Part shown: piece by piece, positions 1-64,000 of the stretch
Position numbering within the stretch: position 1 is the first letter of the stretch
Layout of the letters: each line of letters begins with the position of its first letter
Origin: Escherichia coli
GTDB lineage: Bacteria > Pseudomonadota > Gammaproteobacteria > Enterobacterales > Enterobacteriaceae
DNA length: 64,000 nucleotides
NCBI RefSeq assembly: GCF_011045215.1
Contig: NZ_CP049201.1
Strand: one strand, 5' to 3'
Notes under the pieces: generated by a model
Databases searched by the model: none
What the model was told of the DNA's origin: nothing
The model's input: only the letters and a program-made list of their open reading frames with translations
Program-made: the position numbers and the translations under genes

Positions 1-380
1 GTTTCGTGGTGCTCTGTCACGCGCGTGCCAAGTACCGTGCCGTTAAAATCGGCTCCCACCAGCAGCTGAATCGCACCGGAATAGCCATCTGGCGCGGTTG
101 CTTCCAGAACGGCGGCTACCGGTTTGTCATTCTGTTTGGCGATGTAAACCCGATGCTCACCTTTACCTAACTCTGGCGCAGTTACCAGATAGCAACTCTG
201 TGCCAGCGCATTGTTATAGCGTTCGGCTGGCAGCACCTGATCAAATAACGCCTTTTGTTGCAGACTGGCCTGTTCAGCAATCGTCGTTTTGGTCATCTGG
301 TTGATGGCCGCAGTTAACCCTGTTGAACCCGCTGCAAATAGCGCCAACGTAATGCCGTGTTTTCGGATAGTTTTCAGCAT
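1..380 (-). CDS. rsxG: RsxG/RnfG electron-transport complex subunit; N-terminal part only, gene runs off the window start
   Basis: Minus-strand ATG at 378-380 begins MLKTIRK..., matching my recollection of RsxG; lies directly downstream of rsxD in the conserved rsxABCDGE order. Confidence 0.85.
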
Positions 381-383
381 GGT

Positions 384-1442
384 TTACCCTTTGCGATGGC
401 CGTAGACGCGCGGACGCGTGTAGTAATCGATCAGAGGAACCGTGATGTTCGCCAGCAGGACGGCAAAAGCCACGCCGTCAGGATAGCCGCCGAAACTGCG
501 GATCAACCAGACCAATAAGCCCGCCAGCGCGCCGAAAATAAGACGACCACGATTGGTCGTAGAAGCGGTAACCGGGTCAGTCAAAATAAAGAATGCACCG
601 AGCATGGTCGCTCCAGACAGCAGATGAATTTGCGGTGCTGCCAGTGTTTCTGGTGAGAACAACCAGCCCAACGTTGCGCATAACGCCAGCGTTACTAAGA
701 AGCTGAGGGGAATATGCCAGCGAATCGCTTTCTGCCATAGCAACCATACGCCGCCAGCCAGCCAGGCGAGATTTACCCATTGCCAACCAGCGCCCGCCAG
801 AATACCGCTGTAGATCGGATATTGCATAATCTGTTCAACCGAATGACCGGCACGGACAGAGGTTTTAAATGTATCCAGCGGTGTCGCCTGACTAATGCCA
901 TCAATACCTAAGCGTAGTGTGTTCATATCACCACCACTGGCGGTATGCCCGCTGAAAATAACCTGTATGGCGTCGATAAAACCTGGGATGTTGACCGCAA
1001 TTTCATGTGGCGGTAACCAGCTGGTCATCTGCACCGGGAAGGAGATCAGTAAGACCACATAACCAATCATTGCCGGATTAAACGGGTTTTGTCCCAGACC
1101 GCCATACAACTGTTTAGCGATGATCACCGCAAACACCGTACCCAGCACGACCATCCACCATGGCGCGAGGGGGGGAATACTTACCGCCAGCAATAAGCCT
1201 GTCAGCAATGCTGAGTTATCTTTCAACGTGGCGGCTACCGACTGTTTGCGTAGTTTGAGTACGAGAGCTTCGGCTAACAGAGCACTGACCGACGCCAACA
1301 GGATCTGAACGAGAGTACCCCAACCAAAAAACCACAGTTGCGCTGCGATTCCTGGCACGGCTGCGAGCAACACCAACAGCATAATGCGCGATGTCTGGCG
1401 CTGGTTATGGGTATAAGGGGAGCTAGCTATTCTGAATACCAT
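384..1442 (-). CDS. rsxD: RsxD/RnfD membrane subunit of the Rsx (Rnf-like) complex
   Basis: 352-aa [29 protein letters not shown]...; recognised as RsxD; operon context. Confidence 0.95.
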
Positions 1443-3851
<2,409 letters not shown>

Positions 3852-3852
<1 letters not shown>

Positions 3853-4433
3853 TACAACTTCACCAAACCACTAAAGCCCATAAAGGCCAGAGACATAAGA
3901 CCTGCGGTAATTAACGCAATGGCATTACCGCGAAAAGGAGCCGGGACATCAGCCACAGCAAGGCGTTCGCGGATGGCTGCGAAGAGAACCATCACCAGCG
4001 AGAAACCGACAGCGGCGGAAAAACCGTACAGCGCCGACTGCAAGAAATTGTGCCCGAGATTGATATTCAGCAACGCCACGCCGAGCACTGCACAGTTGGT
4101 GGTGATAAGCGGCAAAAAAATCCCCAGCAGACGGTAAAGCACCGGGCTGGTTTTGCGCACCACCATCTCGGTGAACTGCACAACCACAGCAATCACCAGA
4201 ATAAACGCCAGGGTACGCAGGTAAATCAGATTAAGTGGGATCAAAATCCACGTATCGATAAGCCAGGCGCAAATAGACGCCAGCGTCATCACAAACGTTG
4301 TTGCCAGCCCCATGCCCATCGCGGTTTCCAGCTTTTTGGAAACTCCCATAAACGGACAGAGACCGAGAAACTTGACCAGTACAAAGTTATTGACCAGTAC
4401 AGTTCCGACAAACAGTAACAGGTAGTCAGTCAT
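3852..4433 (-). CDS. rsxA: RsxA/RnfA membrane subunit
   Basis: 193-aa hydrophobic [37 protein letters not shown]...; first gene of the rsx operon. Confidence 0.95.
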
Positions 4434-4509
4434 TTTTCGGCCTGAAATAAAAAAGCCGCCTATTATCCGTTAATCCAGAGCAGGCGACAACAGGTTAACT
4501 GTAAGGTTA

Positions 4510-4950
4510 TTACGGATTCACAAACGTCGCTTTCACCCGCGACGAGCGTTTGAAATAGGGGACGATCAATGCGGTTGCCAACAAAGTAAACAGCAACTGG
4601 CGAACGGCTATGCCATCTTCCACGGGTGAAAAAGCGAACGCTTTTACTGCCAGCAATACGGAAATAAGCAGCCAGATAATATAGTGTTTAGGAACACAAC
4701 GCCGACGTTTAAAGAAAGCGATGGTCAACCACAGTGTGTAATACCACATGGCGATAGCAGTAATAAAAGAAACGCCCCATAAGATTTGTGTCGTCAGTGC
4801 TTGTGCGCCGAGCGTTTGAAATGTTTGCGGAGAAGATAACGCAGCGGTATACAGCAACAACGCCAGCGTCGTACTTAACAGAGCGACTAAAAGCCAGGCC
4901 AACGGGCCAAGCAACCAGCCTCCAATACGTTGTGGCGTTGTGGTGGTCAT
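4510..4950 (-). CDS. ydgK: Inner-membrane protein YdgK
   Basis: ORF 4510-4974; likely start at internal Met (MTTTTPQRIGGWLLGPLAWLL...) giving 146 aa; position between rsxA and cnu. Confidence 0.85.
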   Translation of the reverse strand: MTTTTPQRIGGWLLGPLAWLLVALLSTTLALLLYTAALSSPQTFQTLGAQALTTQILWGVSFITAIAMWYYTLWLTIAFFKRRRCVPKHYIIWLLISVLLAVKAFAFSPVEDGIAVRQLLFTLLATALIVPYFKRSSRVKATFVNP

Positions 4951-5035
4951 AGGTTCTCCAGAATAGCGACGCAAACAGGCAAATCTAATTTTAGGGGCGT
5001 TATTATAAGGCTTTTATAACCGATCGCTACTTTCT

Positions 5036-5251
5036 TTATTGGACATAGTGCCAGACGGACTTCGGTACCTGGCCGAGGTCAAACAAACGCCCGCCAGAAA
5101 CCAGCTCTGCGCGACGGTGATCGGCAGCACGATACATATTGATCAGTTCCTGATCGTCCGTCAGGGTGTAATTAAGATGGTCGTAGAGTTTTTCCAGACT
5201 TTCGAGTGAACTGATTTTGCGAAATTTTAATAAGTAGTCCTGAACAGTCAT
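5036..5251 (-). CDS. cnu: Cnu (YdgT), Hha-family OriC-binding nucleoid-associated protein
   Basis: 71-aa [74 protein letters not shown]. Confidence 0.9.
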
Positions 5252-5523
5252 AAAAGGTCCATAAAATAATTAATACCAAAGGGGTAGGTATTATTAGTGA
5301 TGATAAAATTTCACCAAAAGTGAACGCTTGTGTTATTACAATAATAAGAATGCGCTGATGGCAAATATTCAGGGATGAAAAACTGCTCTGAAAAGAGTAA
5401 CGCGCTTTACTATCCCTGACAATCACCAACAACATCGAACAAGATAATAAATTCCTGGTTTAATATCCGACAAGTGAAAACATGCACCCGGACGGGCAGC
5501 ATGTCGCTCTACAAGTGCAGAGC

Positions 5524-5649
5524 TTACTTGTGTTGTACCGTAGTACTCTGTTCAGGTGGCTGATAGTTGTCAATGTGACTCGCCACGCCAAGAAGAATGA
5601 CTGAAACGACAAGAACGATCCAACCTGTTAATTCAATAAGACGATTCAT
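5524..5649 (-). CDS. blr: Blr, 41-aa small membrane protein (beta-lactam resistance / divisome-associated)
   Basis: Hand-translated minus-strand ORF MNRLIELTGWIVLVVSVILLGVASHIDNYQPPEQSTTVQHK; below the 60-aa cutoff of the ORF track; located between cnu and ydgJ. Confidence 0.8.
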   Translation of the reverse strand: MNRLIELTGWIVLVVSVILLGVASHIDNYQPPEQSTTVQHK

Positions 5650-5891
5650 TACAACTCACATCTCTGTTGATTGATCCATTAACTTCAGGGGGTAAATGTT
5701 ACTTAGCAATAATAGCTCCAGCAAGATTTTTACTGAGGTTTTTGCGATATTTAGCTTTTGTCGTTGGAAAAATCGCTATTTTTTTGACTTAAGTTAAACA
5801 ACATCCCTTATTGCTGGCAGGTTATTAAACTGTTGAGCGAGGGTAAAGGATAGTGTCAAATAGCCATCATACTTCAATGAGAGGCAATGAC

Positions 5892-6932
5892 ATGAGCGAC
5901 AACATCCGTGTTGGGTTGATTGGGTATGGTTATGCGAGCAAAACCTTCCATGCGCCCCTGATTGCGGGCACGCCCGGGCTGGAACTGGCGGTTATCTCCA
6001 GCAGTGATGAAACAAAAGTAAAAGCCGACTGGCCAACGGTTACGGTTGTCTCTGAGCCGAAGCATCTGTTTAACGATCCCAACATAGACCTGATTGTCAT
6101 TCCTACACCCAACGATACCCATTTCCCGTTAGCCAAAGCGGCGCTTAAGGCGGGTAAACATGTGGTCGTTGATAAACCCTTTACCGTGACACTGTCACAA
6201 GCGCGAGAGCTGGATGCGCTGGCAAAAAGCCTGGGGCGTGTGCTGTCTGTATTCCATAACCGTCGTTGGGATAGCGATTTCTTGACGCTAAAAGGTTTGC
6301 TAGCGGAAGGCGTGCTGGGTGAAGTTGCTTACTTTGAGTCTCATTTTGACCGCTTCCGTCCGCAGGTGCGCGATCGTTGGCGTGAACAGGGCGGCCCAGG
6401 CAGCGGTATCTGGTACGATTTAGCACCACATCTTCTTGATCAGGCTATTACATTATTTGGTTTACCGGTCAGCATGACGGTGGACTTGGCACAGTTACGG
6501 CCTGGAGCGCAGTCGACCGATTATTTCCACGCCATCTTGTCCTATCCACAGCGGCGAGTCATTTTACACGGTACCATGCTGGCAGCCGCTGAGTCAGCAC
6601 GGTATATCGTGCATGGATCCCGAGGCAGTTATGTGAAATATGGCCTCGATCCACAGGAAGAACGTCTGAAAAATGGCGAGCGTCTGCCGCAGGAAGACTG
6701 GGGCTACGATATGCGTGATGGCGTACTTACCCGCGTGGAAGGTGAGGAACGTGTCGAAGAAACGCTGTTGACGGTGCCTGGGAATTATCCGGCTTACTAT
6801 GCGGCGATTCGTGATGCGTTAAATGGCGATGGTGAAAATCCGGTTCCGGCAAGCCAGGCAATCCAGGTAATGGAGTTGATTGAGCTGGGCATCGAATCCG
6901 CCAAACATCGCGCGACTTTGTGCCTTGCATGA
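5892..6932 (+). CDS. ydgJ: Gfo/Idh/MocA-family oxidoreductase YdgJ
   Basis: ORF 5853-6932; start taken at Met 14 (MSDNIRVGLIGYGYASKTFHAPLI...) to give 346 aa; NAD-binding GxGxxS-type N-terminus. Confidence 0.9.
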   Translation: MSDNIRVGLIGYGYASKTFHAPLIAGTPGLELAVISSSDETKVKADWPTVTVVSEPKHLFNDPNIDLIVIPTPNDTHFPLAKAALKAGKHVVVDKPFTVTLSQARELDALAKSLGRVLSVFHNRRWDSDFLTLKGLLAEGVLGEVAYFESHFDRFRPQVRDRWREQGGPGSGIWYDLAPHLLDQAITLFGLPVSMTVDLAQLRPGAQSTDYFHAILSYPQRRVILHGTMLAAAESARYIVHGSRGSYVKYGLDPQEERLKNGERLPQEDWGYDMRDGVLTRVEGEERVEETLLTVPGNYPAYYAAIRDALNGDGENPVPASQAIQVMELIELGIESAKHRATLCLA

Positions 6933-6966
6933 AAAATGGATGGTGCAATTTGCACCATCCATTTTT
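6933..6966. terminator. Bidirectional intrinsic terminator between convergent ydgJ and add
   Basis: Near-perfect palindrome aaaaatggatggtgcaatttgcaccatccattttt, flanked by A-run on one side and T-run on the other. Confidence 0.6.
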
Positions 6967-6967
6967 G

Positions 6968-7969
6968 TTACTTCGCTGCGGCTTTTTCTCGCAGTGCGCG
7001 TTTTTCCTCAGCGCTGAGGAAAGCCATTTCCAGACCATTAATCTGTGCCTGGCGGATTTGCTCGCGGGATAACCCAGCAGCTGGCGCGGCAACGTTATAT
7101 TCGTGAATGATATCCACTCCCTGTACGCCGGGATCGTCAGTGTTAATGCTGGCACGAATGCCATGATCAAGGAACGTTTTCAGCGGATGTGCAGCCAGCT
7201 CAGCCACGGTGCTGGTCTGAATATTGGAGGTCAGACAGGATTCAATACCAATTTGTTGCTCGGCGAGAAAATCCATCAGCGCCCGATCTTCAATGGCTTT
7301 TACGCCATGTCCAATACGCTCCGCACCCAGTTCACGAATCGCCTGCCAGATGCTTTCCGGCCCGGCAGCTTCGCCTGCATGGACGGTAATATGCCAGCCC
7401 GCATCACGCGCGCGGTTGAAGTGGGAAAGGAACAGACTTCCCGGGAAACCAAGTTCATCACCGGCTAAATCAAGTGCGGTAATCTGGTCACGGTGGGCTA
7501 AAAAGGCTTCCAGCTCTTGCTGACAGGCGGCTTCGCCGAAGGTCCGGCTCATAATGCCGATAAGCTTCGCCTGCACACCAAAGGTGCGGCAACCTTCACG
7601 TACGCCATCGATCACCGCTTCGACAACACCCGCTACAGGCAGCTTATGTGCCATTGCCATGTAGCCTGGTGAAAAACGCAGCTCGACATAGTGCAGGCCG
7701 TTACGGGCTGCATCTTCAATGTTTTCAAATGCCACGCGGCGGCAGGCATCAAGAGAGGCGAGAACTTTAACACCCCAGTCAAGTTTGGTCAGAAAGCTCA
7801 CCAGATCGGGTTCGTTGGCAATGACCTGAACGTGGGGAATCAGTGTTTCCAGGGATTGTGCAGGAAGCGAGATATTATACTGGCGGCCAAGTTCAAGAAT
7901 GGTCTGGGGACGAATGTTACCATCAAGGTGGCGATGGATATCAGTTAATGGCAGGGTGGTATCAATCAT
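6968..7969 (-). CDS. add: Adenosine deaminase
   Basis: 333-aa [40 protein letters not shown]...; recognised as Add. Confidence 0.95.
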
Positions 7970-8072
7970 GGTCGCACTCTTTTTCTGGATATAAAAGTGC
8001 GCACCATTATAAAAACAAAGCAGGGTAAAAATCCACGATTGCGCAACAATTTTTTACGTTGCGCAATTGGGG

Positions 8073-9245
8073 TTAGCGAACAGCGCGGATGGCGTTAATT
8101 AATCCAGCCACACCTTTTTCCAGTTTCGAACGTGGGCAGCCGGCATTGAGACGGACAAAACCACGACCTTCTTCACCGTAGGTATACCCCGGCATGATCG
8201 CGACCTTTTCTTGCTCGATAAGCGCTTTTTGCAACGCGTTGTCGTCAATATTCAATGGACGTAGATCAAGCCAGGCCAGATAAGTGGATTGCGGGATCTG
8301 CCAGTTGAGTTCAGGAAACGCGGCGTTCATTTTATCTGCGATATACGTCAGGTTATCTTTCAGATAGACGCGTAAGGCATCCAGCCACGGCGCGCCTTGC
8401 TGATAGGCGGCGATATGAGCAGTTAACGCCAGTACCGAAGGGGAAGAAAGCCCATCACGGCCTTTCAGTGCCGATAAATAGGCATCGCGGCTACTGCTAT
8501 TTTCTATAATCCCGTAAGCACCGGTCAGGGCGGGAATATTGAAACTTTTCGATCCCGACGTTAGCAACGCCCAGTCTCCGCGAGCCACATTACTCCAGGG
8601 AATATGCGGCTGCTCGCCCCAAACCATATCCATATGGATTTCATCGGAAATAACCCGCACACCATGACGCTCGCACAGGTCAGCCATGATCTCCAGCTCA
8701 TCGCACGTCCACACTTTCCCGGTAGGATTCTGTGGGCTACACAGGAGCATAATTTTACATTCTGGTTTCGCCAACACGGCTTCCAGCTTGCCCATATCGC
8801 AAAACCAGCCGTCAGCCTGCTTCTCTAAAGCAACGGGCATTACTGTGCGCTGGTTACCTTCAATGGCCTTGTAAAATGCGTCATAGGCGGGCGTGTGGAT
8901 CACCACGCCTTCACCTGTTTCAGACCACTGACGAATCAGTTCTGAAACCATATAGATGACAGAAGGGCCATACACCACCGTCTGCGTATCAATTGCGGTG
9001 TAATGCTGGGTGGAAAACCAGTGGGCAATAGCCGCGAGAAATTCATCGTTTTTCCAGCGGCTGTAGCCAAATACGCCGTGCATCAGGCGCTGATTCAGCG
9101 CCTCGATAATGCAGGGGGCAGTGGCAAAATCCATGTCTGAAATCGTGAACGGTAACAGGTCAGCAGTGCCGAAACGGTCAGCGACATAATCCCACTGTGT
9201 ACACCATGTGCCATGACGATCCACGACCTTTGAAAAATCGAACAT
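8073..9245 (-). CDS. malY: MalY, PLP-dependent cystathionine beta-lyase and MalT modulator
   Basis: 390-aa ORF MFDFSKVVDRHGTWCTQWDYVADRFGTADLLPFTISDMDFATAP...; immediately downstream of malX. Confidence 0.95.
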   Translation of the reverse strand: MFDFSKVVDRHGTWCTQWDYVADRFGTADLLPFTISDMDFATAPCIIEALNQRLMHGVFGYSRWKNDEFLAAIAHWFSTQHYTAIDTQTVVYGPSVIYMVSELIRQWSETGEGVVIHTPAYDAFYKAIEGNQRTVMPVALEKQADGWFCDMGKLEAVLAKPECKIMLLCSPQNPTGKVWTCDELEIMADLCERHGVRVISDEIHMDMVWGEQPHIPWSNVARGDWALLTSGSKSFNIPALTGAYGIIENSSSRDAYLSALKGRDGLSSPSVLALTAHIAAYQQGAPWLDALRVYLKDNLTYIADKMNAAFPELNWQIPQSTYLAWLDLRPLNIDDNALQKALIEQEKVAIMPGYTYGEEGRGFVRLNAGCPRSKLEKGVAGLINAIRAVR

Positions 9246-9254
9246 ATCTTATCC

Positions 9255-12050
<2,796 letters not shown>

Positions 12051-12161
12051 TCCTCTCTTTATCTGCTATACCTGGTAGTGTCCTTTCCTCAAGGTTAATG
12101 ATAAAAAATGTGGCACACAGGCGGTGCCTTTTATTTTTACTGAAGTTCACAGGAGGTTTAT

Positions 12162-12929
12162 GTGTTTAATTCTGACAACCTGAGACTCGACGGAAAATGC
12201 GCCATCATCACAGGTGCGGGTGCAGGTATTGGTAAAGAAATCGCCATTACATTCGCGACAGCTGGCGCATCTGTGGTGGTCAGTGATATTAACGCCGACG
12301 CAGCTAACCATGTTGTAGATGAAATTCAACAACTGGGTGGTCAGGCATTTGCCTGGCGTTGTGATATTACTTCCGAACAGGAACTCTCTGCACTGGCAGA
12401 CTTTGCCGTCAGTAAGCTGGGTAAAGTTGATATCCTGGTTAACAACGCCGGTGGCGGTGGTCCTAAACCGTTTGATATGCCAATGGCGGATTTTCGCCGT
12501 GCTTATGAACTGAATGTGTTTTCTTTTTTCCATCTGTCACAACTTGTTGCGCCAGAAATGGAAAAAAATGGCGGTGGCGTTATTCTGACCATCACTTCTA
12601 TGGCGGCAGAAAATAAAAATATAAACATGACTTCCTATGCATCATCTAAAGCTGCGGCCAGTCATCTGGTCAGAAATATGGCGTTTGACCTGGGTGAAAA
12701 AAATATTCGGGTAAATGGCATTGCGCCGGGGGCAATATTAACCGATGCCCTGAAATCCGTTATTACACCAGAAATTGAACAAAAAATGTTACAGCACACG
12801 CCGATTAGACGTCTGGGCCAACCGCAAGATATTGCTAACGCAGCTCTGTTCCTTTGCTCGCCTGCAGCCAGCTGGGTAAGCGGACAAATTCTCACCGTCT
12901 CCGGTGGTGGGGTACAGGAGCTCAATTAA
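12162..12929 (+). CDS. hdhA: 7-alpha-hydroxysteroid dehydrogenase (SDR family)
   Basis: 255-aa ORF with GTG start, MFNSDNLRLDGKCAIITGAGAGIGKEIA...; SDR TGxxxGIG motif; AGGAGG RBS 6 nt upstream. Confidence 0.95.
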   Translation: MFNSDNLRLDGKCAIITGAGAGIGKEIAITFATAGASVVVSDINADAANHVVDEIQQLGGQAFAWRCDITSEQELSALADFAVSKLGKVDILVNNAGGGGPKPFDMPMADFRRAYELNVFSFFHLSQLVAPEMEKNGGGVILTITSMAAENKNINMTSYASSKAAASHLVRNMAFDLGEKNIRVNGIAPGAILTDALKSVITPEIEQKMLQHTPIRRLGQPQDIANAALFLCSPAASWVSGQILTVSGGGVQELN

Positions 12930-13157
12930 TACACTAACGAACCGGTAAACAGCCGTATGTGTTGTTTACCGGGATAGCGTGTGCAATTCATCAACGTCTC
13001 TGCTAAACAACTGGCAGCCAAATCACGGCTATTGGTTAACCAATTACTGGGTGAAAAGTAAACGAATAGAGTGTGCCTTCGCACTATTCAACAGCAATGA
13101 TAGGCGCTCACCTGACAACGCGGTAAACTAGTTATTCACGCTAACTATAATGGTTTA

Positions 13158-13748
13158 ATGATGGATAACATGCAGACTGAAGCACAACCGACACGGACCC
13201 GGATCCTCAATGCTGCCAGAGAGATTTTTTCAGAAAATGGATTTCACAGTGCCTCGATGAAAGCCATCTGTAAATCTTGCGCCATTAGTCCCGGGACGCT
13301 CTATCACCATTTCATCTCCAAAGAAGCCTTGATTCAGGCGATTATCTTACAGGACCAGGAGAGGGCGCTGGCCCGTTTCCGGGAACCGATTGAAGGGATT
13401 CATTTTGTTGACTATATGGTCGAGTCTATTGTCTCTCTCACCCATGAAGCCTTTGGGCAACGGGCGCTGGTGGTCGAAATTATGGCGGAAGGGATGCGTA
13501 ACCCACAGGTCGCCGCCATGCTTAAAAATAAGCATATGACGATCACTGAATTTGTTGCTCAGCGGATGCGTGATGCCCAGCAAAAAGGCGAGATAAGCCC
13601 AGACATCAACACGGCAATGACTTCACGTTTACTGCTGGATCTGACCTACGGTGTACTGGCCGATATCGAAGCGGAAGACCTGGCGCGTGAAGCGTCGTTT
13701 GCTCAGGGATTACGCGCGATGATTGGCGGTATCTTAACCGCATCCTGA
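13158..13748 (+). CDS. uidR: UidR, TetR-family repressor of the uid operon
   Basis: 196-aa ORF MMDNMQTEAQPTRTRILNAAREIFSENGFHSASMKAICKSCAISPGTLYHHF... Confidence 0.95.
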   Translation: MMDNMQTEAQPTRTRILNAAREIFSENGFHSASMKAICKSCAISPGTLYHHFISKEALIQAIILQDQERALARFREPIEGIHFVDYMVESIVSLTHEAFGQRALVVEIMAEGMRNPQVAAMLKNKHMTITEFVAQRMRDAQQKGEISPDINTAMTSRLLLDLTYGVLADIEAEDLAREASFAQGLRAMIGGILTAS

Positions 13749-14086
13749 TCCTCTCATTTCGCGGGCTGGTGATAACTGTGCCCGCGTTTCATACTTTAAT
13801 TTCCCTGTACAAAATACAATCTCCCCGGGATCGGAGAATTCCCCCCCCCAAAATATTCACCGTAGCCATATGTCATGAGAGTTTATCGTTCTCAAGATGC
13901 TCGAACGAACGTTCGATTGCTTATTTTATGGCTTCTGTCAACGCTGTTTTAAAGATTAATGCGATCTATATCACGCTGTGGGTATTGCAGTTTTTGGTTT
14001 TTTGATCGCGGTGTCAGTTCTTTTTATTTCCATTTCTCTTCCATGGGTTTCTCACAGATAACTGTGTGCAACACAGAATTGGTTAA

Positions 14087-17319
<3,233 letters not shown>

Positions 17320-17357
17320 TATTCTATAAAAATAATCAGAACATCAAAGGTGCAACT

Positions 17358-18623
17358 ATGAGAAAAATAGTGGCCATGGCCTTTATTTACCTGACGGCTG
17401 CCTCTGGCCTTACCTCTGCTTACGCGGCGCAACTGGCTGACGATGAAGCGGGACTACGCATCAGATTGAAAAACGAATTGCGCAGGGCTGATAAGCCCAG
17501 TGCTGGCGCGGGAAGAGATATTTACGCATGGGTACAGGGAGGATTGCTCGATTTCAATAGTGGTTATTATTCCAATATTATTGGCGTTGAAGGCGGAGCG
17601 TATTATGTCTATAAATTAGGTGCTCGTGCTGATATGAGTACCCGTTGGTATCTTGATGGTGATAAAAGTTTTGGCTTTGCCTTGGGTGCGGTAAAAATAA
17701 AACCGAGTGAAAATAGTTTACTTAAATTAGGTCGCTTCGGGACGGATTATAGTTATGGTAGCTTACCTTATCGTATTCCGTTAATGGCTGGCAGTTCGCA
17801 ACGTACATTACCGACTGTTTCTGAAGGAGCATTAGGTTATTGGGCTTTAACGCCAAATATTGATCTGTGGGGAATGTGGCGTTCACGAGTATTTTTATGG
17901 ACCGATTCAACAACCGGCATCCGTGATGAAGGGGTTTATAACAGCCAGACGGGAAAATACGATAAACATCGCGCACGTTCTTTTTTAGCCGCCAGTTGGC
18001 ATGATGATACCAGTCGCTATTCTCTGGGGGCATCGGTACAGAAAGATGTCTCCAACCAGATTCAAAGTATTCTGGAGAAAAGCATTCCGCTCGCTCAGGA
18101 TTATGCGCTGAAAGGGGAGTTGCTTGGCTTTTACGCGCAACTCGAAGGCTTAAGTCGTAATACCAGCCAGCCCAATGAAACGGCGTTGGTTAGTGGACAA
18201 TTGACCTGGAGTGCGCCGTGGGGAAGCGTTTTTGGTAGTGGTGGTTATCTGCGTCATGCGATGAATGGAGCTGTAGTGGATACCGACATTGGCTATCCCT
18301 TTTCATTAAGTCTTGATCGTAACCGTGAAGGAATGCAGTCCTGGCAATTGGGCGTCAATTATCGTTTAACCCCGCAATTTACGCTGACATTTGCGCCGAT
18401 TGTGACCCGCGGCTATGAGTCCAGTAAACGAGATGTGCGGATTGAAGGCGCGGGTATCTTAGGTGGTATGAACTATCGGGTCAGCGAAGGGCCGTTACAA
18501 GGGATGAATTTCTTTCTTGCTGCCGATAAAGGGCGGGAAAAGCGCAACGGCAGTACGCTGGGCAATCGCCTGAATTACTGGGATGTGAAAATGAGTATTC
18601 AGTATGACTTTATGTTGAAGTAA
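17358..18623 (+). CDS. uidC: UidC outer-membrane glucuronide porin-like protein
   Basis: 421-aa ORF with N-terminal signal peptide (MRKIVAMAFIYLTAASGLTSAYA) and C-terminal aromatic residue typical of beta-barrels. Confidence 0.9.
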   Translation: MRKIVAMAFIYLTAASGLTSAYAAQLADDEAGLRIRLKNELRRADKPSAGAGRDIYAWVQGGLLDFNSGYYSNIIGVEGGAYYVYKLGARADMSTRWYLDGDKSFGFALGAVKIKPSENSLLKLGRFGTDYSYGSLPYRIPLMAGSSQRTLPTVSEGALGYWALTPNIDLWGMWRSRVFLWTDSTTGIRDEGVYNSQTGKYDKHRARSFLAASWHDDTSRYSLGASVQKDVSNQIQSILEKSIPLAQDYALKGELLGFYAQLEGLSRNTSQPNETALVSGQLTWSAPWGSVFGSGGYLRHAMNGAVVDTDIGYPFSLSLDRNREGMQSWQLGVNYRLTPQFTLTFAPIVTRGYESSKRDVRIEGAGILGGMNYRVSEGPLQGMNFFLAADKGREKRNGSTLGNRLNYWDVKMSIQYDFMLK

Positions 18624-18624
18624 G

Positions 18625-18660
18625 AAAAAACGCCGGAGTGAAAATCCTCCGGCGTTTTGG
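18625..18660. terminator. Bidirectional intrinsic terminator between convergent uidC and ydgA
   Basis: Stem cgccggag / ctccggcg with 8-nt loop, flanked by A6 and T4 runs. Confidence 0.6.
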
Positions 18661-18667
18661 CTGTGAA

Positions 18668-20176
18668 TTACTGCTGCGGAATAGCGGGTACAGCCGGAAC
18701 GTTTAATGCCGGCATCGCAAACATACCAACAAAATCTTCCAGTGGCATTTTCTGCCCGTTTAACGTGATCTGACCGTTAGCATATTGCAGGCTGGTGGTG
18801 ATGGTGTTGTCCTGCAAGGTGGTCAGACGGAACATCTGGCCCATTGCTGATGCGCCTTCAACTTGCTGTTTCGCCAGCTTTTTCGCTTGATCTTCCTGAT
18901 AACCTTCCAACTTCGCTACCTGAGTCATCAGTTCAGTTGCCATATCGACCGGAATGGTCAGTTTCGCATCCAGAGATTTAACCGAACGATCTACTTCCTG
19001 CGCCAGCGTTTGCGGCGCTTCTTTAGTCGTTGCCGGATCTTTCAGGAACAACGACAGATTCAGCGCACTTTCACCCTGACTGTTTTTCCAGCTTAGTGGC
19101 GCGATAGTAATCACCGGATCGCCTTTCAACATCAGCGGCAGGGCGCTAAAGAAGGCTTCCGTCACTTTCTCCTGATAAAGTTCGGGATTGTTGGCAATTT
19201 CTGGCTGTGCCAGCAGCGCCTGAGTTTGCGCGTTATATTGCTGGCTAAACTGATGCCAGGCTTCACCATCAATCTGGCCGACTTTTAAAGTCAGCTTGCC
19301 GCTGCCCAGATCCTGATTCTGTACCTTCAGGCTGTTTAGCGAGTAATCCAGTTGGCTATTGATCGTTTTACCGTCATTGACCAGATCCGATTTACCGCTG
19401 ATCTCCATGCCTTCCAGCAGTGCCAGTTCTTTGCCTTCCACTGAAATGGTCATTTTTTCCAGTGACAGTTTTTGGTTTCCTACGCGCTCACCAAAACTTG
19501 CCAGCGTGCTGGAACCGTCGGTTTTCAGATTATTAAAGGTCAACTGCACTTTCTGGTTGTATTCGTTAACTGCGTCTATCCGACCACTTTGCGCCTCCCC
19601 GGAAAGGGAGATAGCTTTGCCGTCTCTGTCCGCATTTAACTGGAACTCGCCGCCGCTAAAGGCGACTTTTTCATCCTTTTGCTCGTAATTCAGCGGATTG
19701 AGCGAAATATCGGAACTGGAATCACCGCTGTAACCAATGCGCGAGTTAATCTCAAAAGGCGTTTCACCTTTTGCCATATCAAACAGTGGTTTGCTTACTT
19801 CGTTATTAACCAGCGTGGTTTGAATTGATGCCATCGATGGGATCAGGTTCAGTTTTTTAAGCTGGGCAAGGGGGAAGGGACCATGATCAACCGATTCGTT
19901 GAAGATGACGCTCTGACCGCTTTTAATCCACGGATTTTCTTTCCCGGCAATGGGTTTCACCAACAGTTGCAACTGGCTGCTGAATACGCCGCGATGATAG
20001 TTTTGATAACTCACTTCCAGGTTGGATTCAGGAGCTGTCAGTTTAAGTTGCGCGTTCGCCTGCGCGACCATCTCTTCGAGATGGGTTTCAATCTTCTTGC
20101 CTGTATACCATGCGCCGCCTGTCCAGACTACGCCTAGCGCAACAATGACGCCTACCGCTACCAGCGATTTATTCAT
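18668..20176 (-). CDS. ydgA: YdgA, DUF945 periplasmic protein
   Basis: 502-aa ORF MNKSLVAVGVIVALGVVWTGGAWYTGKKIETHLEEMVAQ...; conserved position between uidC and manA. Confidence 0.85.
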   Translation of the reverse strand: MNKSLVAVGVIVALGVVWTGGAWYTGKKIETHLEEMVAQANAQLKLTAPESNLEVSYQNYHRGVFSSQLQLLVKPIAGKENPWIKSGQSVIFNESVDHGPFPLAQLKKLNLIPSMASIQTTLVNNEVSKPLFDMAKGETPFEINSRIGYSGDSSSDISLNPLNYEQKDEKVAFSGGEFQLNADRDGKAISLSGEAQSGRIDAVNEYNQKVQLTFNNLKTDGSSTLASFGERVGNQKLSLEKMTISVEGKELALLEGMEISGKSDLVNDGKTINSQLDYSLNSLKVQNQDLGSGKLTLKVGQIDGEAWHQFSQQYNAQTQALLAQPEIANNPELYQEKVTEAFFSALPLMLKGDPVITIAPLSWKNSQGESALNLSLFLKDPATTKEAPQTLAQEVDRSVKSLDAKLTIPVDMATELMTQVAKLEGYQEDQAKKLAKQQVEGASAMGQMFRLTTLQDNTITTSLQYANGQITLNGQKMPLEDFVGMFAMPALNVPAVPAIPQQ

Positions 20177-20189
20177 AATGATTATCCAT

Positions 20190-20221
20190 AAAATGAAATC
20201 AGGCGGACTGGCCGCCTGAAG
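20190..20221 (-). terminator. Putative intrinsic terminator downstream of manA
   Basis: On the minus strand: hairpin tcaggcggccagtccgcctga followed by tttcatttt. Confidence 0.5.
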
Positions 20222-20276
20222 GTGTTATAAGCCTTTAATAAGCTTAGCAAGAGATGTTAATTTTTTCAGTAAGCTC

Positions 20277-21452
20277 TTACAGCTTGTTGTAAACACGCGC
20301 TAAACGGCCGTGGCCTTTAACAGTCACCGGTGATTCGTTGGCGGCAATAAACGCTGATTCACCCGGTTTAAGCTGTAACTGCTGAGAACCTTTACACAGC
20401 GTTGCATCGCCTTCGACACAGAACAAAATGGCGGCACTCTGCTGGCTAATGGTGGTTTCTTTATCACTAAGGTCATGCAGCGAGAAGGCAAAATCATCAA
20501 CAGGAATCGGGAAGTCCAGTTCTGCACCTTGTTTCACCGGCTGGGTCAACAACTGGTTAGCCGGTTTGGCTTCGAACTTCACATTGGCAACCAGTTCCGG
20601 AATATCAATGTATTTAGGCGTCAGACCCGCACGCAGCACGTTATCGGAGTTTGCCATCACTTCCAGCGCCACGCCTTGCAGGTAAGCGTGCGGTGTTTCA
20701 GCGAACAGGAACATCGCTTCGCCAGGATTCAATTTCACCACATTCAGCAACAGCGGAGAGAACAGGCCGCTGTCATCCGGGTAAAATTCAGAAATTAAAC
20801 GAATCGTTTGCCACGGTTCACCCTGCTGACTGTCGAGCGCCGATTTTAAAATCGCCAGCGCGCGGGATTTTTCTTCACCCTGCATATTCAACAGGCTGGC
20901 GAACAGTTCGCTTAAACGTTCGGCATCAGGCTGTTGTAAAAAGTGAGCAATCGCCGGATGTGCACCTGCGACCGGCTGGAGTAGGGAGACAATCTCGGAA
21001 AATTCACGAAACGCGTTCATCGCAAGGAAAGGCGTCAGCGCAAAAACCAGCTCCGGCTTGTGGTTAGGATCTTTATAGTTACGCTCGGCGGCATCCATCG
21101 GGATACCTGCGGCATTTTCTTTGGCAAAACCGATTTCAGAATTGTGTTTGTTTGGATGAACCTGAATGGAGAGTGGCTGTGCTGCGCATAATACTTTGAA
21201 CAGGAAAGGCAGTTCGCCAAAGCGTTTGGCAACGGCCTCTCCGAGCAGAGTCGATTTATCACTCTCAATCACATCACGCAGTGAAACGATATCTCCGGCG
21301 GCATTCTGCACTCGTGAACTGCTTTTCGGATGTGCGCCCATCCACAGCTCGGCCATCGGCTGGCTGGACGGATTTTCCATACCATAAAGTTCAGTCAACG
21401 CCGTTTTGCTGCCCCAGGCATAGTTTTGCACTGAGTTAATGAGTTTTTGCAT
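20277..21452 (-). CDS. manA: Mannose-6-phosphate isomerase
   Basis: ORF 20277-21530; start taken at Met 27 (MQKLINSVQNYAWGSKTALTELYGMENPSSQPMAELWMGAHP...) giving 391 aa. Confidence 0.95.
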   Translation of the reverse strand: MQKLINSVQNYAWGSKTALTELYGMENPSSQPMAELWMGAHPKSSSRVQNAAGDIVSLRDVIESDKSTLLGEAVAKRFGELPFLFKVLCAAQPLSIQVHPNKHNSEIGFAKENAAGIPMDAAERNYKDPNHKPELVFALTPFLAMNAFREFSEIVSLLQPVAGAHPAIAHFLQQPDAERLSELFASLLNMQGEEKSRALAILKSALDSQQGEPWQTIRLISEFYPDDSGLFSPLLLNVVKLNPGEAMFLFAETPHAYLQGVALEVMANSDNVLRAGLTPKYIDIPELVANVKFEAKPANQLLTQPVKQGAELDFPIPVDDFAFSLHDLSDKETTISQQSAAILFCVEGDATLCKGSQQLQLKPGESAFIAANESPVTVKGHGRLARVYNKL

Positions 21453-21650
21453 GATCAATCCCTGTTTTAATGTGGAAATTAATCCCGCTATTAAAGCAAG
21501 AATCCTACGGGAAGTAACCTGGAGCCGCAAAAAGTCGTACTAGTCTCAGTTTTTGTTAAAAAAGTGTGTAGGATATTGTTACTCGCTTTTAACAGGGCAA
21601 CGGAACACCCGCCCAGAGCATAACCAAACCAGGCAGTAAGTGAGAGAACA

Positions 21651-23297
21651 ATGTCAAACAAACCCTTTCATTATCAGGCTCCTTTTCCACTCAAAAAAGA
21701 TGATACTGAGTATTACCTGCTAACCAGCGAACACGTTAGCGTATCTGAATTTGAAGGGCAGGAGATTTTGAAAGTCGCACCCGAAGCGTTAACTCTGTTG
21801 GCGCGTCAGGCGTTTCATGATGCGTCGTTTATGCTGCGTCCGGCGCACCAACAACAGGTGGCCGACATTCTGCGTGACCCGGAGGCCAGCGAAAATGATA
21901 AATATGTGGCGCTGCAATTCCTGCGTAACTCCGACATCGCGGCGAAAGGCGTTCTGCCAACCTGTCAGGATACCGGCACCGCGATTATTGTTGGTAAAAA
22001 AGGGCAGCGTGTATGGACCGGTGGTGGTGATGAAGCGGCGCTGGCACGCGGTGTCTATAACACTTATATCGAAGATAATCTGCGCTACTCGCAAAACGCG
22101 CCGCTGGATATGTATAAAGAAGTGAATACTGGCACCAATCTGCCAGCGCAGATCGATCTTTATGCCGTTGATGGCGACGAATACAAATTCCTCTGTATCG
22201 CCAAAGGTGGTGGTTCGGCAAACAAGACGTATCTCTATCAGGAAACCAAAGCGTTACTGACGCCGGGGAAACTGAAAAATTACCTGGTTGAGAAGATGCG
22301 CACGCTGGGTACGGCGGCCTGTCCTCCGTATCATATTGCGTTCGTTATTGGTGGAACTTCTGCAGAAACGAACCTTAAAACGGTGAAACTGGCTTCCGCG
22401 AAATACTATGATGAACTGCCAACGGAAGGGAATGAGCACGGTCAGGCGTTCCGCGATGTGGAACTGGAAAAAGAATTGCTGATCGAAGCGCAAAATCTTG
22501 GTCTGGGTGCGCAGTTTGGTGGTAAATACTTCGCTCACGACATCCGCGTGATTCGCCTGCCACGTCACGGCGCATCCTGCCCGGTCGGTATGGGCGTCTC
22601 CTGTTCTGCTGACCGTAATATCAAAGCGAAGATCAACCGTCAGGGGATCTGGATCGAAAAACTGGAACATAATCCAGGCAAATATATCCCGGAAGAGCTG
22701 CGCAAAGCGGGAGAAGGCGAAGCGGTGCGCGTTGACCTTAACCGTCCGATGAAAGAGATCCTCGCACAGTTGTCGCAGTATCCCGTTTCTACACGCTTAT
22801 CGCTTAACGGCACGATTATCGTCGGTCGTGATATTGCTCACGCCAAACTGAAAGAGCGGATGGATAACGGTGAAGGGCTGCCGCAGTACATCAAAGATCA
22901 TCCGATTTACTACGCGGGTCCGGCCAAAACGCCGGAAGGTTATGCCTCCGGTTCTCTTGGCCCAACGACCGCCGGACGGATGGATTCTTATGTCGATCAA
23001 CTGCAAGCGCAGGGCGGAAGTATGATCATGCTGGCGAAAGGCAACCGCAGCCAGCAGGTGACGGATGCCTGTAAAAAACACGGCGGCTTCTACCTTGGCA
23101 GTATCGGTGGTCCGGCCGCTGTATTGGCGCAGGGAAGTATTAAGAGCCTGGAATGTGTTGAATATCCGGAACTGGGAATGGAAGCCATCTGGAAAATTGA
23201 AGTGGAAGATTTCCCGGCGTTTATCCTTGTGGATGATAAAGGAAATGACTTCTTCCAGCAGATACAACTCACACAATGTACCCGCTGTGTGAAATAA
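21651..23297 (+). CDS. fumA: Fumarate hydratase class I (aerobic)
   Basis: 548-aa [48 protein letters not shown]... Confidence 0.97.
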
Positions 23298-23302
23298 ACA
23301 GA

Positions 23303-23327
23303 GCCGCCCTTCGGGGCGGTTTTTTTA
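23303..23327 (+). terminator. Intrinsic terminator after fumA
   Basis: gccgccc-ttcg-gggcggt hairpin followed by T7, 6 nt after the fumA stop codon. Confidence 0.7.
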
Positions 23328-23439
23328 CATGGCACGAAAGACCAAACATTTGTTATCAAATAGTAAATAATGAGTGAGCTAAAAGTTGCTTAACGAAAGC
23401 AAAACAGAAAGAAAAAATTAATCAGGTGAGGAGCAGGCC

Positions 23440-25802
<2,363 letters not shown>

Positions 25803-25844
25803 TTATAGCACAGTGGTGGTGACTTGACCACCGTGCGCGTAGTG

Positions 25845-27146
25845 TCAAGCAGAGGTAAATTGCGGGATGTTATGCCATAACGGCCAGCTAAACGAGAAGC
25901 GGGCACCACCCAGTTCGCTGGTGTCACAATTAACCGTACCGCCCATTGCCAGTGCTATAGAGTGGACAATTGCCAGCCCCAGCCCGCAGCCGCCGGTTGA
26001 GCGATCCCGGCTGGGATCGAGGCGAACAAAAGGTTCAAAGATATGTTCGCGGTTTTCTGGGGCAATCCCTGGGCCATCATCCTCAACAATTAATGTCGCT
26101 CTATTCCCCGACAGTAGCAGGCTGGTTTCAACCGTTGAATGGCAGTAGCGCAGGGCGTTATTGAGCAAATTATCCAGCACACGCTCCATTAAGCGCATAT
26201 CCAACGCCGCATAATGGCCTTGCGCGAGCGTTTTTATCCGTACCGTTTTATCGGGCGTTACTGCCTGAATGTCTGCCAGATGCGTTGACAGCCACAACGG
26301 CAGGTCTGGTTCGCTAAGATGAAGCTCGTTTTGTGGGCGATCGAGTCGGGCATAAGTCAGCAGCTCTTCAATTAAAGCTTCAAGTTGACTGATATCACGA
26401 TTCAACGCCTGGGATTCGGCGGCGCTCAGGTTATCGCTCATCTCCAGTCGATAACGCAGGCGCACTAACGGTGTTCGCAGTTCGTGTGCAATACCGTCAA
26501 TAAGCTGTTTTTTGCTGGCTATCAAGGCGTTGATATTGTCCGCCATCTGGTTAAATGCGACGCCAAGGCGTTCAAAGCTCGAACCCTCATCAAAGTGGAT
26601 ACGTTCATTGAGATGCCCATCGCCAAATCGTTGCGCCGCAGCTTCCAGTTTTAACATATCCTGCCAGTGCGGACGCATCCAGATAAACACCGGAAAGGCG
26701 AGGGAAATGGCAATAAAAGCGATCAGGGCGATATCCAGCAATCGCATCTGATGGAGGTAATAAAGATAAGGAACAGGACCAACTGCCAGCACGTAGTGGC
26801 TGCGCGGGATACGTTGCAAAAACGTGTACTGATCGTCCAGGGCGACAATTTCGCCGCCACGCAGTCGGTGCATGGAAATATCATCAAGATGGTATTTACT
26901 CAGTGGCTCGACACGCAGATCGAAAGAGAGATTTAAATCCATCTCTTTCAGCGTCTTACCCCAGTCGTGTGGGGGGATCTCACGCAATTCGCTGCGCATC
27001 AGATACAGCGAACTGTTCATCAAATCATCCAGCGACTGTTTGCCCGCGCGTTCGGCGGTAAATTTGTACACCAGCCCAACCAGCAGAGACATCACAAGGA
27101 AGCAGACAAACAATAACAGGTAAAACTGGATAAACAATTTTTTCAT
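25845..27146 (-). CDS. rstB: RstB sensor histidine kinase
   Basis: ORF 25845-27161; start taken at MKKLFIQFYLLLFVCFLV... giving 433 aa; HAMP, H-box (IAHELRTPL) and ATPase motifs present. Confidence 0.9.
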   Translation of the reverse strand: MKKLFIQFYLLLFVCFLVMSLLVGLVYKFTAERAGKQSLDDLMNSSLYLMRSELREIPPHDWGKTLKEMDLNLSFDLRVEPLSKYHLDDISMHRLRGGEIVALDDQYTFLQRIPRSHYVLAVGPVPYLYYLHQMRLLDIALIAFIAISLAFPVFIWMRPHWQDMLKLEAAAQRFGDGHLNERIHFDEGSSFERLGVAFNQMADNINALIASKKQLIDGIAHELRTPLVRLRYRLEMSDNLSAAESQALNRDISQLEALIEELLTYARLDRPQNELHLSEPDLPLWLSTHLADIQAVTPDKTVRIKTLAQGHYAALDMRLMERVLDNLLNNALRYCHSTVETSLLLSGNRATLIVEDDGPGIAPENREHIFEPFVRLDPSRDRSTGGCGLGLAIVHSIALAMGGTVNCDTSELGGARFSFSWPLWHNIPQFTSA

Positions 27147-28895
27147 TGGCATCGCCCGCAACAGAATACTATTCGTATTAATTCACGACTGTGGAGCAAT
27201 GTAAACCGCCAACTGGATAAGGCCTTGTTTGGAAGATAATGTCCGGAACAGACGGATGTATCCCCGGCGTATTCATATTCAGTAAATTCAATTTTCCACC
27301 GGGGCTTGTTTATTATGCTAAGGTTTAATTTAACGTGACGCTTTGTTGTTCTTTAGTCTCTCTATCCTTAAGAAGACGGGCTGATATTACACCGGACATC
27401 ATTGAACCATTCACATTAAGCGCTGTTCTTGCCATATCAACGATCGGCTCTATGGCAATAAAAATACCCACTAATGCGACAGGGAAATTAAGTGTTGAAA
27501 GGACAATCAGCGCCGCGAATGTCCCACCACCACCTACGCCTGCTACCCCTATTGAGCCAAGCGCGATGGCAGGTAAAAGAGTAGCGAGGAATTGCAATGA
27601 GAAGGGATCGATACCCATTGTTGGAGCAATTATCGCCACCATCACGGCAGGATAAATCCCAGCGCAGCCATTTTGTCCCATGTTGGAACCAAAAGACGCT
27701 GCAATATTAGCAATCGTATTTGGAACCCCCAATTTTTCCAATGCAGAAATAGCCAGAGGAATTGAAGCCGCACTACTGCGAGAAACAAACGCAAAGGTAA
27801 GTACTTGCCAGACGGTCTTGTAATAGTTAACGGGGTTTTTACCTATTAACAGCAAAATGCCCGAGTGAACAATAAACATCACAAAAACGGCCAGATAACA
27901 GGCGACGATGAACCCGAGCAAATTGGTAAACTGTGAAAGCTGATACGTTGAGAAGACTTTCGCCATTAGTGCCATTACCCCATAAGGCGTCAGCGCAATG
28001 ACAATACGGACCATTTTCATTACCCATATTTGAATCGCGTTGATCCCCGCGCTCAATTTTTCGCCCTCTGCTGGTGCATCTTTCTTTACTTTTAACAGCG
28101 CAATACCAGCAAGAATTGTAAAGATGACGATGCCAATAACCGAAACACTTCTTGCCCCGGTCAGATCAAGGAAGAGGTTGGTTGGGATCAATGACGTAAT
28201 GAGTCGCGGTAAAGATACCGCAGCTGTTTTCGAGACGTCATCGCTGGTTAAAGAGGATTGCATATGACCAAAGGCGCTGGCATCAAGGCCAATTGCACTG
28301 GCAATAGCCAGGCCAACTAAACCTGCAATCATGACTAAACACAACATACAGGCAACAATAGTTAAAGACATCTTGCCAATACCAGCGCTATTTTCGAGCT
28401 TATTAATCGCTGAAAGAATAGAAATGAATATGAGTGGAACGGCAACAAGTTTTAATAAATTAACATAACCGTTACCAGCAATATTATACCATTCGATAAC
28501 GGTTTCACTGTTTGTCTCAGGAATGAAATGCAGGGAGATACCAATGATAGCCCCCAGGAAAATCGCGATAAAAACACTTTTGGAAAGGGATTCGCTCTTT
28601 TGATCCGTTTTGAAAATCCCCCATGAGCAGATCAAAAAAAGCACAATATATGTGAAAGTTGTAACCATTTTTTAAGCCTCTTGCCTCATTCAGCACCTGA
28701 AATGCCGGAAAGAGTTTGTTGTAAAAAATCTGCGCCATAAGACGCAGGGACGAGGCGATTATAGAGAAATTTTTTCTCATATTCACATCAAATGTAGGGG
28801 GGTTGGAATTTGAATAAGCTCTTATTAATTGAATTCGTTAATTGTTCTCTTTTTCAGATGAACAAATATTAGTCATCTGATTATTTATTGTCACT
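27147..28895. other. About 1.7 kb AT-richer inserted segment separating rstA from rstB
   Basis: rstA and rstB are adjacent in K-12 as I recall; here 1.73 kb intervenes. Left boundary is placed where the RstA C-terminus departs from the expected ...PHAWE; right boundary just upstream of the rstB start. Boundaries are approximate. Confidence 0.6.
27325..28668 (-). CDS. DAACS-family (sodium:dicarboxylate symporter superfamily) transporter, TcyP/YdjN-like, putative L-cystine or amino-acid:cation symporter
   Basis: 447-aa polytopic ORF; shares the family signature FVSRSSAASIPL and long conserved blocks (WYNIAGNGYVNLL, ASFGSNMGQNGCAGIYPA, GVGGGGTFAALIV) with my recollection of E. coli YdjN/TcyP, estimated at about 50-55 percent identity; GAGG RBS upstream; visibly AT-richer than the flanks. 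Confidence 0.8.
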   Translation of the reverse strand: MVTTFTYIVLFLICSWGIFKTDQKSESLSKSVFIAIFLGAIIGISLHFIPETNSETVIEWYNIAGNGYVNLLKLVAVPLIFISILSAINKLENSAGIGKMSLTIVACMLCLVMIAGLVGLAIASAIGLDASAFGHMQSSLTSDDVSKTAAVSLPRLITSLIPTNLFLDLTGARSVSVIGIVIFTILAGIALLKVKKDAPAEGEKLSAGINAIQIWVMKMVRIVIALTPYGVMALMAKVFSTYQLSQFTNLLGFIVACYLAVFVMFIVHSGILLLIGKNPVNYYKTVWQVLTFAFVSRSSAASIPLAISALEKLGVPNTIANIAASFGSNMGQNGCAGIYPAVMVAIIAPTMGIDPFSLQFLATLLPAIALGSIGVAGVGGGGTFAALIVLSTLNFPVALVGIFIAIEPIVDMARTALNVNGSMMSGVISARLLKDRETKEQQSVTLN

Positions 28896-29612
28896 ATCCC
28901 ATGCATGAGGCGCAAAAAGATAGCCTTTGTTACGCACGGTTTTAATGCGATAAGGTTCTGCGGCGTTATCGAGCAGTTTTTTTCTTAACCGCGAAATAGC
29001 CACGTCCACGCTACGATCCAGTCCGTCATAACTGACGCCGCGTAAATTTTTCAGCAATGCATCGCGGTCCATGATTTGCCCGGCATGGGTAGCTAATTCC
29101 CACAATAATTCGAAATCAGCTGTTGAGAGCGAGATTTCAGTGTTAGCCAGGGTGACTACGCGGTTGATAGGATCGATGGTCAACGTGCCGAAATGCAGGG
29201 CTTTGTAGGGAGTCAGAGACGTTTCCTGAAGACCTTTGGTCAGTGTGGCTTGCTCATTCTGACGCAAATGCAAACGTAAACGCGCTAGCAAAACAGCAGG
29301 GGGCGTCGTTTTGAGAATATAGTCGCAGGCACCCATTTCCAGTGCCAGGATGTGGTTCATATCGCTATCGAGAGAGGTTAGAAGAACAATCGGTCCAGAC
29401 CACTTTGCGCGTAAATCACGACAAATGGTCATGCCGTCCTTGCCTGGTAGCATGATGTCGAGTAACACCAAATCCGGATTTTCTCGCAAAATGGTTTCTT
29501 CGGCATGGTCGCCGCGCGGCTCTACGGTAACCTGCATATCATGTTTTGCCAGGTACGCGGCAATCAGTGAACCGACTTCCGCATCATCTTCCACAAATAC
29601 GATAGTGTTCAT
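28881..29612 (-). CDS. rstA: RstA response regulator (OmpR family) with an altered C-terminal tail
   Basis: ORF 28881-29672; start taken at MNTIVFVEDDAEVGSLIAAYL...; receiver and winged-helix domains intact; ends ...GYLFAPHAWDSDNK, where I recall ...HAWE in K-12, consistent with the insertion junction lying in the last codon. Confidence 0.9.
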   Translation of the reverse strand: MNTIVFVEDDAEVGSLIAAYLAKHDMQVTVEPRGDHAEETILRENPDLVLLDIMLPGKDGMTICRDLRAKWSGPIVLLTSLDSDMNHILALEMGACDYILKTTPPAVLLARLRLHLRQNEQATLTKGLQETSLTPYKALHFGTLTIDPINRVVTLANTEISLSTADFELLWELATHAGQIMDRDALLKNLRGVSYDGLDRSVDVAISRLRKKLLDNAAEPYRIKTVRNKGYLFAPHAWDSDNK

Positions 29613-29740
29613 AACATTCACGGTAGATATAAAAACGTCACAATACACCGCGCTGTTTTTACTTACTATCAATCGTTTCTAAACAAGTTTTCATCAGGTA
29701 TTCTACTGATGACTTGTTATGGAAGTGTTAAGGTAAAAAG

Positions 29741-30076
29741 ATGGGGCTGGTAATCAAAGCCGCGCTCGGTGCGCTGGTAGTGCTGTTGATTGGTGTTTTA
29801 GCAAAAACGAAAAATTATTATATCGCCGGGCTGATTCCACTTTTCCCGACCTTTGCGCTTATCGCGCATTATATTGTTGCCAGCGAACGCGGCATTGAAG
29901 CCTTACGCGCAACCATCATTTTTAGTATGTGGTCGATTATTCCCTATTTTGTTTACCTGGTGTCGCTGTGGTATTTCACCGGAATGATGCGCTTGCCCGC
30001 CGCTTTTGTTGGTTCTGTTGCGTGTTGGGGGATAAGCGCATGGGTGTTGATTATATGCTGGATAAAGCTGCATTAA
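29741..30076 (+). CDS. ydgC: YdgC, GlpM-family inner-membrane protein
   Basis: 111-aa hydrophobic ORF MGLVIKAALGALVVLLIGVLAKTKNYYIAGLIPLFPTF... Confidence 0.85.
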   Translation: MGLVIKAALGALVVLLIGVLAKTKNYYIAGLIPLFPTFALIAHYIVASERGIEALRATIIFSMWSIIPYFVYLVSLWYFTGMMRLPAAFVGSVACWGISAWVLIICWIKLH

Positions 30077-30795
30077 CGCAGATGACGACCGCCATCAAGT
30101 GGGAAACTGCGTCCGGTGACAAAGCAACTGGTAAGTAAGTAATCGACCAGGTCGATCACTTCTTTCTCGCCAGGCGCGGTTTTCATCAGTGATTTATTCA
30201 GCGCCTGTTGTCGATATTCGGCATCATCATGTTCATTAAACAGGATCAGCGATGGCGCAATAGAATTCACTTTCACTTCCGGTGCCAGCTTGCGGGCAAA
30301 CGAGCGGGTCATATTATCCAGTGCCGCTTTGCTTGCAGCATACGCAATATGTTTGTCGCTACCGCGCTCCACCACATAATCGGTAAAGTGAATGATATCG
30401 CTGGCGGCGTGTCCGTGCCCACGCAGTAATCTTTCCAGCGCATGGTTGAGCAGGTATGGGGTATTAACGTGGATCTGCATCATGCAAGCCAGTACGTCGG
30501 CCAGTGGCGCACCCGGTTTTTCCGCCATCCACGCACTGGCGTTATGCAAAATAGCACGCAGACCATGGGTGCTTTTTAGTACTTCATCGGCAAACGCCAT
30601 CACACCGTCGTTGGTCGAAAAATCAGCCTGAATACACTGCGCACCTGCATTAATCAGTCCATCAATGGCTGGATAGTGAGTCCGATAGCTGACAATCACC
30701 GGTTGCTTTTGATTAATGAAATGCCATGCGAGGGCGAGGCCGATGCGACGACCTCCGCCAGTAATTAATATTGGCAAGGGCTGGGTTTTACCCAT
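30073..30795 (-). CDS. folM: FolM, dihydromonapterin reductase / alternative dihydrofolate reductase (SDR)
   Basis: 240-aa ORF MGKTQPLPILITGGGRRIGLALAWHFINQKQPVIVSYRTHYPAIDGL...; 4-nt convergent overlap with ydgC. Confidence 0.9.
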   Translation of the reverse strand: MGKTQPLPILITGGGRRIGLALAWHFINQKQPVIVSYRTHYPAIDGLINAGAQCIQADFSTNDGVMAFADEVLKSTHGLRAILHNASAWMAEKPGAPLADVLACMMQIHVNTPYLLNHALERLLRGHGHAASDIIHFTDYVVERGSDKHIAYAASKAALDNMTRSFARKLAPEVKVNSIAPSLILFNEHDDAEYRQQALNKSLMKTAPGEKEVIDLVDYLLTSCFVTGRSFPLDGGRHLR

Positions 30796-30831
30796 CGTTA
30801 TCTCCTTTGCTATCCAACGATGGGATGAACG

Positions 30832-32214
30832 TTATCCCACCAGCATCCAGGTCGCCGGAACTGAGGCAATTAACAGCATGCCAATCAGCACCATTTCCTG
30901 ACGGTTCAGTACATTATCATGTGTATGCGTTTTGCGCGCATACAGGAAAACCAGCAGCCCCGGTGCATACAGAACAACGGATAACAGCAAGTGCATTGGA
31001 CCAGAGGCGTACAATAACCATAAGCCATAAATGCAGGCACCGACACCTACCGCTTTATGCAGTGGACGGGTTGCGATTTTCAGCAAGAACGCGCCGACCA
31101 GGAAATAGGGCACCAGAATCATTTCTGAGGCGATGGTCAGCAACGTGTTGTAATCGGAACCGGTCAGCCAGATGAGTACCAGACAAATTTGCACGCAGAT
31201 GTTGGTCAACCACAGTGAGGCGGATGGCGCAGCTTGTGCGTTCTGGCGCGCAAAAATGCGTGGGAATGCTTTATGGGTGGCAGCCAGGAACGGAACTTCT
31301 GCCGCCATGATGGTCCAGCTTAAGTACGCGCCGCAAACGGAAACGATCAAACCGGCAGCGATGATGATTTCGCCCCATGGTCCCATCATTTCCACCATCA
31401 GACCGGCCATTGACGGGTTACGAATTTCAGCCAGTTCAGGACGTGCCACCACACCCAGCGAAAGCAGCGTTACCAGCAAGTAAACGCCCAGAGCGGAGAG
31501 AACCGCCAGCAGTGTCGCTTTGCCAACATCACGTTTATTGCGCGCACGCGCAGAAACAACCACGGCACCTTCCACACCAATGAAAACCCACAGGGTGATC
31601 AGCATGGTGTTTTTCACCTGTTCCCAAACAGGTACGCCAAGTGCAAGTCCGGTGAAGTCGAGCTTGAAGGTATCCAGTTTGAACATCATCATCGCCAGCA
31701 CAACAAACAGACCCAGCGGCAACAATTTTGCCAGTGTCGCCACCAGGTTAATGCTGGCAGCGGTTTGCACCCCGCGCAGGATCAAAAAGTGAACAATCCA
31801 CAATAAAGCCGATGCACCGACTATCGATTGCCAGGTATTACCATCGCCAAACAGGCGCAATTCCGGCGTGTCCGTAAAAAAGCTTAACGCGGAAAAAACG
31901 ATCACCAGATAGGAGACGTTGGCGATGACTGCGCACAGCCAGTATCCCCATGCGGAACAAAAGCCGATTAGCTCGCCAAACCCTTCGCGGGCATAGGTAA
32001 AGATACCGCCGTCAAGTTCGGGACGAATGCGCGTGAGGATCAGCATGGCAAAGGCCAGCAATAAAATGCCAGCGCCAGTAATACCCCAGCCGATGAGCAG
32101 TGCTGCCGGGCTGGCAACTGCCGCCATATTTTGCGGCAGACTGAAAACACCCGCGCCCAGCATTGAGCTTAATACCAGCGCGGTGAGTGCGCTCAGTCCC
32201 AGTTTCTTTTCCAT
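30832..32214 (-). CDS. ydgI: APC-family putative arginine:ornithine antiporter (YdgI/ArcD)
   Basis: 460-aa polytopic ORF MEKKLGLSALTALVLSSMLGAGVFSLPQNMAAVASPAALLIGW... Confidence 0.9.
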   Translation of the reverse strand: MEKKLGLSALTALVLSSMLGAGVFSLPQNMAAVASPAALLIGWGITGAGILLLAFAMLILTRIRPELDGGIFTYAREGFGELIGFCSAWGYWLCAVIANVSYLVIVFSALSFFTDTPELRLFGDGNTWQSIVGASALLWIVHFLILRGVQTAASINLVATLAKLLPLGLFVVLAMMMFKLDTFKLDFTGLALGVPVWEQVKNTMLITLWVFIGVEGAVVVSARARNKRDVGKATLLAVLSALGVYLLVTLLSLGVVARPELAEIRNPSMAGLMVEMMGPWGEIIIAAGLIVSVCGAYLSWTIMAAEVPFLAATHKAFPRIFARQNAQAAPSASLWLTNICVQICLVLIWLTGSDYNTLLTIASEMILVPYFLVGAFLLKIATRPLHKAVGVGACIYGLWLLYASGPMHLLLSVVLYAPGLLVFLYARKTHTHDNVLNRQEMVLIGMLLIASVPATWMLVG

Positions 32215-32350
32215 CGATATCCAGTGATTAAAACGTGATAAGAAGAATAAATATTAGGGCAAAACGCATAAAAATGGAGTTTGCCACTGAAGCGCGGGAT
32301 TTTACGAAGAGATGTGTCTGCATGCAATGGTCGCAGGGAAATTTGTGACT

Positions 32351-32383
32351 AAAAATGCGAAAGGCGGCATCAAGCCGCCTTAT
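32351..32383 (-). terminator. Putative intrinsic terminator downstream of ydgH
   Basis: Minus strand: aaggcggcttgatgccgcctt hairpin followed by tcgcattttt. Confidence 0.5.
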
Positions 32384-32399
32384 AGGAGTAACTGAATAG

Positions 32400-33344
32400 T
32401 TATTTATACAGATCTGCGCTGACGGTCAGGTTATTACCACGTTCCTGCCACTGGCGGGTGATGTGGTAATACTTAGCACCTTTCTTCGCGGCACGTTTCG
32501 CAACCTGATAGGAGACTTCGGTCATGTTGCCGTAGTTGCCAGAGAATTTGATGCTGTCGAACGGGACCATCATCGCTGCTGTCGCTTTGTTCAGTTCTTC
32601 GACTTTAGTGCCGTCCGGGAGCGTGACGGTGTAACGCCCGCCTTTTGATGACTGGGTTTCAAAGAAGCGACCGACTTCAGAACTTGGTGATGCGGTAGTC
32701 GCAACACCCGGGATCTCAACTTTCTTCGCGGCTTCGCCACCGGCAGCCAGAGCTGCACGTCCTGCTTCGGAATCTGCCGGGATCACATCCGGGCTCTGGA
32801 CGATACGTTTCTTAGCATCTTTTTTATAGATGAATGCAGTAATACGCTGGTTGCCGCCCTGGTTGGCATCGATTTGACGAACAATGTAGAAAGAGTAGGC
32901 ACCTTTCGCTTTTGCCGCTTTGGTGATGGCATCATTGACTTCTGGCTGGCTACGATAGAAGCCCTGGACGGTGACCGTGTCAAACGGTTCAATCAGAACA
33001 GCCTGATCTTTCGGCAGTTCGACAACACCGTTAATTACGCGATTACTTGTTTCTTCTGCTTTTTCAGCATCGGCTTTATAGAGGTCAGCGACCACACGCC
33101 AGTTACCGCTGTTACCAAAATCAGAAGTGTCGACAACATAAAAAGAGGCGGCACCTTCTTTATCTGCGCGACGAGAAACGGCTTTCACCGCTTCGCCAAT
33201 AGCATTAAAACGACCGGTAACCACTACACGGTCAAAAGGTTTAACCGCTGCCGCTTGCTCCGGTGTCAGTTCTGTTGCTGCGTTAACGGAGAATGCCGTA
33301 GCAGAAAGCAGTGCCGACGCCAGGAGGGTGTTCTTAAGCTTCAT
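32400..33344 (-). CDS. ydgH: YdgH, periplasmic DUF1471-repeat protein
   Basis: 314-aa ORF with signal peptide MKLKNTLLASALLSATAFSVNA and three internal repeats of a YdgH/BhsA/McbA-like module. Confidence 0.85.
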   Translation of the reverse strand: MKLKNTLLASALLSATAFSVNAATELTPEQAAAVKPFDRVVVTGRFNAIGEAVKAVSRRADKEGAASFYVVDTSDFGNSGNWRVVADLYKADAEKAEETSNRVINGVVELPKDQAVLIEPFDTVTVQGFYRSQPEVNDAITKAAKAKGAYSFYIVRQIDANQGGNQRITAFIYKKDAKKRIVQSPDVIPADSEAGRAALAAGGEAAKKVEIPGVATTASPSSEVGRFFETQSSKGGRYTVTLPDGTKVEELNKATAAMMVPFDSIKFSGNYGNMTEVSYQVAKRAAKKGAKYYHITRQWQERGNNLTVSADLYK

Positions 33345-33804
33345 AAAAATAATCCTTCGCCTTGCGCAAACCAGGTACTGGTATTGTTATTAACGAGAAA
33401 CGTGGCTGATTATTGCATTTAAACGGTGTAACTGTCTGCGTCATTTTTCATATCAGATTCCTTAAGCCAATTTTAATCCTGCCCAAATGACCGTCTATGC
33501 TTAAAAAACAGCCGTATCAGCATCAATACTACTGAAGCAACTGAATTGTATAAGTTAATTTAATGTTAAGTAGTGATTCGTGCCGGGGCGATGTCTCGTT
33601 TTACCTGACCGTCGAAGACAATTATCAGTCTTTATCCAGCGTTCTAAGGTGTTTATCCCACTATCACGGCTGAATCGTTAATATTTTGCGAGTTCACGCC
33701 GAAATACTGATTTTTGGCGCTAGATCACAGGCATAATTTTCAGTACGTTATAGGGCGTTTGTTACTAATTTATTTTAACGGAGTAACATTTAGCTCGTAC
33801 ATGA

Positions 33805-35400
<1,596 letters not shown>

Positions 35401-35407
35401 GGGGTAA

Positions 35408-36799
<1,392 letters not shown>

Positions 36800-36803
36800 C
36801 CCT

Positions 36804-36837
36804 GACGGCCTCTGCGGAGGCCGTCACTCTTTATTGA
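36804..36837. terminator. Bidirectional intrinsic terminator between convergent pntB and tqsA
   Basis: Perfect 9-bp stem gacggcctc-tgcg-gaggccgtc followed by a T-rich run; the tqsA stop codon lies within the stem. Confidence 0.6.
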
Positions 36838-37858
36838 GATCGCTTAACAGAACGGCGATGCTTTGACCTCCCGCTGTTTGTTCAAGCGCAATTTTGACAA
36901 TAATTGTCAACGGCACGGAAAGCAGCATACCCACCGGTCCTAACAACCATCCCCAAAAAATCAACGACAAAAATACCACCAATGTCGAAAGCCCCAGCCC
37001 ACGTCCCATGATGCGCGGCTCCAGAATATTGCCGAAGACCAGATTAATCAGCAGATATCCCGCCAGCACCAGCAACGCTTCGTAGAAGCCATTAAACACC
37101 AGTACCTGAGCGATAGGGGGGATTGCCGCGAGAACTGAACCAATATTAGGGATGTAATTAAGCGCAAAGGCCAGCAATCCCCAGACAAAAGCGAAGCGAA
37201 CATCGAGTGCGGCGAGCATCGCCCAGGCGACCAGGCCGGTGATGATGCTGATGGCTGTTTTCAGCACCAGATAATGAGACACACTGTCAATCGCGCGTTG
37301 AATCGCCGCCATCCCTTCAACCGGACGCGCCATCATTTGCTGAAATTTTCCGGGCAATTGTGGCACTTCGAGCAGCATAAACAGCACCGTCAGCAGCAAT
37401 AAAAATATTGATGACATGGCATTAGATAACTGCGTCAATAAGTTGGTGAGCAACGTCATCGCCGCGTTCGGATCAATGTAATGCGCCAGTTGGTCAACTG
37501 AGACGTCAATCCCTACGCGTTGCAACAACGGCTCAAGAGCTTGCAGCGGCGTCATAATAGAGTTGCGATATTGTGGTAACGTCCGCGTCAACTCGTTGAG
37601 CGCGGAACCCAGATAAGCTAACAGCAACACCATAGCCATCACGATGATGGTCATCAAAATCGACACCGCCAGTACACGCGGCACTCGCCAGCGGACCATG
37701 TGTTGCACCAGCGGGTTAAGAATAACAGCAATAAATAATGCGAGAATAAACGGCACGATGATCTCGGCGGCAAAACGGATACCGCAGAGAATAATGACCA
37801 GCATTCCCAACATAATGACGATTTTTAGGCCATTGAGCGTGATGATCGGCTTTGCCAT
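36824..37858 (-). CDS. tqsA: TqsA (YdgG), AI-2 exporter family membrane protein
   Basis: 344-aa polytopic [45 protein letters not shown]... Confidence 0.9.
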
Positions 37859-38058
37859 GCTTGTCCCCGTTTTTTCTTCCTTTGCTAATAATGTCTTTTT
37901 CGCTCCGTCATCATAACGAAAATCAAACCGCTCAGGTAAAGAAGTGAAAATATTTTGAGTTAATTCTTAAGCTATGATACAAATCAGGCGTGTTCAACTA
38001 CCGAGGACAATTATCATCCGCGATGACGAGAAGCAACACTGCGGATAATTGTAATATT

Positions 38059-38160
38059 ATGGACAATTTGTTCAGGACGTTATTTTCTACATTTACCCAT
38101 CTTCGTACCTCATCCACTATCTTGCTCGTAGGTGAGCAGCACTGGCGCAACGCGCTTTAG
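38059..38160 (+). CDS. Candidate 33-aa upstream ORF in the long mdtJI leader (possibly the uORF I recall being named mdtU)
   Basis: Hand-translated ORF MDNLFRTLFSTFTHLRTSSTILLVGEQHWRNAL in the 408-bp tqsA-mdtJ intergenic region, on the mdtJ strand; no obvious Shine-Dalgarno. Confidence 0.3.
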   Translation: MDNLFRTLFSTFTHLRTSSTILLVGEQHWRNAL

Positions 38161-38266
38161 TCCTTTCTTCTGCCAAAGCTTGCCCTATACGCGGGGCTTG
38201 ACCACTTTACTTTGGTTTCGCTGAATTAAGCGAAAATTAGAATAATTCTCTTGCAGGAGAAGGACA

Positions 38267-38632
38267 ATGTATATTTATTGGGTTTTATTAGGTCTGGCTA
38301 TTGCTACAGAAATTACCGGTACGCTGTCCATGAAATGGGCGAGCGTCAGTGAGGGAAATGGCGGCTTTATTTTAATGCTGGTGATGATTTCTCTGTCGTA
38401 TATATTTCTCTCTTTCGCCGTTAAAAAAATCGCCTTAGGCGTGGCTTATGCACTGTGGGAAGGTATCGGTATTTTATTTATTACCTTGTTTAGCGTTTTG
38501 TTATTCGACGAAAGTTTATCGCTGATGAAAATTGCCGGGTTAACCACCCTGGTCGCCGGGATAGTGTTGATCAAATCAGGTACCCGTAAAGCGCGTAAAC
38601 CTGAACTGGAGGTGAACCATGGCGCAGTTTGA
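38267..38632 (+). CDS. mdtJ: MdtJ, SMR-family spermidine exporter subunit
   Basis: 121-aa [57 protein letters not shown]... Confidence 0.9.
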
Positions 38633-38948
38633 ATGGGTTCACGCCGCCTGGCTGGCATTGGCAATCGTGCTGGAAATCGTTGCTAACGTCTTTTTGAAAT
38701 TTTCTGACGGCTTTCGTCGCAAAATATTTGGCTTGCTCTCCCTGGCGGCGGTGCTGGCTGCCTTTAGTGCGCTTTCTCAGGCCGTTAAAGGGATCGACTT
38801 GTCTGTCGCTTATGCATTGTGGGGCGGGTTTGGTATTGCCGCCACGTTAGCCGCAGGTTGGATCTTGTTTGGTCAACGGTTAAATCGTAAAGGCTGGATT
38901 GGCCTGGTCTTGCTGTTGGCTGGAATGATCATGGTGAAACTTGCCTGA
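38619..38948 (+). CDS. mdtI: MdtI, SMR-family spermidine exporter subunit
   Basis: 109-aa [38 protein letters not shown]...; 14-nt overlap with mdtJ. Confidence 0.9.
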
Positions 38949-38953
38949 TGAAG

Positions 38954-38982
38954 ACGCTGCCCGCGCTGTCGGGCAGCGTTTG
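38954..38982. terminator. Bidirectional intrinsic terminator between convergent mdtI and ydgD
   Basis: Perfect 10-bp stem acgctgcccg-cgctgt-cgggcagcgt followed by ttgaacattattttt. Confidence 0.6.
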
Positions 38983-38986
38983 AACA

Positions 38987-39808
38987 TTATTTTTGCGACA
39001 GTTGATCCAGCTTGTCGCGAAAACCGGTAACAGAAATGGCCCGGTTATCGGCGCGCCAGCGATCTTTCGCGGCAGGAGCCGAACTTTGCACCCCAATTAA
39101 TTGCCAGCCGTCATCGGTATGCAACATCAGAGGCGAACCGCTGTCACCCGGCAAGGTATCGCACTGATGTGACATCACCGACGTTTGCGCCCAGCCAGTC
39201 ACTTCACAGTTTTGATGACTGTACAACGTATCGAGATGATCTTCAGGGTATCCTGCCTGAGTCACTTTACGACCTGCCGCTTTTAATGCGGCGGTAAGCG
39301 CGGCTTTATCTCCCTCAAATAACGGCAACGGCGTAATGCCAGAAGGGGGATTACGTAGCACAATCAATCCGAAGTCCCACGGCGCGGCTGCGGGAGGTAC
39401 AATCCAACCATCCCCATCTGCTTTTAACCGCTTTCCCAGTGTCGGATCAACGCGGCCTTCTATGTCGTGGATGTCATAGCGCCAAAGACCTTTATTTGAC
39501 ACAAAACGCAGCGCCACTGCTTTATCGGCTTTACCCTTTGGAGGTGTCAATAAACAGTGTCCTGCCGTTAATGCCAGATTGGGTGCAATCAGCGTCGCCG
39601 TACATAAATTGCCGCTGGCCGTTTCCAGTTGCCCAACCGCATCCCACGGTGATTGGGTCGTGTCATTCACTGGCACACGATCATCATGACCAAAAAACAG
39701 GGTGCTGACCTCATCGTTTGCCGATTTGGCAATGTCTGGTTTATCTGCAAACACAAAAGCAGACGTCAAACTAATTGCACCCAACACTACAGCAATGGTT
39801 GTACGCAT
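38987..39808 (-). CDS. ydgD: YdgD, secreted trypsin-like (S1 family) serine peptidase
   Basis: 273-aa ORF with signal peptide; TAGHC histidine motif and GDSGSP serine motif. Confidence 0.85.
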
Positions 39809-40039
39809 ATCACACTCTGGTGGGTAATTATGATTATTAAAAGCAAACCCTCATAAATACTATAGACGGGACGGGATGAAAGTGGGAGTAAAATCAGATA
39901 ACTACAGTCAGGAAAGATAAAAACGGGCGGCAATCAGTGCGCATAAAATAAGGATGATCAGAATGAACTCAAAGCGATAACGGCCCACCATACTACCCTC
40001 CGCTAAAGGCGGTGCTAAACGTTACCCGCTTAGCACCGT

Positions 40040-40066
40040 AATTTTCAGGCGCGAGGGGGCGCGCCA
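40040..40066 (-). terminator. Putative terminator downstream of asr
   Basis: Minus strand: GC-rich hairpin ggcgcgccccctcgcgcc followed by tgaaaatt. Confidence 0.4.
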
Positions 40067-40083
40067 GCATTACTGTTGAAAAC

Positions 40084-40392
40084 TTACGCTGCGGGTTGTG
40101 CAGCAGGTTTTGCCGGTTGCTGATGGCTGTGTTTCTTGGCGTGTTTCTTCGCTGCCTGCGCTTTTTGTTCAGGGGCTTTCTGTTCAGCTTTCGTATTTTT
40201 ATGATGCTTTTTAGCCGCCTGCGCTTTCTGGGCAGGTGCTGCTTTATGCTGTTTTTTATGATGTGTAGTTTTCGCCGGCGCTGCTTTGGTGGTCGTCGCA
40301 GTCGGAGCAGGTGTGGTCGCAGTCTCTGCAGCAAAGGCGGCAGAAGACAGACCCATAGCAGCGGCAACAACCAGAGCTAATACTTTTTTCAT
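40084..40392 (-). CDS. asr: Acid shock protein Asr (Lys/Ala/His-rich, repetitive)
   Basis: ORF 40084-40419; start taken at [21 protein letters not shown]... giving 102 aa; low-complexity K/A/H repeats. Confidence 0.9.
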
Positions 40393-40773
40393 TGTCATAC
40401 CCTCAATTTGTTTTTTCATTTAACCCCACTGCGGGGCCGTTGAAATAACTATATCCCTGGGAATGGCAGACTTCCGTGAGTGGTTGGTTTCAGCGTGTAA
40501 CGATATGTACAAACGCTGAATAAATTACAGCGTTGATAATAACGTATTGTGACTTAAGGGAAATTTAGCTACCAATAATAGTAGTCTTGATCGGGTTAAC
40601 TATTTTACTACTTACAAAGCGGTAGAATAACTGCGCATCAGTAATAAATGACACACAGCAAAATGAATCCGTTTATTTGGGTACTTATAATCCTGATGAC
40701 GCTAGACGCGCTGCGGGAATTGGCTGGCGCTTCGTCTATTTTAGGATGGCTATTAACGTTGGTTTGAGCAGGC

Positions 40774-40816
40774 AATAAGTCCGGACGGGTATTTACCGCA
40801 GTCCGGACTTATTTTT
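40774..40816 (-). terminator. Hairpin immediately after the ynfM stop codon (candidate terminator)
   Basis: Perfect 13-bp inverted repeat aataagtccggac / gtccggacttatt with a 14-nt loop, abutting the ynfM TGA. Confidence 0.45.
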
Positions 40817-42069
40817 CAGGCGTGCAGACGACGATGCAAACGCGTCCCGACCAGCAGAGCAATGACCAGCATCAGAGCAATAAATGCGCCGACGCCGTTC
40901 CAGCCATAGTTATGCCAGAAAACACCACCCAGCGTCCCGGCAATACTCGACCCCAGATAGTAACTGAACAGATACAGCGAGGAGGCCTGGCCTTTAGCGC
41001 GTTTTGCGCGGGGGCCGATCCAGCTGCTGGCTACTGAGTGGGCTGCGAAGAATCCGGCTGAGAAGAGTAACATTCCGGCAAAGATCAGCCACAGCGAGCT
41101 GAATAAGGTCATCAGTAAACCAAACAGCATAACCCCCGTCGAAAACAACATCACTGGACCACGCCCATAGCGGGTGGTCATGGTTCCGGCTTTGGGTGAG
41201 CTCCATGTACCGGTCAAATAAGCCAGCGATAATAAGCCAACCACGGCCTGACTGACATGCCAGGGGGAGAGCATCAACCGATAGCCGATGTAATTAAACA
41301 GCGTGACGAACGACCCCATCAGCAAAAAGCCTTCTGCGAACAATAACGGTAATCCCCGGTCACGCCAGTGCAGACGAAAGTTGATAAACAACGACTTAGG
41401 TCGCAGCGAAGTCGGGCGAAAATGGCGTGATTCCGGGAGGATTTTCCAGAACATCAACGCCGAGGCTAGCGCGAAACAACCGATTGCCGCCAGCGCAATT
41501 CGCCAGTTGAAAAAGTCCGTGAAGACACCGCTAATTAAGCGTCCGCTCATGCCGCCAATTGAGTTGCCGCTGATATACAACCCCATCGAAAAGGCCACGA
41601 AACTGGGGTGGATTTCCTCGCTAAGATAAGTCATGCCAACAGCTGCCACGCCACTTAACGAAAGCCCAATCAAGGCGCGCATAATCAAAATGCCGTGCCA
41701 GCTGGTCATCATTGTCGAAAGTAACGTACAAATGGAGGCCAACAGTAGCGCCGTGACCATCACTGGTTTGCGACCAATGGCATCGGATAGCGGACCAGTA
41801 AACAGCAAACCGATAGCCAACATCGCCGTGGAAATGGACAGTGAAATACTACTGTTCGCGGGCGTTAAGCCAAACTCCTGCGAAAGCACCGGAAGGATAG
41901 GCTGCACACAATAGAGAAGTGCAAATGTTGCCAGTCCGGCAGAGAACAGCGCCAGGGTGACGCGCATAAATTGCGGCGTACCGCGTTTAATAAATTGATT
42001 TGGCTGAGAAATGCTTTGCTTGTCAGTGTCGCTTGCCGGAGCGCCATCAACAGTTGTAGTACGGCTCAC
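40816..42069 (-). CDS. ynfM: YnfM, MFS transporter
   Basis: 417-aa polytopic ORF MSRTTTVDGAPASDTDKQSISQPNQFIKRGTPQFMRVTLALFSAG... Confidence 0.9.
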   Translation of the reverse strand: MSRTTTVDGAPASDTDKQSISQPNQFIKRGTPQFMRVTLALFSAGLATFALLYCVQPILPVLSQEFGLTPANSSISLSISTAMLAIGLLFTGPLSDAIGRKPVMVTALLLASICTLLSTMMTSWHGILIMRALIGLSLSGVAAVGMTYLSEEIHPSFVAFSMGLYISGNSIGGMSGRLISGVFTDFFNWRIALAAIGCFALASALMFWKILPESRHFRPTSLRPKSLFINFRLHWRDRGLPLLFAEGFLLMGSFVTLFNYIGYRLMLSPWHVSQAVVGLLSLAYLTGTWSSPKAGTMTTRYGRGPVMLFSTGVMLFGLLMTLFSSLWLIFAGMLLFSAGFFAAHSVASSWIGPRAKRAKGQASSLYLFSYYLGSSIAGTLGGVFWHNYGWNGVGAFIALMLVIALLVGTRLHRRLHA

Positions 42070-42175
42070 TTGAAATCCTTGCTAAATATGCCTGTGGATC
42101 AGGCTTATACATAGGGTAGGAAAATCGAATTGTTCTGTCTAATATATTAATAATCTCAAATAAGATGTTTTAAAT

Positions 42176-43069
42176 ATGAATATTGAACTTCGTCATCTGC
42201 GTTACTTTGTTGCTGTTGCGGAAGAGCTGCATTTCGGGCGCGCCGCTGCCCGCCTGAATATTTCGCAACCGCCGCTAAGTCAGCAGATTCAGGCGCTGGA
42301 GCAACAAATTGGTGCCCGACTGCTGGCACGAACCAATCGCAGTGTATTGCTGACGGCAGCAGGAAAACAGTTTCTTGCAGATAGTCGGCAAATCCTGTCT
42401 ATGGTGGATGACGCTGCCGCTCGCGCTGAAAGGCTGCATCAGGGTGAAGCGGGGGAGTTGCGTATTGGTTTTACTTCGTCCGCTCCTTTTATTCGGGCGG
42501 TGTCTGATACGTTATCGCTGTTTCGCCGTGATTATCCTGATGTCCATTTACAAACCCGCGAAATGAACACTCGCGAGCAAATCGCTCCGCTCATTGAAGG
42601 AACGCTGGATATGGGATTGCTGCGTAACACAGCGTTACCGGAGACGCTTGAACACGCAGTCATCGTCCATGAACCGCTTATGGCGATGATCCCGCACGAT
42701 CATCCCCTGGCAAATAATTCGAGTGTAACACTGGCTGAACTGGCTAAAGAACCCTTTGTCTTTTTTGATCCGCACGTCGGGACAGGGCTGTATGACGATA
42801 TTCTCGGGCTGATGCGACGTTACCATTTGACGCCCGTCATCACTCAGGAGGTGGGCGAGGCAATGACCATCATCGGTCTGGTTTCCGCCGGTCTGGGTGT
42901 TTCAATTTTGCCTGCGTCATTTAAACGTGTTCAGCTCAACGAAATGCGCTGGGTGCCGATTGCTGAAGAGGATGCGGTTTCTGAAATGTGGTTGGTCTGG
43001 CCGAAGCATCATGAACAAAGTCCAGCTGCGCGTAACTTTCGTATTCATCTGCTGAATGCTCTCAGGTGA
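42176..43069 (+). CDS. ynfL: YnfL, LysR-type transcriptional regulator
   Basis: 297-aa ORF MNIELRHLRYFVAVAEELHFGRAAARLNISQPPLSQQIQALEQQIG... with LysR HTH; divergent from ynfM. Confidence 0.85.
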   Translation: MNIELRHLRYFVAVAEELHFGRAAARLNISQPPLSQQIQALEQQIGARLLARTNRSVLLTAAGKQFLADSRQILSMVDDAAARAERLHQGEAGELRIGFTSSAPFIRAVSDTLSLFRRDYPDVHLQTREMNTREQIAPLIEGTLDMGLLRNTALPETLEHAVIVHEPLMAMIPHDHPLANNSSVTLAELAKEPFVFFDPHVGTGLYDDILGLMRRYHLTPVITQEVGEAMTIIGLVSAGLGVSILPASFKRVQLNEMRWVPIAEEDAVSEMWLVWPKHHEQSPAARNFRIHLLNALR

Positions 43070-43203
43070 GGGAAATTTCAGCGAAAAAGCCCGAAAAATG
43101 TGCTGTTAATCACATGCCTAAGTAAAAATTTGACGACACGTATTGAAGTGCTTCACCATAGCCTACAGATTATTTCGGAGCGCGAAAATATAGGGAGTAT
43201 GCG

Positions 43204-44424
43204 GTGGTTGCTGAAAACCAGCCTGGGCACATTGATCAAATAAAGCAGACCAACGCGGGCGCGGTTTATCGCCTGATTGATCAGCTTGGTCCAGTCTCGC
43301 GTATCGATCTTTCCCGTCTGGCGCAGCTGGCTCCTGCCAGTATCACTAAAATTGTCCGTGAGATGCTCGAAGCACACCTGGTGCAAGAGCTGGAAATCAA
43401 AGAAGCGGGGAACCGTGGCCGTCCGGCGGTGGGGCTGGTGGTTGAAACTGAAGCCTGGCACTATCTTTCTCTGCGCATTAGTCGCGGGGAGATTTTCCTT
43501 GCTCTGCGCGATCTGAGCAGCAAACTGGTGGTGGAAGAGTCGCAGGAACTGGCGTTAAAAGATGACTCGCCATTGCTGGATCGTATCATTTCCCATATCG
43601 ATCAGTTTTTTATCCGCCACCAGAAAAAACTTGAGCGTCTAACTTCGATTGCCATAACCCTGCCGGGAATTATTGATACGGAAAATGGCATTGTACATCG
43701 CATGCCGTTCTACGAGGATGTAAAAGAGATGCCGCTCGGCGAGGCTCTGGAGCAGCATACCGGCGTTCCGGTTTATATACAGCATGATATCAGCGCATGG
43801 ACGATGGCAGAGGCCTTGTTTGGTGCCTCACGCGGGGCGCGCGATGTGATTCAGGTGGTTATCGATCACAACGTGGGGGCGGGCGTCATTACCGATGGTC
43901 ATCTGCTACACGCAGGCAGCAGTAGCCTCGTGGAAATAGGTCACACACAGGTAGACCCATATGGTAAACGCTGTTATTGCGGGAACCACGGCTGCCTCGA
44001 AACCATCGCCAGTGTGGACAGTATTCTTGAGCTGGCACAGCTGCGTCTCAATCAATCCATGAGCTCGATGTTACATGGGCAACCGTTAACCGTGGACTCA
44101 TTGTGTCAGGCGGCATTGCGCGGCGATCTGCTGGCAAAAGACATCATTACCGGGGTGGGCGCGCATGTAGGGCGCATTCTTGCCATCATGGTGAATTTAT
44201 TTAACCCACAAAAAATACTGATTGGCTCACCGTTAAGTAAAGCGGCAGATATCCTCTTCCCGGTCATCTCAGACAGCATCCGTCAGCAGGCCCTTCCTGC
44301 GTATAGTCAGCACATTAGCGTTGAGAGTACTCAGTTTTCTAACCAGGGCACGATGGCAGGGGCTGCGCTGGTAAAAGACGCGATGTATAACGGTTCTTTG
44401 TTGATTCGTCTGTTGCAGGGTTAA
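43204..44424 (+). CDS. mlc: Mlc (DgsA), ROK-family global repressor of PTS genes
   Basis: 406-aa ORF with GTG start, MVAENQPGHIDQIKQTNAGAVYRLIDQLGPVSRIDLSRLAQLAPASITKIVREMLEAH... Confidence 0.95.
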   Translation: MVAENQPGHIDQIKQTNAGAVYRLIDQLGPVSRIDLSRLAQLAPASITKIVREMLEAHLVQELEIKEAGNRGRPAVGLVVETEAWHYLSLRISRGEIFLALRDLSSKLVVEESQELALKDDSPLLDRIISHIDQFFIRHQKKLERLTSIAITLPGIIDTENGIVHRMPFYEDVKEMPLGEALEQHTGVPVYIQHDISAWTMAEALFGASRGARDVIQVVIDHNVGAGVITDGHLLHAGSSSLVEIGHTQVDPYGKRCYCGNHGCLETIASVDSILELAQLRLNQSMSSMLHGQPLTVDSLCQAALRGDLLAKDIITGVGAHVGRILAIMVNLFNPQKILIGSPLSKAADILFPVISDSIRQQALPAYSQHISVESTQFSNQGTMAGAALVKDAMYNGSLLIRLLQG

Positions 44425-44548
44425 CATTTTTTAACTGTTCTACCAAAATTTGCGCTATCTCAATTTGGGCCAGGAAAGCATAACTTAGACTTTCAAGGTT
44501 AATTATTTTCCTGGTTTATATTTGTGAAGCATAACGGTGGAGTTAGTG

Positions 44549-45244
44549 ATGCTGAAGCGTTTCTTTATTACCGGTACAGACACTTCTGTAGGGAAAACGG
44601 TGGTTTCCCGCGCATTGCTACAAGCGTTAGCCTCCCAGGGAAAAACGGTTGCGGGATATAAACCCGTAGCGAAGGGGAGCAAAGAGACACCCGAAGGGCT
44701 GCGTAATAAAGATGCCCTGGTGTTGCAGAGTGTTTCAACCATCGAACTGCCTTATGAAGCAGTTAATCCTATCGCGTTAAGCGAAGAAGAAAGTAGCGTG
44801 GCGCACAGTTGCCCAATCAATTACACCCTCATTTCAAACGGCCTGGCAAACCTGACCGAAAAAGTCGATCATGTCGTGGTAGAAGGGACTGGCGGCTGGC
44901 GCAGTCTGATGAATGATTTGCGTCCACTCTCTGAATGGGTGGTGCAGGAACAACTGCCGGTGTTGATGGTTGTCGGTATTCAGGAAGGTTGCATTAACCA
45001 TGCACTGCTAACAGCTCAGGCGATTGCCAACGACGGGCTGCCGCTCATTGGCTGGGTGGCTAACCGAATCAACCCAGGACTGGCGCATTATGCGGAAATC
45101 ATTGATGTGCTCGGTAAAAAACTTCCGGCACCGCTCATTGGTGAACTGCCTTATCTGCCGCGCGCCGAACAGCGTGAACTGGGGCAATACATCCGCTTAG
45201 CTATGCTGCGCAGTGTGCTGGCGGTAGATAGAGTCACGGTGTAA
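44549..45244 (+). CDS. ynfK: YnfK, dethiobiotin synthetase paralog (BioD2)
   Basis: ORF 44537-45244; start taken at [25 protein letters not shown]... (P-loop GTDTSVGKT) giving 231 aa. Confidence 0.85.
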
Positions 45245-46453
45245 CATCCGCGAGATTACCGACGCAATTACGCAGGCAATCAATAAACCGGGGAGTAGCT
45301 GATACTCCCCGGTCATTTCACATATCATCAACGTCGACATAATCGGTGCGTGCGTGGTTGCCGCCAACAGTGTCGCCATCCCGGTCAATCCGAGTAAAAG
45401 CGTAATTTCTTCGCCGTCAGGGAACCATAATCCCAGGCTACGACCATACAACATGCCAATGGCAAGACCGATAAATAGCGTCGGTGTAAAGACACCACCG
45501 GGCGCGCCGGAACCGCTACTCGCCAGCACGGCACACAGTTTACAAAGGAAGATCCCGGCAATGATCATTAACAGTGGCGGGGCGGTTAAAAAGGATTGTA
45601 CGGTGCTATAGCCGTTGCCCCACACTGCAGGTGTGAACAGGGAAAGCAGACCCACGATCAACCCGCCTAGTGCCAGTTGCCAGGGCGGTGCAAGTTTGAG
45701 ACTCACAAATCCACGATGACAGGCGTTCATTAACGTTAACAACAGTGGTCCGCACAGACCTGCCAGCACACCTGTACTGATAATCAGCGCATAGTCACGA
45801 GCCTGAACCGTCACTGAGAGTTGTACGCTGTAGAGTAACGCGTCGCTATGATTAATCAGATTGCTAACCAGCAATGCCACGACGGCGGAAATAATCACCG
45901 GGCCGAGAGAGGCCAACATCATAGTGCCAAACAGCACTTCGGCTATAAATAAACTGCCAGCAAGCGGGGCACGATAGGCCGCAGCCATTCCCGCCGCGGC
46001 CCCACAGGCGATCCATAATTTCCACTCCTGGCGTGGCGTAAAACGTTGGGCAAAACAGGAGGCGGCAAGGACAGCTAAAAGAATCATCGCACCTTCGCGA
46101 CCAATTGCACTGCCGCTGGTTACTACCAGCAGAGAGGCAAGCGATTTAACCAGGCTTGCTGCGTAATCAAACTGACCCTCGGTTTGCAACGCTTCCATAT
46201 AATCGGTCGGCGCATGAGGGCGTTGCTGGGTAAATTTCTGCCAGCCCATCAGCAACAAACCCGCCGCCAGTCCGCCGAGCGCCGGAGTTAGCAGCCGTCG
46301 CCAGGGGGAAAGGTTTGTCGCTGCATTGACCAGACTGCCGGAGTCATTATTGAGGAACAACCACTCCAGTAGCAGCATCGTATGACGAAACCCGGCAACG
46401 GCAAAGGCCGCGAGAATACCGACGACTGTTGCGATAAGCAGACGGCGGAACAT
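45197..46453 (-). CDS. clcB: ClcB (YnfJ), CLC-family voltage-gated chloride channel/transporter
   Basis: ORF 45197-46513; start taken at [24 protein letters not shown]... giving 418 aa; GREGA-type CLC selectivity motif (GREGAMIL). Confidence 0.9.
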
Positions 46454-46646
46454 AGTGCGCAGATCCGGATAGGTGTGTAGATGATGCATGAGCAGAAATG
46501 GGCAATGAAACACGGGCGACTATTTTGCGGCAAAAGAGGCCAGCTGCAAAAGCAGTGCGTGCTTTAAGAGATAAAAAACGTGACACTGTAACCTATTATT
46601 GCCGAATTGCGCGTAATCGCCACTATCCGGCAATATTACGGTGATC

Positions 46647-47261
46647 CTATCGAAAGAGTGGTTTAACCGCGACAGGAATCAACAGTTGTGATTGCCATTG
46701 CGCCAGCGTTAAGCGAGCCAGTTCACCCAGTGCACGGTAGAAAGGGTGTTCTGCTTTTTCGATAAAAACGTCAAGAAAACGTGTTGACCACGGAAAAAGG
46801 TGCCATGCCAGCAATTCTTCGCATTCTGTCTGGCGACCATTCTCCGCCAACCACGCAGCCATCAACAGCAGTGAACCAAAATGATCTTCCGGTTCGTTTT
46901 GCTTCATTTCAAACTGAATGCCTTTCTCGCGCATCCACTGACGAAGTGCCAATGTTGAATCGCCAAACAGCACAGATTCGCGATCCAGCCAGACCGATCC
47001 CCACGGCGGAGACGGCAGTGCCCACGGGCCGACAAACAAACGCTGCCAGGCCTGGGCGTGAGTCTCTTCACACTGTGTCTGAAAAGCCGTCACCAGCGGC
47101 GCTAATGACGCTTCTGGTAGAGGCCACTGAGTTTCCCAGCCGTCACGGGTGAGTACCGCAACCAGAGGTGCGGCTTCCGCACTCTCTGGAGCGTAATAAA
47201 ACAGCGCGCCCAACACGCGCGCCGCGACAGAAAAATTATCTTGCTGTGAAAAATGGGTCAT
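46647..47261 (-). CDS. dmsD: DmsD, Tat proofreading chaperone for DMSO-reductase-family enzymes
   Basis: ORF 46647-47270; start taken at MTHFSQQDNFSVAARVLGALFYYAPESAEAAPL... giving 204 aa. Confidence 0.9.
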   Translation of the reverse strand: MTHFSQQDNFSVAARVLGALFYYAPESAEAAPLVAVLTRDGWETQWPLPEASLAPLVTAFQTQCEETHAQAWQRLFVGPWALPSPPWGSVWLDRESVLFGDSTLALRQWMREKGIQFEMKQNEPEDHFGSLLLMAAWLAENGRQTECEELLAWHLFPWSTRFLDVFIEKAEHPFYRALGELARLTLAQWQSQLLIPVAVKPLFR

Positions 47262-47303
47262 TCCTAACATCCTGAAATGTGCGGGTTGCCCCGCACCAAT
47301 TTG

Positions 47304-48158
47304 TTAACCTGCAATAGCCACTCCTACCGTCATGTGCAGGCCATAAAAGAGCACACGCCCGATCATCTCACCGCCAAGAATGAGGATTAACCCCAGAATA
47401 AGTCCGGCAACGTGAGGTTCACGGCGACGTATGAGCGGACAAAGCCAGCATCCTAGACCTGCACATAACAATACCACACGCCAGACCTGTAAGGAGGCGT
47501 AATCTGGTACCAGTGCGCTGGCTTGTTGCACGGATGAGTGAATAGACGACAGAGACAAACCTTGCAGCACAATCACCCCGGCACAAGCGATCAGCGCCAG
47601 AACGCTAATGATGGCAAATGGTGTGGTATTAAATGTAACGCGGGCTGCCCGCAGAATTGCGGCAGCAAGTATTGGACCACTCAACAATACCGTCAGGAAG
47701 AAAGCCAGCGTAGTGTAACCGTTATGCCAGGTTGGCACAGTGTCGATTTGATACACGCAGGTCATCATCCAGACGAAAATGACGCCGAGCGCCATGCTGA
47801 CAAGTAACCAGAGTTTCCCCAACGCTTGCGGCATTTTACCGATGACCGCCACCAGCCACCATAGTCCGCCAACGGCAAAAAATATGGAACCGGCAGCAAT
47901 CTCGTTACTCAGACCAGAAGCTCCGATTCGATTCAGCGAGTTAAACGCCCGCAGTGGCGATCCCAGGTGCATGACAGAGGCAATAAACCCGATGCCCATC
48001 AACAGCCAGAGGAAAAACATGCCACGAACAATGTGCTGACGGTCTGCGTCATTTTTGGCGGCGAACCAGCCAATTCCGCTAACAATCAGCGCGCCTACTA
48101 CGCATTGACCCAATACGGTAAAGATAACCAGTGGCCATTCATGCCATCCATTTCCCAT
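47304..48158 (-). CDS. ynfH: YnfH, DmsC-like membrane anchor subunit
   Basis: ORF 47304-48398 is upstream-extended; start taken at MGNGWHEWPLVIFTVLGQCVVGALIV... giving 284 aa. Confidence 0.9.
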   Translation of the reverse strand: MGNGWHEWPLVIFTVLGQCVVGALIVSGIGWFAAKNDADRQHIVRGMFFLWLLMGIGFIASVMHLGSPLRAFNSLNRIGASGLSNEIAAGSIFFAVGGLWWLVAVIGKMPQALGKLWLLVSMALGVIFVWMMTCVYQIDTVPTWHNGYTTLAFFLTVLLSGPILAAAILRAARVTFNTTPFAIISVLALIACAGVIVLQGLSLSSIHSSVQQASALVPDYASLQVWRVVLLCAGLGCWLCPLIRRREPHVAGLILGLILILGGEMIGRVLFYGLHMTVGVAIAG

Positions 48159-48159
48159 T

Positions 48160-48777
48160 TTACACTTCCTCCGGATTAGCCAGATAACCAGTGGTATCGC
48201 CGGTCGGGCGGCTGTTGGCGTTAGGTTTGATAACGATATTGGGTTTTGTGAAATGCGCGCGCGGCAGTGGCGCGACGGCAGCCAGAGTGCCGTGCTTCTG
48301 GCGCAGCTCTTCAATTGGACCGAACTCAAGTGCACGCAGCGGGCAGGATTCGACGCATATGGGTTGTTTCCCCTCGGCGACGCGCGAATAACAACCATCG
48401 CACTTCGTCATGTGCCCTTTTTCAGCATTGTACTGTGGCGCGCCGTACGGACAAGCCATGTGGCAGTAGCGGCAGCCGATACAAACATCTTCATCAACCA
48501 CCACAAAGCCATCTTCACGCTTATGCATTGCGCCGCTGGGGCAGACTTTTGTACATGCGGGGTCATCGCAATGGTTACAGGAGATGGAGAGATAATAAGC
48601 GAACACGTTCTGGTGCCAGACGCCATTATCTTCCTGCCAGTCGCCGCCAGCATATTCATAAATACGGCGGAAACTGACTTCCGGGCCAAGATCTTTAAAA
48701 TCTTTGCACGCCAGTTCGCAGGTTTTACAGCCAGTGCAGCGGCTGGAATCGATAAAAAATCCATATTGTGTGGTCAT
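48160..48777 (-). CDS. ynfG: YnfG, DmsB-like 4Fe-4S ferredoxin subunit
   Basis: 205-aa ORF MTTQYGFFIDSSRCTGCKTCELACKDFKDLGPEVSFRRI... with four Cys clusters. Confidence 0.9.
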   Translation of the reverse strand: MTTQYGFFIDSSRCTGCKTCELACKDFKDLGPEVSFRRIYEYAGGDWQEDNGVWHQNVFAYYLSISCNHCDDPACTKVCPSGAMHKREDGFVVVDEDVCIGCRYCHMACPYGAPQYNAEKGHMTKCDGCYSRVAEGKQPICVESCPLRALEFGPIEELRQKHGTLAAVAPLPRAHFTKPNIVIKPNANSRPTGDTTGYLANPEEV

Positions 48778-48787
48778 GGGCTACTCC

Positions 48788-51214
48788 TTAAACCTTTTCG
48801 ATCTGGACAAGATTGCTGTGCGACGGGTTTCCCTTTGCCAGCGGTGAAGGGCGGTGAGAGGTCAGAATATTAATACTGCCGCCGTGATCGACCCGGTCAC
48901 CAAACATATCCGCTTTAAGCCACGCACCTTGCCCGATGGCGGTAACGCCAGGCAGAATACGCGGAGTCACTTTTGCGGCAATCAGCATTTCTCCATTATT
49001 GTTAAATACCCGCACGGTATCGCCATGACGGATACCGCGAGCCTGAGCATCAATGGGGTTGATCCACACCTCTTGTGGGCAGGCCTGCTGTAACACATCA
49101 ATATTGCCGTAGCTGGAGTGGGTACGCGCTTTGTAGTGGAAGCCCGTTAACTGCAGTGGATAGGTTTTCCGCAGGGGATCGTCCCAGCCATCAAAACCTG
49201 GGGTATACGCAGGAAGGGGATGAATAATTTCATCTTTTTTCAATTCCCAGGTATCTGCAATCTTCGCCAGTCGTTCAGAATAAATTTCGATTTTCCCCGA
49301 AGGTGTTTTCAACGGGTTTGCCTGTGGATCTTCACGGAATGCGCGGAAAGCGACGTAGTGTTCTTCCGGGCATTTTTTCTTAAAGATCCCGGTCGTTTTC
49401 ATCTCCTCGTAGTCGGGCATCTCAGGGTTACGTTCCTTCGTTTTCGCATGGAGATATTTGATCCATTCATGCTGACTGCGACCTTCAGTAAAGGTTTGAT
49501 AAACGTCCGGTCCTAAGCGGTTGGCGACTTCACTCAGCATCCAGTAGATGGGTTTGCGTTCAAATTTTGCTGAGGTTGCGGGTTGGGCGAGGATCACATA
49601 GCCCATATTCCCTGCAGATTCATGAGAGATAAGGTCTTCTTGCTCTGTTGGCATCAGGTCGGGCAACAGGATATCGCAATACTTAGCCGAGGCCGTCATG
49701 AAGTGGTCAATGCCAACAATCATCTCGCACTTGCTGTCATCCTGAAGCACCTCATGGGTGTGATTGATGTCGCCATGTTGATTGATCAATGTGTTACTGG
49801 CGTAGCACCATAAAAACTTGATGGGGACATCCAGTTTTTCTTTTCCACGAACACCATCACGGGTCGCGGTCATTTCCGTACCATGGTCGATGGCATCTGT
49901 CCATGTAAAGACGGAAATCTGCGTTTTAACAGGATTCTCGAGCATCGGGAACCATTCTACCCCCAGATCCCAGCTACCTTCGCGTACGCCTGAGTTGCCG
50001 CCGTTTATGCCGACGTTACCGGTGAGAACGGAAAGCATGGCAATAGCGCGGGATGTTTGTTCGCCGTTGGAGTGTCGTTGTGGCCCCCAACCCTGACAAA
50101 TATAAGCAGGTTTTGCTGAACCGATCTCTCGTGCCAACTGGATAATTTTTTCTGCCGGGATGCTGGTGATTTTTGCTGCCCATTCCGGCGTTTTAGCTAT
50201 GCCGTCAGGCCCTTCGCCCAGAATATAGGCTTTATAATGCGCGTTACGTGGTGCGTTGGCGGGAAGCGTTTTTTCATCGTAACCAACACAATATTTGTCG
50301 AGAAATGGCTGATCGACCATGTTTTCAGTAATCAGTACCCAGGCAATCGCACAGGCCAGTGCGCCATCGGTGCCAGGGCGAATGGGCAGCCATTCATCTT
50401 CACGTCCGGCAGCTGTGTCGTTATAACGTGGATCGATGACGATCATGCGTGCGTTTGAACGTTCGCGGGCTTGCTCGACGTAGTAAGTGACACCACCACC
50501 GCTCATCCGCGTTTCTGCCGGGTTATTTCCGAACATAACGACCAGTTTCGTATTGGCGATATCATCCGGGCTGTTGCCATCATTGGCACCGAACATATAA
50601 CTCATTGCGGCACTGATCTGTGCGGTACTGTAGCTGCCATAGCGACTGAGAAAACCACCGCAAGAGTTCATCAGACGGTACGGGACGTTTGAGTTGGTGA
50701 TGTTTCCGCCATCTACACCTGTTCCGTACAGGACATGTACAGCCTCATTGCCGTAATCTTTTAGGATCTGCCGAAGATTATCACTGATGGTATCCAGGGC
50801 TTCGTCCCAACTTATCCGTTCAAATTTACCTTCACCGCGCTTGCCGACGCGCTTCATGGGATATTTCAACCTATCAGGATGATTCATCCGTCGGCGGATA
50901 GAGCGCCCGCGTAAACACGCTCGAACCTGATGATTACCGTAGACGTCGTCACCTGTCGTATCAGACTCCACCCAGTACACGGTGTCATCTTTCACATGCA
51001 AACGTAACAGACAGCGGCTCCCGCAGTTAACGGTGCAGGAACTCCAGACCGCTTTCTCTTCTACCGGAGCCTCTGCCGCCCGGACCATTTGGGAAAATGG
51101 CAGAGTGAAAGCACTGCTTGCCAGCGCAAGACTGCCAAGTGCGGAGGTTTTCATCAGACTTCTACGGCTGATTTCAGCCTTCATGAGCGCCTCTGTGGTA
51201 TGGATTTTCATCAT
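48788..51214 (-). CDS. ynfF: YnfF, DMSO-reductase-family molybdopterin oxidoreductase catalytic subunit (Tat-exported)
   Basis: 808-aa ORF; twin-arginine signal (SRRSLMKTSALGSLALASSAFTLPFSQMVRA); paralog of ynfE/DmsA. True start may be the second Met. Confidence 0.9.
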   Translation of the reverse strand: MMKIHTTEALMKAEISRRSLMKTSALGSLALASSAFTLPFSQMVRAAEAPVEEKAVWSSCTVNCGSRCLLRLHVKDDTVYWVESDTTGDDVYGNHQVRACLRGRSIRRRMNHPDRLKYPMKRVGKRGEGKFERISWDEALDTISDNLRQILKDYGNEAVHVLYGTGVDGGNITNSNVPYRLMNSCGGFLSRYGSYSTAQISAAMSYMFGANDGNSPDDIANTKLVVMFGNNPAETRMSGGGVTYYVEQARERSNARMIVIDPRYNDTAAGREDEWLPIRPGTDGALACAIAWVLITENMVDQPFLDKYCVGYDEKTLPANAPRNAHYKAYILGEGPDGIAKTPEWAAKITSIPAEKIIQLAREIGSAKPAYICQGWGPQRHSNGEQTSRAIAMLSVLTGNVGINGGNSGVREGSWDLGVEWFPMLENPVKTQISVFTWTDAIDHGTEMTATRDGVRGKEKLDVPIKFLWCYASNTLINQHGDINHTHEVLQDDSKCEMIVGIDHFMTASAKYCDILLPDLMPTEQEDLISHESAGNMGYVILAQPATSAKFERKPIYWMLSEVANRLGPDVYQTFTEGRSQHEWIKYLHAKTKERNPEMPDYEEMKTTGIFKKKCPEEHYVAFRAFREDPQANPLKTPSGKIEIYSERLAKIADTWELKKDEIIHPLPAYTPGFDGWDDPLRKTYPLQLTGFHYKARTHSSYGNIDVLQQACPQEVWINPIDAQARGIRHGDTVRVFNNNGEMLIAAKVTPRILPGVTAIGQGAWLKADMFGDRVDHGGSINILTSHRPSPLAKGNPSHSNLVQIEKV

Positions 51215-51271
51215 TACTCACTTATTGCTTTTCAAACAAAATGTCATGCCAGAATTTATGTTTGTAGTGGG

Positions 51272-53698
51272 TTATATTTTTTCGATCTCGACCAGATTAG
51301 TGTGCTGCGGGTTTCCCTTCGCCAGTGGTGAAGGGCGCAGAGTGGTTAGCGTATTCACACAGCCTCCATGGTCGATTTTATCGCCAGACATATCGGCCTC
51401 GTGCCAGGCTCCCTGGCCCATAGCGCTAACTCCAGGGAGAATACGTGGTGTCACTTTGGCTGGTAGCCGAACTTCGCCACGATGGTTAAACACCCGCACC
51501 ATATCGCCGTTGGCAATCCCACGTTTCTGCGCATCTATAGGGTTGATCCACACCTCCTGACGGCAGGCAGCCTTCAGGAGATCAATATTGCCGTAGGTCG
51601 AGTGAGTACGGGATTTGTAATGGAAACCAAACAGTTGCAGTGGGAAGGTTCTACGTTCAGGGGAGTCCCAGCCTTCAAAGGTTGAGGCATAAACTGGCAG
51701 TGGGCTTATCACTTCATCTTTTTCCAGTTCCCAGGTACGGGCAATTTCCGCCAGCCTGCTGGAATAAATTTCAATCTTACCGGAAGGCGTTTTAAGTGGA
51801 TTTGCCTCGGGGTCGTCACGAAATGCTTTGTAGGCGACAAAATGACCATTGGGATCTTTACGCTTATAGATACCCATTTTTTTCAGTTCGTCGTAAGACG
51901 GTAACGCCGGATCTTTGGCAAGCATTTTGGCGTACAGATGTTGTAACCATTGTTCCTGCGTGCGACCTTCTGTGAACTTTTGATAGACGTCAGGTCCAAG
52001 ACGTTTCGCGACTTCACTCAGGATCCAGTAAATCGGTTTGCGTTCGAATTTTTCGCTGGTGACAGGCTGGAGGAAAATGAGATATCCCATGTTACCGGCG
52101 TAGTCGTTAGGAATAATATCTTCCTGCTCAACGGTCATCAGGTCTGGCAGCAGAATGTCGGCATATTTTGCCGATGAGGTCATAAAGTTTTCGATGACCA
52201 CAATCATTTCGCATTTCGATTCGTCTTGCAGAATTTCATGCGTTTTGTTGATGTCAGAATGCTGATTAACGAGGGTATTTCCCGCGTAGTTCCAGATGAA
52301 CTTAATGGGCACATCCAGTTTATCTTTGCCCCGGACGCCGTCGCGGATTGCCGTCATTTGCGGGCCATGATCGATAGCATCTGTCCAGCTGAAGCAGGAG
52401 ATTGACGTTTTGACCGGATTGTCCAGCACCGGCAGGCGTTCTATGGTAATGGTATAGGTCGATTCACGCGCGCCACTATTTCCGCCGCTGATGCCGACAT
52501 TGCCCGTCAGAATAGGCAACATAGCAATAGCGCGTGCGGTCAGCTCGCCGTTTGCCTGGCGTTGTGGCCCCCAGCCCTGGCAGATATAAGCGGGTTTTGC
52601 TGTGCCAATTTCACGCGCCAGTTTGATGATACGGTCCACCGGGATACCGGTAATTTGCGAAGCCCACTGCGGCGTTTTCGCTGTTTTATCGTCACCTTCA
52701 CCAAGAATATAGGCTTTATAGTGACCATTTTTGGGGGCATCTGCGGGTAAGGTTTTTTCGTCATAGCCGACGCAGTATTTATCGAGAAAAGGTTGATCAA
52801 CGAGATTTTCGTTAATCAATACCCAGGCAATACCCGCAACCAGCGCGGCATCGGTGCCCGGGCGAATAGGAAGCCATTCATCTTCACGACCAGCAGCCGT
52901 ATCGGTATATCGCGGATCGATAACAATCATTTTTGCGTTCGATTTTTCGCGCGCTTTTTCAAGAAGATAAGTGATGCCACCGCCGCTCATGCGGGTTTCT
53001 GCCGGGTTGTTACCAAACATCACGACCAGCTTGCTGTTTTCAATATCCGTGGTGCTGTTGCCATCATTACTGCCGTAGGTGTAGGGCATGGCACAGGAAA
53101 TTTGCGCGGTGCTGTAGGAGCCATACTGATTGAGTGAACCGCCGTAGCAGTTCATCAGGCGTTTGACCGCCGAGGCTGATGGCGAAGAGCGGGTCATATT
53201 GCCGCCAACGATCCCCGAAGAGTACTGAATATATACAGCCTCATTGCCATATTGTTCGACGGTTTTCTTCAGGCTACTGGCGATAGTATCCAGGGCTTCA
53301 TCCCAGCTAATCCGTTCGAATTTGCCTTCGCCGCGTTTGCCCGCGCGTTTCATTGGGTAATTCAAGCGATCGGGATGATTAATACGCCGGCGGATGGAGC
53401 GACCGCGCAAACAGGCGCGTACCTGATGGTTGCCGTACTCATCGCTGCCGGTATTGTCAGTTTCCACCCAGGTCACTTCATTATCTTTAACATGTAGACG
53501 AAGTGCACAGCGGCTACCACAGTTGACGGAACAGGCACCCCAGACCACTTTTTCGCTGGCCTGTTGTACCGCTGCCGCTGCACTGCGCAGGGTGAACGGT
53601 AAAGAAAAACCGCCTGCAGCCAGGGCCAGAGAACCTATCGCGGTAGATTTAACGAGTGTTCTGCGGCTGATGCCCACCATTTGTTCATTTTTGGACAT
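51272..53698 (-). CDS. ynfE: YnfE, DMSO-reductase-family molybdopterin oxidoreductase (putative selenate reductase, Tat-exported)
   Basis: 808-aa ORF; twin-arginine signal (SRRTLVKSTAIGSLALAAGGFSLPFTLRSAAA); tandem paralog of ynfF. Confidence 0.9.
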   Translation of the reverse strand: MSKNEQMVGISRRTLVKSTAIGSLALAAGGFSLPFTLRSAAAAVQQASEKVVWGACSVNCGSRCALRLHVKDNEVTWVETDNTGSDEYGNHQVRACLRGRSIRRRINHPDRLNYPMKRAGKRGEGKFERISWDEALDTIASSLKKTVEQYGNEAVYIQYSSGIVGGNMTRSSPSASAVKRLMNCYGGSLNQYGSYSTAQISCAMPYTYGSNDGNSTTDIENSKLVVMFGNNPAETRMSGGGITYLLEKAREKSNAKMIVIDPRYTDTAAGREDEWLPIRPGTDAALVAGIAWVLINENLVDQPFLDKYCVGYDEKTLPADAPKNGHYKAYILGEGDDKTAKTPQWASQITGIPVDRIIKLAREIGTAKPAYICQGWGPQRQANGELTARAIAMLPILTGNVGISGGNSGARESTYTITIERLPVLDNPVKTSISCFSWTDAIDHGPQMTAIRDGVRGKDKLDVPIKFIWNYAGNTLVNQHSDINKTHEILQDESKCEMIVVIENFMTSSAKYADILLPDLMTVEQEDIIPNDYAGNMGYLIFLQPVTSEKFERKPIYWILSEVAKRLGPDVYQKFTEGRTQEQWLQHLYAKMLAKDPALPSYDELKKMGIYKRKDPNGHFVAYKAFRDDPEANPLKTPSGKIEIYSSRLAEIARTWELEKDEVISPLPVYASTFEGWDSPERRTFPLQLFGFHYKSRTHSTYGNIDLLKAACRQEVWINPIDAQKRGIANGDMVRVFNHRGEVRLPAKVTPRILPGVSAMGQGAWHEADMSGDKIDHGGCVNTLTTLRPSPLAKGNPQHTNLVEIEKI

Positions 53699-53896
53699 AA
53701 CTCACTCCCTGTTCTTTATCGTTATATAAATGTTTATATATTGAATATTTAGCGCGCTAACAATAGAGGGAGTCTACCCATTTTGGGTTAAGAATTATTA
53801 ATCCACATCAATAGAAGGGTATGAGTAATATGGTGGGATTATGTTGTATGTTCAAATCGCCGGATGTGTCATATCCGGCGTTCAGTCGATAATGTG

Positions 53897-54202
53897 TTAC
53901 TGCGGTTCGGCAGGCGCGCCATCCTGGGTAGACTGCGCGGGAGCAGAGACGTTACCGCTGGTGGTGCGGGTGTAGAGAATTTTATGCGTATCATTAGCAC
54001 AATGCCCGACGACCTGGGAATCAGGCTGATCAACCTGGTCATTGGGTACAATACTTAACGTGAAGCTGCTTTCGGGTACGCCATTATTGATAATGCGCTG
54101 TGATATATCGCTCTGTATGCGCTCACAGGATCCCGGCGCGGCGAGTACCGTGGGTGAGGAGAGGGCGAGCAGAAGCGCGGCACAGCAGGCTGAGAGTTTC
54201 AT
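53897..54202 (-). CDS. ynfD: YnfD, DUF1161 secreted protein
   Basis: ORF 53897-54244; start taken at MKLSACCAALLLALSSPTVLA... (signal peptide); the adjacent Met at 54205 is an alternative start. Confidence 0.8.
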   Translation of the reverse strand: MKLSACCAALLLALSSPTVLAAPGSCERIQSDISQRIINNGVPESSFTLSIVPNDQVDQPDSQVVGHCANDTHKILYTRTTSGNVSAPAQSTQDGAPAEPQ

Positions 54203-54309
54203 CATAAGCTCCTTACGCGAAGATAACTTCTTTAAGCATAGCATTTAACGTGTAAAGTACTGTATTTGCTACTATGATTGAGAATCATCTCTACTCTCTG
54301 GTGACTGAT

Positions 54310-55020
54310 GTGAAATACAAATTACTGCCATGCTTACTCGCGATATTACTCACAGGATGTGACCGCACAGAGGTAACACTTTCATTTACTCCTGAGATGG
54401 CCAGTTTCTCTAATGAATTCGATTTTGATCCGCTGCGTGGTCCGGTAAAAGATTTCACTCAGACATTAATGGATGAGCAAGGTGAAGTGACGAAACGTGT
54501 TTCGGGGACTTTGTCGGAAGAAGGCTGTTTTGATTCACTCGAATTACTGGATCTGGAAAATAATACCGTGGTCGCTCTGGTACTGGACGCCAATTATTAC
54601 CGTGATGCCGAGACGCTGGAGAAGAGAGTACGTTTACAGGGAAAATGCCAGCTAGCGGAATTACCTTCCGCCGGGGTGAGTTGGGAAACCGATGATAATG
54701 GCTTCGTGATTAAAGCCAGCAGCAAACAGATGCAGATGGAATATCGCTATGATGATCAGGGGTATCCGCTGGGTAAAACCACGAAAAGTAACGACAAAAC
54801 ATTATCTGTCAGCGCCACGCCATCAACGGATCCGATCAAAAAATTAGATTACACAGCGGTTACTTTACTGAACAATCAACGGGTTGGTAATGTAAAACAG
54901 AGCTGTGAATATGACAGTCACGCCAATCCGGTGGACTGTCAGCTGATCATTGTTGATGAAGGAGTAAAACCCGCCGTCGAACGGGTTTACACCATCAAAA
55001 ATACAATCGATTATTATTAA
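54310..55020 (+). CDS. ynfC: YnfC, UPF0257 lipoprotein
   Basis: ORF 54274-55020; probable GTG start at 54310 giving (M)KYKLLPCLLAILLTGCDRTEV... with lipobox LTGC; 236 aa. Confidence 0.8.
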   Translation: MKYKLLPCLLAILLTGCDRTEVTLSFTPEMASFSNEFDFDPLRGPVKDFTQTLMDEQGEVTKRVSGTLSEEGCFDSLELLDLENNTVVALVLDANYYRDAETLEKRVRLQGKCQLAELPSAGVSWETDDNGFVIKASSKQMQMEYRYDDQGYPLGKTTKSNDKTLSVSATPSTDPIKKLDYTAVTLLNNQRVGNVKQSCEYDSHANPVDCQLIIVDEGVKPAVERVYTIKNTIDYY

Positions 55021-55022
55021 TG

Positions 55023-55583
55023 CTATTGTGCGGTCGGCTTCAGGAGAGTCTGACCCGGTGTTTTGTGCTCTGCCAGATACTGATGCTGGAATATACACAT
55101 GCGAATGGCATTACGATATTGACCATTAATAAAGAACTCATGCATCAATTCACCTTCAACCGTAAAGCCAAGCTTGCGGTAAATGTGAATCGCTTTTTCA
55201 TTCTCTTTATCGACGATCAGATACAGCTTATAGAGATTGAGAACGGTGAAGCCATAGTCCATTGCTAATTTGGCGGCACGGGTTGCCAGACCTTTCCCCT
55301 GATACTCCGGGGAGATAATTATCTGAAATTCTGCGCGGCGATGAACATGGTTAATTTCCACCAGCTCCACCAGACCGGCTTTTTCGCCGTCACATTCCAC
55401 CACAAAGCGCCGTTCGCTCTGATCGTGAATATGCTTATCATACAGATCAGAGAGTTCAACAAAGGCTTCGTAGGGTTCCTCAAACCAGTAACGCATCACA
55501 CTGGCGTTATTGTCGAGTTGATGTACATAGCGTAAATCTTCACGCTCCAGCGGGCGTAGCTTAACACTGTGGGCGCTTGGCAT
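55023..55583 (-). CDS. speG: Spermidine N1-acetyltransferase (GNAT)
   Basis: 186-aa [63 protein letters not shown]... Confidence 0.95.
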
Positions 55584-55617
55584 AACGTGTCCTTACATTC
55601 CTTAAATCAATAACAGG

Positions 55618-55959
55618 TTAGGGGGTAATAACGCGGCCAGTTCGACGGTCCAGGCAGCGCAAAGTATTGGGCTCCCAGTAGGCATTGATGTTGGCGCTTT
55701 GCTCACATTTATCGCGGTTATCAAAAGCGGCGTCGGCTTTATCCCACTCTTTTTCAGTGCGTTTATTCACTTTCTGGCGCAGATTGCGCGTGTCATTCCA
55801 TTGCTCTTTTTCCATAGCGGCGTGCTGGCGGCTTTGTGCACTGTCGCCAGACTCAATCACCAGTTTGTTAGTTTCGGCATGAACAGTTGTGCTCAATGCC
55901 AGTGCGCAAGGCAGCAGAAAAGCGAGCAGGCCGATTCGTTTGCTGAGAGTGATTTTCAT
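55618..55959 (-). CDS. ynfB: YnfB, UPF0482 secreted protein
   Basis: 113-aa ORF with signal peptide [28 protein letters not shown]. Confidence 0.85.
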
Positions 55960-56093
55960 AATTCATTCCCTGTGTGAATGATTAAAGGTGATTCTACACC
56001 ATCCACTGCGAACGCAAAACGTACCAGGAGGGTGTTTATATTGATGATATTATGTCGCCCTATAACTATACATGATGTCAATAAGTGACAAAG

Positions 56094-56420
56094 ATGATTA
56101 AAACAACGTTACTATTTTTTGCTACTGCGCTGTGTGAAATTATTGGATGCTTTCTGCCCTGGTTGTGGTTAAAACGAAACGCCAGTATCTGGCTGTTGCT
56201 TCCGGCGGGGATTTCTCTGGCGCTGTTTGTCTGGTTGTTAACGTTGCATCCTGCGGCGAGTGGGCGTGTTTACGCCGCTTATGGTGGCGTTTATGTCTGC
56301 ACGGCGTTGATGTGGCTGCGCGTTGTGGATGGCGTGAAACTGAGTCTTTATGACTGGACGGGGGCGTTGATTGCGCTTTGCGGCATGTTGATCATTGTTG
56401 CCGGCTGGGGGCGCACGTAA
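56094..56420 (+). CDS. ynfA: YnfA, UPF0060 small membrane protein
   Basis: ORF 56085-56420; start taken at [31 protein letters not shown]... giving 108 aa. Confidence 0.85.
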
Positions 56421-56625
56421 GGACATAAATCTATTTTATCAATAAGATACGAGGAAGCGTCAGCTGATAAAAGGTACTCTATTTCATCTTTTGTCAACCA
56501 TTCATGGCGAAAATATACGCCTTTTTTTGTGATCACTCCGGCTTTTTTTGATCTTCATACTTGTATGGTAGTAGCTCAGTTGCGTAGATTTCATGCATCA
56601 CGACAAGCGATGCAAGGAATCGAAC

Positions 56626-57840
56626 ATGAAGATCGTAAAGGCTGAAGTTTTTGTTACCTGTCCGGGGCGTAATTTCGTCACATTAAAAATCACCACTAAG
56701 GACGGTATTACGGGCCTTGGGGATGCCACCCTCAATGGACGTGAGCTTTCCGTGGCCTCTTATTTGCAGGATCACCTTTGTCCGCAGCTTATTGGTCGCG
56801 ATGCGCACCGTATCGAAGATATCTGGCAGTTTTTCTATAAAGGTGCTTACTGGCGTCGCGGTCCGGTTACGATGTCGGCCATTTCAGCGGTTGATATGGC
56901 GCTGTGGGATATTAAAGCCAAAGCTGCCAACATGCCGCTTTACCAGTTACTCGGCGGCGCGTCTCGTGAAGGGGTGATGGTTTATTGCCATACCACCGGT
57001 CACAGTATTGATGAAGCTCTGGATGATTATGCCCGTCATCAGGAGCTGGGATTCAAAGCCATCCGCGTGCAGTGCGGCATCCCTGGTATGAAAACCACCT
57101 ACGGCATGTCGAAAGGTAAAGGTCTGGCTTATGAACCCGCAACCAAAGGACAGTGGCCGGAAGAGCAGCTGTGGTCGACGGAGAAATACCTCGATTTCAT
57201 GCCGAAATTGTTTGACGCGGTACGTAACAAGTTTGGTTTTAATGAACATTTGCTGCATGACATGCACCATCGCTTAACGCCTATTGAAGCGGCGCGCTTT
57301 GGTAAAAGCATTGAAGATTATCGCATGTTCTGGATGGAAGACCCGACGCCTGCGGAAAACCAGGAATGCTTCCGTCTCATTCGCCAACATACCGTCACAC
57401 CCATCGCAGTGGGTGAAGTCTTCAACAGCATCTGGGACTGCAAACAACTGATTGAAGAGCAACTCATCGATTATATCCGCACCACGCTGACCCATGCAGG
57501 CGGAATTACCGGTATGCGCCGGATTGCCGATTTTGCTTCGTTGTATCAGGTACGTACTGGCTCACACGGTCCTTCCGATTTGTCACCAGTCTGCATGGCT
57601 GCGGCGCTGCACTTTGATCTGTGGGTCCCCAATTTCGGTGTCCAGGAATACATGGGTTATTCCGAACAAATGCTCGAAGTCTTCCCGCACAACTGGACTT
57701 TCGATAACGGCTATATGCATCCGGGAGACAAACCGGGTCTTGGCATCGAATTAGATGAAAAGCTGGCGGCGAAATATCCCTATGAACCTGCTTATCTACC
57801 AGTCGCACGTCTGGAAGATGGCACGCTGTGGAACTGGTAA
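56626..57840 (+). CDS. rspA: RspA, starvation-sensing protein, enolase-superfamily mannonate dehydratase-like
   Basis: ORF 56593-57840; start taken at [40 protein letters not shown]... giving 404 aa. Confidence 0.95.
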
Positions 57841-57851
57841 GGAGTAAGATA

Positions 57852-58871
57852 ATGAAAAGCATATTAATTGAAAAACCGAATCAACTGGCGATTGTCGAAC
57901 GTGAAATACCCACCCCGTCAGCGGGTGAAGTACGAGTAAAAGTGAAACTTGCCGGAATTTGTGGTTCAGATAGCCATATTTATCGTGGGCATAATCCTTT
58001 TGCGAAATATCCGCGCGTCATTGGACATGAATTCTTTGGCGTCATTGATGCGGTGGGTGAAGGTGTGGAAAGCGCCAGAGTCGGTGATCGTGTTGCTGTC
58101 GATCCGGTGGTCAGCTGTGGTCATTGCTATCCGTGCTCAATAGGTAAGCCGAACGTTTGTACGACACTCGCTGTATTAGGTGTGCACGCTGACGGTGGTT
58201 TCAGTGAATATGCTGTGGTTCCGGCAAAAAATGCGTGGAAAATTCCTGAAGCATTGGCCGATCAATATGCGGTAATGATCGAACCTTTTACCATTGCGGC
58301 TAACGTAACCGGTCATGGTCAACCGACTGAAAATGATACCGTTCTGGTTTATGGTGCCGGTCCAATCGGCCTGACGATCGTTCAGGTATTAAAAGGCGTC
58401 TATAACGTTAAAAATGTGATTGTTGCCGATCGCATTGATGAACGACTGGAAAAAGCGAAAGAGAGCGGGGCTGACTGGGTGATTAATAACAGCCAGACAC
58501 CGCTTGGCGAGATTTTCGCTGAAAAAGGCATAAAGCCGACATTAATTATCGATGCGGCTTGTCATCCTTCTATCCTGAAAGAGGCCGTAACGCTGGCTTC
58601 TCCAGCGGCACGTATTGTATTGATGGGCTTCTCCAGTGAACCGTCTGAAGTGATTCAGCAAGGAATTACCGGAAAAGAACTCTCTATTTTCTCTTCACGC
58701 TTAAATGCAAATAAATTCCCGGTCGTTATCGACTGGTTAAGTAAAGGGTTAATTAAACCAGAAAAATTAATTACCCATACGTTTGATTTCCAGCATGTTG
58801 CTGATGCCATTAGTTTATTTGAACAGGATCAAAAACATTGCTGCAAAGTCTTACTCACTTTTTCTGAATAA
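57852..58871 (+). CDS. rspB: RspB, Zn-dependent alcohol dehydrogenase family
   Basis: ORF 57828-58871; start taken at MKSILIEKPNQLAIVEREIPTPSAGEVRVKVKLAGICGSDSHIY... giving 339 aa. Confidence 0.95.
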   Translation: MKSILIEKPNQLAIVEREIPTPSAGEVRVKVKLAGICGSDSHIYRGHNPFAKYPRVIGHEFFGVIDAVGEGVESARVGDRVAVDPVVSCGHCYPCSIGKPNVCTTLAVLGVHADGGFSEYAVVPAKNAWKIPEALADQYAVMIEPFTIAANVTGHGQPTENDTVLVYGAGPIGLTIVQVLKGVYNVKNVIVADRIDERLEKAKESGADWVINNSQTPLGEIFAEKGIKPTLIIDAACHPSILKEAVTLASPAARIVLMGFSSEPSEVIQQGITGKELSIFSSRLNANKFPVVIDWLSKGLIKPEKLITHTFDFQHVADAISLFEQDQKHCCKVLLTFSE

Positions 58872-58928
58872 TACCAATAACGGCGAGTAAGTAGTACGCA
58901 TCTTACCTCTTTTTTAGAGATAACCATT

Positions 58929-59039
58929 ATGACAATAGAAAAACACGAAAGAAGCACTAAGGATTTGGTGAAAGCAGCGGTATCGGGATGGCTGGGCACT
59001 GCGCTTGAATTTATGGATTTCAAGAGTCATGCGTATTAA
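58929..59039 (+). pseudogene. ydfJ: N-terminal fragment of an MFS transporter gene (ydfJ-like) truncated by prophage integration
   Basis: Hand-translated 36-aa ORF MTIEKHERSTKDLVKAAVSGWLGTALEFMDFKSHAY; the first 31 residues look like a sugar/metabolite MFS N-terminus (GxLxEWxDF-like motif), then the frame terminates 5 codons later, 20 bp before the integrase stop. Confidence 0.5.
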
Positions 59040-59058
59040 CTATTTGATAAATATTAAA

Positions 59059-60354
59059 TTAATTTTTCATTGCTTCGTTATGGGGCATGGTTGGGGCAAA
59101 CTCGCTTAACTGTGTATTTAACAAAGCTACCTGTGCATTATTGTTTTCAGACATCCATTTTCCGTATACCTGAAATACCATTTGCGCATCTGCATGGCCC
59201 ATCTGGTTTGCTATAAATGCCGGGTTAGCACCAGCTGTCAGCGACCAGCAGGCATAAGTATGTCTCGACTGATATGATTTTCGATGGCGGAGTCCGGCAC
59301 GTTTTATCGCTGCGTCCCACATCTGCCTTATTGAGTCAACGGTAAAATGGTCACCATAATTTTTTACTCTCGCTGACACTTCAGGTTGAAAAACAAAGGT
59401 GCATTTTTGTTTTTCTGTTCTGCCATACTCTCTGAGGTGAACATCAATGATATGCTCTTTGCTCAGTCTCGTTAATGTCATCTGACTCCGGAGAGCGTCG
59501 ATTGCTGGCTTAATAAGATGAATGACCCGATTGGTTCCCGCCTGTGTTTTTGGTACCGTGAAACGGTCTTTTGCTAAATTTCTCCTGATCATCATTGTTC
59601 CATTTTTCAGATCTATGTCCTCCCATCCAAGTGCACACAGCTCACCAGGGCGAACGCCAGTATAAACAGAAACACACCATAAATTTTTTGCTTGCTGATT
59701 TCTGCACGCATCGATAAGACGGATAAATTCTTCCCGCGAAAGAGGATCCGGAATGGTTCTTGATTCCTTTAATGGCGAGATCCCCTTAAACGGATTATCT
59801 GCCAGGTAACCGTTATCAACACCAAACTGGAACACGGCGTTAAGATTTGTCATGTAATTATTTACAGTTACAGCCGATCTCCCTGGTTGTGTAACAATAT
59901 AGTTACTTTTGGGGGTCTGGTATCCAGTCAGTAGCTCTTTACGAACCTCCAGTAATTTTTCTTTATTAATCGATGAGGCAAGATTTTTTTCACCGATTAT
60001 GCTCAGGATATTTTTGATGACGGCACGGTATGTGTTGAGTGATGTTTTGGCGACTTCAGTTTCTTTCAGTGCCAGAAATTTTTCAGCCAGTTCTTTTATG
60101 GTTAAATCTTGTCGGGCCTCACCAAATTTTTCCAGATTGCGTGAGGAGGGAAACTGTTTTGCATAGTCGAAAACACCAGTTTTTATTGCGTAACAAACAG
60201 AGGAGCGTAGTTCACCTGCAACGCGCCTGTTTTTTGCTGTGTCAGGAACCCCCAGATTTTCCCTGACTCTTACGCCTTTATAAACAAACCAGATACGTAA
60301 TTTCCCTCCATGGTTTTCCACGCCTGTCGGATATTTCATTTCAACTTCTCTCAT
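59059..60354 (-). CDS. Phage tyrosine integrase (lambda Int family), apparently full length
   Basis: 431-aa ORF (or 426 aa from the second Met); C-terminal catalytic region with HxxR (HRKSYQSRH) and a downstream Tyr; sits at the prophage/chromosome junction. Confidence 0.85.
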   Translation of the reverse strand: MREVEMKYPTGVENHGGKLRIWFVYKGVRVRENLGVPDTAKNRRVAGELRSSVCYAIKTGVFDYAKQFPSSRNLEKFGEARQDLTIKELAEKFLALKETEVAKTSLNTYRAVIKNILSIIGEKNLASSINKEKLLEVRKELLTGYQTPKSNYIVTQPGRSAVTVNNYMTNLNAVFQFGVDNGYLADNPFKGISPLKESRTIPDPLSREEFIRLIDACRNQQAKNLWCVSVYTGVRPGELCALGWEDIDLKNGTMMIRRNLAKDRFTVPKTQAGTNRVIHLIKPAIDALRSQMTLTRLSKEHIIDVHLREYGRTEKQKCTFVFQPEVSARVKNYGDHFTVDSIRQMWDAAIKRAGLRHRKSYQSRHTYACWSLTAGANPAFIANQMGHADAQMVFQVYGKWMSENNNAQVALLNTQLSEFAPTMPHNEAMKN

Positions 60355-60373
60355 TAGTTAGTGTGGCTTTTAG

Positions 60374-60625
60374 TCAAGTAAGATGACGTCTTGGTCTCGC
60401 TGATGCCTGGCGCTCAATCCAGCGATCAATTTCTTCCAGGTTGTAAAAGCATGGACTGTTATCCCATGGCATACCGTCATGAGCGACATGCTTATATTCC
60501 CTTCCTTCCATAAACGATTTTTCCCGGGCCTTTTTTAACGTACCTTTTTTTATTCCTTTCAGCGCAATTAACTGCTCTTCGGATACCCATTTGCCGGGAG
60601 AGACAATCATGATTACTTCGCTCAT
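60374..60625 (-). CDS. Putative excisionase / small DNA-binding protein
   Basis: 83-aa ORF MSEVIMIVSPGKWVSEEQLIALKGIKKGTLKKAREKSF... directly upstream of the integrase, the usual xis position; no confident sequence match from memory. Confidence 0.5.
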   Translation of the reverse strand: MSEVIMIVSPGKWVSEEQLIALKGIKKGTLKKAREKSFMEGREYKHVAHDGMPWDNSPCFYNLEEIDRWIERQASARPRRHLT

Positions 60626-60697
60626 CGATTTCTTTATCTCTTACATCAGACGAGCGCCGGTTGCAGAATACCAGTCACAACCGGCGACAGTTGAACA

Positions 60698-63169
60698 TTA
60701 AGAATCAGCCTGACTCGGGATCAGTTTTTGCCAGATAACTGAAACGTATTTTGCCTGGTAACGGGCGTCATCAAGTGCATTATGGCGCTCACCTTCGAAT
60801 GGAATAGCCGTTCTGGGATCGAAGTCTATGGCTTTCCCCAGCTCAACGATTGTGCGTACATCGCGATCGTTGTAGTAACGCCACGGGCAGGGGATCCCCT
60901 GCCGTTCGTATGAACGGCGCAAAATCGTGTTGTCGAAGTTGGCTCCATTTCCCCAGACCTGAACAAAAAATTCACCGGAGTTTTCGTCGATAAATTCCCG
61001 CAATTGTAACAGTGCATCATCTAACGGGATTTCATCGGTCATAATGGCAGATTGCGCTTCGCGTGATTGCTTAAGCCACCATTTAATGGTGTCCCGATCA
61101 ATGACTCCGCCAGCAGTTTCCAGATCGATAGTCTTACTAAATTCCGGTCCCATATCTCCGGTTTGCGGATCGAAAAATATTGCACCTATTGAGATGATCG
61201 GGGCATCAGGATTTTTTCCCATGGTTTCAAGGTCGATCATTAGATGGTCACACGTCCTGCTGGTGGATGTGATTTCGTGATGACCGTTCACCTTAATTGA
61301 GTGATCTGCCGTCTCGCCAGTTTCATTATCGCTATTGTGATGCTGATTGCCGCCAGTGTTCTCCTTGTGTGGATGTTCAGCGCCTTCCATTTCCTCCGGA
61401 TCATCTTCCTGAACTTCAACCTGATACTCTTCATCGAATGTTTCTTGGTATGTTGCGTCGCCCATCACCGCGCCACAATCAGGGCAGTTGCCGCCGCCGG
61501 TCTGACCGCAGGCGGTGCAGACTTTTTCCACTTCCTGTTGCGCCACTGGTTCAGGCTGTTTCGTTTCTGGCTCGTTTTGTAACGCATTTGGGCTGTTTTG
61601 TTCCGCTTTTTGGTAGTTCCGTTCCGATTCATGCTGGTTCTGGTTCACAGAATCGCGGGTCTGGATCCCCTTAACCCATTTCGGATCATTCGGGTCACTA
61701 ATCCCTTCAACAAATTCACCACGTGATGCAGCAAGCAACTTATCGGCGTCAGGCTGGCTGATATTGGCTGCCTGCATAATTTTGTTTACTTCGTCAGCGG
61801 TAACTTTTATCGGCTCTGGTTGTTCTGAATCTTCAGCGGTATCTACATTTTGCGGTAAGCCCGTGTATGTGCCATTTTTTCGGGCAAAATATTCTTCTTT
61901 TGTGATTTCAGTGGCGCCAGCAGCCAGTGCCTTATCCAGACCAGAAAGTTTGTTTGCGCGACCGTATTTTTCTCCGTCCTTATCTGCGAAGAGGAAATAG
62001 AACGGCCCCTCACGCTCTACAGATGGTTCAGCTTCCGGCGCGGTTTCATTTTTTGGGATATCAGATACCTCAGTTTCCACTGCATCAGTTTGTGTTTCTG
62101 ATGACTGGAGAACATCAACAGTGCCCAGGTCTGTTTCTTCATTCTCAAACACGCCCTTTGTCGTCAGGTATTCGCAGATATATTTGTTCAGTGCTACGGG
62201 ATCTTTGTGAATGTCGATCGGACGCTCACGGACAAGGCCAAAAATAGTTTGGCGGTCGTAGCGAAGGGCATCAGGCTGTTTGCGCATTGATGCCGAGATA
62301 CGCTTCCAGTCTTCGCGGTCGTTGTCGATAACTTCTTTTTTTGCCCAGCGATGGATGCTGCCGTCAATGTTTCCGGCATCCACATCACCAGGCCAGAGAG
62401 CGTAGGCCAGTTCGTCATCCAGTGTTTTCCATGTCTGCTTGTATTCGCGATGAATGGCAGCAATGACCGGGCTGATTTTTCCTGTTGAATTTTCAGTGTA
62501 CTGTTGATTGGCTCTGGCGCGGGCGAGATCAACAACAGACGTGTATTTTCCGGTTTCCTTGCGTTCACCTTCGCGACGTTTTTTCCAGATGCGCATCTCT
62601 GTCTGAATTTCGGGCCATTTAGCACCAGGAATACATTTATGCTTAACCCACCCAATGGCGTGCAACTTAAGCTCCGGATACATGGCGTTAACTTCTGGCA
62701 TTTTCATCAACGCTTCAACGATATGTCCGTCGAATGTTGCCATGTCTTCCTGCAACAATTCCTGTGTGCTAATAACCATATCAACGGTGATGTTTTCACA
62801 TGTGTCGAACTTAACCATGACAGCGTTCTGTACTTCAGGGGCCAGCTTGTCAAAAGTGACGTTCATCGGATCGGATTCAGTCTCAACCGGGACAAAAGAA
62901 GCAGACTCCTCATCCCAGCGGTTTTCCTGCATATATTCAGCATCCCATGAATCGAGGGCAGGGCGGGGTATGCCAGGTTTATCCTCGCAGATAATAAATT
63001 TATAAGCGCAGTCCTGAGCAGCCGGATAATGTTCCAGGAACTGCCAGTGAAATTTTGCTCGAGCACGGCGTTCGTCGCCAGCTTCAATGGCTGTGGCTAC
63101 AGCCACCGCGCCTTCTCCCCTTGTTGCCAGTTCGTCAGGAATAGCGGCGCAAATAAAGACTTTACTCAT
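60698..63169 (-). CDS. YdfE-like large prophage nuclease: RecE-like segment, Cys4 zinc ribbon, acidic linker and C-terminal DnaQ-like DEDDh 3'-5' exonuclease domain
   Basis: 823-aa ORF; the segment DADKLLAASRGEFVEGISDPNDPKWVKGIQTRD resembles one I associate with RecE; CTACGQTGGGNCPDCG zinc ribbon; C-terminus has DEDDh-type motifs (MIDLETMG ... VWGNGANFDNTIL ... HNALDDARY). Confidence 0.7.
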   Translation of the reverse strand: MSKVFICAAIPDELATRGEGAVAVATAIEAGDERRARAKFHWQFLEHYPAAQDCAYKFIICEDKPGIPRPALDSWDAEYMQENRWDEESASFVPVETESDPMNVTFDKLAPEVQNAVMVKFDTCENITVDMVISTQELLQEDMATFDGHIVEALMKMPEVNAMYPELKLHAIGWVKHKCIPGAKWPEIQTEMRIWKKRREGERKETGKYTSVVDLARARANQQYTENSTGKISPVIAAIHREYKQTWKTLDDELAYALWPGDVDAGNIDGSIHRWAKKEVIDNDREDWKRISASMRKQPDALRYDRQTIFGLVRERPIDIHKDPVALNKYICEYLTTKGVFENEETDLGTVDVLQSSETQTDAVETEVSDIPKNETAPEAEPSVEREGPFYFLFADKDGEKYGRANKLSGLDKALAAGATEITKEEYFARKNGTYTGLPQNVDTAEDSEQPEPIKVTADEVNKIMQAANISQPDADKLLAASRGEFVEGISDPNDPKWVKGIQTRDSVNQNQHESERNYQKAEQNSPNALQNEPETKQPEPVAQQEVEKVCTACGQTGGGNCPDCGAVMGDATYQETFDEEYQVEVQEDDPEEMEGAEHPHKENTGGNQHHNSDNETGETADHSIKVNGHHEITSTSRTCDHLMIDLETMGKNPDAPIISIGAIFFDPQTGDMGPEFSKTIDLETAGGVIDRDTIKWWLKQSREAQSAIMTDEIPLDDALLQLREFIDENSGEFFVQVWGNGANFDNTILRRSYERQGIPCPWRYYNDRDVRTIVELGKAIDFDPRTAIPFEGERHNALDDARYQAKYVSVIWQKLIPSQADS

Positions 63170-63262
63170 TTTGTTTGAACCTCATGACAGATTTAAGGAT
63201 GAACAAATCCCTGCCATTGCTGGCATATAAGAATGAAACCGGATATTTATTACGGAACTGTT

Positions 63263-63454
63263 TTAAAGACCTGCCGGGATTTCGATATTATCCTGGTGAA
63301 TAACTTTATCGACCGGGTAACAGTTACCGGGAATTTTCTGTTCGGTTGCTGCAGTCATACACTCCTGCATTGTCCTGTGAACACTGACTGCAATATCAAC
63401 TGGCTCTCCGGAAACAAGAAAAACTGTCAGAACAAGCGCAAATGCTGAATTCAT
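63263..63454 (-). CDS. ydfD: YdfD, small prophage lysis-associated protein
   Basis: ORF 63263-63508; start taken at MNSAFALVLTVFLVSGEPVDIAVSVHRTMQECMTAATEQKIPGNCYPVDKVIHQDNIEIPAGL (63 aa); 4-nt overlap with the dicB stop. Confidence 0.7.
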   Translation of the reverse strand: MNSAFALVLTVFLVSGEPVDIAVSVHRTMQECMTAATEQKIPGNCYPVDKVIHQDNIEIPAGL

Positions 63455-63639
63455 TGTGCACATCCTTTTGGCATCAGACGTAAACGAGCCAGCATTGAAA
63501 CAATGCATATTTTATTTAATAGCTCCCGTTCTTGTTTTCTCTTGTTAATGGCATCTTCAGTAAATACAGGGTTACTGATAGTGACACCAATTTCAAAACA
63601 ACCTTCAGACGTATTAACGTTTGGTAATAACGTTTTCAT
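63451..63639 (-). CDS. dicB: DicB, prophage-encoded cell-division inhibitor (acts with MinC)
   Basis: ORF 63451-63744; start taken at MKTLLPNVNTSEGCFEIGVTISNPVFTEDAINKRKQERELLNKICIVSMLARLRLMPKGCAQ (62 aa), matching DicB as I recall it. Confidence 0.85.
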   Translation of the reverse strand: MKTLLPNVNTSEGCFEIGVTISNPVFTEDAINKRKQERELLNKICIVSMLARLRLMPKGCAQ

Positions 63640-63808
63640 TATCGCGTCCTCAACAATGAATTTTGTGATGCAGTGCCTGGTGCCTCCAGGTGACGTTAAC
63701 CAGTTAACAATTAACGCCGGATACAGAGAATCCACCCATAACACTGTTTTTGGTTTTAACTGTTCCGCGTGCGCTTAGCCGCATTCACCGCATCACAAAA
63801 TTCACTTT

Positions 63809-63866
63809 AAAAACGGCGGCAGAGCAGTCACGGAGTAAAACTGATACCGCCAAACGTCACCAGAAA
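63809..63866 (-). ncRNA. dicF: DicF small regulatory RNA (represses ftsZ and other targets) with its intrinsic terminator
   Basis: Minus strand reads TTTCTGGTGACGTTTGGCGGTATCAGTTTTACTCCGTGACTGCTCTGCCGCCGTTTTT, which matches the DicF sequence I recall, including the GC stem and U-run; lies directly upstream of dicB. Confidence 0.85.
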
Positions 63867-63964
63867 ATTGATAACAGAGGGCGTTGCAGCGGGGTTGTCA
63901 CTTAAGCGTATGGTCAACCTGACAACTCGGTGTCCTCAACGGGGAAGGAATAACCCCGCCATAC

Positions 63965-64000
63965 TTACCGCCGCGCCATTTCGCGGATTGCCACAACCGG
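63965..64000 (-). CDS. 3' end of a prophage ORF upstream of dicF (ydfC-like?), partial at window edge
   Basis: Minus-strand frame reads ...PVVAIREMARR then stop at 63965-63967; only 11 codons are in the window, so identity is unsupported. Confidence 0.25.
   Translation of the reverse strand, partial: PVVAIREMARR

Follow-up and report, generated by a model that had tools for sequence, protein, structure and literature searches.

Phase-variable poly-C tracts are known from the fim promoters of Bordetella pertussis, and poly-G/poly-C spacers of this kind from Neisseria porA/opc. Such runs separate an activator site from the -10 element, or the -35 element from the -10, and their length sets the geometry of the promoter. 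The nine-base C run described here, located between uidR and uidA in a 64-kb stretch of Escherichia coli DNA (the whole of which is referred to as the window), shares with the fim and porA/opc tracts its position upstream of a regulated gene, its poly-C composition and a length that appears to vary by slippage. Unlike them, the uidR-uidA tract has all conserved elements downstream of it; one third of strains carry an interrupted form, and length is stable in clonal series. We know of no evidence of switching at this tract.

Control of the uid operon in E. coli K-12, as described by Blanco and colleagues in 1985 and by Little and colleagues in 2018, reportedly involves two UidR/GusR operators, O1 and O2, together with a UxuR operator and dependence on CRP. 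The tract falls within the uidR-uidA spacer that K-12 uid operon studies treat as 'the regulatory region'. It differs from the K-12 uid elements in that O1, 52 bp further downstream, is conserved, whereas the tract itself is not. Both K-12 and BL21 are said to show normal GusR control in the uid studies of Blanco (1985), Little (2018) and Pellegrino (2023). The K-12 and BL21 tracts are shorter than that of the window, or interrupted.

The intergenic mononucleotide simple-sequence repeats (SSRs) of Escherichia were surveyed by Ishiya & Nakashima 2022 (PMC8928963). In that survey, longer runs are enriched outside genes, C/G runs form a rare class (A+T : G+C = 11.6 : 1), and C runs of at least 6 bases have a mean length of 6.22 +/- 0.57, against which C9 is an outlier. 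Like the surveyed repeats, the uidR-uidA tract is a non-coding, single-base run of at least 6 that appears to vary between strains by replication slippage; unlike typical Escherichia C runs, it reaches 9-10 bases against a mean of 6.2. The locus is mentioned neither in the survey nor elsewhere in the literature searched. We propose, with a probability of roughly 0.8, that C9 is a near-neutral mononucleotide microsatellite in the spacer that separates the uidR terminator from the uidA control region. On this reading the tract is an ordinary member of the intergenic mononucleotide microsatellites.

The genes and elements of this part of the window are as follows:
13158-13748, plus strand: uidR, a 196-aa ORF, in agreement with the RefSeq annotation of orthologous loci.
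13760-13786, plus strand: terminator-like hairpin of uidR, GCGGGC...GCCCGC (-17.1 kcal/mol, z = -3.7).
13787-13900, no strand assigned: poorly conserved spacer holding the C tract, with about 8x the diversity of the promoter-proximal part.
13836-13841, no strand assigned: GAATTC, an EcoRI site made up of GAATT and the first C of the run.
13841-13849, plus strand: C9 mononucleotide run, polymorphic in E. coli from C5/C6 to C10, or broken by T, A or G.
13850-13853, plus strand: A4 run adjoining C9, polymorphic too, from A3 to A5.
13901-13919, no strand assigned: candidate UidR (GusR) operator O1, TCGAACGAACGTTCGATTG, with a perfect 10-bp palindromic core, kept across four genera.
13921-14137, plus strand: nearly invariant uidA control region.
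14001-14016, plus strand: putative CRP-like site, TTTGA-N6-TGTCA, assigned from conservation.
14052-14076, plus strand: dyad within the uidA control region.
14079-14087, plus strand: putative UxuR/ExuR-like box, TTGGTTAAC, assigned from conservation.
14101-14109, plus strand: putative UxuR/ExuR-like box, GGTTGACCA, assigned from conservation.
14126-14131, plus strand: Shine-Dalgarno sequence GAGGAG, conserved across genera.
14138 onwards, plus strand: uidA, a 603-aa ORF, in agreement with the RefSeq annotation of orthologous loci.

The nine Cs occupy positions 13841-13849 of the plus strand in the context GGAGAATT-CCCCCCCCC-AAAATATT (more widely, GATCGGAGAATT CCCCCCCCC AAAATATTCACC). They lie 93-101 nt downstream of the uidR stop and 289 bp upstream of the uidA ATG at 14138. 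Direct reading and a run-length scan both confirm the original prediction of a C9 run at this position, following GAATT. The run is the longest of C or G in the 64 kb, the runners-up being C5 and G7; the scan found no C6, C7 or C8 run in the window, and C9 is an outlier against the window's own run-length distribution. The expected number of C9 runs on the plus strand is 0.15 under an iid model and 0.07 under a first-order Markov model. Dinucleotide-preserving shuffles gave a mean of 0.32 for either strand, with at least one such run in 20 of 100 shuffles. A single C9 per 64 kb is uncommon and statistically unremarkable. The tract locus is single-copy in every genome examined, and a dispersed repeat or mobile-element remnant was rejected on the ground that the sequence occurs in one place per genome.

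The 389-bp uidR-uidA spacer was found in 5,419 of 5,426 complete E. coli genomes. No spacer among these complete genomes is identical to that of the window, the best match being PapM-32-1 at 99.5%. Tract length was followed with a 64-bp probe centred on the tract, the net indel being taken from the query and subject spans. A sample was drawn at 60 evenly spaced ranks from about 5,414 complete genomes, and one representative per class was fetched and aligned. Compared across E. coli genomes in this way, the tract is not invariant in length. The proposal that it is prone to slippage is borne out by forms ranging from C5/C6 to C10, by additional interrupted forms, and by the occurrence of the same length on different haplotypes.

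The allele C9A4 is carried by the window, PapM-32-1 and K99B, and by E166 on a different background. Further uninterrupted alleles are C8A4, C8A3, C7A5, C6A5, C6A4 and C6A3. Among the 60 ranks, the K-12 type C6A4 accounts for about one third (~33%), C7A5 for roughly 12%, C6A5 for roughly 8% and C8 for roughly 3-5%. Some alleles resemble C-to-A changes at the boundary between the two runs (C8A4 vs C7A5). The interrupted alleles comprise CCCCCGCC, CCTCCCC (O157:H7), CCTCCCT, CCCACCT (B2, including ST131) and CCCCCT. Together they make up ~35% of genomes, which agrees with the 1,946 genomes that match the probe at 80-90% identity. The span is constant within each interrupted type among the sampled rows, which number only about 20. 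A variable-gap pattern across the tract retrieved only two metagenome contigs (C6A5 and C6A4), with no new alleles.

Single-unit differences recur between near-identical sequences. Spacers at least 99% identical to that of the window over 389 bp carry C7 (O169:H41), C8 or C9, and K99B differs by one additional C from the C8 haplotype CE0026a, whose three SNPs it shares. An equivalent series is found on an unrelated haplotype with flanks of the APEC/E166 type, where 50 genomes have C9, at least 8 have C10 and further ones have C8, as confirmed by reading the sequences. The polymorphism and its recurrence on different backgrounds are thus observed directly. With nine uninterrupted bases, C9 is also above the length of about 6-8 at which a run can slip. 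Homopolymer slippage is an established mutational mechanism. Since single-base length changes recurring on different haplotypes point to slipped-strand mispairing, we infer slippage as the mechanism: equal lengths appear to have emerged several times over, one base at a time, on separate backgrounds, and this pattern is the signature of that process.

The ninth C of the window could instead be a homopolymer sequencing or assembly error, the true allele being C8. Long-read and flow-based sequencing are known to be error-prone in runs of eight or more. With flanks identical to those of the window (exact 64-mer), 266 genomes have C8 and two have C9 (PapM-32-1 and K99B), making C8 133 times commoner, and the nearest complete genome is only 98.7% identical over 20 kb, too distant to serve as a check. 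Against such an error, C9 and C10 are found in dozens of independent assemblies, strain E166 has C9 in both of its two independent assemblies, and PapM-32-1, the closest spacer haplotype (99.5%), likewise has C9. We therefore consider the error unlikely, and even a true C8 allele would leave the locus a species-level polymorphic microsatellite. The suspicion of a sequencing soft spot keeps some force for the window, given the 266 to 2 count for its flanks, but does not extend to the species-level polymorphism seen across dozens of assemblies.

Tract length is constant, at consensus level, in the clonal and re-sequenced sets compared, namely five Ec-042 T0/T5/T20 isolates, the EC21Z isolates, the two independent assemblies of E166 and K-12 derivatives. 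No sign of rapid phase variation was seen at this level in those sets.

When positions 4000-24000 of the window were compared with the 5,426 complete RefSeq E. coli genomes, the best identity over the 20 kb was 98.7%. The top matches over 20 kb differ from the top matches of the spacer alone. The window's lineage, which could be Shigella or an unusual one of E. coli, seems to be absent from the genome collection, or the region to be mosaic.

A passage in Pellegrino et al. 2023 states that deleting 'the high-affinity O1 site' abolished GusR control (PMC9881133), and the supplement to that paper lists the O1-deletion primers DE6279/DE6280, which join CATACTTTA to GCGATCTATATC (PMC9881133 supplement). 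The published 162-bp deletion maps to positions 13799-13960 of the window and takes in both the tract and O1. As both are removed, the experiment does not separate the tract from O1. The only strong dyad in the deleted piece is that of O1, TCGAACGAACGTTCGA (13901-13916), which starts 52 bp downstream of the tract. At up to 3 mismatches, no second O1-like site was found in the 64 kb save a chance-level 3-mismatch match at 58149, and helical phasing across the tract was rejected because the window has no second site of this kind. The positions given here for operator and promoter are based on the published deletion boundary and on conservation. A consensus sigma-70 scan found no plus-strand promoter anywhere in the spacer and so could not place the uidA promoter, whose position is bracketed by conservation alone.

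The gusR-gusA loci of Enterobacter hormaechei, Cedecea colo and Buttiauxella sp. were reached via UidR homologues that are 57-66% identical. The two genes are divergently arranged in these three genera and in tandem in E. coli. In each of the four genera, the O1 block TCGAAYGAACGTTCGRTTG (13901-13919) is 228-244 nt away from the start of gusA. The four genera also share the following blocks, given in window coordinates:
13937-13942: GTCAAY.
13986-13991: TTGCAR.
14001-14016: CRP-like TtTGA-N6-TnTCA.
14058-14063: GMTAAY.
14080-14109: UxuR/ExuR-like TGGTTAAC and GGTTGACCA.

Upstream of O1, no alignment between the genera was found, and the three non-E. coli spacers contain no run of five or more Cs or Gs. 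In E. coli the layout seems to have been rearranged immediately upstream of O1, at the site of the tract. The tract is located at an E. coli-specific junction between the 3' end of uidR and the conserved control region. It is not itself a UidR operator, as it contains no dyad apart from the chance GAATTC and is missing from the other three genera. The gene uidR is reported to be absent from E. albertii and E. fergusonii (PMC6790063). As regards an outgroup, one genome-contig scan for a 20-mer of the invariant promoter region matched only a 242-bp contig, which starts just 3' of the tract. This contig belongs to an Alkalicoccobacillus porphyridii assembly, has low coverage, and holds uidA-upstream DNA of an O157/H6-like haplotype. 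Judging from its sequence, it is evidently E. coli contamination in a Bacillus-group assembly.

Diversity within E. coli follows the same division. Pairwise diversity (pi) in a sample of 16 haplotypes falls from 0.161 in 13801-13900 to 0.047 across O1 and 0.019 in 13921-14137. The 100 bp around the tract are thus the most variable of the spacer, with eightfold the diversity of the promoter-proximal part. Upstream of the tract, the sampled E. coli haplotypes have no conserved sequence in the spacer other than the uidR terminator. The position of the tract relative to the conserved blocks is observed directly, and every element that is conserved, or a candidate for control, lies on one side of it, downstream. 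Because all of these elements are downstream, a change in length cannot alter the spacing between operator and promoter, as the original prediction had suggested it might. Nor does the tract lie among promoter and operator elements, where it had been expected, the O1 palindrome and all of the blocks common to the four genera being downstream. This cross-genus footprint, which locates O1 and the other conserved boxes downstream of the tract, is more useful than the tract itself.

The same evidence bears on the idea of a contingency (phase-variable) tract, in which slippage would reset the spacing or phasing of regulatory sites and thereby switch or tune uidA. Bordetella fim promoters do switch via C runs. 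The length of the uidR-uidA tract is variable and its changes recurrent, and the tract lies 52 bp from O1, within the fragment whose deletion abolishes GusR control. As positioned by conservation, however, the run does not fall between functional promoter and regulator sites: the conserved elements are all on one side, and only the uidR terminator is conserved upstream. In around one third of genomes the run is interrupted and so unable to slip, clonal series are fixed in length, and other genera have the same O1 and promoter layout without any run. We regard phase variation through this tract as extremely unlikely.

Within the conserved control region, a polymorphic site is located at 14111-14122, just upstream of the Shine-Dalgarno sequence. 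The allele TATTTTTATCTT is present in the window and in most strains, TATTATTATCTT in K-12, CE0026a and K99B, and TATTTTTATTTG in PapM-32-1, BL21-type strains and others. These changes fall in candidate -10-like hexamers and could be more relevant to uidA expression than the C tract is.

The hairpin of uidR lies upstream of the C tract and is followed by an imperfect U stretch. The spacer beyond it (13787-13900) is C-rich and G-poor, with 27 C and 9 G in 13790-13867. The RefSeq genomes listed have no feature annotated at the tract, and Rfam gave no match at E <= 1 over 13600-14300. RNA folding around the tract is no better than that of shuffled sequences on either strand (z = 0.5 and 0.0), and the minus-strand terminator-like matches beside the tract were rejected on this basis. 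It is a direct observation that the tract is without conservation, structure or coding potential.

A function at the RNA level was nonetheless considered, in which the C-rich, G-poor patch would be a rut site in uidR read-through RNA, backing a weak terminator and shielding uidA from uidR transcription with an efficiency modulated by tract length. Among activators of Rho, poly(C) is the best known. The 78 nt of 13790-13867 rank in the top 0.2% of windows for their 27 C and 9 G; the region is unstructured, the uidR hairpin is followed only by the imperfect U stretch, and the allelic variants are all still pyrimidine-rich. The patch has the make-up looked for in a rut site (C-rich, G-poor and unstructured over ~70-80 nt), which is weak evidence given ~50 comparable regions in the window. 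Indeed, ~50 regions in the 64 kb have an excess of C over G of at least 16, which makes this composition nondistinctive; in K-12, B2 and other haplotypes, the excess in the patch is only 11-14. The sequence of the patch is not conserved, and a literature search found no link between uidR and Rho. A rut site is therefore decidedly unlikely. The pyrimidine-richness of all variants could reflect either descent or a weak compositional constraint.

We attach still less weight to a heritable effect, in which tract length would tune the amount of transcription that passes the uidR terminator and enters uidABC, a tightly repressed operon, possibly via Rho loading. This seems very unlikely. If it were true, basal beta-glucuronidase would differ between lineages according to whether their tracts are C5 to C10 or interrupted. 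Such tuning of read-through into uidA would amount to heritable strain variation in gut beta-glucuronidase, of relevance to drug-glucuronide reactivation.

The run could also be read as the Pro-Pro-Pro codons of a GTG-initiated 78-aa ORF at 13769-14005. This ORF exists mechanically. Its frame is broken among the alleles, which differ by 1, 2, 3 or 4 bases in addition to changes in the A run, and no CDS is annotated there in the RefSeq genomes inspected. The probability that the run is coding is close to negligible.

We return to the near-neutral microsatellite as the preferred reading. The spacer around the tract would be non-functional or only weakly constrained. Slipped-strand mispairing during replication would add or remove single Cs and so give rise to lineage-specific lengths, while point substitutions that break the run (CCTCCCC, CCCACCT, CCCCCGCC) would stabilise the tract. 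The C9 of the window is most simply explained as a +1 derivative of the common C8 on the same haplotype. A change in length would only shift the uidR terminator relative to the downstream elements, with little or no effect expected on uidA expression. Neutrality, like slippage, is in this respect what we infer.

The tract is an ordinary hypermutable spacer repeat, of little consequence as it stands. Its practical implications concern the handling of sequences. Assemblies and variant callers will disagree at the homopolymer, and length differences are consequently not to be read as regulatory mutations. Cloned 'gus regulatory region' constructs differ in tract length according to their source strain. 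The gene uidA is widely used for E. coli detection, and the tract provides a cheap marker beside it that is lineage-informative and prone to homoplasy.

A (CT)n run at 13749-13756, directly 3' of the uidR stop, is also length-polymorphic among E. coli. The window has TCCTCTCA there, K-12 and B2 types have TCTCTCTC(T), and E166 reaches TCCTCTCTCTCTCTTTCC. With this run, the uidR-uidA spacer contains a second, small microsatellite. As for the flanking genes, uidR and uidA are both intact in the window. RefSeq annotation records an internal stop in uidR of TB06051 and in uidA of 2018-05-2CC, making each a pseudogene.

On the other side of uidR, the hdhA-uidR spacer contains a perfect 14-bp palindrome, ATTGGTTAACCAAT (13031-13044), ~114 nt before the uidR ATG. 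It resembles the gusR-adjacent TTGGTCAACCAA palindromes of Enterobacter and Cedecea, as well as the TTGGTTAAC and GGTTGACCA boxes before uidA. ATTGGTTAACCAAT probably serves as an operator of the UxuR/ExuR type (GntR family) for the control of uidR.

Follow-up and report, generated by a model that had tools for sequence, protein, structure and literature searches.

The 1,750 bp that lie between rstA and rstB in the window, by which we mean the whole 64,000-nucleotide stretch of Escherichia coli DNA analyzed here, are best explained, with a probability of about three in four, as a self-contained accessory unit that carries its own promoter, its own leader and a paralogue of TcyP and that is polymorphic in a variable rstA-rstB gap. 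The unit in this gap would consist of a gene for a 447-aa DAACS symporter preceded by a structured 5' leader and a sigma-70 promoter of its own, and the features of the rstA-rstB locus described below lie on the minus strand.

Relative to K-12, the 7-bp rstA-rstB linker ATAAGCG is exchanged in the window for a segment at 27147-28896. BLAST homology to K-12 ends at 28897 and restarts at 27146, and reading the junctions base by base gives bounds within 1 nt of those drawn in an earlier, sequence-only reading of this DNA. K-12-like genomes read ...CATGGGA/ATAAGCG/ATGAAAAAA and place the rstB start 3 nt after the rstA stop, whereas 1,734 nt separate the two in the window, so that the coupled rstAB operon of the K-12 type is absent. 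The sequence-only reading had described this split, with one 447-aa DAACS gene in about 1.73 kb on the same strand, and had placed the K-12 genes a few bp apart, their coupling being lost here; both statements are borne out, and this SDF/DAACS transporter gene, oriented like rstA and rstB, is the only gene in the segment. We infer that rstA and rstB are translationally uncoupled here, as in Salmonella, Citrobacter and Kluyvera, where they are also split.

On one side of the segment, rstA (28881-29612, 243 aa) ends in the codons GAT AGT GAC AAT AAA TAA at 28898-28881, with the stop at 28883-28881, and the exact same protein is encoded by other E. coli genomes (P0121). Its tail, ...HAWDSDNK, reads as had been noted, but its reading as a junction artefact is not supported, as RstA also has long tails similar to DSDNK in Citrobacter (DDEPRK, DDESQK) and Salmonella (DETTTE), a likeness that either polarity of the event can explain. 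Directly 3' of the rstA stop lies an AT-rich inverted repeat, TCAGATGA-N11-TCATCTGA (28854-28880), which is followed by A's and not T's and so is no canonical terminator; the terminator scan did not call it. On the other side, a 178-bp spacer (27147-27324) runs from the transporter stop to the rstB ATG. Within it are an inverted repeat with a long loop (27305-27262), a site that weakly resembles a terminator (27253-27241) and, by eye, a weak promoter-like TTTACA-N17-ATTAAT (27205-27177). The rstB gene (25845-27146, 433 aa) starts at the ATG at 27146 and has an alternative in-frame ATG upstream at 27152 that would give a 435-aa protein beginning MPMKKL; gene callers report both lengths in Shigella flexneri. 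A consensus search for Ter sites returned two matches against 0.07 expected, among them a TerB-type site (GGATGTTGTAACTA, 25784-25797) between rstB and tus, 1.35 kb from the segment.

The product of the transporter gene (27325-28668) matches the Pfam SDF profile (PF00375) over its full length, with E = 9.3e-96 across residues 28-431 and model positions 1-386 of 387, and it aligns with K-12 TcyP from end to end at 46% identity (E = 6e-125); the DAACS family and the TcyP/YdjN type proposed for it are thus both upheld. Its relation to transporters of known structure, established at the level of sequence by phmmer against the PDB, extends to the aspartate transporter 9bgz (E = 3e-36), GltPh (1xfh, E = 2e-25) and EAAT3/ASCT2 (E of about 1e-20 to 1e-23). 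The NCBIfam equivalogs are not reached (GltP 104 bits against a cut-off of 638, DctA 87 against 513, SstT 74 against 308), and no TcyP model of that collection matched the protein. The PGAP gene model is shorter (439 aa, start at 28644); we favour the ATG at 28668 because the N-terminus MxxT.AYI that it adds is conserved among orthologues. Since identity to TcyP is just 46% and the insert-bearing genome NZ_OZ197100.1 keeps a canonical tcyP, these comparisons make the protein a paralogue within the TcyP-like subfamily and not a TcyP orthologue. The Salmonella orthologue adjoins sufABCDSE and an Aeromonas homologue adjoins rhodanese and Se/S-carrier genes, and from these neighbours we infer putative import of cystine or a related sulfur or selenium amino acid.

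Upstream of the gene, alignment of orthologues and of metagenome leaders reveals a -10 hexamer, TATAAT (28758-28763), that is conserved in nearly all orthologues and marks the gene's own predicted promoter. Around the -35 position the orthologues share a palindromic block, CACACTTTTTGTGTG, of which the window has a degenerate copy (CCTACATTTGATGTG, 28784-28798); it is a candidate operator or activator site. The predicted transcript then opens with two helices. The first, H1 (28723-28747), lies near the predicted 5' end and is terminator-like, with a stem and loop CTGCGTC-TTAT-GGCGCAG followed by the T-run ATTTTTT; nine of its ten pairs show compensatory changes, and its covariation score of 0.267 compares with 0.085 for shuffles (exceeded in 0 of 500) and at most 0.049 for slid controls. 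The second, H2 (28678-28714), is a 37-nt hairpin called by RNAalifold and with a stability of -11.3 kcal/mol, CUCUU-U-CC-GG-CAUU-U-CAG[GUG]CUG-AAUG-A-GG-C-AAGAG, in which the AAGAG of the Shine-Dalgarno sequence AAGAGG (28682-28677) is paired. Twelve of the 14 pairs of H2 never vary and one is compensated, and the loop and bulges are as invariant as the stem across proteins that are only 71-85% identical; invariance beyond the stem suggests recognition of a specific sequence, not of structure alone. Nearly all leaders (33 of 34) are more stable than their own shuffles.

A covariance model of the leader finds one match per orthologue locus and none elsewhere, with no second copy in the rest of the window or near the canonical tcyP. 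The compensated structure and its fixed position relative to the gene are those of a structured cis-regulatory RNA, in an alignment that was itself fitted to the model. Rfam 15 assigns the leader to no family, the best match being BtsR1 at chance level (12.6 bits against a gathering score of 66, E = 8.7), and literature searches on the leader sequence, the S. flexneri TcyP paralogue and the sufA-linked symporter returned nothing relevant. A possible leader peptide, ATG AGG CAA GAG GCT TAA, was discarded as neither its frame nor its start codon is conserved in Citrobacter and Kluyvera. The -10 and the leader are kept in rstA-linked, sufA-linked and other contexts and on both IS-bounded plasmid modules described below. 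We tentatively propose, as an idea with the odds somewhat against it, that the leader is an undescribed effector-responsive cis-regulatory RNA dedicated to the TcyP paralogue across Enterobacterales, either a small riboswitch or a site at which a bound protein or sRNA controls translation, which would move with the gene on relocation to the rstA-rstB gap, the sufA side or the IS-bounded modules.

The same region argues against control by RstA, which the sequence-only reading had suggested for the transporter. Searching with TACATNTNGTTACA, which we take to be the RstA box consensus and which is validated in the window on asr, we found the only perfect box of the window at 40496-40509, upstream of asr, and none with up to two mismatches near 28669-28896; the RstA-like and PhoP-like boxes considered upstream of the transporter gene are chance-level matches only. 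A conserved -10 and leader accompany the transporter gene in all contexts, and these elements, not RstA, probably set its expression.

The layout itself is not new. Among 5,426 complete E. coli genomes one has the segment at rstA-rstB and the other 5,425, like K-12, lack it, and some 20 E. coli draft contigs show the transporter in the same context. The S. flexneri protein (P0138) is indexed for 7,375 assembly blocks, without exception in the order ydgC-rstA-SDF-rstB-tus and with junction bases identical to those of the window, and the accessions of strains 301 and 2457T belong to the same protein cluster. The rstA-SDF-rstB arrangement is therefore the standard, already annotated layout of the S. 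flexneri chromosome and a known lineage polymorphism; the absence of the insert from K-12 was confirmed, while the novelty that had been attached to the insertion was not. Divergence between the window and S. flexneri is 0.91% in the insert and 0.4-1.6% in the flanks, and four distinct alleles can be told apart, two plasmid copies among them. One further protein (P0005, 96% aa), a candidate allele of another Escherichia species, proved to be from another S. flexneri chromosome. The transporter is thus fixed in S. flexneri, partly decaying there, and rare in other E. coli.

The segment is AT-richer than its surroundings, as had been noted, at 42.4% GC overall and 43.5% in the SDF coding sequence (GC3 42.4%), against 48.6% for rstA, 50.9% for rstB, 50.6% for tus and 49.8% for the whole window, and GC3 is 42% against 50-56% in the flanks. 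However, SDF orthologues lie 4-6 GC points under their flanks in every genus examined, so that AT-richness is in part a trait of the family and does not prove recent acquisition. The earlier observation that direct repeats, IS ends and an integrase are missing stands, as no flanking direct or inverted repeat, IS end or integrase was found for the chromosomal copy within the window, which thus bears no mark of a mobile element; in E. coli genomes BLAST found remnants of it at no other site.

A split rstA/rstB locus, which had been regarded as unusual, is normal in several genera. In Citrobacter (four species) and Kluyvera/MGYG (five genomes) the orthologue comes right after rstA, with other cargo and, where the contig reaches, rstB beyond it, and Salmonella has rstA-porin-amidohydrolase-rstB, the translocation of the porin gene ompN next to rstA having been described (PMC4350180). 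The rstA-rstB gap is a variable cargo site across many Enterobacteriaceae.

How the unit came to lie in this gap admits several explanations, of which the least probable is a recent, essentially strain-specific horizontal insertion that disrupted a coupled rstAB operon and perhaps placed the transporter under RstA, as the sequence-only reading had it. The rarity of the segment among complete E. coli genomes (1/5,426), its AT-richness and the loss of tight coupling speak for such an event. Against it stand the recurrence of the junctions, unchanged, in S. flexneri assemblies by the thousand and in several unrelated E. coli isolates, an allelic divergence of about 1%, the occupation of the same site in four other genera, Citrobacter, Kluyvera and Salmonella among them, and a promoter and leader of its own with no RstA box; rarity and recency are refuted by the distribution in S. 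flexneri and by the divergence of the alleles. We consider it very doubtful, too, that the chromosomal copy derives from plasmids. Plasmids of E. coli, Shigella and Klebsiella carry the gene, along with its leader and promoter, between a pair of inverted IS1 copies or a pair of ISKpn26 copies, and derivation from the IS1-SDF-IS1 unit of IncB/O/K/Z plasmids would account for a plasmid segment that ends at base 27147, at the rstB ATG junction: the IS1 boundary coincides with the chromosomal junction to the base, and the gene is demonstrably mobile on these plasmids. Yet at its rstA end the chromosomal copy is longer than the IS1 module by about 95 bp and than the ISKpn26 module by about 55 bp, the window has neither an IS1 remnant nor a 9-bp duplication, and the plasmid allele forms a haplotype of its own that differs by 10-11 SNPs from each of the chromosomal alleles. 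Since S. flexneri chromosomes are rich in IS1 and have IS1 inserting into this very gene, capture from chromosome to plasmid is the simpler direction, and IS1 and ISKpn26 have probably taken up the gene later and independently onto conjugative plasmids. Clean composite transposition was also considered for the plasmids and rejected, as the IS1 unit is flanked by two different 9-bp sequences and not by matching duplications.

Between early gain and ancestral retention the balance tips modestly to an early gain in E. coli, because a sister Escherichia species at 91.3% nucleotide identity has the exact tight junction of K-12 (TGGGAATAAGCGATG) and the junction of Escherichia fergusonii is tight as well; insertion is hence the likelier polarity within the genus, and of the horizontal acquisition originally proposed this much survives, without the recent, strain-specific event. 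The donor would be a relative in which the gene was already linked to rstA and rstB, crossovers would have fallen in the conserved rstA 3' end and rstB 5' end, and the allele would then have spread through homologous recombination. Under retention, which we hold to be the less likely course, a common ancestor of Escherichia, Citrobacter, Salmonella and Kluyvera had rstA with a long tail, then SDF, then further sequence and rstB; the window and S. flexneri keep this layout, and K-12-type strains, the sister species and Escherichia fergusonii carry neat deletions. Much fits this course: synteny and orientation are shared with Citrobacter and Kluyvera, SDF identity between genera (77-86%) is on the scale of that of RstA (80-85%) and RstB (78-86%), each genus forms its own group in the SDF tree, the insert is about as diverse as core sequence, and the D-S-D-N-K tail of RstA resembles the Citrobacter D-D-E-x-x-K. 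The spacer of E. fergusonii, 12 nt long against 3 nt in K-12, could mean independent deletions. No closer donor emerged from very deep sampling with exact-word-limited searches, in which every homologue outside Escherichia is at most 86% identical in amino acids; this tells against gain and would fit long residence in Escherichia. The flanks likewise hold no donor-type SNP tract and are ordinary E. coli sequence up to both junctions; TTG at rstB codon 4, considered as a donor trace, is a common polymorphism present in 460 insert-free E. coli genomes. On the other hand, an identical junction in E. coli and in a species about 9% divergent would require both haplotypes to have passed through speciation with the insert allele staying rare, the GC3 of 42% is much below that expected of a long-resident E. 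coli gene and lower against its flanks than in other genera, and TGG GAA TAA is common to Kluyvera, E. fergusonii and K-12, so that the short tail may be the older. The rstB-proximal spacer does not decide for retention either, since the pattern ..TTAAT..GTATT..CGGnGA..ATG, which by eye recalls the rstB leaders of Salmonella, Citrobacter and Kluyvera, scores no higher than shuffles (summed p = 0.29).

By itself the insertion is of little weight, being an annotated polymorphism at a locus where rstA and rstB are separated in Salmonella, Citrobacter and Kluyvera as well. What it reveals is that cargo genes have repeatedly settled, across Enterobacteriaceae, in the gap between rstA and rstB, at a distance of 1.35 kb from a Ter site, and therefore that the tight rstAB of K-12 is not the general layout. 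Conjugative plasmids of clinical isolates carry a second, TcyP-like putative importer through E. coli, Shigella, Klebsiella and Salmonella, which suggests that the transporter is under selection, and S. flexneri is visibly losing the gene. The invariant leader is a candidate new regulatory RNA tied to sulfur amino-acid uptake.

Comparison with known systems places the unit more closely. K-12 TcyP (YdjN), the cystine/S-sulfocysteine:cation symporter of the DAACS family (TC 2.A.23), shares with the 447-aa protein the SDF family and the motifs SRSSAASIPL, GQNGCAG and VEP..DM.RTALNV, and PGAP and UniRef label some orthologues 'L-cystine transporter'; K-12 tcyP, however, lacks the conserved leader. 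The rstA-'putative transporter'-rstB locus of S. flexneri (AAN43214.1 in 301, AAP17101.1 in 2457T) is the same segment with the same junction bases at about 99% nucleotide identity, but its allele is decaying, with ATG changed to ACG at the start and truncated forms of 348 aa, whereas the window allele is intact; the rstA stop there reads CAA for TAA, which extends RstA to 247 aa, and in some strains IS1 lies in the transporter gene at window position 28454. The plasmid modules resemble composite transposons bracketed by IS elements, which flank only the plasmid copies, the chromosomal copy of the window having none. The split loci of Salmonella (rstA-ompN-STM14_1775-rstB), Citrobacter and Kluyvera have, like the window, 1.7-5.5 kb of cargo genes between regulator and kinase, in a ydgC-rstA...rstB-tus backbone that is conserved (PMC4350180), with differences in content by genus: a porin and amidohydrolase, a NiCoT transporter, an APH(6)-like kinase, a ClC channel, PhzF or an arginase-family enzyme, as against the SDF gene alone in the window. 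The leader, finally, has the architecture of ompA-type leaders, RNA thermometers and translational riboswitches, namely a 5' hairpin, an A/U-rich linker and a hairpin that occludes the Shine-Dalgarno sequence, and differs from them in matching no Rfam family and in an H2 that is invariant in its loop and bulges too.

The locus consists of three consecutive minus-strand genes: rstA (28881-29612, 243 aa counted from ATG), an ORF at 27325-28668 encoding a 447-aa full-length Pfam SDF protein (E = 9e-96), and rstB, which starts at the ATG at 27146. In a K-12-like genome the junction reads ...CATGGGA ATAAGCG ATGAAAAAA, and the rstB start codon follows the rstA stop after 3 nt. Homology between the window and K-12 ends at 28897 and restarts at 27146, 1,750 bp standing in place of 7 bp, and the RstA C-terminus is HAWDSDNK rather than the HAWE of K-12. 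The GC content of the segment is 42.4% (GC3 of the SDF CDS 42.4%), compared with ~50% (GC3 50-56%) for rstA, rstB and tus, and no repeats, IS ends or integrase were found in its flanks in the window. The gene order, ~1.7-kb insert, junction, RstA tail, AT-richness and lack of mobility signatures described in the sequence-only reading were thus all borne out. Insert-bearing haplotypes begin rstB with ATG CCA ATG where K-12 has GCG ATG (27152-27146, minus strand); starting at the upstream in-frame codon, 27152, could lengthen RstB by two residues to 435 aa (MPMKKL...), a form predicted by some gene callers.

The segment occupies the rstA-rstB site in 1 of 5,426 complete RefSeq E. coli genomes, a collection that leaves out Shigella. 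This single carrier is an environmental isolate (NZ_OZ197100.1) whose SDF gene is annotated 'cation:dicarboxylate symporter family transporter', and exact-sequence look-ups placed the RstA variant and the transporter in the same context in several further E. coli assemblies. The transporter cluster includes S. flexneri chromosomal proteins, among them accessions from strains 301 and 2457T, and the main S. flexneri protein is found in 7,375 indexed blocks of the assembly collection. The order ydgH-ydgI-folM-ydgC-rstA-SDF-rstB-tus-fumC was seen in all S. flexneri contexts examined, with both junctions base-identical to the window. Since S. flexneri reference chromosomes carry the same annotated layout, the segment is a lineage polymorphism, already known and annotated in reference genomes, and the novelty originally claimed for it falls. 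In S. flexneri the allele is undergoing decay: its SDF start codon has changed from ATG to ACG (window-equivalent 28667), 348-aa truncated forms of the protein occur, and the rstA stop has changed from TAA to CAA (window-equivalent 28883), lengthening RstA to 247 aa.

Genomes scanned at one per GTDB species gave 16 loci with orthologues at 71-85% amino acid identity and none above that range. In four Citrobacter species the orthologue begins ~240 bp 3' of rstA on the same strand, and between it and rstB-tus come a NiCoT nickel/cobalt transporter gene, an APH(6)-like kinase gene and other genes; the former encodes a HoxN/NixA nickel/cobalt transporter, the latter a homologue of the APH(6)-I-family aminoglycoside phosphotransferases that scores under the curated cut-off, and a ClC channel is encoded in one species. 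Four Kluyvera species and one relative have rstA, an isochorismatase-like gene, the SDF gene and at least one further gene, the contigs extending to rstB-tus in 3 of the 5 genomes. The Salmonella orthologue sits between sufA and ydiH, yet rstA and rstB are split in Salmonella too, with a porin gene and an amidohydrolase gene between them; this agrees with Raghavan et al. 2015 (PMC4350180), who describe how ompN was translocated to between STM14_1775 and rstA. The gap thus accommodates variable cargo, which differs among genera, and separation of rstA from rstB is a common arrangement. In K-12, E. fergusonii, Kluyvera and Enterobacter RstA has 239 aa and ends in HAWE or HAWDN; in Citrobacter and Salmonella it has 243-248 aa, ending for instance in HAWDDEPRK or HAWDETTTE. 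The gap lies 1.35 kb from a Ter site, an exact TerB-type match to the consensus GNRNGTTGTAAYKA between rstB and tus (25784-25797, minus strand); with a second at 5646-5659 (minus strand) the window holds two exact matches against 0.07 expected.

Several observations would fit a segment that has long been resident or was kept from the common ancestor: it shares its syntenic position with the Citrobacter and Kluyvera orthologues, SDF identities (77-86%) scale like those of RstA and RstB, the SDF matrix recovers the genus groups, no sampled donor exceeds 86% amino acid identity to the SDF protein, and the window diverges from S. flexneri by 0.91% in the segment, comparable to 0.4-1.6% in the flanking core genes. 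However, a sister Escherichia species, which shares only 91.3% identity with each of the E. coli genomes, has the exact K-12 junction TGGGAATAAGCGATGAAAAAACTG, the E. fergusonii genes are also tightly spaced (albeit by a different spacer, of 12 nt), and the GC3 deficit of the SDF gene is greater in the window than in any other genus. As retention would require both haplotypes to persist together across a speciation event, we favour an early gain of the segment in E. coli, with a probability of roughly 55%, and regard retention as less likely, although both have real support. The insertion polarity proposed from the sequence is probably right within Escherichia, given the tight junction in the sister species; a recent, strain-specific gain is very unlikely.

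If gained early, the segment may have arrived by recombination with DNA of a relative that has the order rstA-SDF-rstB; the positions of the junctions would be explained by crossovers at the 3' end of rstA and the 5' end of rstB, whose terminal codons are highly conserved. No donor-type tract was found beside the segment. TTG at rstB codon 4, a candidate donor SNP, was rejected as a common E. coli variant, and the likeness between the rstB-proximal spacer and the leaders of rstB in other genera was not significant. The E. fergusonii rstA-rstB-tus locus has 77-80% DNA identity to E. coli (RstA 82% at the amino acid level) and is far more divergent than that of the sister species at 91% (L038 versus L002 and L040); E. 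fergusonii may have had this locus replaced.

Conjugative plasmids from E. coli, Shigella and Klebsiella, at least 12 in number, carry DNA 99.3-99.5% identical to the segment. On IncB/O/K/Z plasmids this DNA lies between two inverted copies of IS1 (3753-6945 of plasmid locus L003), and on pMB06021 between two copies of ISKpn26, whose insertion sites are CTAA and TTAA (module at 4952-8573 of L004); the promoter and leader are kept in both modules. The two plasmid copies are distinct alleles that fall within the ~1% diversity shared with the chromosomal alleles, and hence independent captures. One end of the IS1 module (L003 4520-4521) is 27147, exactly the base adjoining the chromosomal rstB ATG; on the rstA side the chromosome is ~95 bp longer than the module and is free of any IS1 remnant, which makes capture onto the plasmid from an IS1-rich Shigella-type chromosome the simpler direction. 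Some S. flexneri strains have IS1 inside the SDF gene (window-equivalent 28454), with a tetR/tetA region upstream. IS1 prefers targets similar to its own ends, and GGGCGATGCCAA at the 27147 site resembles the IS1 terminal repeat GGTGATGCTGCCAA, a likeness by which the site may be an IS1 target hot spot. An E. coli draft contig (L014, GCA_012161625.1) that matches the window at 100% identity stops at 28809, only a few bases away from where IS1 bounds the plasmid copy (~28800-28803), which points to insertion of a repeat, possibly IS1, near 28809 in some E. coli chromosomes.

The only perfect match to the RstA box TACATATCGTTACA in the window (40496-40509, minus strand) lies ~80 nt upstream of asr (40084-40419, minus strand), just 3' of which is the 27-aa gene ydgU/samT (39908-39991, minus strand); asr-samT/ydgU is a known RstA target operon (PMC13425233). 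With the sole box upstream of asr, the suggestion that the transporter might come under RstA-linked control is without sequence support. Two overlapping PhoP-box-like sequences, with 2 mismatches each, are found just 5' of rstA (29669-29696, minus strand), consistent with the reported control of rstA by PhoP. Translational coupling between rstA and rstB is predicted to be lost in the window. Between the two genes lie two minus-strand terminator-like sites, namely H1, the first leader hairpin of the SDF gene (28747-28723), and a weak one (27253-27241), and inspection by eye revealed only weak promoter-like sequence upstream of rstB. Read-through and an own promoter are both candidate routes to rstB expression, here as in Salmonella, Citrobacter and Kluyvera, where the pair is also split.

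Alignment of 14 upstream regions resolved the conserved 5' leader of the SDF gene (28660-28798, minus strand; also in loci L005, L020-L035, L044, L045 and L049-L067) into a 5'-most palindromic block CACACTTTTTGTGTG, degenerate in E. coli, a conserved TATAAT, the H1 hairpin and U-run, whose stem sequence varies between genera, and an invariant block of ~45 nt ending just 5' of the ATG. This last block is predicted to form a second hairpin (H2, 37 nt) that pairs CUCUU with AAGAG of the Shine-Dalgarno sequence. Compensatory changes affect 9 of the 10 pairs of H1, and its covariation score, from an alignment fitted to the model, is 0.267 versus 0.085 in shuffles (0/500) and at most 0.049 in slid controls; H2 is essentially invariant on the covariance-model alignment. 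As an independent control, 33 of 34 leaders were more stably folded than their own shuffles. Arsenophonus and Apirhabdus, whose proteins are 71-75% identical, have the element, and the Aeromonas and Plesiomonas homologue loci lack it. An exact-core scan of metagenomes returned 19 loci, each directly 5' of an orthologue, and the covariance model gave one match per orthologue locus, with none elsewhere in the window or near canonical tcyP. The leader is confined to this orthologue group, across Enterobacterales. Having its own conserved promoter and leader, the SDF gene would appear to be an autonomous unit. No Rfam family matched the leader and no matching paper was found in the literature, and this RNA is the only part of the locus with real discovery potential.

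The transporter family had been called correctly from the sequence, as in addition to its full-length SDF match the protein shares 46% identity over its whole length with K-12 TcyP (YdjN); its scores fall far under the NCBIfam cut-offs for GltP, DctA and SstT, and its structurally solved relatives are the GltPh-type and EAAT/ASCT transporters. The Salmonella orthologue adjoins the suf operon and the Aeromonas homologue has rhodanese, Se/S-carrier and MauE genes as neighbours, a hint that the substrates may be sulfur or selenium amino acids. TcyP, as its PGAP product name also has it, is an importer of cystine and S-sulfocysteine, and since canonical tcyP is still present in the insert-bearing genome, the SDF gene is an extra paralogue.

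Follow-up and report, generated by a model that had tools for sequence, protein, structure and literature searches.

The stretch of Escherichia coli DNA analysed here, referred to as the window, is 64,000 nt of contig NZ_CP049201.1. Between its rstA and rstB genes lies an insert that has altered the C-terminus of RstA from HAWE to HAWDSDNK, and the same placement is found in one other genome among 5,426 complete E. coli genomes. The insert encodes a transporter on the minus strand.

27147..28896, minus strand: foreign DNA in place of the 3-bp rstA-rstB spacer
27325..28668, minus strand: 447-aa transporter of the SDF family, paralogous to TcyP/YdjN and orthologous to Salmonella STM1368

The transporter is read from the ATG at 28668-28666 (minus strand). 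The closest E. coli record is a 439-aa product, which implies a start at GTG 28644. A full-length match to PF00375 (E = 8e-96) supports the SDF-family fold, and all matches to the NCBIfam profiles GltP, DctA and SstT are far below cut-off. Identity to TcyP-type proteins is 43-47%, which does not amount to orthology with the characterised TcyP; the true orthologues share 57-85% identity with the transporter and form a group apart from the TcyP type. Some database sources label these orthologues 'L-cystine transporter', and no paper characterising what STM1368 does came up in a literature search. E. coli tcyP (ydjN), which belongs to the same superfamily (Pfam SDF) and whose product shares about 46% identity with the transporter, encodes a cystine importer under CysB control, and cystine import, when uncontrolled, is harmful to enteric bacteria. 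The two differ in their leaders, as the conserved leader block described below is absent at the 76 TcyP-type loci examined, even allowing 5 mismatches (for the context of E. coli tcyP see PMC7373191).

The orthologue set was assembled by exact-protein look-ups in place of a protein-alignment scan of species-representative genomes, in which the matches listed included at least 4 true orthologues and were mostly TcyP paralogues. For comparison there are 30 distinct orthologous leaders. Fifteen leaders were protein-selected, and 19 sequences were retrieved from metagenomes with an invariant 19-mer as the anchor. Since those 19 were fished with the 19-mer itself, the unbiased evidence of its invariance is that of the 15 protein-selected leaders only. 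The layout is common to all 30: YTATAAT is followed by a GC-rich discriminator, then come a hairpin (H1), an A/U-rich linker and a nearly invariant 38-nt block (H2) that ends in AAGAGG. In the window these features, all upstream of the transporter gene, are as follows.

28781..28786, minus strand: weak -35-like GTGAAT, 3 of 6 matches, 17-nt spacer to the -10, suggested by alignment
28758..28763, minus strand: -10 hexamer TATAAT of the gene's own sigma-70 promoter, from orthologue alignment and Salmonella annotation
28750..28757, minus strand: GC-rich discriminator CGCCTCGT, with the start predicted at G28751 or T28750 by homology to Salmonella
28730..28747, minus strand: H1, CTGCGTC-TTAT-GGCGCAG, 7 pairs, from about +4/+5 of the transcript
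28723..28729, minus strand: an A (28729) and then a U6 tract (T 28728-28723) after H1, terminator-like
28715..28722, minus strand: single-stranded A/C-rich linker ACAACAAA, from alignment
28677..28714, minus strand: near-invariant 38-nt block H2 CTCTTTCCGGCATTTCAGGTGCTGAATGAGGCAAGAGG, from alignment and folding
28688..28706, minus strand: apex of H2, 19 nt, GGCATTTCAGGTGCTGAAT, the same in 15 of 15 protein-selected orthologues
28677..28682, minus strand: Shine-Dalgarno sequence AAGAGG, 8 nt before the ATG, containing GAGG 28680-28677

The leader of 212 nt (the 28669-28880 region) is the ancestral leader of the TcyP-like SDF transporter of the Salmonella STM1368 family. Orthologous leaders, compared across the 30, occupy unrelated genomic contexts, and plasmid copies of the transporter module are IS-flanked. 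There is no regulator gene linked to the module, which works after transfer between genera. The transporter gene was acquired horizontally, with the promoter and hairpin travelling along.

The initial annotation had described a perfect TATAAT with a weak -35, followed by a stem, a run of six U, a GAGG and the ATG, and each of these is present on the minus strand where it had been placed. Within a single sequence such promoter and hairpin matches do not go beyond chance, with a terminator scan of 26900-29300 returning 3 sites against 2.8 +/- 2.0 in shuffles; it is the comparison of orthologues that shows the features to be real. The TATAAT at 28763-28758 is omitted by a promoter scan because its -35 is too weak, GTGAAT falling well short of the TTGACA expected at 16-18 nt. 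The -35 position of orthologues reads TGGATA, TGGTCA or ATGACA, with a T-rich tract before it. The -10 is TATAAT, TATACT or TAGAAT in 30 of 30 distinct leaders, and the discriminator is GC-rich in most orthologues. Two Salmonella dRNA-seq datasets place a primary transcription start 8 nt past the homologous TATAAT, which is annotated 'Sigma 70 (-10)', with a discriminator that is 85.7% GC and with very low read numbers at the start (1 in the wild type, 11 in ppGpp0) (PMC3293720, PMC3963941). The view that the gene has a promoter of its own is upheld by this mapped orthologous start and by the -10, which is kept whatever gene lies upstream and is retained in IS1-bounded plasmid copies. By homology, transcription in this strain would start at approximately 28751/28750 and give a 5' UTR of about 83 nt. 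The position of the Salmonella start, 8 nt after TATAAT, would thus put the beginning of H1 at about +4/+5. Expression would begin from this sigma-70 promoter, with its perfect -10 and weak -35, and the GC-rich discriminator may confer ppGpp sensitivity on it.

The core stem of H1, CTGCG (28747-28743) with CGCAG (28734-28730), can be extended, and RNA folding bears out the stem that had been proposed, giving it 7 pairs (5 are G-C), a loop of 4 nt and a predicted energy of -10.5 to -12 kcal/mol. The U-run is 42 nt from the GAGG and 54 nt from the ATG. Grouped by sequence, the H1 copies make up 21 families, all of which have the hairpin, and in most the stem starts 9-11 nt past the -10. A single structural alignment of H1 across the 30 leaders was rejected, as MAFFT places clades out of register, and because of these errors covariation was counted on clade-level alignments. 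Pairs are compensated on both sides in 6 of 9 cases across six genera. A shuffle test gives a Stouffer Z of -7.3 and a Fisher p of 5e-7; 91.1% of H1 cells are paired compared with 75.2% in shuffles, with 0 of 500 shuffles reaching the observed value, and controls with slid alignments have 19-47% paired. The sequence of H1 differs by lineage, and pairing and position are kept. H1 is therefore a real RNA structure under selection, and it is the structure rather than the sequence that is selected. The linker that follows is of variable sequence among orthologues and about 10-27 nt in length, and the 12 nt before H2 have an identity of 0.36.

The position of H1 suggests what it may do. Emory, Bouvet and Belasco reportedly described in 1992 a 5'-terminal stabilising stem-loop in E. 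coli ompA mRNA. H1 is like it in lying a few unpaired nucleotides from the 5' end, in that structure and position count and sequence does not, and in being followed by an A/U-rich single-stranded segment. No more than about 4 unpaired nt would precede H1, in the window by homology, and at this distance from the RNA 5' end it most likely protects the mRNA from 5'-end-dependent decay. We infer a stabilising role. The one supporting number comes from Salmonella, where STM1368 mRNA has a half-life of 2.06 min and the median of the transcriptome is 0.9 min, a 2.3-fold difference that applies to the whole mRNA and comes with no H1 mutant control. The likeness to ompA is incomplete: most H1 copies have a U-rich tail, which is dispensable for the ompA element, and the stabilising role of H1 is putative. 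At least 4 U are found in the 8 nt after H1 in most orthologues, and the stabiliser idea alone leaves this U-richness unexplained.

The U-richness speaks for a rival reading, in which H1 and its U-tract would be a true promoter-proximal intrinsic terminator, that is, an attenuator, with expression set by premature termination that is perhaps modulated by a factor and that in this strain also blocks read-through from rstA; taken as one claim, this is possible and on balance unlikely. The window copy fits the pattern, with a G+C-rich stem-loop followed directly by the U-tract, and the orientation is correct, as the opposite strand has no T after the hairpin, for which reason an antisense reading was rejected by inspection. 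(The sole small ORF on the opposite strand, MPER..., was also rejected, as it extends into the variable linker.) Among the 21 families, however, only 7 have a hairpin and tail of the terminator kind; Salmonella, K. aerogenes, E. lignolyticus and Apirhabdus are without a usable U-tract and their hairpin offset is unchanged. Nor does termination account for the tight spacing between the stem and the transcription start. The leader attenuators of trp and pyrBI, which have intrinsic (Rho-independent) terminators, share with this leader a G+C-rich stem and then a sense-strand U-run between promoter and gene. They differ in that the H1 leader has no leader peptide or antiterminator, the stem comes about 4 nt after the start, and several orthologues lack the U-tract. 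With H1 starting about 4 nt from the 5' end, an antiterminator has no space to form ahead of it, and a search of the 30 leaders found no conserved competing segment.

The earlier interpretation is thus only partly sustained. The gene's own promoter and the real hairpin stand; the ligand-responsive or attenuator function given to the hairpin is not supported, in view of the free drift of its sequence, a stem about 4 nt from the 5' end and an unconserved U-tract. As the sequence of H1 is free to vary, it cannot be an aptamer. On the reading of H1 as a 5'-terminal stabiliser, the U6 tail probably also makes the window copy a leaky intrinsic terminator, acting on its own transcripts and on rstA read-through. 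Termination of rstA read-through, with insulation of rstB, is plausible here because the U-tract of the window is among the best in the family. H1 is nonetheless ancestral to the module and did not arise as an adaptation to its place between rstA and rstB.

Conservation at the locus is highest in H2, which lies within the roughly 55 nt that the initial annotation passed over. Its 25-nt core is identical in 15 orthologous loci and the window (12 distinct species-level leaders). The mean identity of H2 is 0.96 compared with 0.43 at third codon positions, and the best 38-nt window of coding sequence, at 0.82, falls below it. All 19 true metagenome instances are upstream of the same transporter. 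An upstream ORF from the AUG inside H2 was rejected, as it yields in-frame extensions, out-of-frame overlaps or peptides of 2-7 codons depending on the species, and the AUG is AUC in one leader (L096). The covariance-model search suggested for the leader gave no curated family: neither the 3-kb nor the 136-nt version matched any Rfam family at E <= 10, and the output was eukaryotic snoRNA and miRNA noise only. The motif string was not found in a literature search. H2 is a previously undescribed element that Rfam 15 does not contain, and any sensing by the leader would be likely to take place here.

The invariance of H2 goes beyond what pairing alone would need, which is a point in favour of its being a target in trans, of a core small RNA or of an RNA-binding protein with a global role, or of its being a DNA operator for a global transcription factor downstream of the promoter. 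We consider this improbable. The block is an imperfect palindrome, CATTTCAG-GTG-CTGAATG, its surroundings (a U-rich tail past the hairpin and an A-rich linker) would resemble Hfq-binding features, and STM1368 mRNA is increased in a Salmonella cspCE mutant (logFC 1.53, FDR 6e-5). Small-RNA seeds and CsrA sites, however, need about 7-12 nt and not 38, the GGA motif is absent from most copies, the mRNA half-life is independent of ProQ and CspC/E, and E. coli genomes contain no second similar copy of H2. We know of no operator consensus that its everted half-sites fit, and what we take to be the RstA box and CRP- or Cra-like operators resemble it in a half-site or in the wrong orientation only.

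The predicted H2 hairpin joins CUCUU (28714-28710) to AAGAG in the ribosome-binding site. This site-paired fold (-11.3 kcal/mol) is the minimum free energy structure in most species, and the predicted pairing probability of AAGAG is 0.85-0.96. An alternative fold, weaker by 1.8-2.7 kcal/mol (-9.5 or -8.6 kcal/mol), leaves the site free. Between 98.6% and 98.9% of H2 cells are paired in either fold, and 8-9 pairs never vary. In the two most divergent leaders the site variant AAGGAG occurs together with the partner CCUUU, a pair compensated in these 2 sequences; a covariation score as high as the observed one comes up in 8 of 500 shuffles. Amid near-zero sequence variation there is one compensated pair in fold A and none in fold B. 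H2 varies so little that covariation can neither prove an RNA structure nor choose between the two folds, and conservation at the DNA level would look identical to conservation at the RNA level. An example of a degenerate pattern that leaves the H2 stems free is TTTCYGGCNNNTCAGGTGCTGNNNNNGGYAAG. Two further pairings were rejected. That of the discriminator with H2 positions 28-32, which appears when the 212 nt are folded, suits the sequences of the window and of Kluyvera and not those of Salmonella, Citrobacter and others; the discriminator is also upstream of the transcription start. The helix of the U-tract with the A-run, seen in the minimum free energy fold of the window, is not conserved among orthologues because their spacers differ.

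Taken together, these features are read, with somewhat better than even confidence, as a sigma-70 promoter, a 5'-terminal stabilising hairpin that is possibly a leaky terminator, and a translational operator, H2. The region would be the 5' control region that natively belongs to a mobile module of one gene, that of a TcyP-like transporter, and H2 within it may occlude the ribosome-binding site and keep the translation of a potentially harmful importer low. An effector probably tips the balance between the site-paired and the site-free folds. As the module has no linked regulator and is active after intergeneric transfer, one would expect this effector to be either a small molecule or a host factor of universal occurrence. 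Both an action of H2 at the RNA level and the effector itself are inferred.

A more specific form of this would have H2 as a small metabolite-binding riboswitch, in which the ligand toggles the fold that sequesters the site and the one that frees it. The 38-nt structured block is extremely conserved and overlaps the ribosome-binding site, its two folds are near-isoenergetic and mutually exclusive and jointly use almost every nucleotide, and the lack of a linked regulator in a module that functions across genera is in keeping with a self-contained sensor. The translational riboswitches preQ1-I, guanidine-III and thiM, which sequester the ribosome-binding site, are similar in these respects, H2 being compact (about 40 nt), highly conserved and provided with an alternative fold that frees the site. 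Unlike them, H2 has no Rfam match, so that as a riboswitch it would represent a new class, and its stems show no covariation. The motif precedes just one gene family, within one order of bacteria, whereas most riboswitch classes are broader and have variable stems around conserved unpaired bases, and the ligand is putative. We hold the riboswitch to be unlikely. The same low probability attaches to the wider proposal that H2 represents small bistable RNA switches of a new class, riboswitch or equivalent sensor, gating the translation of an orphan sulfur-amino-acid importer in Enterobacterales and moving with the gene as a self-contained, horizontally portable cassette.

Far less probable is that H2 acts as an RNA thermometer, with the ribosome-binding site exposed at the temperature of the host. 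A mismatch, an internal loop and a bulge do make the helix around the site imperfect, a feature shared with fourU and ROSE elements. The pairing of the site is predicted in silico to stay flat, at 0.83-0.97 throughout 20-45 C; such elements are usually poorly conserved in sequence and H2 is nearly invariant; and the Rfam thermometer families are unmatched.

H2, as a translational operator or otherwise, is a 5' UTR element conserved beyond the protein encoded downstream, and it was missed even though Salmonella, Citrobacter and Klebsiella are among the bacteria best searched for regulatory RNAs. If H2 does sense a metabolite, no earlier case of such control would be on record for this family of importers in enteric bacteria. 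In the strain analysed here the insert splits the rstA-rstB operon, which is normally coupled, and rewrites the RstA C-terminus, so that two-component signalling may change. As a cassette without a linked regulator, found on chromosomes and on IS-flanked plasmids, the module offers a compact and testable case of horizontally portable regulation.

The transporter gene lies in an E. coli-type chromosomal order (fumC, tus, rstB, the insert, rstA, ydgC, folM and ydgI). Compared with K-12, foreign DNA at 28896-27147 takes the place of the 3-bp spacer between rstA and rstB and gives RstA the C-terminus ...HAWDSDNK instead of ...HAWE (28881-28897). Among 5,426 complete E. coli genomes, one other has this insert at the site. 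Copies of the module that are 99.3-99.5% identical, with IS1 or ISKpn26 on their flanks, are carried by four E. coli and twelve PLSDB plasmids. The IS1-bounded plasmid copy corresponds to 28803-27147 and thus retains the promoter and the whole leader. The transporter itself is an SDF family protein of 447 aa (PF00375), sharing about 46% identity with TcyP/YdjN-type proteins and 57-85% with a distinct orthologous group from Citrobacter, Kluyvera, Klebsiella aerogenes, Pluralibacter, Trabulsiella, Shimwellia, Arsenophonus and Salmonella (as STM1368). A product of 439 aa is annotated in the closest E. coli record, implying a GTG start at 28644. Since in every orthologue an ATG follows the conserved AAGAGG by 7-9 nt, the ATG at 28668 is preferred and the annotated start is probably too short by 8 codons.

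The leader runs for 212 nt on the minus strand, from the rstA stop codon (28881) to the transporter ATG (28668). The elements described in the initial annotation (-10, weak -35, stem, U-run, ribosome-binding site and ATG) are all where it placed them.

Leader elements in the window
28763-28758, minus strand: -10 sequence TATAAT, from sequence reading
28786-28781, minus strand: weak -35 sequence GTGAAT with a 17-nt spacer, from sequence reading
28747-28743 and 28734-28730, minus strand: stem arms CTGCG and CGCAG of hairpin H1, 7 pairs when extended (CTGCGTC-TTAT-GGCGCAG)
28728-28723, minus strand: six T, the U-tract that follows H1 after one A
28682-28677, minus strand: AAGAGG ribosome-binding site, with the ATG 8 nt downstream

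Taken alone, these are unremarkable consensus matches. A scan of 26900-29300 returned 3 terminator-like sites, against 2.8 +/- 2.0 in shuffles, and the promoter scan output for the same interval lacks the transporter promoter. When folded, the full 212-nt RNA is more stable than shuffles (z = -3.2); for the inferred transcript the excess is only modest (z = -1.8). The U6 tail that follows H1 (28722-28730) can, uniquely in the window copy, pair with the A-run before the AUG (28669-28676, UUAAAAAAU), a helix that encloses H2 within a longer helix in the window MFE fold and is not kept in the orthologues. Directly 3' of the rstA stop codon (28855-28880), CAGATGA-N11-TCATCTG forms a 7-pair hairpin that leads into AAAAA and lacks a U-tract; at the equivalent place, Citrobacter loci carry a different hairpin, rich in G+C.

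The upstream DNA of 15 orthologues, selected by protein alone, and 19 further instances from a metagenome scan give, with the window, 30 distinct leaders. These share a layout of YTATAAT, a GC-rich discriminator, H1, in most cases a TTT(T)A tract, a linker of about 10-27 nt rich in A and U, the near-invariant block CTCTTTCCGGCATTTCAGGTGCTGAATGRGGCAAGAGG (H2, which includes the ribosome-binding site; 28714-28677 in the window), 7-9 nt and the ATG. The flanking genes vary by genus, the Salmonella copy being between sufA and ydiH, so gene and leader move as a single unit. Three tRNA genes adjoin the E. lignolyticus copy (locus L090, 3442-3675), and a phage-type integrase lies near that of Arsenophonus (locus L093, 6663-7919), contexts that fit island-like acquisition of a single-gene module. 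The small RNA rydB (Rfam RF00118, 78 bits) was found immediately downstream of STM1368, between it and ydiH, in Salmonella (locus L085, 5403-5463, minus strand). The Salmonella transporter is therefore inside the sufA-rydB-ydiH region. In E. coli K-12 this region presumably has no such transporter gene.

The proposal that the transporter has its own promoter holds. Two dRNA-seq datasets from S. Typhimurium SL1344 map a primary TSS at 1408824 for SL1344_1302, which is STM1368 (PMC3293720 Table S1 row P728; PMC3963941 row P518), with a 5' UTR of 84 nt and a -50 to +1 sequence, ...GCGCTCTTTATAATCCGCTGCG, annotated 'Sigma 70 (-10)' (PMC3293720, PMC3963941). This +1 is 8 nt downstream of the conserved TATAAT. 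The counterpart of the start near 28750 on which the initial annotation had made its reading depend is thus present in the Salmonella orthologue, and by homology the window +1 would be G28751 or T28750. The Salmonella TSS has 1 read in the wild type and 11 in a ppGpp0 mutant (PMC3293720, PMC3963941), and the discriminator is 85.7% GC, as it likewise is in most orthologues; together these hint at negative stringent control, with reads too few to rely on.

H1 differs in sequence in nearly every lineage, with a stem of 6-10 pairs always present and, in most families, starting 9-11 nt past the -10, at transcript +2 to +5. Compared with dinucleotide shuffles, the most stable local hairpin in each of 21 sequence families has a mean z of -1.6 (Stouffer Z -7.3, Fisher p 5e-7). 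Counted only where the alignment is unambiguous, compensated pairs are 2 of 9 in four Kluyvera leaders and 6 of 9 in ten leaders from six genera. In these ten, 91.1% of cells are paired versus 75.2% in shuffles and the covariation score is 0.61 versus 0.32, neither value being reached in 500 shuffles; slid controls are 19-47% paired. Judged from these alignments, H1 is a selected RNA structure in which sequence is immaterial. The suggestion that it is an attenuator or ligand-responsive hairpin is not supported: a freely varying sequence rules out a ligand-binding aptamer, and with only about 4 nt preceding H1 in the transcript a role as regulated attenuator is unlikely. No conserved competing segment was found in the leaders. 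That H1 is instead a genuine promoter-proximal terminator is countered by the terminator pattern being present, by the scan tool's own criteria, in just 7 of the 21 families, and by retention of the hairpin without a usable U-tract in Salmonella, K. aerogenes, E. lignolyticus and Apirhabdus.

From the sequence comparison, the conserved feature is a hairpin hugging the transcript 5' end. Closeness of the hairpin to the 5' end is what defines 5'-terminal stabilising stem-loops, that of ompA among them, and H1 also sits against the RNA 5' end. The STM1368 mRNA half-life of 2.06 min, versus a transcriptome median of 0.9 min (PMC10998600), is consistent with a similar 5' stabilising role. This role leaves the U-rich tail of most H1 copies unexplained, and the window U6 may well cause partial termination of the module's own transcripts and of rstA read-through. 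In one orthologous locus (L098, about 2905-2945), the 12-nt H1 loop GGCATATTTCAGG resembles the 5' half of H2, GGCATTTCAGG, a likeness that may be due to chance or to part of H2 having been duplicated into H1.

The 25-nt core of H2 is identical in every orthologous locus compared before three later additions; all three of these protein-selected orthologues have the 19-nt apical core, with the most divergent, L096, differing in the H2 flanks. The 25-nt core is absent from 76 TcyP-type loci, even allowing 5 mismatches, and the E. coli genomes yielded no further similar copy. All 19 true metagenome matches precede the same transporter, the other 9 being chance 19-mer matches. Mean pairwise identity is 0.96 over the 38 nt of H2, 0.78, 0.88 and 0.43 at codon positions 1, 2 and 3 of the gene, 0.82 in the best 38-nt window within its first 600 nt, and 0.36 in the 12 nt directly upstream of H2. 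A covariance-model search of the leader with Rfam matched no family, and the H2 motif string does not occur in the literature searched. The AUG inside H2, considered as an upstream ORF start, defines no conserved ORF.

In most species the MFE structure is a hairpin (fold A: CUCUU:AAGAG, CC:GG, CAUU:AAUG and CAG:CUG; predicted -11.3 kcal/mol) in which the ribosome-binding site is predicted to be paired with a probability of 0.85-0.96. RNAalifold gives an alternative (fold B: CUC:GRG, UUC:GAA and GGCAUU:GGUGCU) that leaves the site free, with a predicted stability only 1.8-2.7 kcal/mol below that of fold A. Natural variation is compatible with either fold (> 98% of cells paired) and too sparse to choose between them. 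The single compensated pair in fold A is a U-A to C-G change seen in Apirhabdus and L096, where AAGGAG replaces AAGAGG, and its covariation score is reached in 8 of 500 shuffles; fold B has zero. Two exclusive folds jointly using almost every base would explain why even paired positions are frozen.

It is proposed that the module would supply its own promoter, H1 would protect the transcript 5' end, and the H2 hairpin over the ribosome-binding site would hold translation down until a signal shifts H2 to the open fold. As there is no linked regulator and the module functions across genera and on plasmids, the signal should be a small molecule or a universal host factor. Besides the terminator, rival explanations are a riboswitch proper, an RNA or protein acting in trans or else a DNA operator, and a thermometer, the last argued against by predicted site pairing that is flat from 20 to 45 C. 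Steady-state STM1368 mRNA is raised in a cspC cspE double mutant (logFC 1.53, FDR 6e-5) and with proQ overexpression (logFC 0.72, FDR 0.0016), with no significant change in half-life in either (PMC10998600 Dataset S2).

The rstA-transporter-rstB order is native to Citrobacter (7 loci) and Kluyvera (5 loci). In Citrobacter, the RstA C-terminus is HAWDDEPRK or HAWDDEPQK and the leader core is 185-209 nt past the stop codon, a close parallel to the window (HAWDSDNK, 174 nt). The E. coli arrangement would thus most readily be a homologous replacement of the rstA-rstB junction with DNA of a Citrobacter-like donor, and the comparison points to a crossover inside the rstA 3' end. The IS1-bounded plasmid copy (L003, 7657) stops at window 27147, exactly 1 nt short of the rstB ATG, at the same point as the chromosomal right junction; either the plasmid copy derives from an rstA-X-rstB chromosome or the match is a notable coincidence.

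The rstB gene (27146-25845) now follows the transporter stop codon at a distance of 178 nt. The scan found no convincing terminator in 27147-27324, its sole match being a 5-pair stem then ATTATCTT, with no real T-run, so read-through from the transporter promoter would reach rstB. Transcription of rstB is probably through this read-through and any rstA transcription passing H1, and its expression is probably rewired in the window strain. H1 may insulate rstB, as the initial annotation suggested. Within the same interval, about 30 nt 5' of the rstB ATG, lies TTTACA-17 nt-ATTAAT, which resembles a promoter.

The observation of the initial annotation is thus confirmed and its interpretation supported in part: the transporter has its own promoter, an attenuator or ligand-responsive role does not hold for H1, and there is nevertheless a conserved regulatory leader, a cis-acting 5' UTR control element. 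New here are a near-invariant element, not described before, that overlies the ribosome-binding site, and the finding that the leader in its entirety belongs to the transporter gene ancestrally and is portable with it.

Follow-up and report, generated by a model that had tools for sequence, protein, structure and literature searches.

How is spermidine sensed at the operon that encodes its own exporter, and what part does the small open reading frame (ORF) upstream of mdtJI play? The window, by which we mean the whole 64,000-nucleotide stretch of Escherichia coli contig NZ_CP049201.1 that was analysed, contains the following genes around this site.

36824-37858, - strand: tqsA (AI-2 exporter), the divergent neighbour, whose start codon bounds the spacer (ORF list; RefSeq annotation of near-identical E. 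coli records).
37859-38266, unstranded: tqsA-mdtJ intergenic spacer of 408 bp, common to mdtJ and the divergent tqsA (tqsA end at 37858, mdtJ start at 38267).
38059-38160, + strand: mdtU (ydgV, b4777) (MG1655 identity; Pfam PF23502; Adams et al. 2021, PMC7815308).
38267-38632, + strand: mdtJ (ORF list; RefSeq annotation; Adams et al. 2021, PMC7815308).
38619-38948, + strand: mdtI, second subunit of the spermidine exporter (ORF list; annotation).

The sequence-only reading had pointed to a small ORF upstream of mdtJI and in the same orientation. It is indeed present on the + strand, running from the ATG at 38059 to the TAG at 38158-38160 (33 codons plus the stop), with the translation MDNLFRTLFSTFTHLRTSSTILLVGEQHWRNAL. 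It had further been suggested that this might be the published polyamine-responsive mdtU, and the proposed comparison with the published gene bears this out. The DNA at 38059-38160 has 100% nucleotide identity to mdtU of E. coli MG1655 (b4777, formerly ydgV), the peptide is that of YP_010051187.1, and the MG1655 annotation places mdtU at the corresponding site, with the same 106 nt (38161-38266) between its stop and the mdtJ AUG as in K-12. A Pfam scan of MdtU at E<=1 gave PF23502 'YdgV' as the sole match (93.5 bits against a cutoff of 27, residues 1-33 of 33); an NCBIfam search with MdtU gave zero matches. Relative to MG1655 the window carries SNPs at 38184 and 38189 (in hairpin P-a, see below) and at 38240, and a 3-bp indel near tqsA; the ORF itself is unchanged. 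The mdtU region was found in 5422 of 5426 complete E. coli genomes. On this sequence identity we regard it as virtually certain that the ORF at 38059-38160 is mdtU, the upstream ORF (uORF) of the mdtUJI operon encoding the MdtJI spermidine exporter. The identification is correct and not new: mdtU is already published and annotated in K-12, with a Pfam family of its own and a characterisation dating from 2021.

Size alone says little, as an ORF as long as mdtU is no more than chance expectation. Of 5000 shuffled versions of the 408 bp, 2242 contained an ATG ORF of at least 33 aa on the + strand, and the spacer itself has several further ORFs of at least 20 aa, on both strands. The commonness of such sizes in shuffled sequence is what speaks for a chance ORF without function, an idea to which we give practically no credence: the published lacZ fusion and start-codon mutant (PMC7815308) refute it, and the ORF is conserved in 79 of 80 loci with a coding-type pattern of substitution. 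What shows the ORF to be genuine is its identity to an experimentally validated gene, together with its conservation in orthologous loci. These loci, from about 17 genera, carry an intact uORF of 31-37 aa upstream of mdtJ, the single exception being interrupted by a contig end.

Two in-frame starts lie further upstream. The RefSeq/PGAP gene model is a 56-aa 'YdgV' beginning at GTG 37990, a codon located at the transcription start; the added stretch shows no coding conservation. ATG 38023 (45 aa) becomes AAG or CTG in Enterobacter and others. Both were rejected as the conserved mdtU start. The region of these two codons carries 1-2-nt indels between genera, and the PF23502 model spans only the last 33 residues of longer mdtU forms. 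A profile search with the 56-aa form returned 27 clusters only, every one of them Enterobacteriaceae. To judge from the alignments, the RefSeq/PGAP N-terminus is probably over-extended.

Much of the function is established. Adams et al. (2021, eLife, PMC7815308) found that mdtU is translated (lacZ fusion), that the mdtJI leader undergoes Rho-dependent premature termination near the mdtJ start (rhoR66S mutant), that spermidine at high pH gives read-through into mdtJI and that mutation of the mdtU ATG abolishes spermidine induction of mdtJI; a ribosome stall at mdtU was suggested. The Rho inhibitor Rof is published to raise mdtJI mRNA, and published ribosome profiling has mdtU and mdtJI co-induced at pH 5.8. 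According to a 2025 review the exact mechanism of the mdtU spermidine response is not yet settled, and our literature search found no mechanistic study of mdtU later than Adams et al. 2021. The value of the present analysis is limited to the manner of spermidine sensing at mdtU, which comparative features make directly addressable. To the published picture these add an invariant UAG, selection on nine residues of the peptide, an anti-Shine-Dalgarno (anti-SD) tract at the stop, a rut-like ORF interior and a possible hairpin-bridged Shine-Dalgarno (SD) sequence.

Adams et al. (2021, eLife, PMC7815308) mapped the mdtJI transcription start to 278 nt before the mdtJ AUG, a site that we place at ~37989 in the window, ~6-7 nt downstream of a -10 element. 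The 408 bp had been described as the mdtJI leader; the length is right, but it is that of the whole tqsA-mdtJ spacer, the mapped 5′ UTR being 278 nt.

37975-37983, + strand: probable extended -10 promoter element, TG at 37975-76 and TACAAA at 37978-83 (position relative to the published start; conservation).

T37975, G37976, A37979, A37981 and A37982 are invariant across 27 genera/species, and from its sequence this element is probably the extended -10 promoter of mdtUJI. A consensus scan of 37700-39100 for sigma-70 promoters and intrinsic terminators gave no -35/-10 pair and no terminator. Uninformative by itself, this result agrees with an extended -10 promoter and with termination by Rho.

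Conservation within MdtU is confined to the two ends of the peptide; the interior is free to vary, yet keeps its nucleotide bias.

38131-38160, + strand: codons 25-33 (GEQHWRNAL) and TAG, the conserved C-terminal block (alignment).

In the orthologues (79 of 80 loci) the C-terminus reads (G/C/A)(E/D)QHWRxAL and is followed by the stop, with W, R and L invariant. Mean column identity is 0.89 for the C-terminal codons versus 0.59 for the ORF interior. Third positions in the block vary synonymously (Leu CTT/CTG/CTA/CTC, Gly GGT/GGC, Glu GAG/GAA, Gln CAG/CAA, Arg CGC/CGT, Ala GCG/GCA). Since the amino acids are kept while the third positions change, selection appears to act on the peptide and not on the RNA; the last nine residues of MdtU are, by this pattern, selected at the level of the peptide. 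TAG closes the ORF in all 74 unique sequences and in 3 further species (other genera or lineages), and the four-fold Leu site adjoining it uses all four bases.

In another reading MdtU is a small protein with a function in trans, perhaps as partner to MdtJI or as its regulator, and the ATG mutant loses induction for want of that protein. The ORF always accompanies mdtJI, even where the neighbour is other than tqsA, and a western blot has revealed tagged YdgV (Weaver et al. 2019, cited in PMC7815308). We consider this quite improbable, as conservation of the peptide ends only, with a free interior of biased composition, is typical of leader peptides, and the ATG mutation exerts its effect on the mRNA, with Rho involved (PMC7815308).

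Between the mdtU stop and mdtJ, folding and alignment point to the following RNA elements.

38160-38173, + strand: anti-SD tract GUCCUUUCUUCUGC (MFE fold; 66 representatives).
38176-38199, + strand: predicted hairpin P-a (in most genera; deleted in the Kluyvera group).
38216-38235, + strand: predicted hairpin P-b (UUUCGCU/AGCGAAA), with a U-rich run before it (RNAalifold consensus).
38246-38261, + strand: weak local hairpin UUCUC/GAGAA, which also covers the mdtJ SD (RNAalifold consensus, -4.8 kcal/mol).
38253-38265, + strand: mdtJ SD block GCAGGAGAAGGAC, 3′ strand of the predicted long-range helix (MFE fold; duplex tests).

The anti-SD tract begins at the last base of the mdtU stop codon, and in the predicted MFE fold it forms a 13-bp helix with 38253-38265. 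RNAalifold, applied to the stop-to-mdtJ alignment, did not return this helix and chose the weak local hairpin instead. The helix was therefore tested alignment-free, by best window and by cognate and non-cognate duplexes. The leader's best SD-complementary window starts -5 to +4 nt from the uORF stop in 50 of 66 representatives, and cognate tract/SD duplexes are more stable than non-cognate ones (-17.2 versus -15.65 kcal/mol, permutation p<1/5000), against -9.2 kcal/mol for composition-shuffled tracts. In a fixed alignment, shifts of register from genus to genus leave the 5′ half of the helix only 54.8% paired. Opening the mdtJ ribosome-binding site is predicted to take 12.9 kcal/mol when the leader is free, falling to 10.6 if a ribosome occupies the uORF stop and to 8.9 if ribosomes cover the entire uORF (control blocks 12.5 and 11.9); a ribosome at the stop saves over 2 kcal/mol in 16 of 33 species. 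Accessibility of the mdtJ SD with a ribosome at the stop goes from 0.14 to 0.23 only, and other pyrimidine tracts (mid-uORF, local UUCUC) are able to substitute for the distal tract. The modelled thermodynamic effect of a stop-bound ribosome on the mdtJ SD is modest. Hairpin P-b is 87.6% paired, with both-side changes at 5 of 7 pairs. P-a is weakened in this window by 38184 G>C and 38189 G>A relative to MG1655 (-8.7 versus -11.6 kcal/mol).

The nucleotide bias of the ORF interior bears on Rho.

38064-38123, + strand: C-rich, G-poor tract in mdtU, candidate rut (composition scan; 28% C, 8% G).

In 66 of 66 representatives the bias of the variable uORF interior (on average 31.7% C, 12.2% G and 70% pyrimidine) is maintained despite amino-acid variation, and by its composition this interior is a candidate Rho loading (rut) site. 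The premature 3′ end reported by Adams et al. (2021, PMC7815308), 6 nt inside the mdtJ ORF, falls at ~38272, 7 nt past the 3′ end of the final base pair of the long-range helix. We infer that this end may be linked to the foot of the predicted helix.

Taking the evidence as a whole, the explanation that we favour, and hold to be reasonably probable, is that mdtU is the leader ORF of mdtUJI and that spermidine is sensed at its termination. In the presence of spermidine, the ribosome that has made GEQHWRNAL would linger on the invariant UAG, at the RF1-dependent termination step. Bound there, it would cover approximately the first 10 nt of the 13-nt pyrimidine tract otherwise paired with the mdtJ SD, and ribosomes queued behind it would cover the C-rich, G-poor interior of mdtU, the candidate Rho loading site. 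Translation of mdtJ would follow and Rho termination would be prevented. Without spermidine, release would be fast and the long-range helix would close the mdtJ ribosome-binding site; Rho would load and terminate early in mdtJ, and trimming of the RNA would stop at the helix foot, 6 nt inside mdtJ. The unvarying TAG and the selection on the C-terminal residues lend indirect support to a stall of this kind. Weighing against the scheme are the modest modelled effect of a stop-bound ribosome and the failure of RNAalifold to select the long-range helix. For this particular sequence of steps (stall on UAG, opening of the anti-SD helix, masking of the rut) we see the chances as evenly balanced.

An invariable UAG would also suit spermidine-stimulated read-through of the mdtU stop, by which ribosomes would cross the anti-SD tract and so free the ribosome-binding site of mdtJ. 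A documented precedent is rpoS, where polyamines stimulate read-through of a UAG, a case that requires the supE suppressor tRNA (PMC4405209). A frame shared by mdtU and mdtJ, with the TAG as sole barrier, occurs in Kluyvera, Pluralibacter and some other genera, but the downstream frame is not conserved: beyond the TAG the extensions measure 4-158 codons and favour no frame (spacer lengths modulo 3 split 33/25/21), and a conserved read-through ORF was rejected on these grounds. Read-through also gives no reason for conservation of the C-terminal peptide, and we judge it highly improbable.

Stalling at termination leaves one feature without an account, the 5′ leader. From the transcription start to the mdtU AUG its mean column identity is 0.91, which makes it the most conserved part of the leader, above the ORF interior.

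38003-38006, + strand: GAGG, the sole good SD-like element upstream of mdtU, at the 5′ foot of P1 (anti-SD scan).
38007-38052, + strand: predicted hairpin P1 (predicted folds, -13 kcal/mol; covariation).

There is no SD at normal distance from mdtU, a property shared with those polyamine-modulon mRNAs whose SD is obscure or distant. GAGG lies 53-56 nt from the AUG in linear distance, and this GAGG/GGAG element, 52-56 nt away, outscores every other anti-SD match within 75 nt upstream of mdtU in 63 of 66 representatives (-5.9 kcal/mol versus -3.0 kcal/mol at the canonical position). P1 has a lower stem ACAAUU/AAUUGU, an upper stem AUCCGC/GCGGAU and the conserved loop GAUGACGAGAAGCAACAC, and 6 nt separate its 3′ foot from the AUG. 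The upper stem is 99.3% paired, with compensatory changes at two pairs. In the folded model P1 may bridge the distant SD to the mdtU AUG. Two other pairings were considered and rejected. A switch between AAUUGU (38047-52) and ACAAUU of mdtU codons 2-3 leaves ~3 pairs in several genera, as codon 3 varies (AAU, AUU, AUG, AAA); pairing of the SD-like P1 loop (GAGAAG) with pyrimidine tracts gives 5-6 pairs at most and no covariation.

These features raise the possibility that spermidine is sensed at mdtU initiation and not at termination. P1 would bring GAGG to ~6 nt from the AUG, and spermidine, by stabilising the helix, would raise initiation; the heavier ribosome traffic would then mask the rut-like tract and disrupt the anti-SD helix. 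Such a mechanism could act together with stalling at termination. In its favour are the position of the best SD-like 9-mer at the 5′ foot of P1, the compensatory changes in the hairpin, the strong conservation of this part of the leader and the fact that GAGG, where altered, becomes GGAG. Polyamine stimulation of initiation is documented as the class 1 mechanism of the polyamine modulon, whose mRNAs (oppA, fecI, rpoN and others) have an obscure or distant SD, as mdtU does (PMC4405209). For the modulon mRNAs the stimulation is known, whereas in mdtU the SD is ~53 nt away and hairpin bridging would be needed, and SDs bridged by hairpins are rare. Sensing at initiation leaves the C-terminal peptide conservation and the invariant TAG unexplained, and we found no published measurement of mdtU translation with versus without spermidine. 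We give this explanation a minor, though appreciable, share of the probability.

The same conserved leader nucleotides, with the covarying hairpins P1 and P-b, might alternatively mean that the leader RNA itself senses spermidine in the manner of a riboswitch, mdtU translation serving only to bar Rho or unfold the RNA and the peptide sequence being irrelevant. Polyamines do bind RNA and alter its structure, a background raised in Adams et al. 2021 (PMC7815308). Synonymous variation and amino-acid conservation in the last nine codons point to the peptide and not the RNA. The whole-leader fold is not unusually stable (z = -1.26), and an Rfam 15 covariance-model search of 37000-39500, both strands, gave no match at E<=1. 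An RNA sensor of this kind appears to us unlikely.

Returning to sensing at termination, we note that it can be combined with the 5′ leader in a two-point spermidine sensor, a tentative reading which we think somewhat doubtful. Initiation at mdtU would be polyamine-dependent through GAGG (38003-06) bridged by P1 (38007-52). GEQHWRNAL would then block release at UAG by RF1, so that the ribosome would be parked on the anti-SD tract and the queue behind it would hide the rut. If true, MdtU would be the first arrest peptide in bacteria with demonstrated sensing of spermidine, and one specific for a single release factor.

The closest known likeness is speFL (orf34), the leader of speF-potE, which is also of ~34 codons and also belongs to polyamine metabolism. 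In both, leader translation together with the ligand prevents Rho-dependent premature termination, the ligand being ornithine for speFL and spermidine for mdtU. In E. coli SpeFL the ribosome stalls with UAG in the A site and RF1 blocked, and the rut overlaps the uORF and is masked by queued ribosomes; for MdtU the stall is only proposed and the rut is a candidate by composition. All three stop codons occur in speFL across species, whereas mdtU has TAG in every sequence examined. An additional feature of mdtU is the anti-SD tract abutting its stop codon. In tnaC, the leader of the tryptophanase operon, a ligand-dependent block of release at the leader stop masks an adjacent Rho site, the ligand being tryptophan and the stop a UGA read by RF2; for MdtU, with spermidine and UAG, such a stall is again a proposal. 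The literature read on tnaC describes no SD-sequestering helix, of which mdtU has a predicted one. The Pfam scan (E<=1) gave no sequence kinship of MdtU to SpeFL or TnaC, and kinship is not required for membership of a mechanistic class. A eukaryotic parallel is the MAGDIS uORF of mammalian AMD1 (S-adenosylmethionine decarboxylase), where ribosome pausing at the uORF termination codon is polyamine-dependent; the sequences are unrelated, and the MAGDIS uORF works by a scanning mechanism and represses the downstream ORF, whereas mdtU activates.

The 33-codon ORF upstream of mdtJI runs from ATG at 38059 to TAG at 38158-38160 on the mdtJ strand and encodes the peptide MDNLFRTLFSTFTHLRTSSTILLVGEQHWRNAL, exactly the translation that the sequence-only reading had given for 38059-38160. 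That reading had tentatively suggested that the ORF may be mdtU. It shares its peptide with mdtU of MG1655 (b4777, YP_010051187.1, 102 nt, between mdtJ and tqsA), the DNA being identical over the entire ORF. The 106 nt between its stop and mdtJ (38161-38266) agree with the position reported by Adams et al. (PMC7815308), and the Pfam family PF23502 'YdgV' (33 positions) matches it end to end, scoring 93.5 bits (cutoff 27). The identification as mdtU is therefore correct. The surrounding genes are arranged as follows.

Gene arrangement around the mdtJI leader
pntB: neighbour in the E. coli-type gene order of the window, before tqsA
36824-37858, minus strand: tqsA
37859-38266: tqsA-mdtJ spacer, 408 bp
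38267-38632, plus strand: mdtJ
38619-38948, plus strand: mdtI
minus strand: ydgD, last gene of the arrangement

The sequence and 33-aa uORF of the proposed 408-bp mdtJI leader are as described; the 408 bp themselves are the intergenic spacer, which is common to divergent tqsA. The 701 bases round the spacer are present at ≥95% identity in 5422 of 5426 complete E. coli genomes. At ~37886, in the tqsA-proximal part, a TAATAATAA run is 3 bp shorter than in MG1655 and E. coli GPT24-02. Codon 6 of mdtJ (38282-38284, plus strand) is GTT (Val) in the window and ATT (Ile) in MG1655.

The ORF by itself is not above chance: when the 408 bp were shuffled 5000 times, 2242 of the shuffles had an ATG ORF of 33 aa or more on the mdtJ strand, and several other ORFs of 20-56 aa lie in the spacer on both strands. 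Its support comes from identity to a validated gene and from conservation, and the reading as a chance ORF is refuted. mdtU is no new element: it has been annotated and characterised by experiment. Weaver et al. 2019 (cited in PMC7815308) detected the small protein YdgV in ribosome profiling and on a western blot. Adams et al. report that an mdtU-lacZ fusion is active and is killed by ATG to ACG, that a ~280-nt transcript ends 6 nt inside mdtJ, that leader termination is Rho-dependent (by rhoR66S) with read-through in 10 mM spermidine at pH 9, and that spermidine no longer induces mdtJ mRNA and protein once the chromosomal mdtU start codon is mutated (PMC7815308). By analogy with speFL, the ornithine-sensing leader ORF of speF-potE, they proposed polyamine-dependent ribosome stalling on mdtU (PMC7815308). 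Later papers describe AcrR binding to the mdtUJI promoter, an increase in mdtJI mRNA by the Rho inhibitor Rof, and joint induction of mdtU and mdtJI at pH 5.8 in ribosome profiling. Literature searches found no mechanistic study after Adams et al., and a 2025 Rho review still gives the mdtU mechanism as undetermined. The comparative features described below supply specific tests of the molecular mechanism.

Conservation of the reading frame across relatives, a check that the sequence-only reading had proposed, was examined in 80 mdtJ loci from species-representative genomes. In 79 of them mdtJ is preceded by an intact uORF, 31-37 aa long; a contig end cuts the other. Every uORF opens with MD and closes with (G/C/A)(E/D)QHWRxAL, and M1, D2, W29, R30 and L33 are invariant. 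Among the 74 unique sequences, third positions vary synonymously in the conserved codons (Leu33 CTT/CTG/CTA/CTC; Gly GGT/GGC; Glu GAG/GAA; Gln CAG/CAA; Arg CGC/CGT; Ala GCG/GCA), which indicates selection on the MdtU peptide. Mean column identity is 0.91 from the transcription start to the AUG, 0.90 over codons 1-5, 0.59 over codons 6-24, 0.89 over codons 25-33 and the stop, 0.70 in the tract after the stop, 0.61 in the spacer and 0.84 in the mdtJ Shine-Dalgarno (SD) block. Direct sensing of spermidine by the RNA is disfavoured by this codon-level pattern of substitution, as well as by the lack of an Rfam match. A trans-acting role for MdtU as a small protein is likewise disfavoured, since the peptide interior varies freely.

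Trabulsiella, Intestinirhabdus and Salmonella bongori loci share these features. In the Trabulsiella locus (L083) a BOF-domain gene and in the Intestinirhabdus locus (L084) pntB stands upstream in place of tqsA, with uORF-mdtJ-mdtI and the 5′ element intact; the uORF and leader therefore belong to mdtJI. We note that three loci carry labels at odds with their leaders: 'Chryseobacterium sp. 18061' (L057, a Pluralibacter/Citrobacter-like mdtUJI leader), an 'uncultured Raoultella' MAG (L033, Citrobacter-type) and a 'Proteobacteria bacterium' MAG (L070, Kosakonia-type). These look like wrong organism labels or contaminated assemblies.

The 33-aa MdtU is the MG1655 annotation, whereas the 'protein YdgV' of RefSeq/PGAP has 56 aa, starting at GTG 37990, one base past the published transcription start, and running through 38160 (plus strand). 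As a conserved gene, the 56-aa extension is ruled out by 1-2-nt indels between genera 5′ of ATG 38059, by loss of the in-frame ATG 38023, which is AAG or CTG in Enterobacter and others and is not conserved outside Escherichia, Citrobacter and Salmonella, and by the Pfam model, which covers residues 24-56 alone (the last 33). A database search with the 56-aa form gave 27 clusters alone, every one Enterobacteriaceae and PF23502. The comparison thus indicates that the conserved gene is the 33-codon version. ATG 38023 (plus strand) would yield a 45-aa MdtU, and a 24-aa ATG ORF (37974-38048, plus strand) has a start that precedes the mapped transcription start. A transposon-reporter screen found the mdtU frame translated, also 5′ of the annotated start; ATG 38023 may be the source. 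The 24-aa ORF and ATG 38023 may be the 'CDS61' and 'earlier start' of the PIRT-seq study (PMC12350097).

All 74 unique sequences, and 3 additional species, have TAG as the mdtU stop (38158-38160, plus strand). The adjacent four-fold site has changed to saturation, and one transition would suffice to turn TAG into TAA, so selection evidently acts on the identity of the stop. In contrast, the authors of the speFL work found all three stop codons across species and considered release-factor identity unimportant; the available text of Adams et al. makes no mention of this difference (PMC7815308). Polyamine-stimulated read-through of the UAG might be considered. In eight loci of Kluyvera, Pluralibacter, Leclercia and Phytobacter (L035, L040, L044, L051, L055, L057, L062, L071) the uORF is in the mdtJ frame with TAG as the sole barrier, and read-through there would give an MdtU-MdtJ fusion. 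Against this, the known case needed a suppressor tRNA (PMC4405209) and the frame after the stop is not conserved. Taken over all loci, the length of the uORF-mdtJ spacer favours no residue modulo 3 (33/25/21).

Immediately at the stop begins a pyrimidine tract that may sequester the mdtJ SD. In the minimum-energy fold of the leader, GUCCUUUCUUCUGC (38160-38173) and GCAGGAGAAGGAC (38253-38265) form a 13-bp helix; the tract opens with the final G of the mdtU stop, and the mdtJ SD block supplies the partner strand. In an alignment-free search, the best 16-nt complement of the mdtJ SD region starts -5 to +4 nt from the uORF stop in 50 of 66 leaders. Cognate tract-SD duplexes have -17.2 kcal/mol against -15.65 for the less stable non-cognate ones, with 0 of 5000 permutations as good; composition-shuffled tracts reach -9.2 kcal/mol with the SD. 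Clear double changes are seen, for instance in Erwinia and Pantoea (CUCUCCUUA with UAAGGAGAG) relative to E. coli (CUUCUGC with GCAGGAG). With a fixed alignment, pairing reaches 82.5% in the 3′ half of the helix and only 54.8% in the 5′ half, the lower value being due to shifts in register. RNAalifold favours a weak local UUCUC/GAGAA hairpin (-4.8 kcal/mol) over the same mdtJ SD.

Going by the general size of ribosome footprints, a ribosome with UAG in its A site would be expected to cover about 10 nt at the start of the tract. When the stop-codon footprint was blocked, modelled mdtJ SD accessibility rose from 0.14 to 0.23. In the free leader, opening the mdtJ ribosome-binding site was modelled to cost 12.9 kcal/mol; a ribosome at the stop lowered this to 10.6, and full occupancy of the uORF to 8.9 (two control blocks: 12.5 and 11.9). 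In these models the effect of the ribosome is in the right direction, modest and species-variable. The published premature 3′ end (+6 of mdtJ, ~38272; PMC7815308) lies 7 nt past the last helix pair (38265), and exonuclease trimming back to the stable long-range helix would leave that end. A second pyrimidine tract lies mid-mdtU (38113-38127, plus strand), ~46 nt 5′ of the stop; in several Citrobacter and other species it pairs with the mdtJ SD as well as or better than the post-stop tract. It could be a back-up sequestering strand once the distal tract is covered.

The mdtU interior is variable in amino acids, chiefly Ser, Leu, Thr and Phe, and uniform in composition, with means of 31.7% C and 12.2% G and 61-78% pyrimidine in 66 of 66 representative leaders (window 38064-38123: 28% C, 8% G). 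This is the composition expected for a Rho loading site, making the interior a candidate rut. In speFL the rut also overlaps the ORF, and masking by queued ribosomes has been proposed.

The 70 nt between transcription start and mdtU AUG (37990-38058, plus strand) are the most conserved part of the leader, from Escherichia to Erwinia/Pantoea. They hold hairpin P1 (38007-38052), with an upper stem 99.3% paired, compensatory changes (CG to UA, GC to AU) and a near-invariant loop GACGAGAAGCAAC. P1 is absent from Rfam and is not discussed in the available text of Adams et al. (PMC7815308). At the usual distance from the mdtU AUG (38053-38061 region) there is no SD (-3.0 kcal/mol). The best SD-like element (GAGG 38003-38006; GGAG in some genera; -5.9 kcal/mol) sits directly 5′ of P1 in 63 of 66 leaders, and 6 nt separate the 3′ foot of P1 from the AUG. 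It is possible that P1 bridges the two, bringing GAGG to ~6 nt from the AUG. Polyamines stimulate initiation on mRNAs with an obscure or distant SD (PMC4405209). With this precedent and the possible bridged SD, sensing of spermidine at mdtU initiation via P1 is a plausible rival or addition to stalling, with which it could co-exist. Further upstream, TG at 37975-76 and TACAAA at 37978-83 form an extended -10 arrangement whose key bases do not vary across the 27 species aligned. We infer a promoter element here, which fits the published transcription start; a plain consensus scan found no -35/-10 pair.

Two further hairpins lie between mdtU and mdtJ. P-b (38216-38235, plus strand) is 87.6% paired, with 5 of 7 pairs changed on both sides and a U-rich run before it. 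P-a (38176-38199) is found in most genera and is deleted in the Kluyvera group. In the window P-a has -8.7 kcal/mol, against -11.6 in MG1655. Relative to MG1655, the window carries the SNPs 38184 G>C and 38189 G>A, which are non-compensatory and lie in the upper stem of P-a; pairing shifts register there, at a cost of ~3 kcal/mol. E. coli GPT24-02 has this variant too.

Follow-up and report, generated by a model that had tools for sequence, protein, structure and literature searches.

Convergent gene pairs and 3'-end structures

Huvet and Stumpf described 75 convergent overlapping gene pairs in E. coli (2014, PMC4161906). For convergent overlaps generally, the commonest phase depends on whether 4-nt overlaps are left out. 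Here we examine ynfK (bidA) and clcB, which meet tail to tail in a 64,000-nucleotide stretch of Escherichia coli DNA (contig NZ_CP049201.1 of assembly GCF_011045215.1; hereafter the window). As in other convergent overlapping pairs, both members are real genes, lie on opposite strands and overlap at their 3' coding ends through the position of their stop codons, an arrangement conserved between species. Unlike the 4-bp overlaps, however, theirs is 48 bp long and codon-aligned in phase, and the ClcB share of it holds the residue that aligns with the key transport-site tyrosine.

The pair also resembles excludons. ExcludonFinder, an RNA-seq survey of 2025, lists clcB-bidA in the convergent excludome of MG1655, where it is one of 165 convergent transcript overlaps detected in half or more of 58 RNA-seq samples, the two transcripts overlapping at their 3' ends (PMC12288877, Table 1). 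Membership in this class is a matter of transcript coverage here, and ynfK/clcB differs in that the coding regions overlap too, not the UTRs alone. A further relative is the class of Rho-dependent 3' ends sited directly after stem-loops that have no U tract (Dar and Sorek 2018, PMC6061677). The end of ynfK shares with it a predicted stable U-less stem-loop soon after the stop codon and, in published Rho data, a bicyclomycin-sensitive end; the sequence beyond is mildly, though not specifically, C-rich. What sets ynfK apart is that its stem-loop is encoded in the frame of the convergent neighbor, and so is bound by the ClcB protein sequence as well.

Two kinds of terminator offer more distant comparisons. 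Collision terminators, in the summary of Ju 2019 given by Wang et al. (2022, bioRxiv 10.1101/2022.10.23.513370), likewise pair convergent genes with a non-canonical stem-loop. As characterized in that summary, they are intergenic, serve both genes and are Rho-independent, none of which holds for the ynfK/clcB stem: the ynfK 3' end is Rho-sensitive, and the stem falls within clcB and precedes its stop by 88 nt. Because of this upstream position, the stem cannot terminate clcB productively. An intrinsic terminator would look similar in its GC-rich 11-bp stem and 5-nt loop, here 42 nt downstream of the ynfK stop, but the stem is followed by UCAUUUCAC instead of a U tract, and our terminator scan made no call on the + strand.

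Geometry and identity of the overlapping genes

ynfK, encoding a dethiobiotin synthetase paralogous to BioD, occupies 44549 to 45244 on the + strand (231 amino acids plus TAA), the same extent as K-12 b1593 and the PGAP bioD. clcB, encoding a ClC-family Cl-/H+ antiporter, occupies 45197 to 46453 on the - strand (418 amino acids from the K-12 start). From both the open reading frame list and the sequence, ynfK ends with TAA at 45242-45244 and clcB with TAA at 45197-45199, read as tta on the + strand. The common stretch, 45197 to 45244, is thus 48 bp, or 15 codons plus a stop for each gene, and encodes YnfK residues 217-231 on the + strand and ClcB residues 404-418 on the - strand. Within it the codons are exactly antiparallel, with position 1 facing position 3 and position 2 facing position 2. 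Each stop codon falls within the reading frame of the partner on the opposite strand, as is characteristic of convergent overlapping pairs, and each TAA faces a TTA leucine codon: the ynfK stop faces ClcB Leu404, and the clcB stop faces YnfK Leu217.

The overlap is already known. The K-12 RefSeq annotation has the same 48 bp between clcB (b1592) and bidA (b1593), located in MG1655 at 1665315..1666571 (+) and 1666524..1667219 (-), respectively, and the transcript overlap appears in a published catalogue. The window and K-12 are identical throughout the overlap, and the locus is found in 5415 of 5426 complete E. coli genomes. The preliminary description had reported a 48-bp convergent overlap, which the open reading frames, the sequence, and both the K-12 RefSeq and PGAP annotations confirm. 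Its proviso that the length holds under the start assignments used was misplaced, because a tail-to-tail overlap is set by the stop codons alone. The clcB product is 418 amino acids in K-12 RefSeq and 430 amino acids in PGAP (strain ET350), the length obtained from an alternative ATG at 46489, and the overlap is 48 bp with either start.

Homology supports both gene identities. YnfK matches the E. coli BioD structures 1a82 and 1dts at E = 3e-65 (2.9e-65 for 1a82) over about residues 1-220, and its relatives carry the domains PF13500 and PF01656; the homology to the BioD family is full length, with the BioD structure sequences stopping opposite YnfK residue 220. ClcB matches ClcA structures at E = 2e-26 (1.6e-26) and is homologous across the transmembrane core of the ClC family, including the tyrosine. 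An ungapped alignment of the ClcB C terminus with residues 352-446 of Salmonella typhimurium ClcA (1kpl) places ClcB Tyr410 (TAC, 45224-45226, - strand) at ClcA Tyr445. On the + strand the same three bases are GTA, the codon for YnfK Val226. The gene names originally assigned to the pair are therefore right, in agreement with the BidA entry in K-12 RefSeq, and the suggested check of stops and frames against homologs comes out in their favor, since BioD fixes the YnfK frame to residue 220 and ClcA Tyr445 fixes ClcB at Tyr410.

Conservation and reciprocal codon constraint

In the antisense, codon-aligned phase, only TTA, CTA and TCA produce a stop codon on the opposite strand. Their share is 3.0% in ynfK and 4.3% in clcB, which gives a probability of about 0.5-0.7 that 11-15 consecutive codons stay open by chance. 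An overlap of this length is therefore nothing unusual; its conservation in a single phase across at least 20 genera is more than chance would give. clcB is intact in 66 of 80 related loci, not counting the window, and in all of these it overlaps ynfK in phase by 27-66 bp. The observed lengths are 27 (loci L004, L065, and L072), 39, 45, 48, or 66 bp, all divisible by 3, and the arrangement is kept across the Enterobacteriaceae, including Escherichia, Salmonella, Citrobacter, Klebsiella, Enterobacter, Kluyvera, Raoultella, Buttiauxella, and others. YnfK is exactly 231 amino acids, with an invariant stop position, in 81 of 81 related loci. The clcB stop position differs among genera, and this sets the overlap length; at one locus (L012), clcB is a pseudogene. 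Where clcB is intact, the ynfK stop is TAA (52 loci) or TAG (14 loci) and never TGA, which occurs only at loci without clcB (8 of 15).

The last 11 residues of YnfK (221-231; 45209-45241, + strand) form an extension past the end of the BioD fold and account for 33 of the 48 overlap bases. By majority-residue fraction, conservation in the YnfK tail is 0.71, compared with 0.92-0.95 in the body, and the ClcB tail is likewise less conserved than the rest of its gene. ClcB Tyr410, however, is invariant in 62 ClcB sequences. Opposite it, YnfK codon 226 is GTA (60) or ATA (5) where clcB is present, and GCC, GCG, GTT, or GTA where it is absent. The neighboring codons behave similarly: Arg228 is encoded by AGA (40) or CGA (18), with GGA in 4 sequences, beside clcB and by CGT (4) or CGC (4) without it, and Ala231 by GCG (56) beside clcB and GCC (7) without it. 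The YnfK tail codons are thus pinned by clcB and relaxed once clcB is lost, and the constraint is reciprocal. Rare codons in YnfK (GTA for Val226, AGA or CGA for Arg228) are in effect imposed by a single key residue of the partner, ClcB Tyr410, and are released when that partner is deleted. Judged from these sequence comparisons, the overlap is a real, old, and evolutionarily stable dual-coding segment, with both genes coding into it. Although of minor importance in itself, it provides a clean worked example of long-lived dual coding between gene tails.

The origin of the YnfK tail can be considered in this light. A word-indexed protein search returned enterobacterial sequences only, all at least 86% identical, and among distant YnfK/BioD relatives found by exhaustive search, the C-terminal tails are short and unrelated to it in sequence. 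A 65%-identical YnfK orthologue that shares the mlc-ynfK synteny has no clcB downstream. On a reading that we hold to be unlikely, the 11-residue tail would owe its present sequence to overprinting antisense to the ClcB codons around Tyr410, and would later have gained a function of its own, since Asp227, Arg228, and Ala231 are kept even after clcB loss.

A conserved stem-loop within clcB

Beyond the overlap, at 45287-45313 on the + strand, lies a conserved GC-rich stem-loop with arms at 45287-45297 and 45303-45313 and the loop GCUGA. It spans 42-70 nt past the ynfK stop, within clcB codons 381-389 (TGEYQLLPG), and has a predicted dG of -21.5 kcal/mol (z = -4.8). An alifold scan (RNA consensus folding) of ynfK and the clcB 3' end ranked it first. 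The stem-loop is present in all 67 clcB-intact sequences, with 92.6% of cells paired, compared with 20-43% when the pairing partner is slid, and its pairing and covariation scores were reached by 0 of 500 shuffles. Pair 45293/45307 is C-G in 35 sequences and G-C in 20, a compensatory change that couples ClcB Glu/Gln383 with the third base of Leu387; the covariation comes mainly from this one pair and may reflect no more than one or two events during evolution. Mid-stem mismatches occur in several species of Enterobacter.

Codon usage within the arms is also restricted. Of 185 degenerate clcB codons, all but two vary synonymously. The exceptions, Thr381 (ACC) and Pro388 (CCC), both lie in the arms; the probability that both frozen codons would fall among the approximately 6 eligible arm codons is roughly 9e-4. 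Gly382 is encoded by the rare codons GGG (50) or GGA (9), with GGC seen only once. The structure is not a generic feature of ClC genes, as the homologous codons of clcA form no such stem, nor is it a REP-like repeat element, as the stem is single copy within the window. Rfam holds no family for it (a chance match only, E = 0.57, far below the gathering score), and our literature search found no earlier description of it.

The stem-loop can outlast clcB. It stays beside ynfK after clcB deletion at three loci (L046, L074, and L076), which may stem from one ancestral deletion. In Trabulsiella and Lelliottia it lies 8-12 nt past the ynfK stop, with clcB deleted on both sides of it.

Structure alone says less about the strand on which it acts. 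The terminator scan called the hairpin on the - strand only, with 12 pairs and the tail UAUUGAUUGC, which is U-rich in E. coli only; the Leu390/Leu391 codons vary elsewhere. The + strand tail noted above is set by ClcB Glu-Met-Thr codons at every clcB locus. Wobble pairs in the core stem favor the + strand (8 versus 29 unpaired cells of 504), whereas the terminal pairs favor the - strand. The wobble asymmetry at first seemed to settle the matter for the + strand, an argument that we dropped since mean single-sequence folding energies are near equal on the two strands (-17.4 versus -17.5 kcal/mol).

Transcript ends at the convergent junction

Published data place a bicyclomycin-sensitive ynfK-sense 3' end close to the overlap. 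The Rho coordinate converts to ~45254 (+ strand) in the window, with a Rho score of 4.2 and p = 1.5e-6 (Adams et al. 2021, PMC7815308, supplementary file 2). ynfK-sense coverage falls from 85 upstream to 11 downstream without bicyclomycin and from 292 to 159 with it. This coordinate is derived from 800-nt windows and lies upstream of the hairpin. We found no mapped RNA 3' end at the hairpin: the Term-seq table of the same study has none for ynfK or clcB, and the TERMITe supplements contain no 3'-end entry for either gene. Downstream, the + strand from 45260 to 45500 has a GC skew of -0.05 to -0.25, a mild and non-specific excess of C over G.

As there is no intergenic DNA, the 3' untranslated end of each mRNA must lie inside the coding sequence of its partner. 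The overlapping 3' UTRs predicted in the preliminary description are entailed by this arrangement, and the clcB-bidA entry in Table 1 of PMC12288877 bears them out at the transcript level. For ynfK, the 3'-end signal would sit within clcB. Past the ynfK stop the RNA is no longer covered by ribosomes and runs antisense to clcB, and there Rho would terminate it. The U-less stem-loop at 45287-45313 would most likely both define the mature ynfK 3' end and protect it against exonucleases, as in the class of Dar and Sorek, and it may additionally pause RNA polymerase. We therefore take the hairpin, as the likeliest reading, to form the 3'-end stem-loop of ynfK mRNA.

A counterpart for clcB was sought inside ynfK, where the - strand showed neither unusual structure (z = -0.2) nor a conserved consensus fold. 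The run of T at 45117-45122 (- strand) was considered as a clcB terminator and set aside, as it reflects ordinary Lys-Lys AAA/AAG usage. With no conserved 3' hairpin, clcB probably has a diffuse end inside ynfK, produced by Rho or by polymerase collision.

Alternative explanations for the overlap and the stem-loop

We consider it probable that the locus combines a dual-coding overlap with a ynfK 3'-end signal, Rho and stem-loop, embedded in clcB. The antisense interference suggested earlier for the two genes is plausible as a hypothesis. In its fullest form, anaerobic ynfK transcription under FNR and clcB transcription would disturb each other, whether because polymerases collide or because RNase III cuts the RNA duplex, and expression would become mutually exclusive as in an excludon. 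The recurrent transcript overlap across MG1655 samples is consistent with this, although that listing reflects coverage only. Also in its favor, ynfK forms a single-gene operon under direct FNR activation and is thus transcribed conditionally; polymerase collision is an established cause of termination between convergent genes in E. coli at large; and a rifampicin time-series study infers partial termination within ynfK, ~250 nt before the stop. However, the published data point to Rho ending ynfK-sense transcription just past the stop, which would limit rather than exploit antisense transcription into clcB. Biotin synthesis and chloride/proton exchange have no evident functional link, and ynfK with its 3' end has stayed unchanged through repeated losses of clcB, pointing to independence of ynfK from its partner. 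We found no experiment in the literature demonstrating mutual repression or RNase III processing for this pair, and there is no evidence in favor of the overlap as a dedicated regulatory device. We therefore regard the excludon-type explanation as unlikely. It is less likely still that overlap and hairpin form a conserved conditional switch, in which anaerobic, FNR-driven ynfK transcription runs into clcB and the hairpin, with Rho or collision, sets its extent and so tunes ClcB synthesis. If this were true, a single stretch of DNA would be selected simultaneously as ClcB sequence, YnfK tail, and regulatory RNA structure.

Other readings concern the hairpin and the overlap separately. The hairpin could instead act in the clcB mRNA, as an intragenic pause site or attenuator about 90 nt before the clcB stop or as a stabilizing 3' structure. 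The - strand call of the terminator scan, the equal folding energies, and a loop-proximal pair that in 29 sequences is mismatched (C-A) on the + strand but forms U-G on the - strand all fit such a role. Yet the hairpin lies within translated sequence, where ribosomes would melt the stem, and termination there would cut ClcB short of Tyr410. The U-rich tail is not conserved, core-stem substitutions leave G-U pairs on the + strand but A-C on the opposite one, and the stem stays beside ynfK once clcB is deleted, all of which make a role in clcB mRNA rather improbable. Drift of stop codons in a permissive antisense phase could also account for the locus without any function, the hairpin being a by-product of constraint on ClcB protein and codons. 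The openness of this phase, the wandering clcB stop, the weaker conservation of both tails, and the number of convergent overlaps in E. coli (PMC4161906) agree with such drift, and a neutral origin of the overlap itself is part of the explanation we favor. The hairpin, though, is left unexplained: the rare codons CCC (60 of 60) and GGG/GGA (59 of 60) are frozen and the Glu/Gln383-Leu387 third-base pair is compensatory, neither with a protein-level explanation, and the stem outlives clcB. Drift as the whole account is thus very unlikely. There is next to no chance that the overlap is an annotation artefact, with one stop or frame wrong. Start-codon errors often underlie long overlaps in bacterial annotations, but this one runs from stop to stop, its frames are fixed by homology on both sides, amino acid conservation and reciprocal codon constraint are seen in both tails, and two independent annotations concur.

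The embedded hairpin, read as the 3'-end stem-loop of ynfK, illustrates how a gene without an intergenic region can hold a 3'-end signal in the frame of its neighbor. In recoding or synonymous designs of clcB, codons 381-389 should not be treated as free, and deletion of clcB likely alters 3'-end formation of the ynfK mRNA. At two Citrobacter loci that lack clcB, a similar stem is followed by a full T run.

Geometry and coding status of the overlap

The preliminary description reported a 48-bp convergent overlap between the ynfK and clcB coding regions, and this proved exact. In both the ORF table and the raw sequence, the ynfK stop (TAA, + strand) lies at 45242-45244 and the clcB stop (TAA, - strand) at 45197-45199, giving a common stretch of 45197-45244. 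The caveat that the overlap held "under the start assignments" was misplaced, because a tail-to-tail overlap is set by the stop codons alone. ClcB has 418 amino acids in the K-12 RefSeq record (ATG at 46453) and 430 in the PGAP annotation of the closest strain (ATG at 46489, strain ET350), with 48 bp of overlap under both; the open frame extends to a GTG at 46513 (438 amino acids; - strand, region 46451-46513). The MG1655 RefSeq annotation has the identical overlap between clcB (b1592; 1665315..1666571, +) and bidA (b1593; 1666524..1667219, -), as ynfK is now called (product, "dethiobiotin synthetase BidA"), and the locus was found in 5415 of 5426 complete E. coli genomes. It is an overlap of the ordinary convergent kind, annotated and catalogued before.

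The two frames are antiparallel and codon-aligned, with position 1 facing position 3 and position 2 facing position 2, and each TAA stop is faced by a TTA leucine codon of the partner. Only TTA, CTA, and TCA codons make an opposite-strand stop in this phase (3.0% of ynfK and 4.3% of clcB codons), and the probability that an antisense run of 11-15 codons stays open is ∼0.5-0.7. In E. coli, Huvet and Stumpf counted 75 convergent pairs among 663 adjacent gene pairs that overlap (PMC4161906). The overlap itself is unremarkable; what stands above chance is the persistence of a single phase across the family.

As judged from homolog alignments, both tails are genuine coding sequence, and the stops and frames held up to this check. 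The sequences of the E. coli BioD crystal structures align with YnfK (E = 3e-65) and extend to its residue 220; residues 221-231 form an extension that accounts for 33 of the 48 overlap bases. ClcB matches ClcA (E = 2e-26), and when its last 102 residues are aligned without gaps to Salmonella ClcA (numbering checked on K-12 clcA), Tyr410 falls opposite Tyr445, the tyrosine coordinating chloride at the central site in ClcA structures. The Tyr410 codon (45224-45226) is within the overlap, and the residue does not vary among 62 distinct ClcB sequences. The two tails vary more than the rest of their genes, with majority-residue fractions of 0.71 for the YnfK tail versus 0.92-0.95 for its body, and 0.78 for ClcB residues 404-418.

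Conservation and reciprocal codon constraint

A scan of one genome per species yielded 80 loci with close YnfK relatives, spanning genera from Escherichia to Klebsiella, Enterobacter, Kluyvera, Raoultella, and Buttiauxella; YnfK is 231 amino acids long, with an unchanged stop position, in all of them. Across the 66 loci that keep clcB, tallied together with the window, the overlap length is always divisible by three: 48 bp in 34 loci, 45 bp in 15 (Citrobacter, Salmonella), 66 bp in 13 (Enterobacter, Leclercia), 39 bp in 1, and 27 bp in 3 (L004, L065, and L072). In these last three, ClcB stops one or two residues past Tyr410 (411-412 amino acids), which suggests that the last 6-7 residues are dispensable or that the alleles are defective. 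Two loci have unexpected titles. L037 (CACSKA010000003.1, "Chryseobacterium sp. 18061") is probably mislabelled or contaminated, because it contains an enterobacterial ynfK-clcB locus (YnfK identity, 88%), and L013 ("uncultured Raoultella") has an overlap (45 bp) and tail of the Citrobacter type.

In 14-15 loci, clcB is gone outright or reduced to remnants. It was scored as absent or pseudogenised in L014, L017, L033, L040, L044, L046, L056, L060, L061, L074, L076, and L079, and as remnants in L012, L022, L050, and L053. Deletion or pseudogenisation has recurred within the Enterobacteriaceae (Kosakonia, Trabulsiella, Lelliottia, Pseudescherichia, Intestinirhabdus, and some Citrobacter and Raoultella), with ynfK intact throughout at 231 amino acids.

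The codons used by YnfK differ between loci with and without clcB, so ClcB constrains YnfK codon choice. With clcB, YnfK codon 226, opposite ClcB Tyr410 (TAY), is GTA (60) or ATA (5), versus GCC, GCG, GTT, or GTA without it. Arg228, opposite Ser408, is AGA (40), CGA (18), or GGA (4) with clcB, of which AGA and CGA are rare arginine codons in enterobacteria, versus CGT (4), CGC (4), or AGA (2). Ala231, opposite Arg405 (CGC), is GCG (56) versus GCC (7), and the stop, opposite Leu404 (TTA/CTA), is TAA (52) or TAG (14) versus TGA in 8 of 15. The YnfK tail is also under some selection of its own, because Asp227, Arg228, and Ala231 persist as amino acids after clcB loss. Distant YnfK/BioD relatives have short C-terminal tails of unrelated sequence, and clcB is missing downstream of a 65%-identical YnfK orthologue that lies in ynfL-mlc-ynfK synteny. 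The pair adds, in a small way, a clean case of reciprocal codon constraint that relaxes when the partner is lost. In L014, L017, L033, L044, L060, and L074, all without clcB, the convergent neighbour of ynfK is often one same long ORF (380-481 amino acids), whose 3' end reads ...GTGAATATTCAGCGC on the + strand.

A conserved hairpin embedded in clcB

An 11-bp, GC-rich inverted repeat lies 42 nt beyond the ynfK stop, within clcB codons 381-389 (TGEYQLLPG), with arms at 45287-45297 and 45303-45313 and a 5-nt loop (-21.5 kcal/mol, z = -4.8). It occurs once in the window, and an Rfam search gave no matching family. The hairpin was seen in 67 of 67 clcB-intact sequences with 92.6% of cells paired; pairing falls to 20-43% on sliding the partner by 1-3 columns, and 0 of 500 column shuffles equalled its pairing or covariation score. 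A compensatory change is seen at pair 45293/45307 (C-G in 35 distinct sequences, G-C in 20), which couples the first base of ClcB Glu/Gln383 with the third base of Leu387. Only two of 185 well-conserved clcB codons with four- or six-fold degeneracy are free of synonymous changes across 62 sequences, Thr381 ACC and Pro388 CCC, and both are in the stem (rough probability, 9e-4); Gly382 is GGG in 50, GGA in 9, and GGC in just 1. A consensus-fold scan, sliding over all of ynfK and the 3' end of clcB, ranked the hairpin far ahead of any other structure in conservation (-16.4 kcal/mol, versus -8.4 for the second). The corresponding codons of the paralogue clcA form no stem. The overlap and hairpin are identical in the window and K-12, with two base differences in the stretch that separates overlap from hairpin (45246 and 45254), one of which makes ClcB residue 403 Met (Thr in K-12 and 95% of relatives). 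In L012, where clcB is a pseudogene, the inactivating TGA sits in the hairpin loop.

We propose that this conserved element, encoded within clcB, serves the ynfK mRNA as its 3'-end stem-loop, which we judge somewhat probable and which would be a second small addition. Its position counts in favour of the ynfK transcript: on the + strand it is in the untranslated region right after the ynfK stop, and on the - strand it is within translated clcB, 88 nt ahead of the stop. So do the unpaired core-stem cells, 8 (+) versus 29 (-) of 504, since non-Watson-Crick cells read as G-U on the + strand and as A-C on the opposite one. The stem CCGGGCAG...CTGCCCGG is kept, 8-12 nt past the ynfK stop, in Trabulsiella (L046, L076) and Lelliottia (L074), where the clcB sequence flanking it on either side is deleted, though this may reflect one ancestral deletion common to all three. 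The clcB-less Citrobacter L014 and L017 have a similar stem followed by a run of 7-8 T, and Kosakonia has gained new canonical terminators at the hairpin's place. The assignment is not certain: the terminal pairs fit the - strand better, the two strands have the same mean single-sequence folding energy, and some Enterobacter species have a mid-stem mismatch. A simple terminator scan called the hairpin on the - strand only, where the U-rich tail is not conserved.

Transcript 3' ends and possible interference

The stem does not qualify as a canonical intrinsic terminator on the + strand, because it is followed by UCAUUUCAC, fixed by ClcB Glu-Met-Thr codons, with no U tract. Adams et al. (2021) reported a Rho-termination region, "primary ynfK, antisense clcB" (best coordinate 1666514, -; score 4.2, p = 1.5e-6), with up/downstream coverage of 85/11 without and 292/159 with bicyclomycin (PMC7815308, supplementary file 2). 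That coordinate is window position 45254, 10 nt past the ynfK stop, from a method using 800-nt windows. The Term-seq table of that study has no entry for ynfK or clcB. Dar and Sorek (2018) found Rho-dependent E. coli transcripts ending precisely, directly past stable U-tract-less stem-loops that protect against exonucleases, with rut (Rho-binding) sites directly downstream (PMC6061677). The ynfK 3' end resembles this class in its hairpin without a U tract and its Rho sensitivity, and the + strand downstream of the hairpin has a mild, unspecific C-over-G bias. A Rho-dependent end is therefore the best-supported model: Rho would terminate the untranslated, clcB-antisense RNA beyond the ynfK stop, and the conserved stem would define or protect the 3' end of the ynfK RNA. 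Folding and the consensus-fold scan found no conserved structure inside ynfK for the clcB 3' end, and clcB transcripts probably end diffusely, via Rho or polymerase collision.

The preliminary description also envisaged overlapping transcript 3' ends and possible antisense interference. The former follow from the anatomy and have a catalogue entry, clcB-bidA being among the 165 convergent excludons of ExcludonFinder, each in at least 50% of 58 MG1655 RNA-seq samples (PMC12288877). A regulatory role for interference seems unlikely. ynfK is a single-gene operon directly activated by FNR (PMC3688515), and the conditions of expression may therefore differ between ynfK and clcB. Interference would tend to be curbed by Rho acting where ynfK ends, and repeated loss of clcB left ynfK unchanged.

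Reading the mlc-ynfK intergenic region by eye gave a candidate FNR site, TTGCGCTATCTCAA at 44450-44463, which lies ∼92 nt before the ynfK ATG and agrees with the consensus TTGAT-N4-ATCAA in 7 of 10 positions. It could be the site to which the ChIP and expression data of Myers 2013 (PMC3688515) point. Genomic SELEX of HusR (YnfL), a regulator encoded in the neighbourhood, gave a weak peak inside ynfK without a HusR box (intensity 72, the table's lowest; PMC12844172), at U00096.2 1,664,668, window position about 45150, ∼94 nt before the ynfK stop and near the overlap. Analysis of a rifampicin time series inferred a partial "Termination" event inside ynfK, ∼250 nt before the stop, with a log2 synthesis ratio of -2.4 and a longer half-life downstream (PMC10349824, supplementary data 4). 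This event, at U00096.2 1,664,825 (- strand in K-12; coordinate version inferred from neighbouring rows), or window position about 44993, could reflect collision with clcB-derived polymerases.

What the first reader, a model, noticed from the sequence alone, without database searches (positions are those of the whole stretch)
48788..53698. Tandem paralogous Tat-exported molybdoenzyme genes ynfE and ynfF
Two 808-aa DmsA-like catalytic subunits lie head to tail, each with a twin-arginine signal peptide, followed by a single set of ynfG, ynfH and dmsD. The approximately 2.4-kb direct duplication is a substrate for homologous recombination and copy-number change.
Basis: partly seen in the sequence, partly recalled or inferred. 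Interest (0 to 1): 0.25.

Follow-up and report, generated by a model that had tools for sequence, protein, structure and literature searches.

The report
Known ynfE–ynfF tandem paralogues
This is the ordinary, intact E. coli selenate-reductase operon with two old, diverged copies of its catalytic gene; other strains show that the two copies do occasionally fuse into one hybrid gene, but rarely and only at very short shared stretches.

Summary
Window 46647-53698 (minus strand) holds the canonical E. coli ynfE-ynfF-ynfG-ynfH-dmsD operon. It is 99.0% identical to K-12 over ynfE and ynfF, and all five genes are intact.

YnfE and YnfF are ancient paralogues:
- 71% amino-acid and 70% nucleotide identity
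- synonymous sites saturated (dS about 2.1, dN 0.21)
- longest identical run 17 nt
- orthologues in Salmonella at 87% and 92% identity, so the duplication predates that split and the copies have not been homogenised.

Population data show it is rare but real. Of 5,318 complete E. coli genomes carrying the locus, 10 (two junction types) have one 2,427-bp in-register ynfE'-'ynfF hybrid in place of both genes. Wider protein data add at least 9 E. coli and 5 Salmonella junction intervals. Four junctions read at DNA level lie in identical tracts of 8, 9, 11 and 14 nt. No reciprocal triplication was found. Out-of-register fusions, internal deletions and IS insertions are at least as common.

Verdict: a known operon, and a weak but genuine substrate for short-homology deletion. 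Low interest.

The parts
51272..53698 (-). ynfE, catalytic subunit paralogue 1 (808 aa), Tat-exported Mo-bisPGD selenate/tellurate reductase subunit
   Evidence: The ORF is. NCBIfam NF041885 YnfE scores 1794, above its cutoff of 1675. Pfam finds PF04879, PF00384 and PF01568. RefSeq annotates the 99.4%-identical locus as ynfE.
48788..51211 (-). ynfF, catalytic subunit paralogue 2 (807 aa from the RefSeq start; an in-frame ATG at 51214 gives 808 aa)
   Evidence: The ORF is. NCBIfam NF041884 YnfF scores 1771, above its cutoff of 1650. The Pfam domains match those of ynfE.
51215..51271 (-). ynfE-ynfF intergenic spacer (57-60 nt) with a GAG-rich ribosome-binding region before the ynfF start; no terminator-like site
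   Evidence: The sequence was read. No terminator-like hit falls in this interval.
48160..48777 (-). ynfG, four-cluster [4Fe-4S] electron-transfer subunit (DmsB type)
   Evidence: TIGR02951 scores 264.8, above its cutoff of 214. PF13247 is found. The gene starts 10 nt after the ynfF stop.
47304..48158 (-). ynfH, membrane anchor / quinol-oxidising subunit (DmsC type)
   Evidence: PF04976 DmsC matches at 4.5e-128.
46647..47261 (-). dmsD, Tat proofreading chaperone for the DmsA, YnfE and YnfF signal peptides
   Evidence: NF008632 scores 347, above its cutoff of 162. Chaperone binding to the three signal peptides is reported in PMC5203670.
53648..53668 (-). codons of the YnfE twin-arginine motif SRRTLVK (aa 11-17)
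51149..51169 (-). codons of the YnfF twin-arginine motif SRRSLMK (aa 16-22)
53798..53811 (-). FNR-box-like palindrome TTGATGTGGATTAA, about 106 bp upstream of the ynfE ATG; candidate anaerobic activator site
   Evidence: It has one mismatch to TTGAT-N4-ATCAA. The window as a whole holds 8 such sites against 3.1 expected by chance. Function is inferred from the operon's reported anaerobic induction (PMC5203670); it was not tested here.
52995..53008 (-). 14-nt tract AACCCGGCAGAAAC in ynfE (gene nt 691-704), identical and in register with ynfF 50511-50524; crossover site of the JCC-EE 7-type hybrid
52545..52552 (-). 8-nt tract AACGGCGA in ynfE (gene nt 1147-1154), identical to ynfF 50061-50068; crossover site of the ECONIH4-type hybrid
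52311..52321 (-). 11-nt tract AAACTGGATGT in ynfE (gene nt 1378-1388), identical to ynfF 49827-49837; crossover site of hybrid P0058 (locus L010)
52136..52144 (-). 9-nt tract GACCTGATG in ynfE (gene nt 1555-1563), identical to ynfF 49652-49660; crossover site of hybrid P0052 (locus L011)

Best explanation
The window carries the canonical, intact E. coli ynfEFGH-dmsD operon.

How the enzyme works (inferred from family membership and literature, not assayed here):
- YnfE and YnfF are alternative Tat-exported Mo-bisPGD catalytic subunits. Each has an N-terminal [4Fe-4S] cluster motif and a serine at the position of the molybdenum ligand.
- Either subunit docks on the shared YnfG ferredoxin and YnfH membrane anchor. 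The complex is a DmsABC-like quinol:selenate/tellurate reductase with a periplasmic active site.
- DmsD proofreads the signal peptides of YnfE and YnfF.

The two genes are ancient paralogues that evolve independently under purifying selection. The duplication predates the Escherichia-Salmonella split, and the window's copy shows no trace of recent exchange.

As a recombination substrate the pair is weak but real. At low frequency, a deletion between short identical in-register tracts (8-14 nt) removes exactly one repeat period. This leaves a single in-frame ynfE(5')-ynfF(3') chimeric gene in front of ynfG.

The most likely mechanism is short-homology, RecA-independent misalignment (replication slippage, template switching or single-strand annealing), followed by retention of the in-frame products. 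Classical RecA-mediated homologous recombination is less likely. This mechanistic step is inferred, not shown.
For: Identity of the operon:
- 99.4% best match and 99.0% to K-12 over ynfE-ynfF.
- Annotation of the matched RefSeq locus.
- NCBIfam and Pfam hits for all five proteins.
- Tat motifs, the CX3CX3C...C cluster motif, and a Ser196 that aligns with Ser147 of the solved Rhodobacter DMSO reductase 1eu1. That Ser147 is the Mo ligand is my own knowledge.

Function from the literature:
- In Salmonella, YnfE is the main enzyme, YnfF contributes little, and DmsD binds both signal peptides (PMC5203670).
- Tellurate reduction is attributed to ynfEF (reference 47 in PMC12096835).

Age of the duplication:
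- 70% nucleotide identity, dS about 2.1, dN 0.21.
- Salmonella orthologues are 87% (YnfE) and 92% (YnfF) identical, against 71% between YnfE and YnfF.
- Salmonella's own YnfE and YnfF are also 71% identical.

Collapse events:
- A chimeric probe found 10 complete genomes with the ynfE 5' and ynfF 3' parts inside exactly 2,427 bp.
- In those genomes a single gene lies between ynfD and ynfG.
- Each hybrid shows one clean E-to-F switch.
- The ECONIH4-type hybrid protein occurs on 68 contigs.
- Further hybrids give 9 E. coli and 5 Salmonella junction intervals. The single-gene context was confirmed for three of them.
- DNA-level junction tracts are 8, 9, 11 and 14 nt.

Short-homology model:
- Exact ynfE/ynfF matches of at least 8 nt number 51 in register and 128 out of register. 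About 43 of the out-of-register ones should be in frame.
- That predicts roughly equal numbers of in-register hybrids and long out-of-register in-frame fusions. Both classes are seen, with about ten distinct kinds each.
Against: - No enzymology or expression data were generated here. The roles of YnfE and YnfF rest on the literature.
- Whether the chimeric enzymes are active is unknown. Persistence of an intact 808-aa ORF in one lineage is only suggestive.
- The RecA-independent mechanism is inferred from tract length alone, using four junctions.
- Parental alleles of the hybrid lineages were not available, so tract lengths are measured against the window's alleles and could be off by a few bases.
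- Hybrids whose junction lies in the outer thirds of the gene stay inside the main 90%-identity protein clusters. The number of events is therefore a lower bound, and the apparent central clustering of junctions is a detection artefact.
Confidence: 0.85

Rival explanations
1. The two genes are simply diverged paralogues and are recombinationally inert. The tandem arrangement has no consequence for genome stability.
For: Nucleotide identity is 70%, the longest identical run is 17 nt and dS is saturated. Of 5,426 complete genomes, 5,126 keep at least 80% of the two-gene region in one place. There is no reciprocal triplication. YnfE and YnfF are equally 71% identical in Salmonella, so there has been no concerted evolution.
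Against: Ten complete genomes and many draft genomes carry a single in-register ynfE'-'ynfF hybrid between ynfD and ynfG. These show at least 9 junction intervals in E. coli and 5 in Salmonella.
Confidence: 0.08
2. The hybrid genes seen in other genomes are assembly or annotation artefacts, with two similar genes collapsed by the assembler. They would then say nothing about real recombination.
For: Many of the extra hybrids come from single draft assemblies with 1-2 contigs each.
Against: - The two best-studied hybrids are in closed chromosomes: ECONIH4, six 0H isolates and CAVP776 share one junction, and JCC-EE 7 and CP137696 share the other.
- The exact ECONIH4-type protein is on 68 contigs from several sources.
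- ynfE and ynfF share no identical run longer than 17 nt. To my knowledge that is shorter than the usual assembler k-mers, so a graph collapse is not expected.
- Flanks are collinear, with ynfD on one side and ynfG on the other.
Confidence: 0.04
3. The collapses arise by classical RecA-dependent homologous (homeologous) recombination between the aligned 2.4-kb paralogues. The short identical tract only marks where the heteroduplex was resolved.
For: All 808-aa hybrids are perfectly in register and show one clean switch. In-register alignment is what a homology search over the whole gene would give.
Against: - Identical tracts at the junctions are 8-14 nt and the longest available is 17 nt. To my knowledge this is below the reported minimal processing segment for RecA/RecBCD.
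- Divergence of 30% is strongly anti-recombinogenic when mismatch repair is active (my own knowledge).
- Out-of-register in-frame fusions and a junction with no homology (AZ 191) are about as frequent as in-register hybrids. That is what a register-blind short-homology process followed by selection predicts.
Confidence: 0.2

Closest known systems
E. coli K-12 ynfEFGH-dmsD operon (b1587-b1591), selenate/tellurate reductase
   Same: Same genes in the same order and orientation, with the same neighbours (clcB downstream, ynfD/ynfC/speG upstream). Identity over ynfE-ynfF is 99.0% to BW25113.
   Different: Only about 1% allelic divergence. The best match is a baboon isolate from The Gambia, PapM-32-1, at 99.3-99.4%.
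DmsABC dimethyl sulfoxide reductase of E. coli
   Same: Same three-subunit architecture: a Tat-exported Mo-bisPGD subunit with an FS0 cluster, a four-cluster ferredoxin and a DmsC-type anchor. It uses the same DmsD chaperone. Both YnfE and YnfF pass the shared subfamily model TIGR02166.
   Different: DmsABC has one catalytic gene, not two. YnfE and YnfF score 1342 and 1316 on the DmsA model, below its cutoff of 1600. The reported substrate is selenate/tellurate rather than S- and N-oxides.
Salmonella enterica ynfEFGH-dmsD selenate reductase
   Same: Orthologous operon. YnfE is 87% and YnfF 92% identical to the window's proteins. Identity between YnfE and YnfF is also 71% there. The same kind of in-register ynfE'-'ynfF hybrids occurs.
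   Different: YnfE is 812 aa with a different n-region in its signal peptide. In one lineage dmsA has also recombined with the locus.
Chimeric genes from unequal crossover between tandem paralogues (for example human CYP11B1/CYP11B2 or Lepore delta-beta globin; PMC8750845 and PMC4041002 were listed)
   Same: An in-register 5'-upstream/3'-downstream hybrid replaces two tandem paralogues by deletion of exactly one repeat unit.
   Different: To my knowledge, those classic cases involve paralogues of 90-95% identity and long identical tracts. Here identity is 70% and the junction tracts are 8-14 nt, which points to short-homology deletion.

Membership tests
DmsA/YnfE/YnfF catalytic subunits (TIGR02166; Mo-bisPGD 'DMSO reductase' superfamily) | Whole-protein score above the curated cutoff of the YnfE or YnfF model, and of the subfamily model | tested here: met
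   YnfE scores 1794 against a cutoff of 1675. YnfF scores 1771 against 1650. Each fails the other's cutoff. TIGR02166 scores are 1395 and 1285 against 778.
DmsA/YnfE/YnfF catalytic subunits | Twin-arginine (Tat) signal peptide | tested here: met
   SRRTLVK at aa 11-17 and SRRSLMK at aa 16-22, each followed by a hydrophobic stretch. DmsD binding to these peptides is reported in PMC5203670. Export itself was not tested.
DmsA/YnfE/YnfF catalytic subunits | N-terminal FS0 [4Fe-4S] cysteine motif, the molybdopterin oxidoreductase domain and the MGD-binding domain | tested here: met
   CX3CX3C at aa 56-64 (YnfE) and 60-68 (YnfF), with a fourth Cys at 96 and 100. PF04879, PF00384 and PF01568 are found in both proteins.
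DmsA/YnfE/YnfF catalytic subunits | Serine at the molybdenum-ligand position | tested here: met
   Ser196 in the motif GSYSTAQ, present in both proteins, aligns with Ser147 of Rhodobacter DMSO reductase 1eu1. That Ser147 is the Mo ligand is my own knowledge.
DmsA/YnfE/YnfF catalytic subunits | Operon partners: DmsB-type ferredoxin, DmsC-type anchor and DmsD chaperone | tested here: met
   TIGR02951 at 264.8 bits, PF04976 at 4.5e-128 and NF008632 at 347 bits.
DmsA/YnfE/YnfF catalytic subunits | Bound Mo-bisPGD cofactor and selenate/tellurate reductase activity | not testable with these tools
   Literature only: PMC12724226, PMC5203670 and PMC12096835.
Recombinogenic direct repeat (substrate of RecA-dependent homologous recombination) | High nucleotide identity, with uninterrupted identical tracts at least as long as the minimal processing segment (about 23-27 bp; my own knowledge) | tested here: not met
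   Identity is 69.8% and the longest identical run is 17 nt. Only 10 runs reach 14 nt.
Recombinogenic direct repeat | Recombinant deletion products (one hybrid copy) exist in natural populations | tested here: met
   Ten of 5,318 complete E. coli genomes carry one. Junctions were mapped. Further hybrids in E. coli and Salmonella are.
Recombinogenic direct repeat | Reciprocal product (three copies, with a ynfF'-'ynfE hybrid in the middle), or gene-conversion patches | tested here: not met
   No genome joined ynfF 5' to ynfE 3' for crossovers within gene nt 500-1927. At most 11 genomes have a second copy of the ynfE-ynfF junction region, and these were not resolved. Identity along the window's two genes is even at 0.59-0.78 per 150 nt beyond the divergent signal-peptide segment (0.49), so there is no conversion tract.

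The most novel reading that the evidence does not exclude
Short-homology deletion between the 70%-identical ynfE and ynfF repeatedly creates chimeric catalytic subunits: N-terminal third to two-thirds from YnfE, the rest from YnfF. These chimeras would be functional and are kept in natural E. coli and Salmonella lineages. The same paralogue family (dmsA with ynfE) can also mediate a large chromosomal rearrangement in Salmonella. Together these would be a natural domain-shuffling experiment in a respiratory molybdoenzyme. I found no report of it in the searchable literature. The genomic events themselves are very likely real. The uncertain step is that the chimeras are active and selected.
Probability: 0.4. 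Interest if true: 0.4.

Novelty: already known. Interest (0 to 1): 0.22.

Why it matters
For this window, little: it is a textbook operon in its normal, intact state.

The follow-up has some value in three ways:
- It gives a measured example of how far tandem paralogues can diverge (30%) and still collapse into in-frame chimeras in nature, and at what tract lengths (8-14 nt).
- It explains why annotation pipelines label some E. coli proteins only as 'DmsA/YnfE/YnfF family'. The ECONIH4-type hybrid fails both the YnfE and YnfF cutoffs.
- It supplies ready-made natural chimeras for asking which part of YnfE or YnfF sets substrate specificity and expression.

Tried and rejected
- Reciprocal triplication. 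I probed for a ynfF 5'/ynfE 3' hybrid and no genome joined the two pieces. The two top hits (H161, H162) were internal deletions, not reciprocal hybrids.
- The roughly 10% of genomes with only 83-86% coverage. I first suspected these were ynfE/ynfF recombinants. They are a ynfF pseudogene with two internal deletions, ynfF nt 717-1297 and 2072-2345, unrelated to ynfE.
- AZ 191. It looked like a third hybrid, but it is an out-of-register join (ynfE nt 834 to ynfF nt 282) with no microhomology, on that pseudogene background.
- MB07152. Its loss of most of the locus is IS1-associated.
- Gene conversion inside the window. Sliding identity shows no elevated tract.
- Sigma-70 promoter scan. There was nothing convincing upstream of ynfE. 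Only an FNR-like box was found.
- Literature search. No paper in the library combines ynfE or ynfF with chimera, fusion or pseudogene terms. The library is incomplete, so this is not proof of novelty.
- A cross-genus DNA scan (genome contigs) was considered and not run. Two protein searches answered the age question more cheaply.
Full report
**1. What is in the window**

ORF listing shows two 808-aa ORFs head to tail on the minus strand, at 51272-53698 and 48788-51214. Downstream on that strand follow ORFs of 205, 284 and 204 aa.

Megablast against 5,426 complete E. coli genomes matched 5,424 of them. The best hit is strain PapM-32-1 at 99.4%. The annotation of that locus reads ynfE, ynfF, ynfG, ynfH, dmsD, flanked by clcB downstream and ynfD/ynfC/speG upstream. 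RefSeq starts ynfF at the second ATG (51211, 807 aa). Over ynfE and ynfF the window is 99.0% identical to K-12 BW25113.

**2. Family assignment**

- Each large protein passes only its own curated NCBIfam cutoff. YnfE scores 1794 against 1675, and YnfF scores 1771 against 1650. Each fails the other's cutoff and the DmsA cutoff. Both pass the shared subfamily model TIGR02166.
- Pfam finds the Fe4S4, molybdopterin and MGD-binding domains in both proteins. It also finds a DmsB-type dicluster domain in YnfG, DmsC in YnfH and the NarJ/DmsD fold in DmsD.
- Both catalytic subunits carry a twin-arginine motif (SRRTLVK, SRRSLMK) and a CX3CX3C...C cluster motif.
- Both carry Ser196, which aligns with Ser147 of the solved Rhodobacter DMSO reductase 1eu1. 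That Ser147 is the Mo ligand is my own knowledge.
- Gene spacing is tight: 57-60 nt between ynfE and ynfF, 10 nt before ynfG, 1 nt before ynfH and 42 nt before dmsD. No terminator-like site lies between ynfE and ynfF. This is consistent with one transcript.
- An FNR-like box with one mismatch lies about 106 bp upstream of ynfE.
- The literature describes the operon as an anaerobically induced, Tat- and DmsD-dependent selenate (and tellurate) reductase. YnfE and YnfF are paralogous isoenzymes, and YnfE is dominant in Salmonella (PMC5203670, PMC12724226, PMC12096835).

**3. How similar are the two copies**

- Protein identity is 71.2% and nucleotide identity 69.8%. By codon position, identity is 79%, 84% and 47%.
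- Identity is evenly spread along the gene at 0.59-0.78 per 150 nt, apart from 0.49 in the first 150 nt (the divergent signal-peptide region).
- The longest identical run is 17 nt.
- Nei-Gojobori estimates give dS about 2.1 (saturated) and dN 0.21.
- Orthologues are much closer than the paralogues. Salmonella YnfE is 87% identical. Enterobacter, Klebsiella and Lelliottia YnfE are 85-86% identical. Salmonella YnfF is 92% identical.
- Salmonella's own YnfE and YnfF are also 71% identical.

The duplication is therefore older than the split of these genera, and the two copies have not been homogenised.

**4. Population test**

I tested the prediction directly on the complete-genome set.

- **Whole two-gene query.** 5,126 genomes keep at least 80% of it in one place, and 104 have no match.
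- **A large class at 83-86% coverage.** This class makes up about a tenth of the sampled rows. It has a ynfF pseudogene with two internal deletions (ynfF nt 717-1297 and 2072-2345), unrelated to ynfE.
- **Other lesions.** These are IS150, IS3 and IS1 insertions or IS-associated deletions.
- **Collapse probe.** I built a probe of the last 1,000 nt of ynfF plus the first 1,000 nt of ynfE. In a normal genome the two halves lie too far apart for the tool to join them, so only a collapsed locus gives full coverage. Ten genomes gave full coverage within exactly 2,427 bp, and one gave 78%.
- **Context.** In ECONIH4 and in JCC-EE 7 a single 808-aa gene lies between ynfD and ynfG.
- **Site-by-site comparison** with the window's ynfE and ynfF shows one clean switch in each hybrid:
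  - between gene nt 1146 and 1155 (8-nt tract AACGGCGA) in the ECONIH4 type, found in 8 genomes
  - between nt 690 and 705 (14-nt tract AACCCGGCAGAAAC) in the JCC-EE 7 type, found in 2 genomes
- **Third candidate.** AZ 191 is an out-of-register join with no microhomology, on the pseudogene background.
- **Reciprocal probe** (ynfF 5' plus ynfE 3'). It joined in no genome. At most 11 genomes have a second copy of the ynfE-ynfF junction region, and I did not resolve those.

**5. Wider data**

- The exact ECONIH4-type protein is on 68 contigs, and the JCC-EE 7-type protein is on 2.
- PGAP names the ECONIH4-type protein only as 'DmsA/YnfE/YnfF family'. It fails both the YnfE cutoff (1616 against 1675) and the YnfF cutoff (1643 against 1650).
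- Two protein searches returned further E. coli 808-aa proteins of intermediate identity.
- Mapping against the parental proteins gives nine junction intervals in YnfE numbering: 222-242, 339-344, 344-347, 366-381, 382-386, 426-432, 451-459, 459-468 and 513-522.
- Some of these junctions occur on different allelic backgrounds.
- Salmonella shows five junction intervals.
- All hybrids run from YnfE at the N-terminus to YnfF at the C-terminus, as deletion between direct repeats requires.
- The single-gene context was confirmed for two more E. coli hybrids and one Salmonella hybrid.
- Their DNA junctions lie in tracts of 11 and 9 nt.
- The apparent central clustering of junctions is a detection artefact. 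Hybrids with a junction in the outer thirds of the gene stay more than 90% identical to one parent, so they remain hidden inside its cluster. JCC-EE 7, which sits in the main YnfF cluster, is an example.

**6. Mechanism**

- The same searches show about ten kinds of long (946-1,206 aa) in-frame but out-of-register ynfE-ynfF fusions, and two near-register fusions with 26-31 aa missing.
- Exact matches of at least 8 nt between ynfE and ynfF number 51 in register and 128 out of register. Matches of at least 12 nt are all in register.
- If deletions form at any short identical tract, and only in-frame products are visible as proteins, the expected ratio is about 51 in-register to 43 out-of-register in-frame. 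This is close to what is seen.
- The junction tracts are 8-14 nt and the longest available tract is 17 nt.
- Together these favour short-homology, RecA-independent deletion (slippage, template switching or annealing), followed by retention of in-frame products.
- Classical homologous recombination remains possible. I put it at about 0.2. It can only be separated by genetics.

**7. Verdict**

The pair is a real but weak substrate for collapse: about 0.2% of complete genomes, with recurrent events in draft data. The collapses occur at very short tracts, and no expansion was seen.

Natural YnfE/YnfF chimeras do not appear in the searchable literature. They are a modest by-product worth recording. 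Whether they are active enzymes is untested.

Noticed in passing
L013 6001-8457 (Salmonella enterica GCA_011748485.1; protein P0195, on 64 contigs): A three-way mosaic gene. The N-terminal ~220-250 aa are DmsA-like (568 bits on the DmsA model against 354 and 331 on YnfE and YnfF). Residues 221-635 are YnfE-like, and residues from 651 onward are YnfF-like. The gene sits directly after serS, the normal neighbour of dmsA, and is followed by ynfG-ynfH-dmsD. This implies recombination between the distant dmsA and ynf loci. Because the two operons lie on opposite strands in LT2 (my own knowledge), the likely result is a large inversion.
   Followed up: partly
L002/L009 (NZ_AP022171.1), equivalent to window 48788-51214: About a tenth of complete E. 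coli genomes carry ynfF as a pseudogene with two internal deletions (gene nt 717-1297 and 2072-2345), next to an intact ynfE. Examples are WP5-S18-ESBL-09, Ecol_656 and MNCRE44. In these lineages YnfE is the only catalytic subunit.
   Followed up: partly
Proteins P0032-P0048 (E. coli; P0047 on 95 contigs, P0038 on 33): Long in-frame but out-of-register ynfE-ynfF fusion ORFs of 946-1,206 aa carry duplicated domain segments. P0031 (1,220 aa) is instead an internal tandem duplication within ynfE.
   Followed up: partly
Equivalent to window 48788-53698 in other genomes (H7-H10, H20, H70/L003, H166-H168): IS3-family, IS150 and IS1 insertions interrupt ynfE or ynfF in several lineages, including O145 strains and laboratory strain TG1. 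In MB07152 an IS1-associated deletion removes everything from ynfF to ydfJ.
   Followed up: partly
window 53897-54244 and 45197-46513: The longest ORFs for ynfD (115 aa) and clcB (438 aa) extend upstream of the RefSeq starts (101 aa and 430 aa). This is a matter of start-codon choice only.
   Followed up: no
whole window: TTGAT-N4-ATCAA with at most one mismatch occurs 8 times in the window against 3.1 expected, and none of 100 shuffles reached 8. Only the site at 53798-53811 upstream of ynfE was examined.
   Followed up: no
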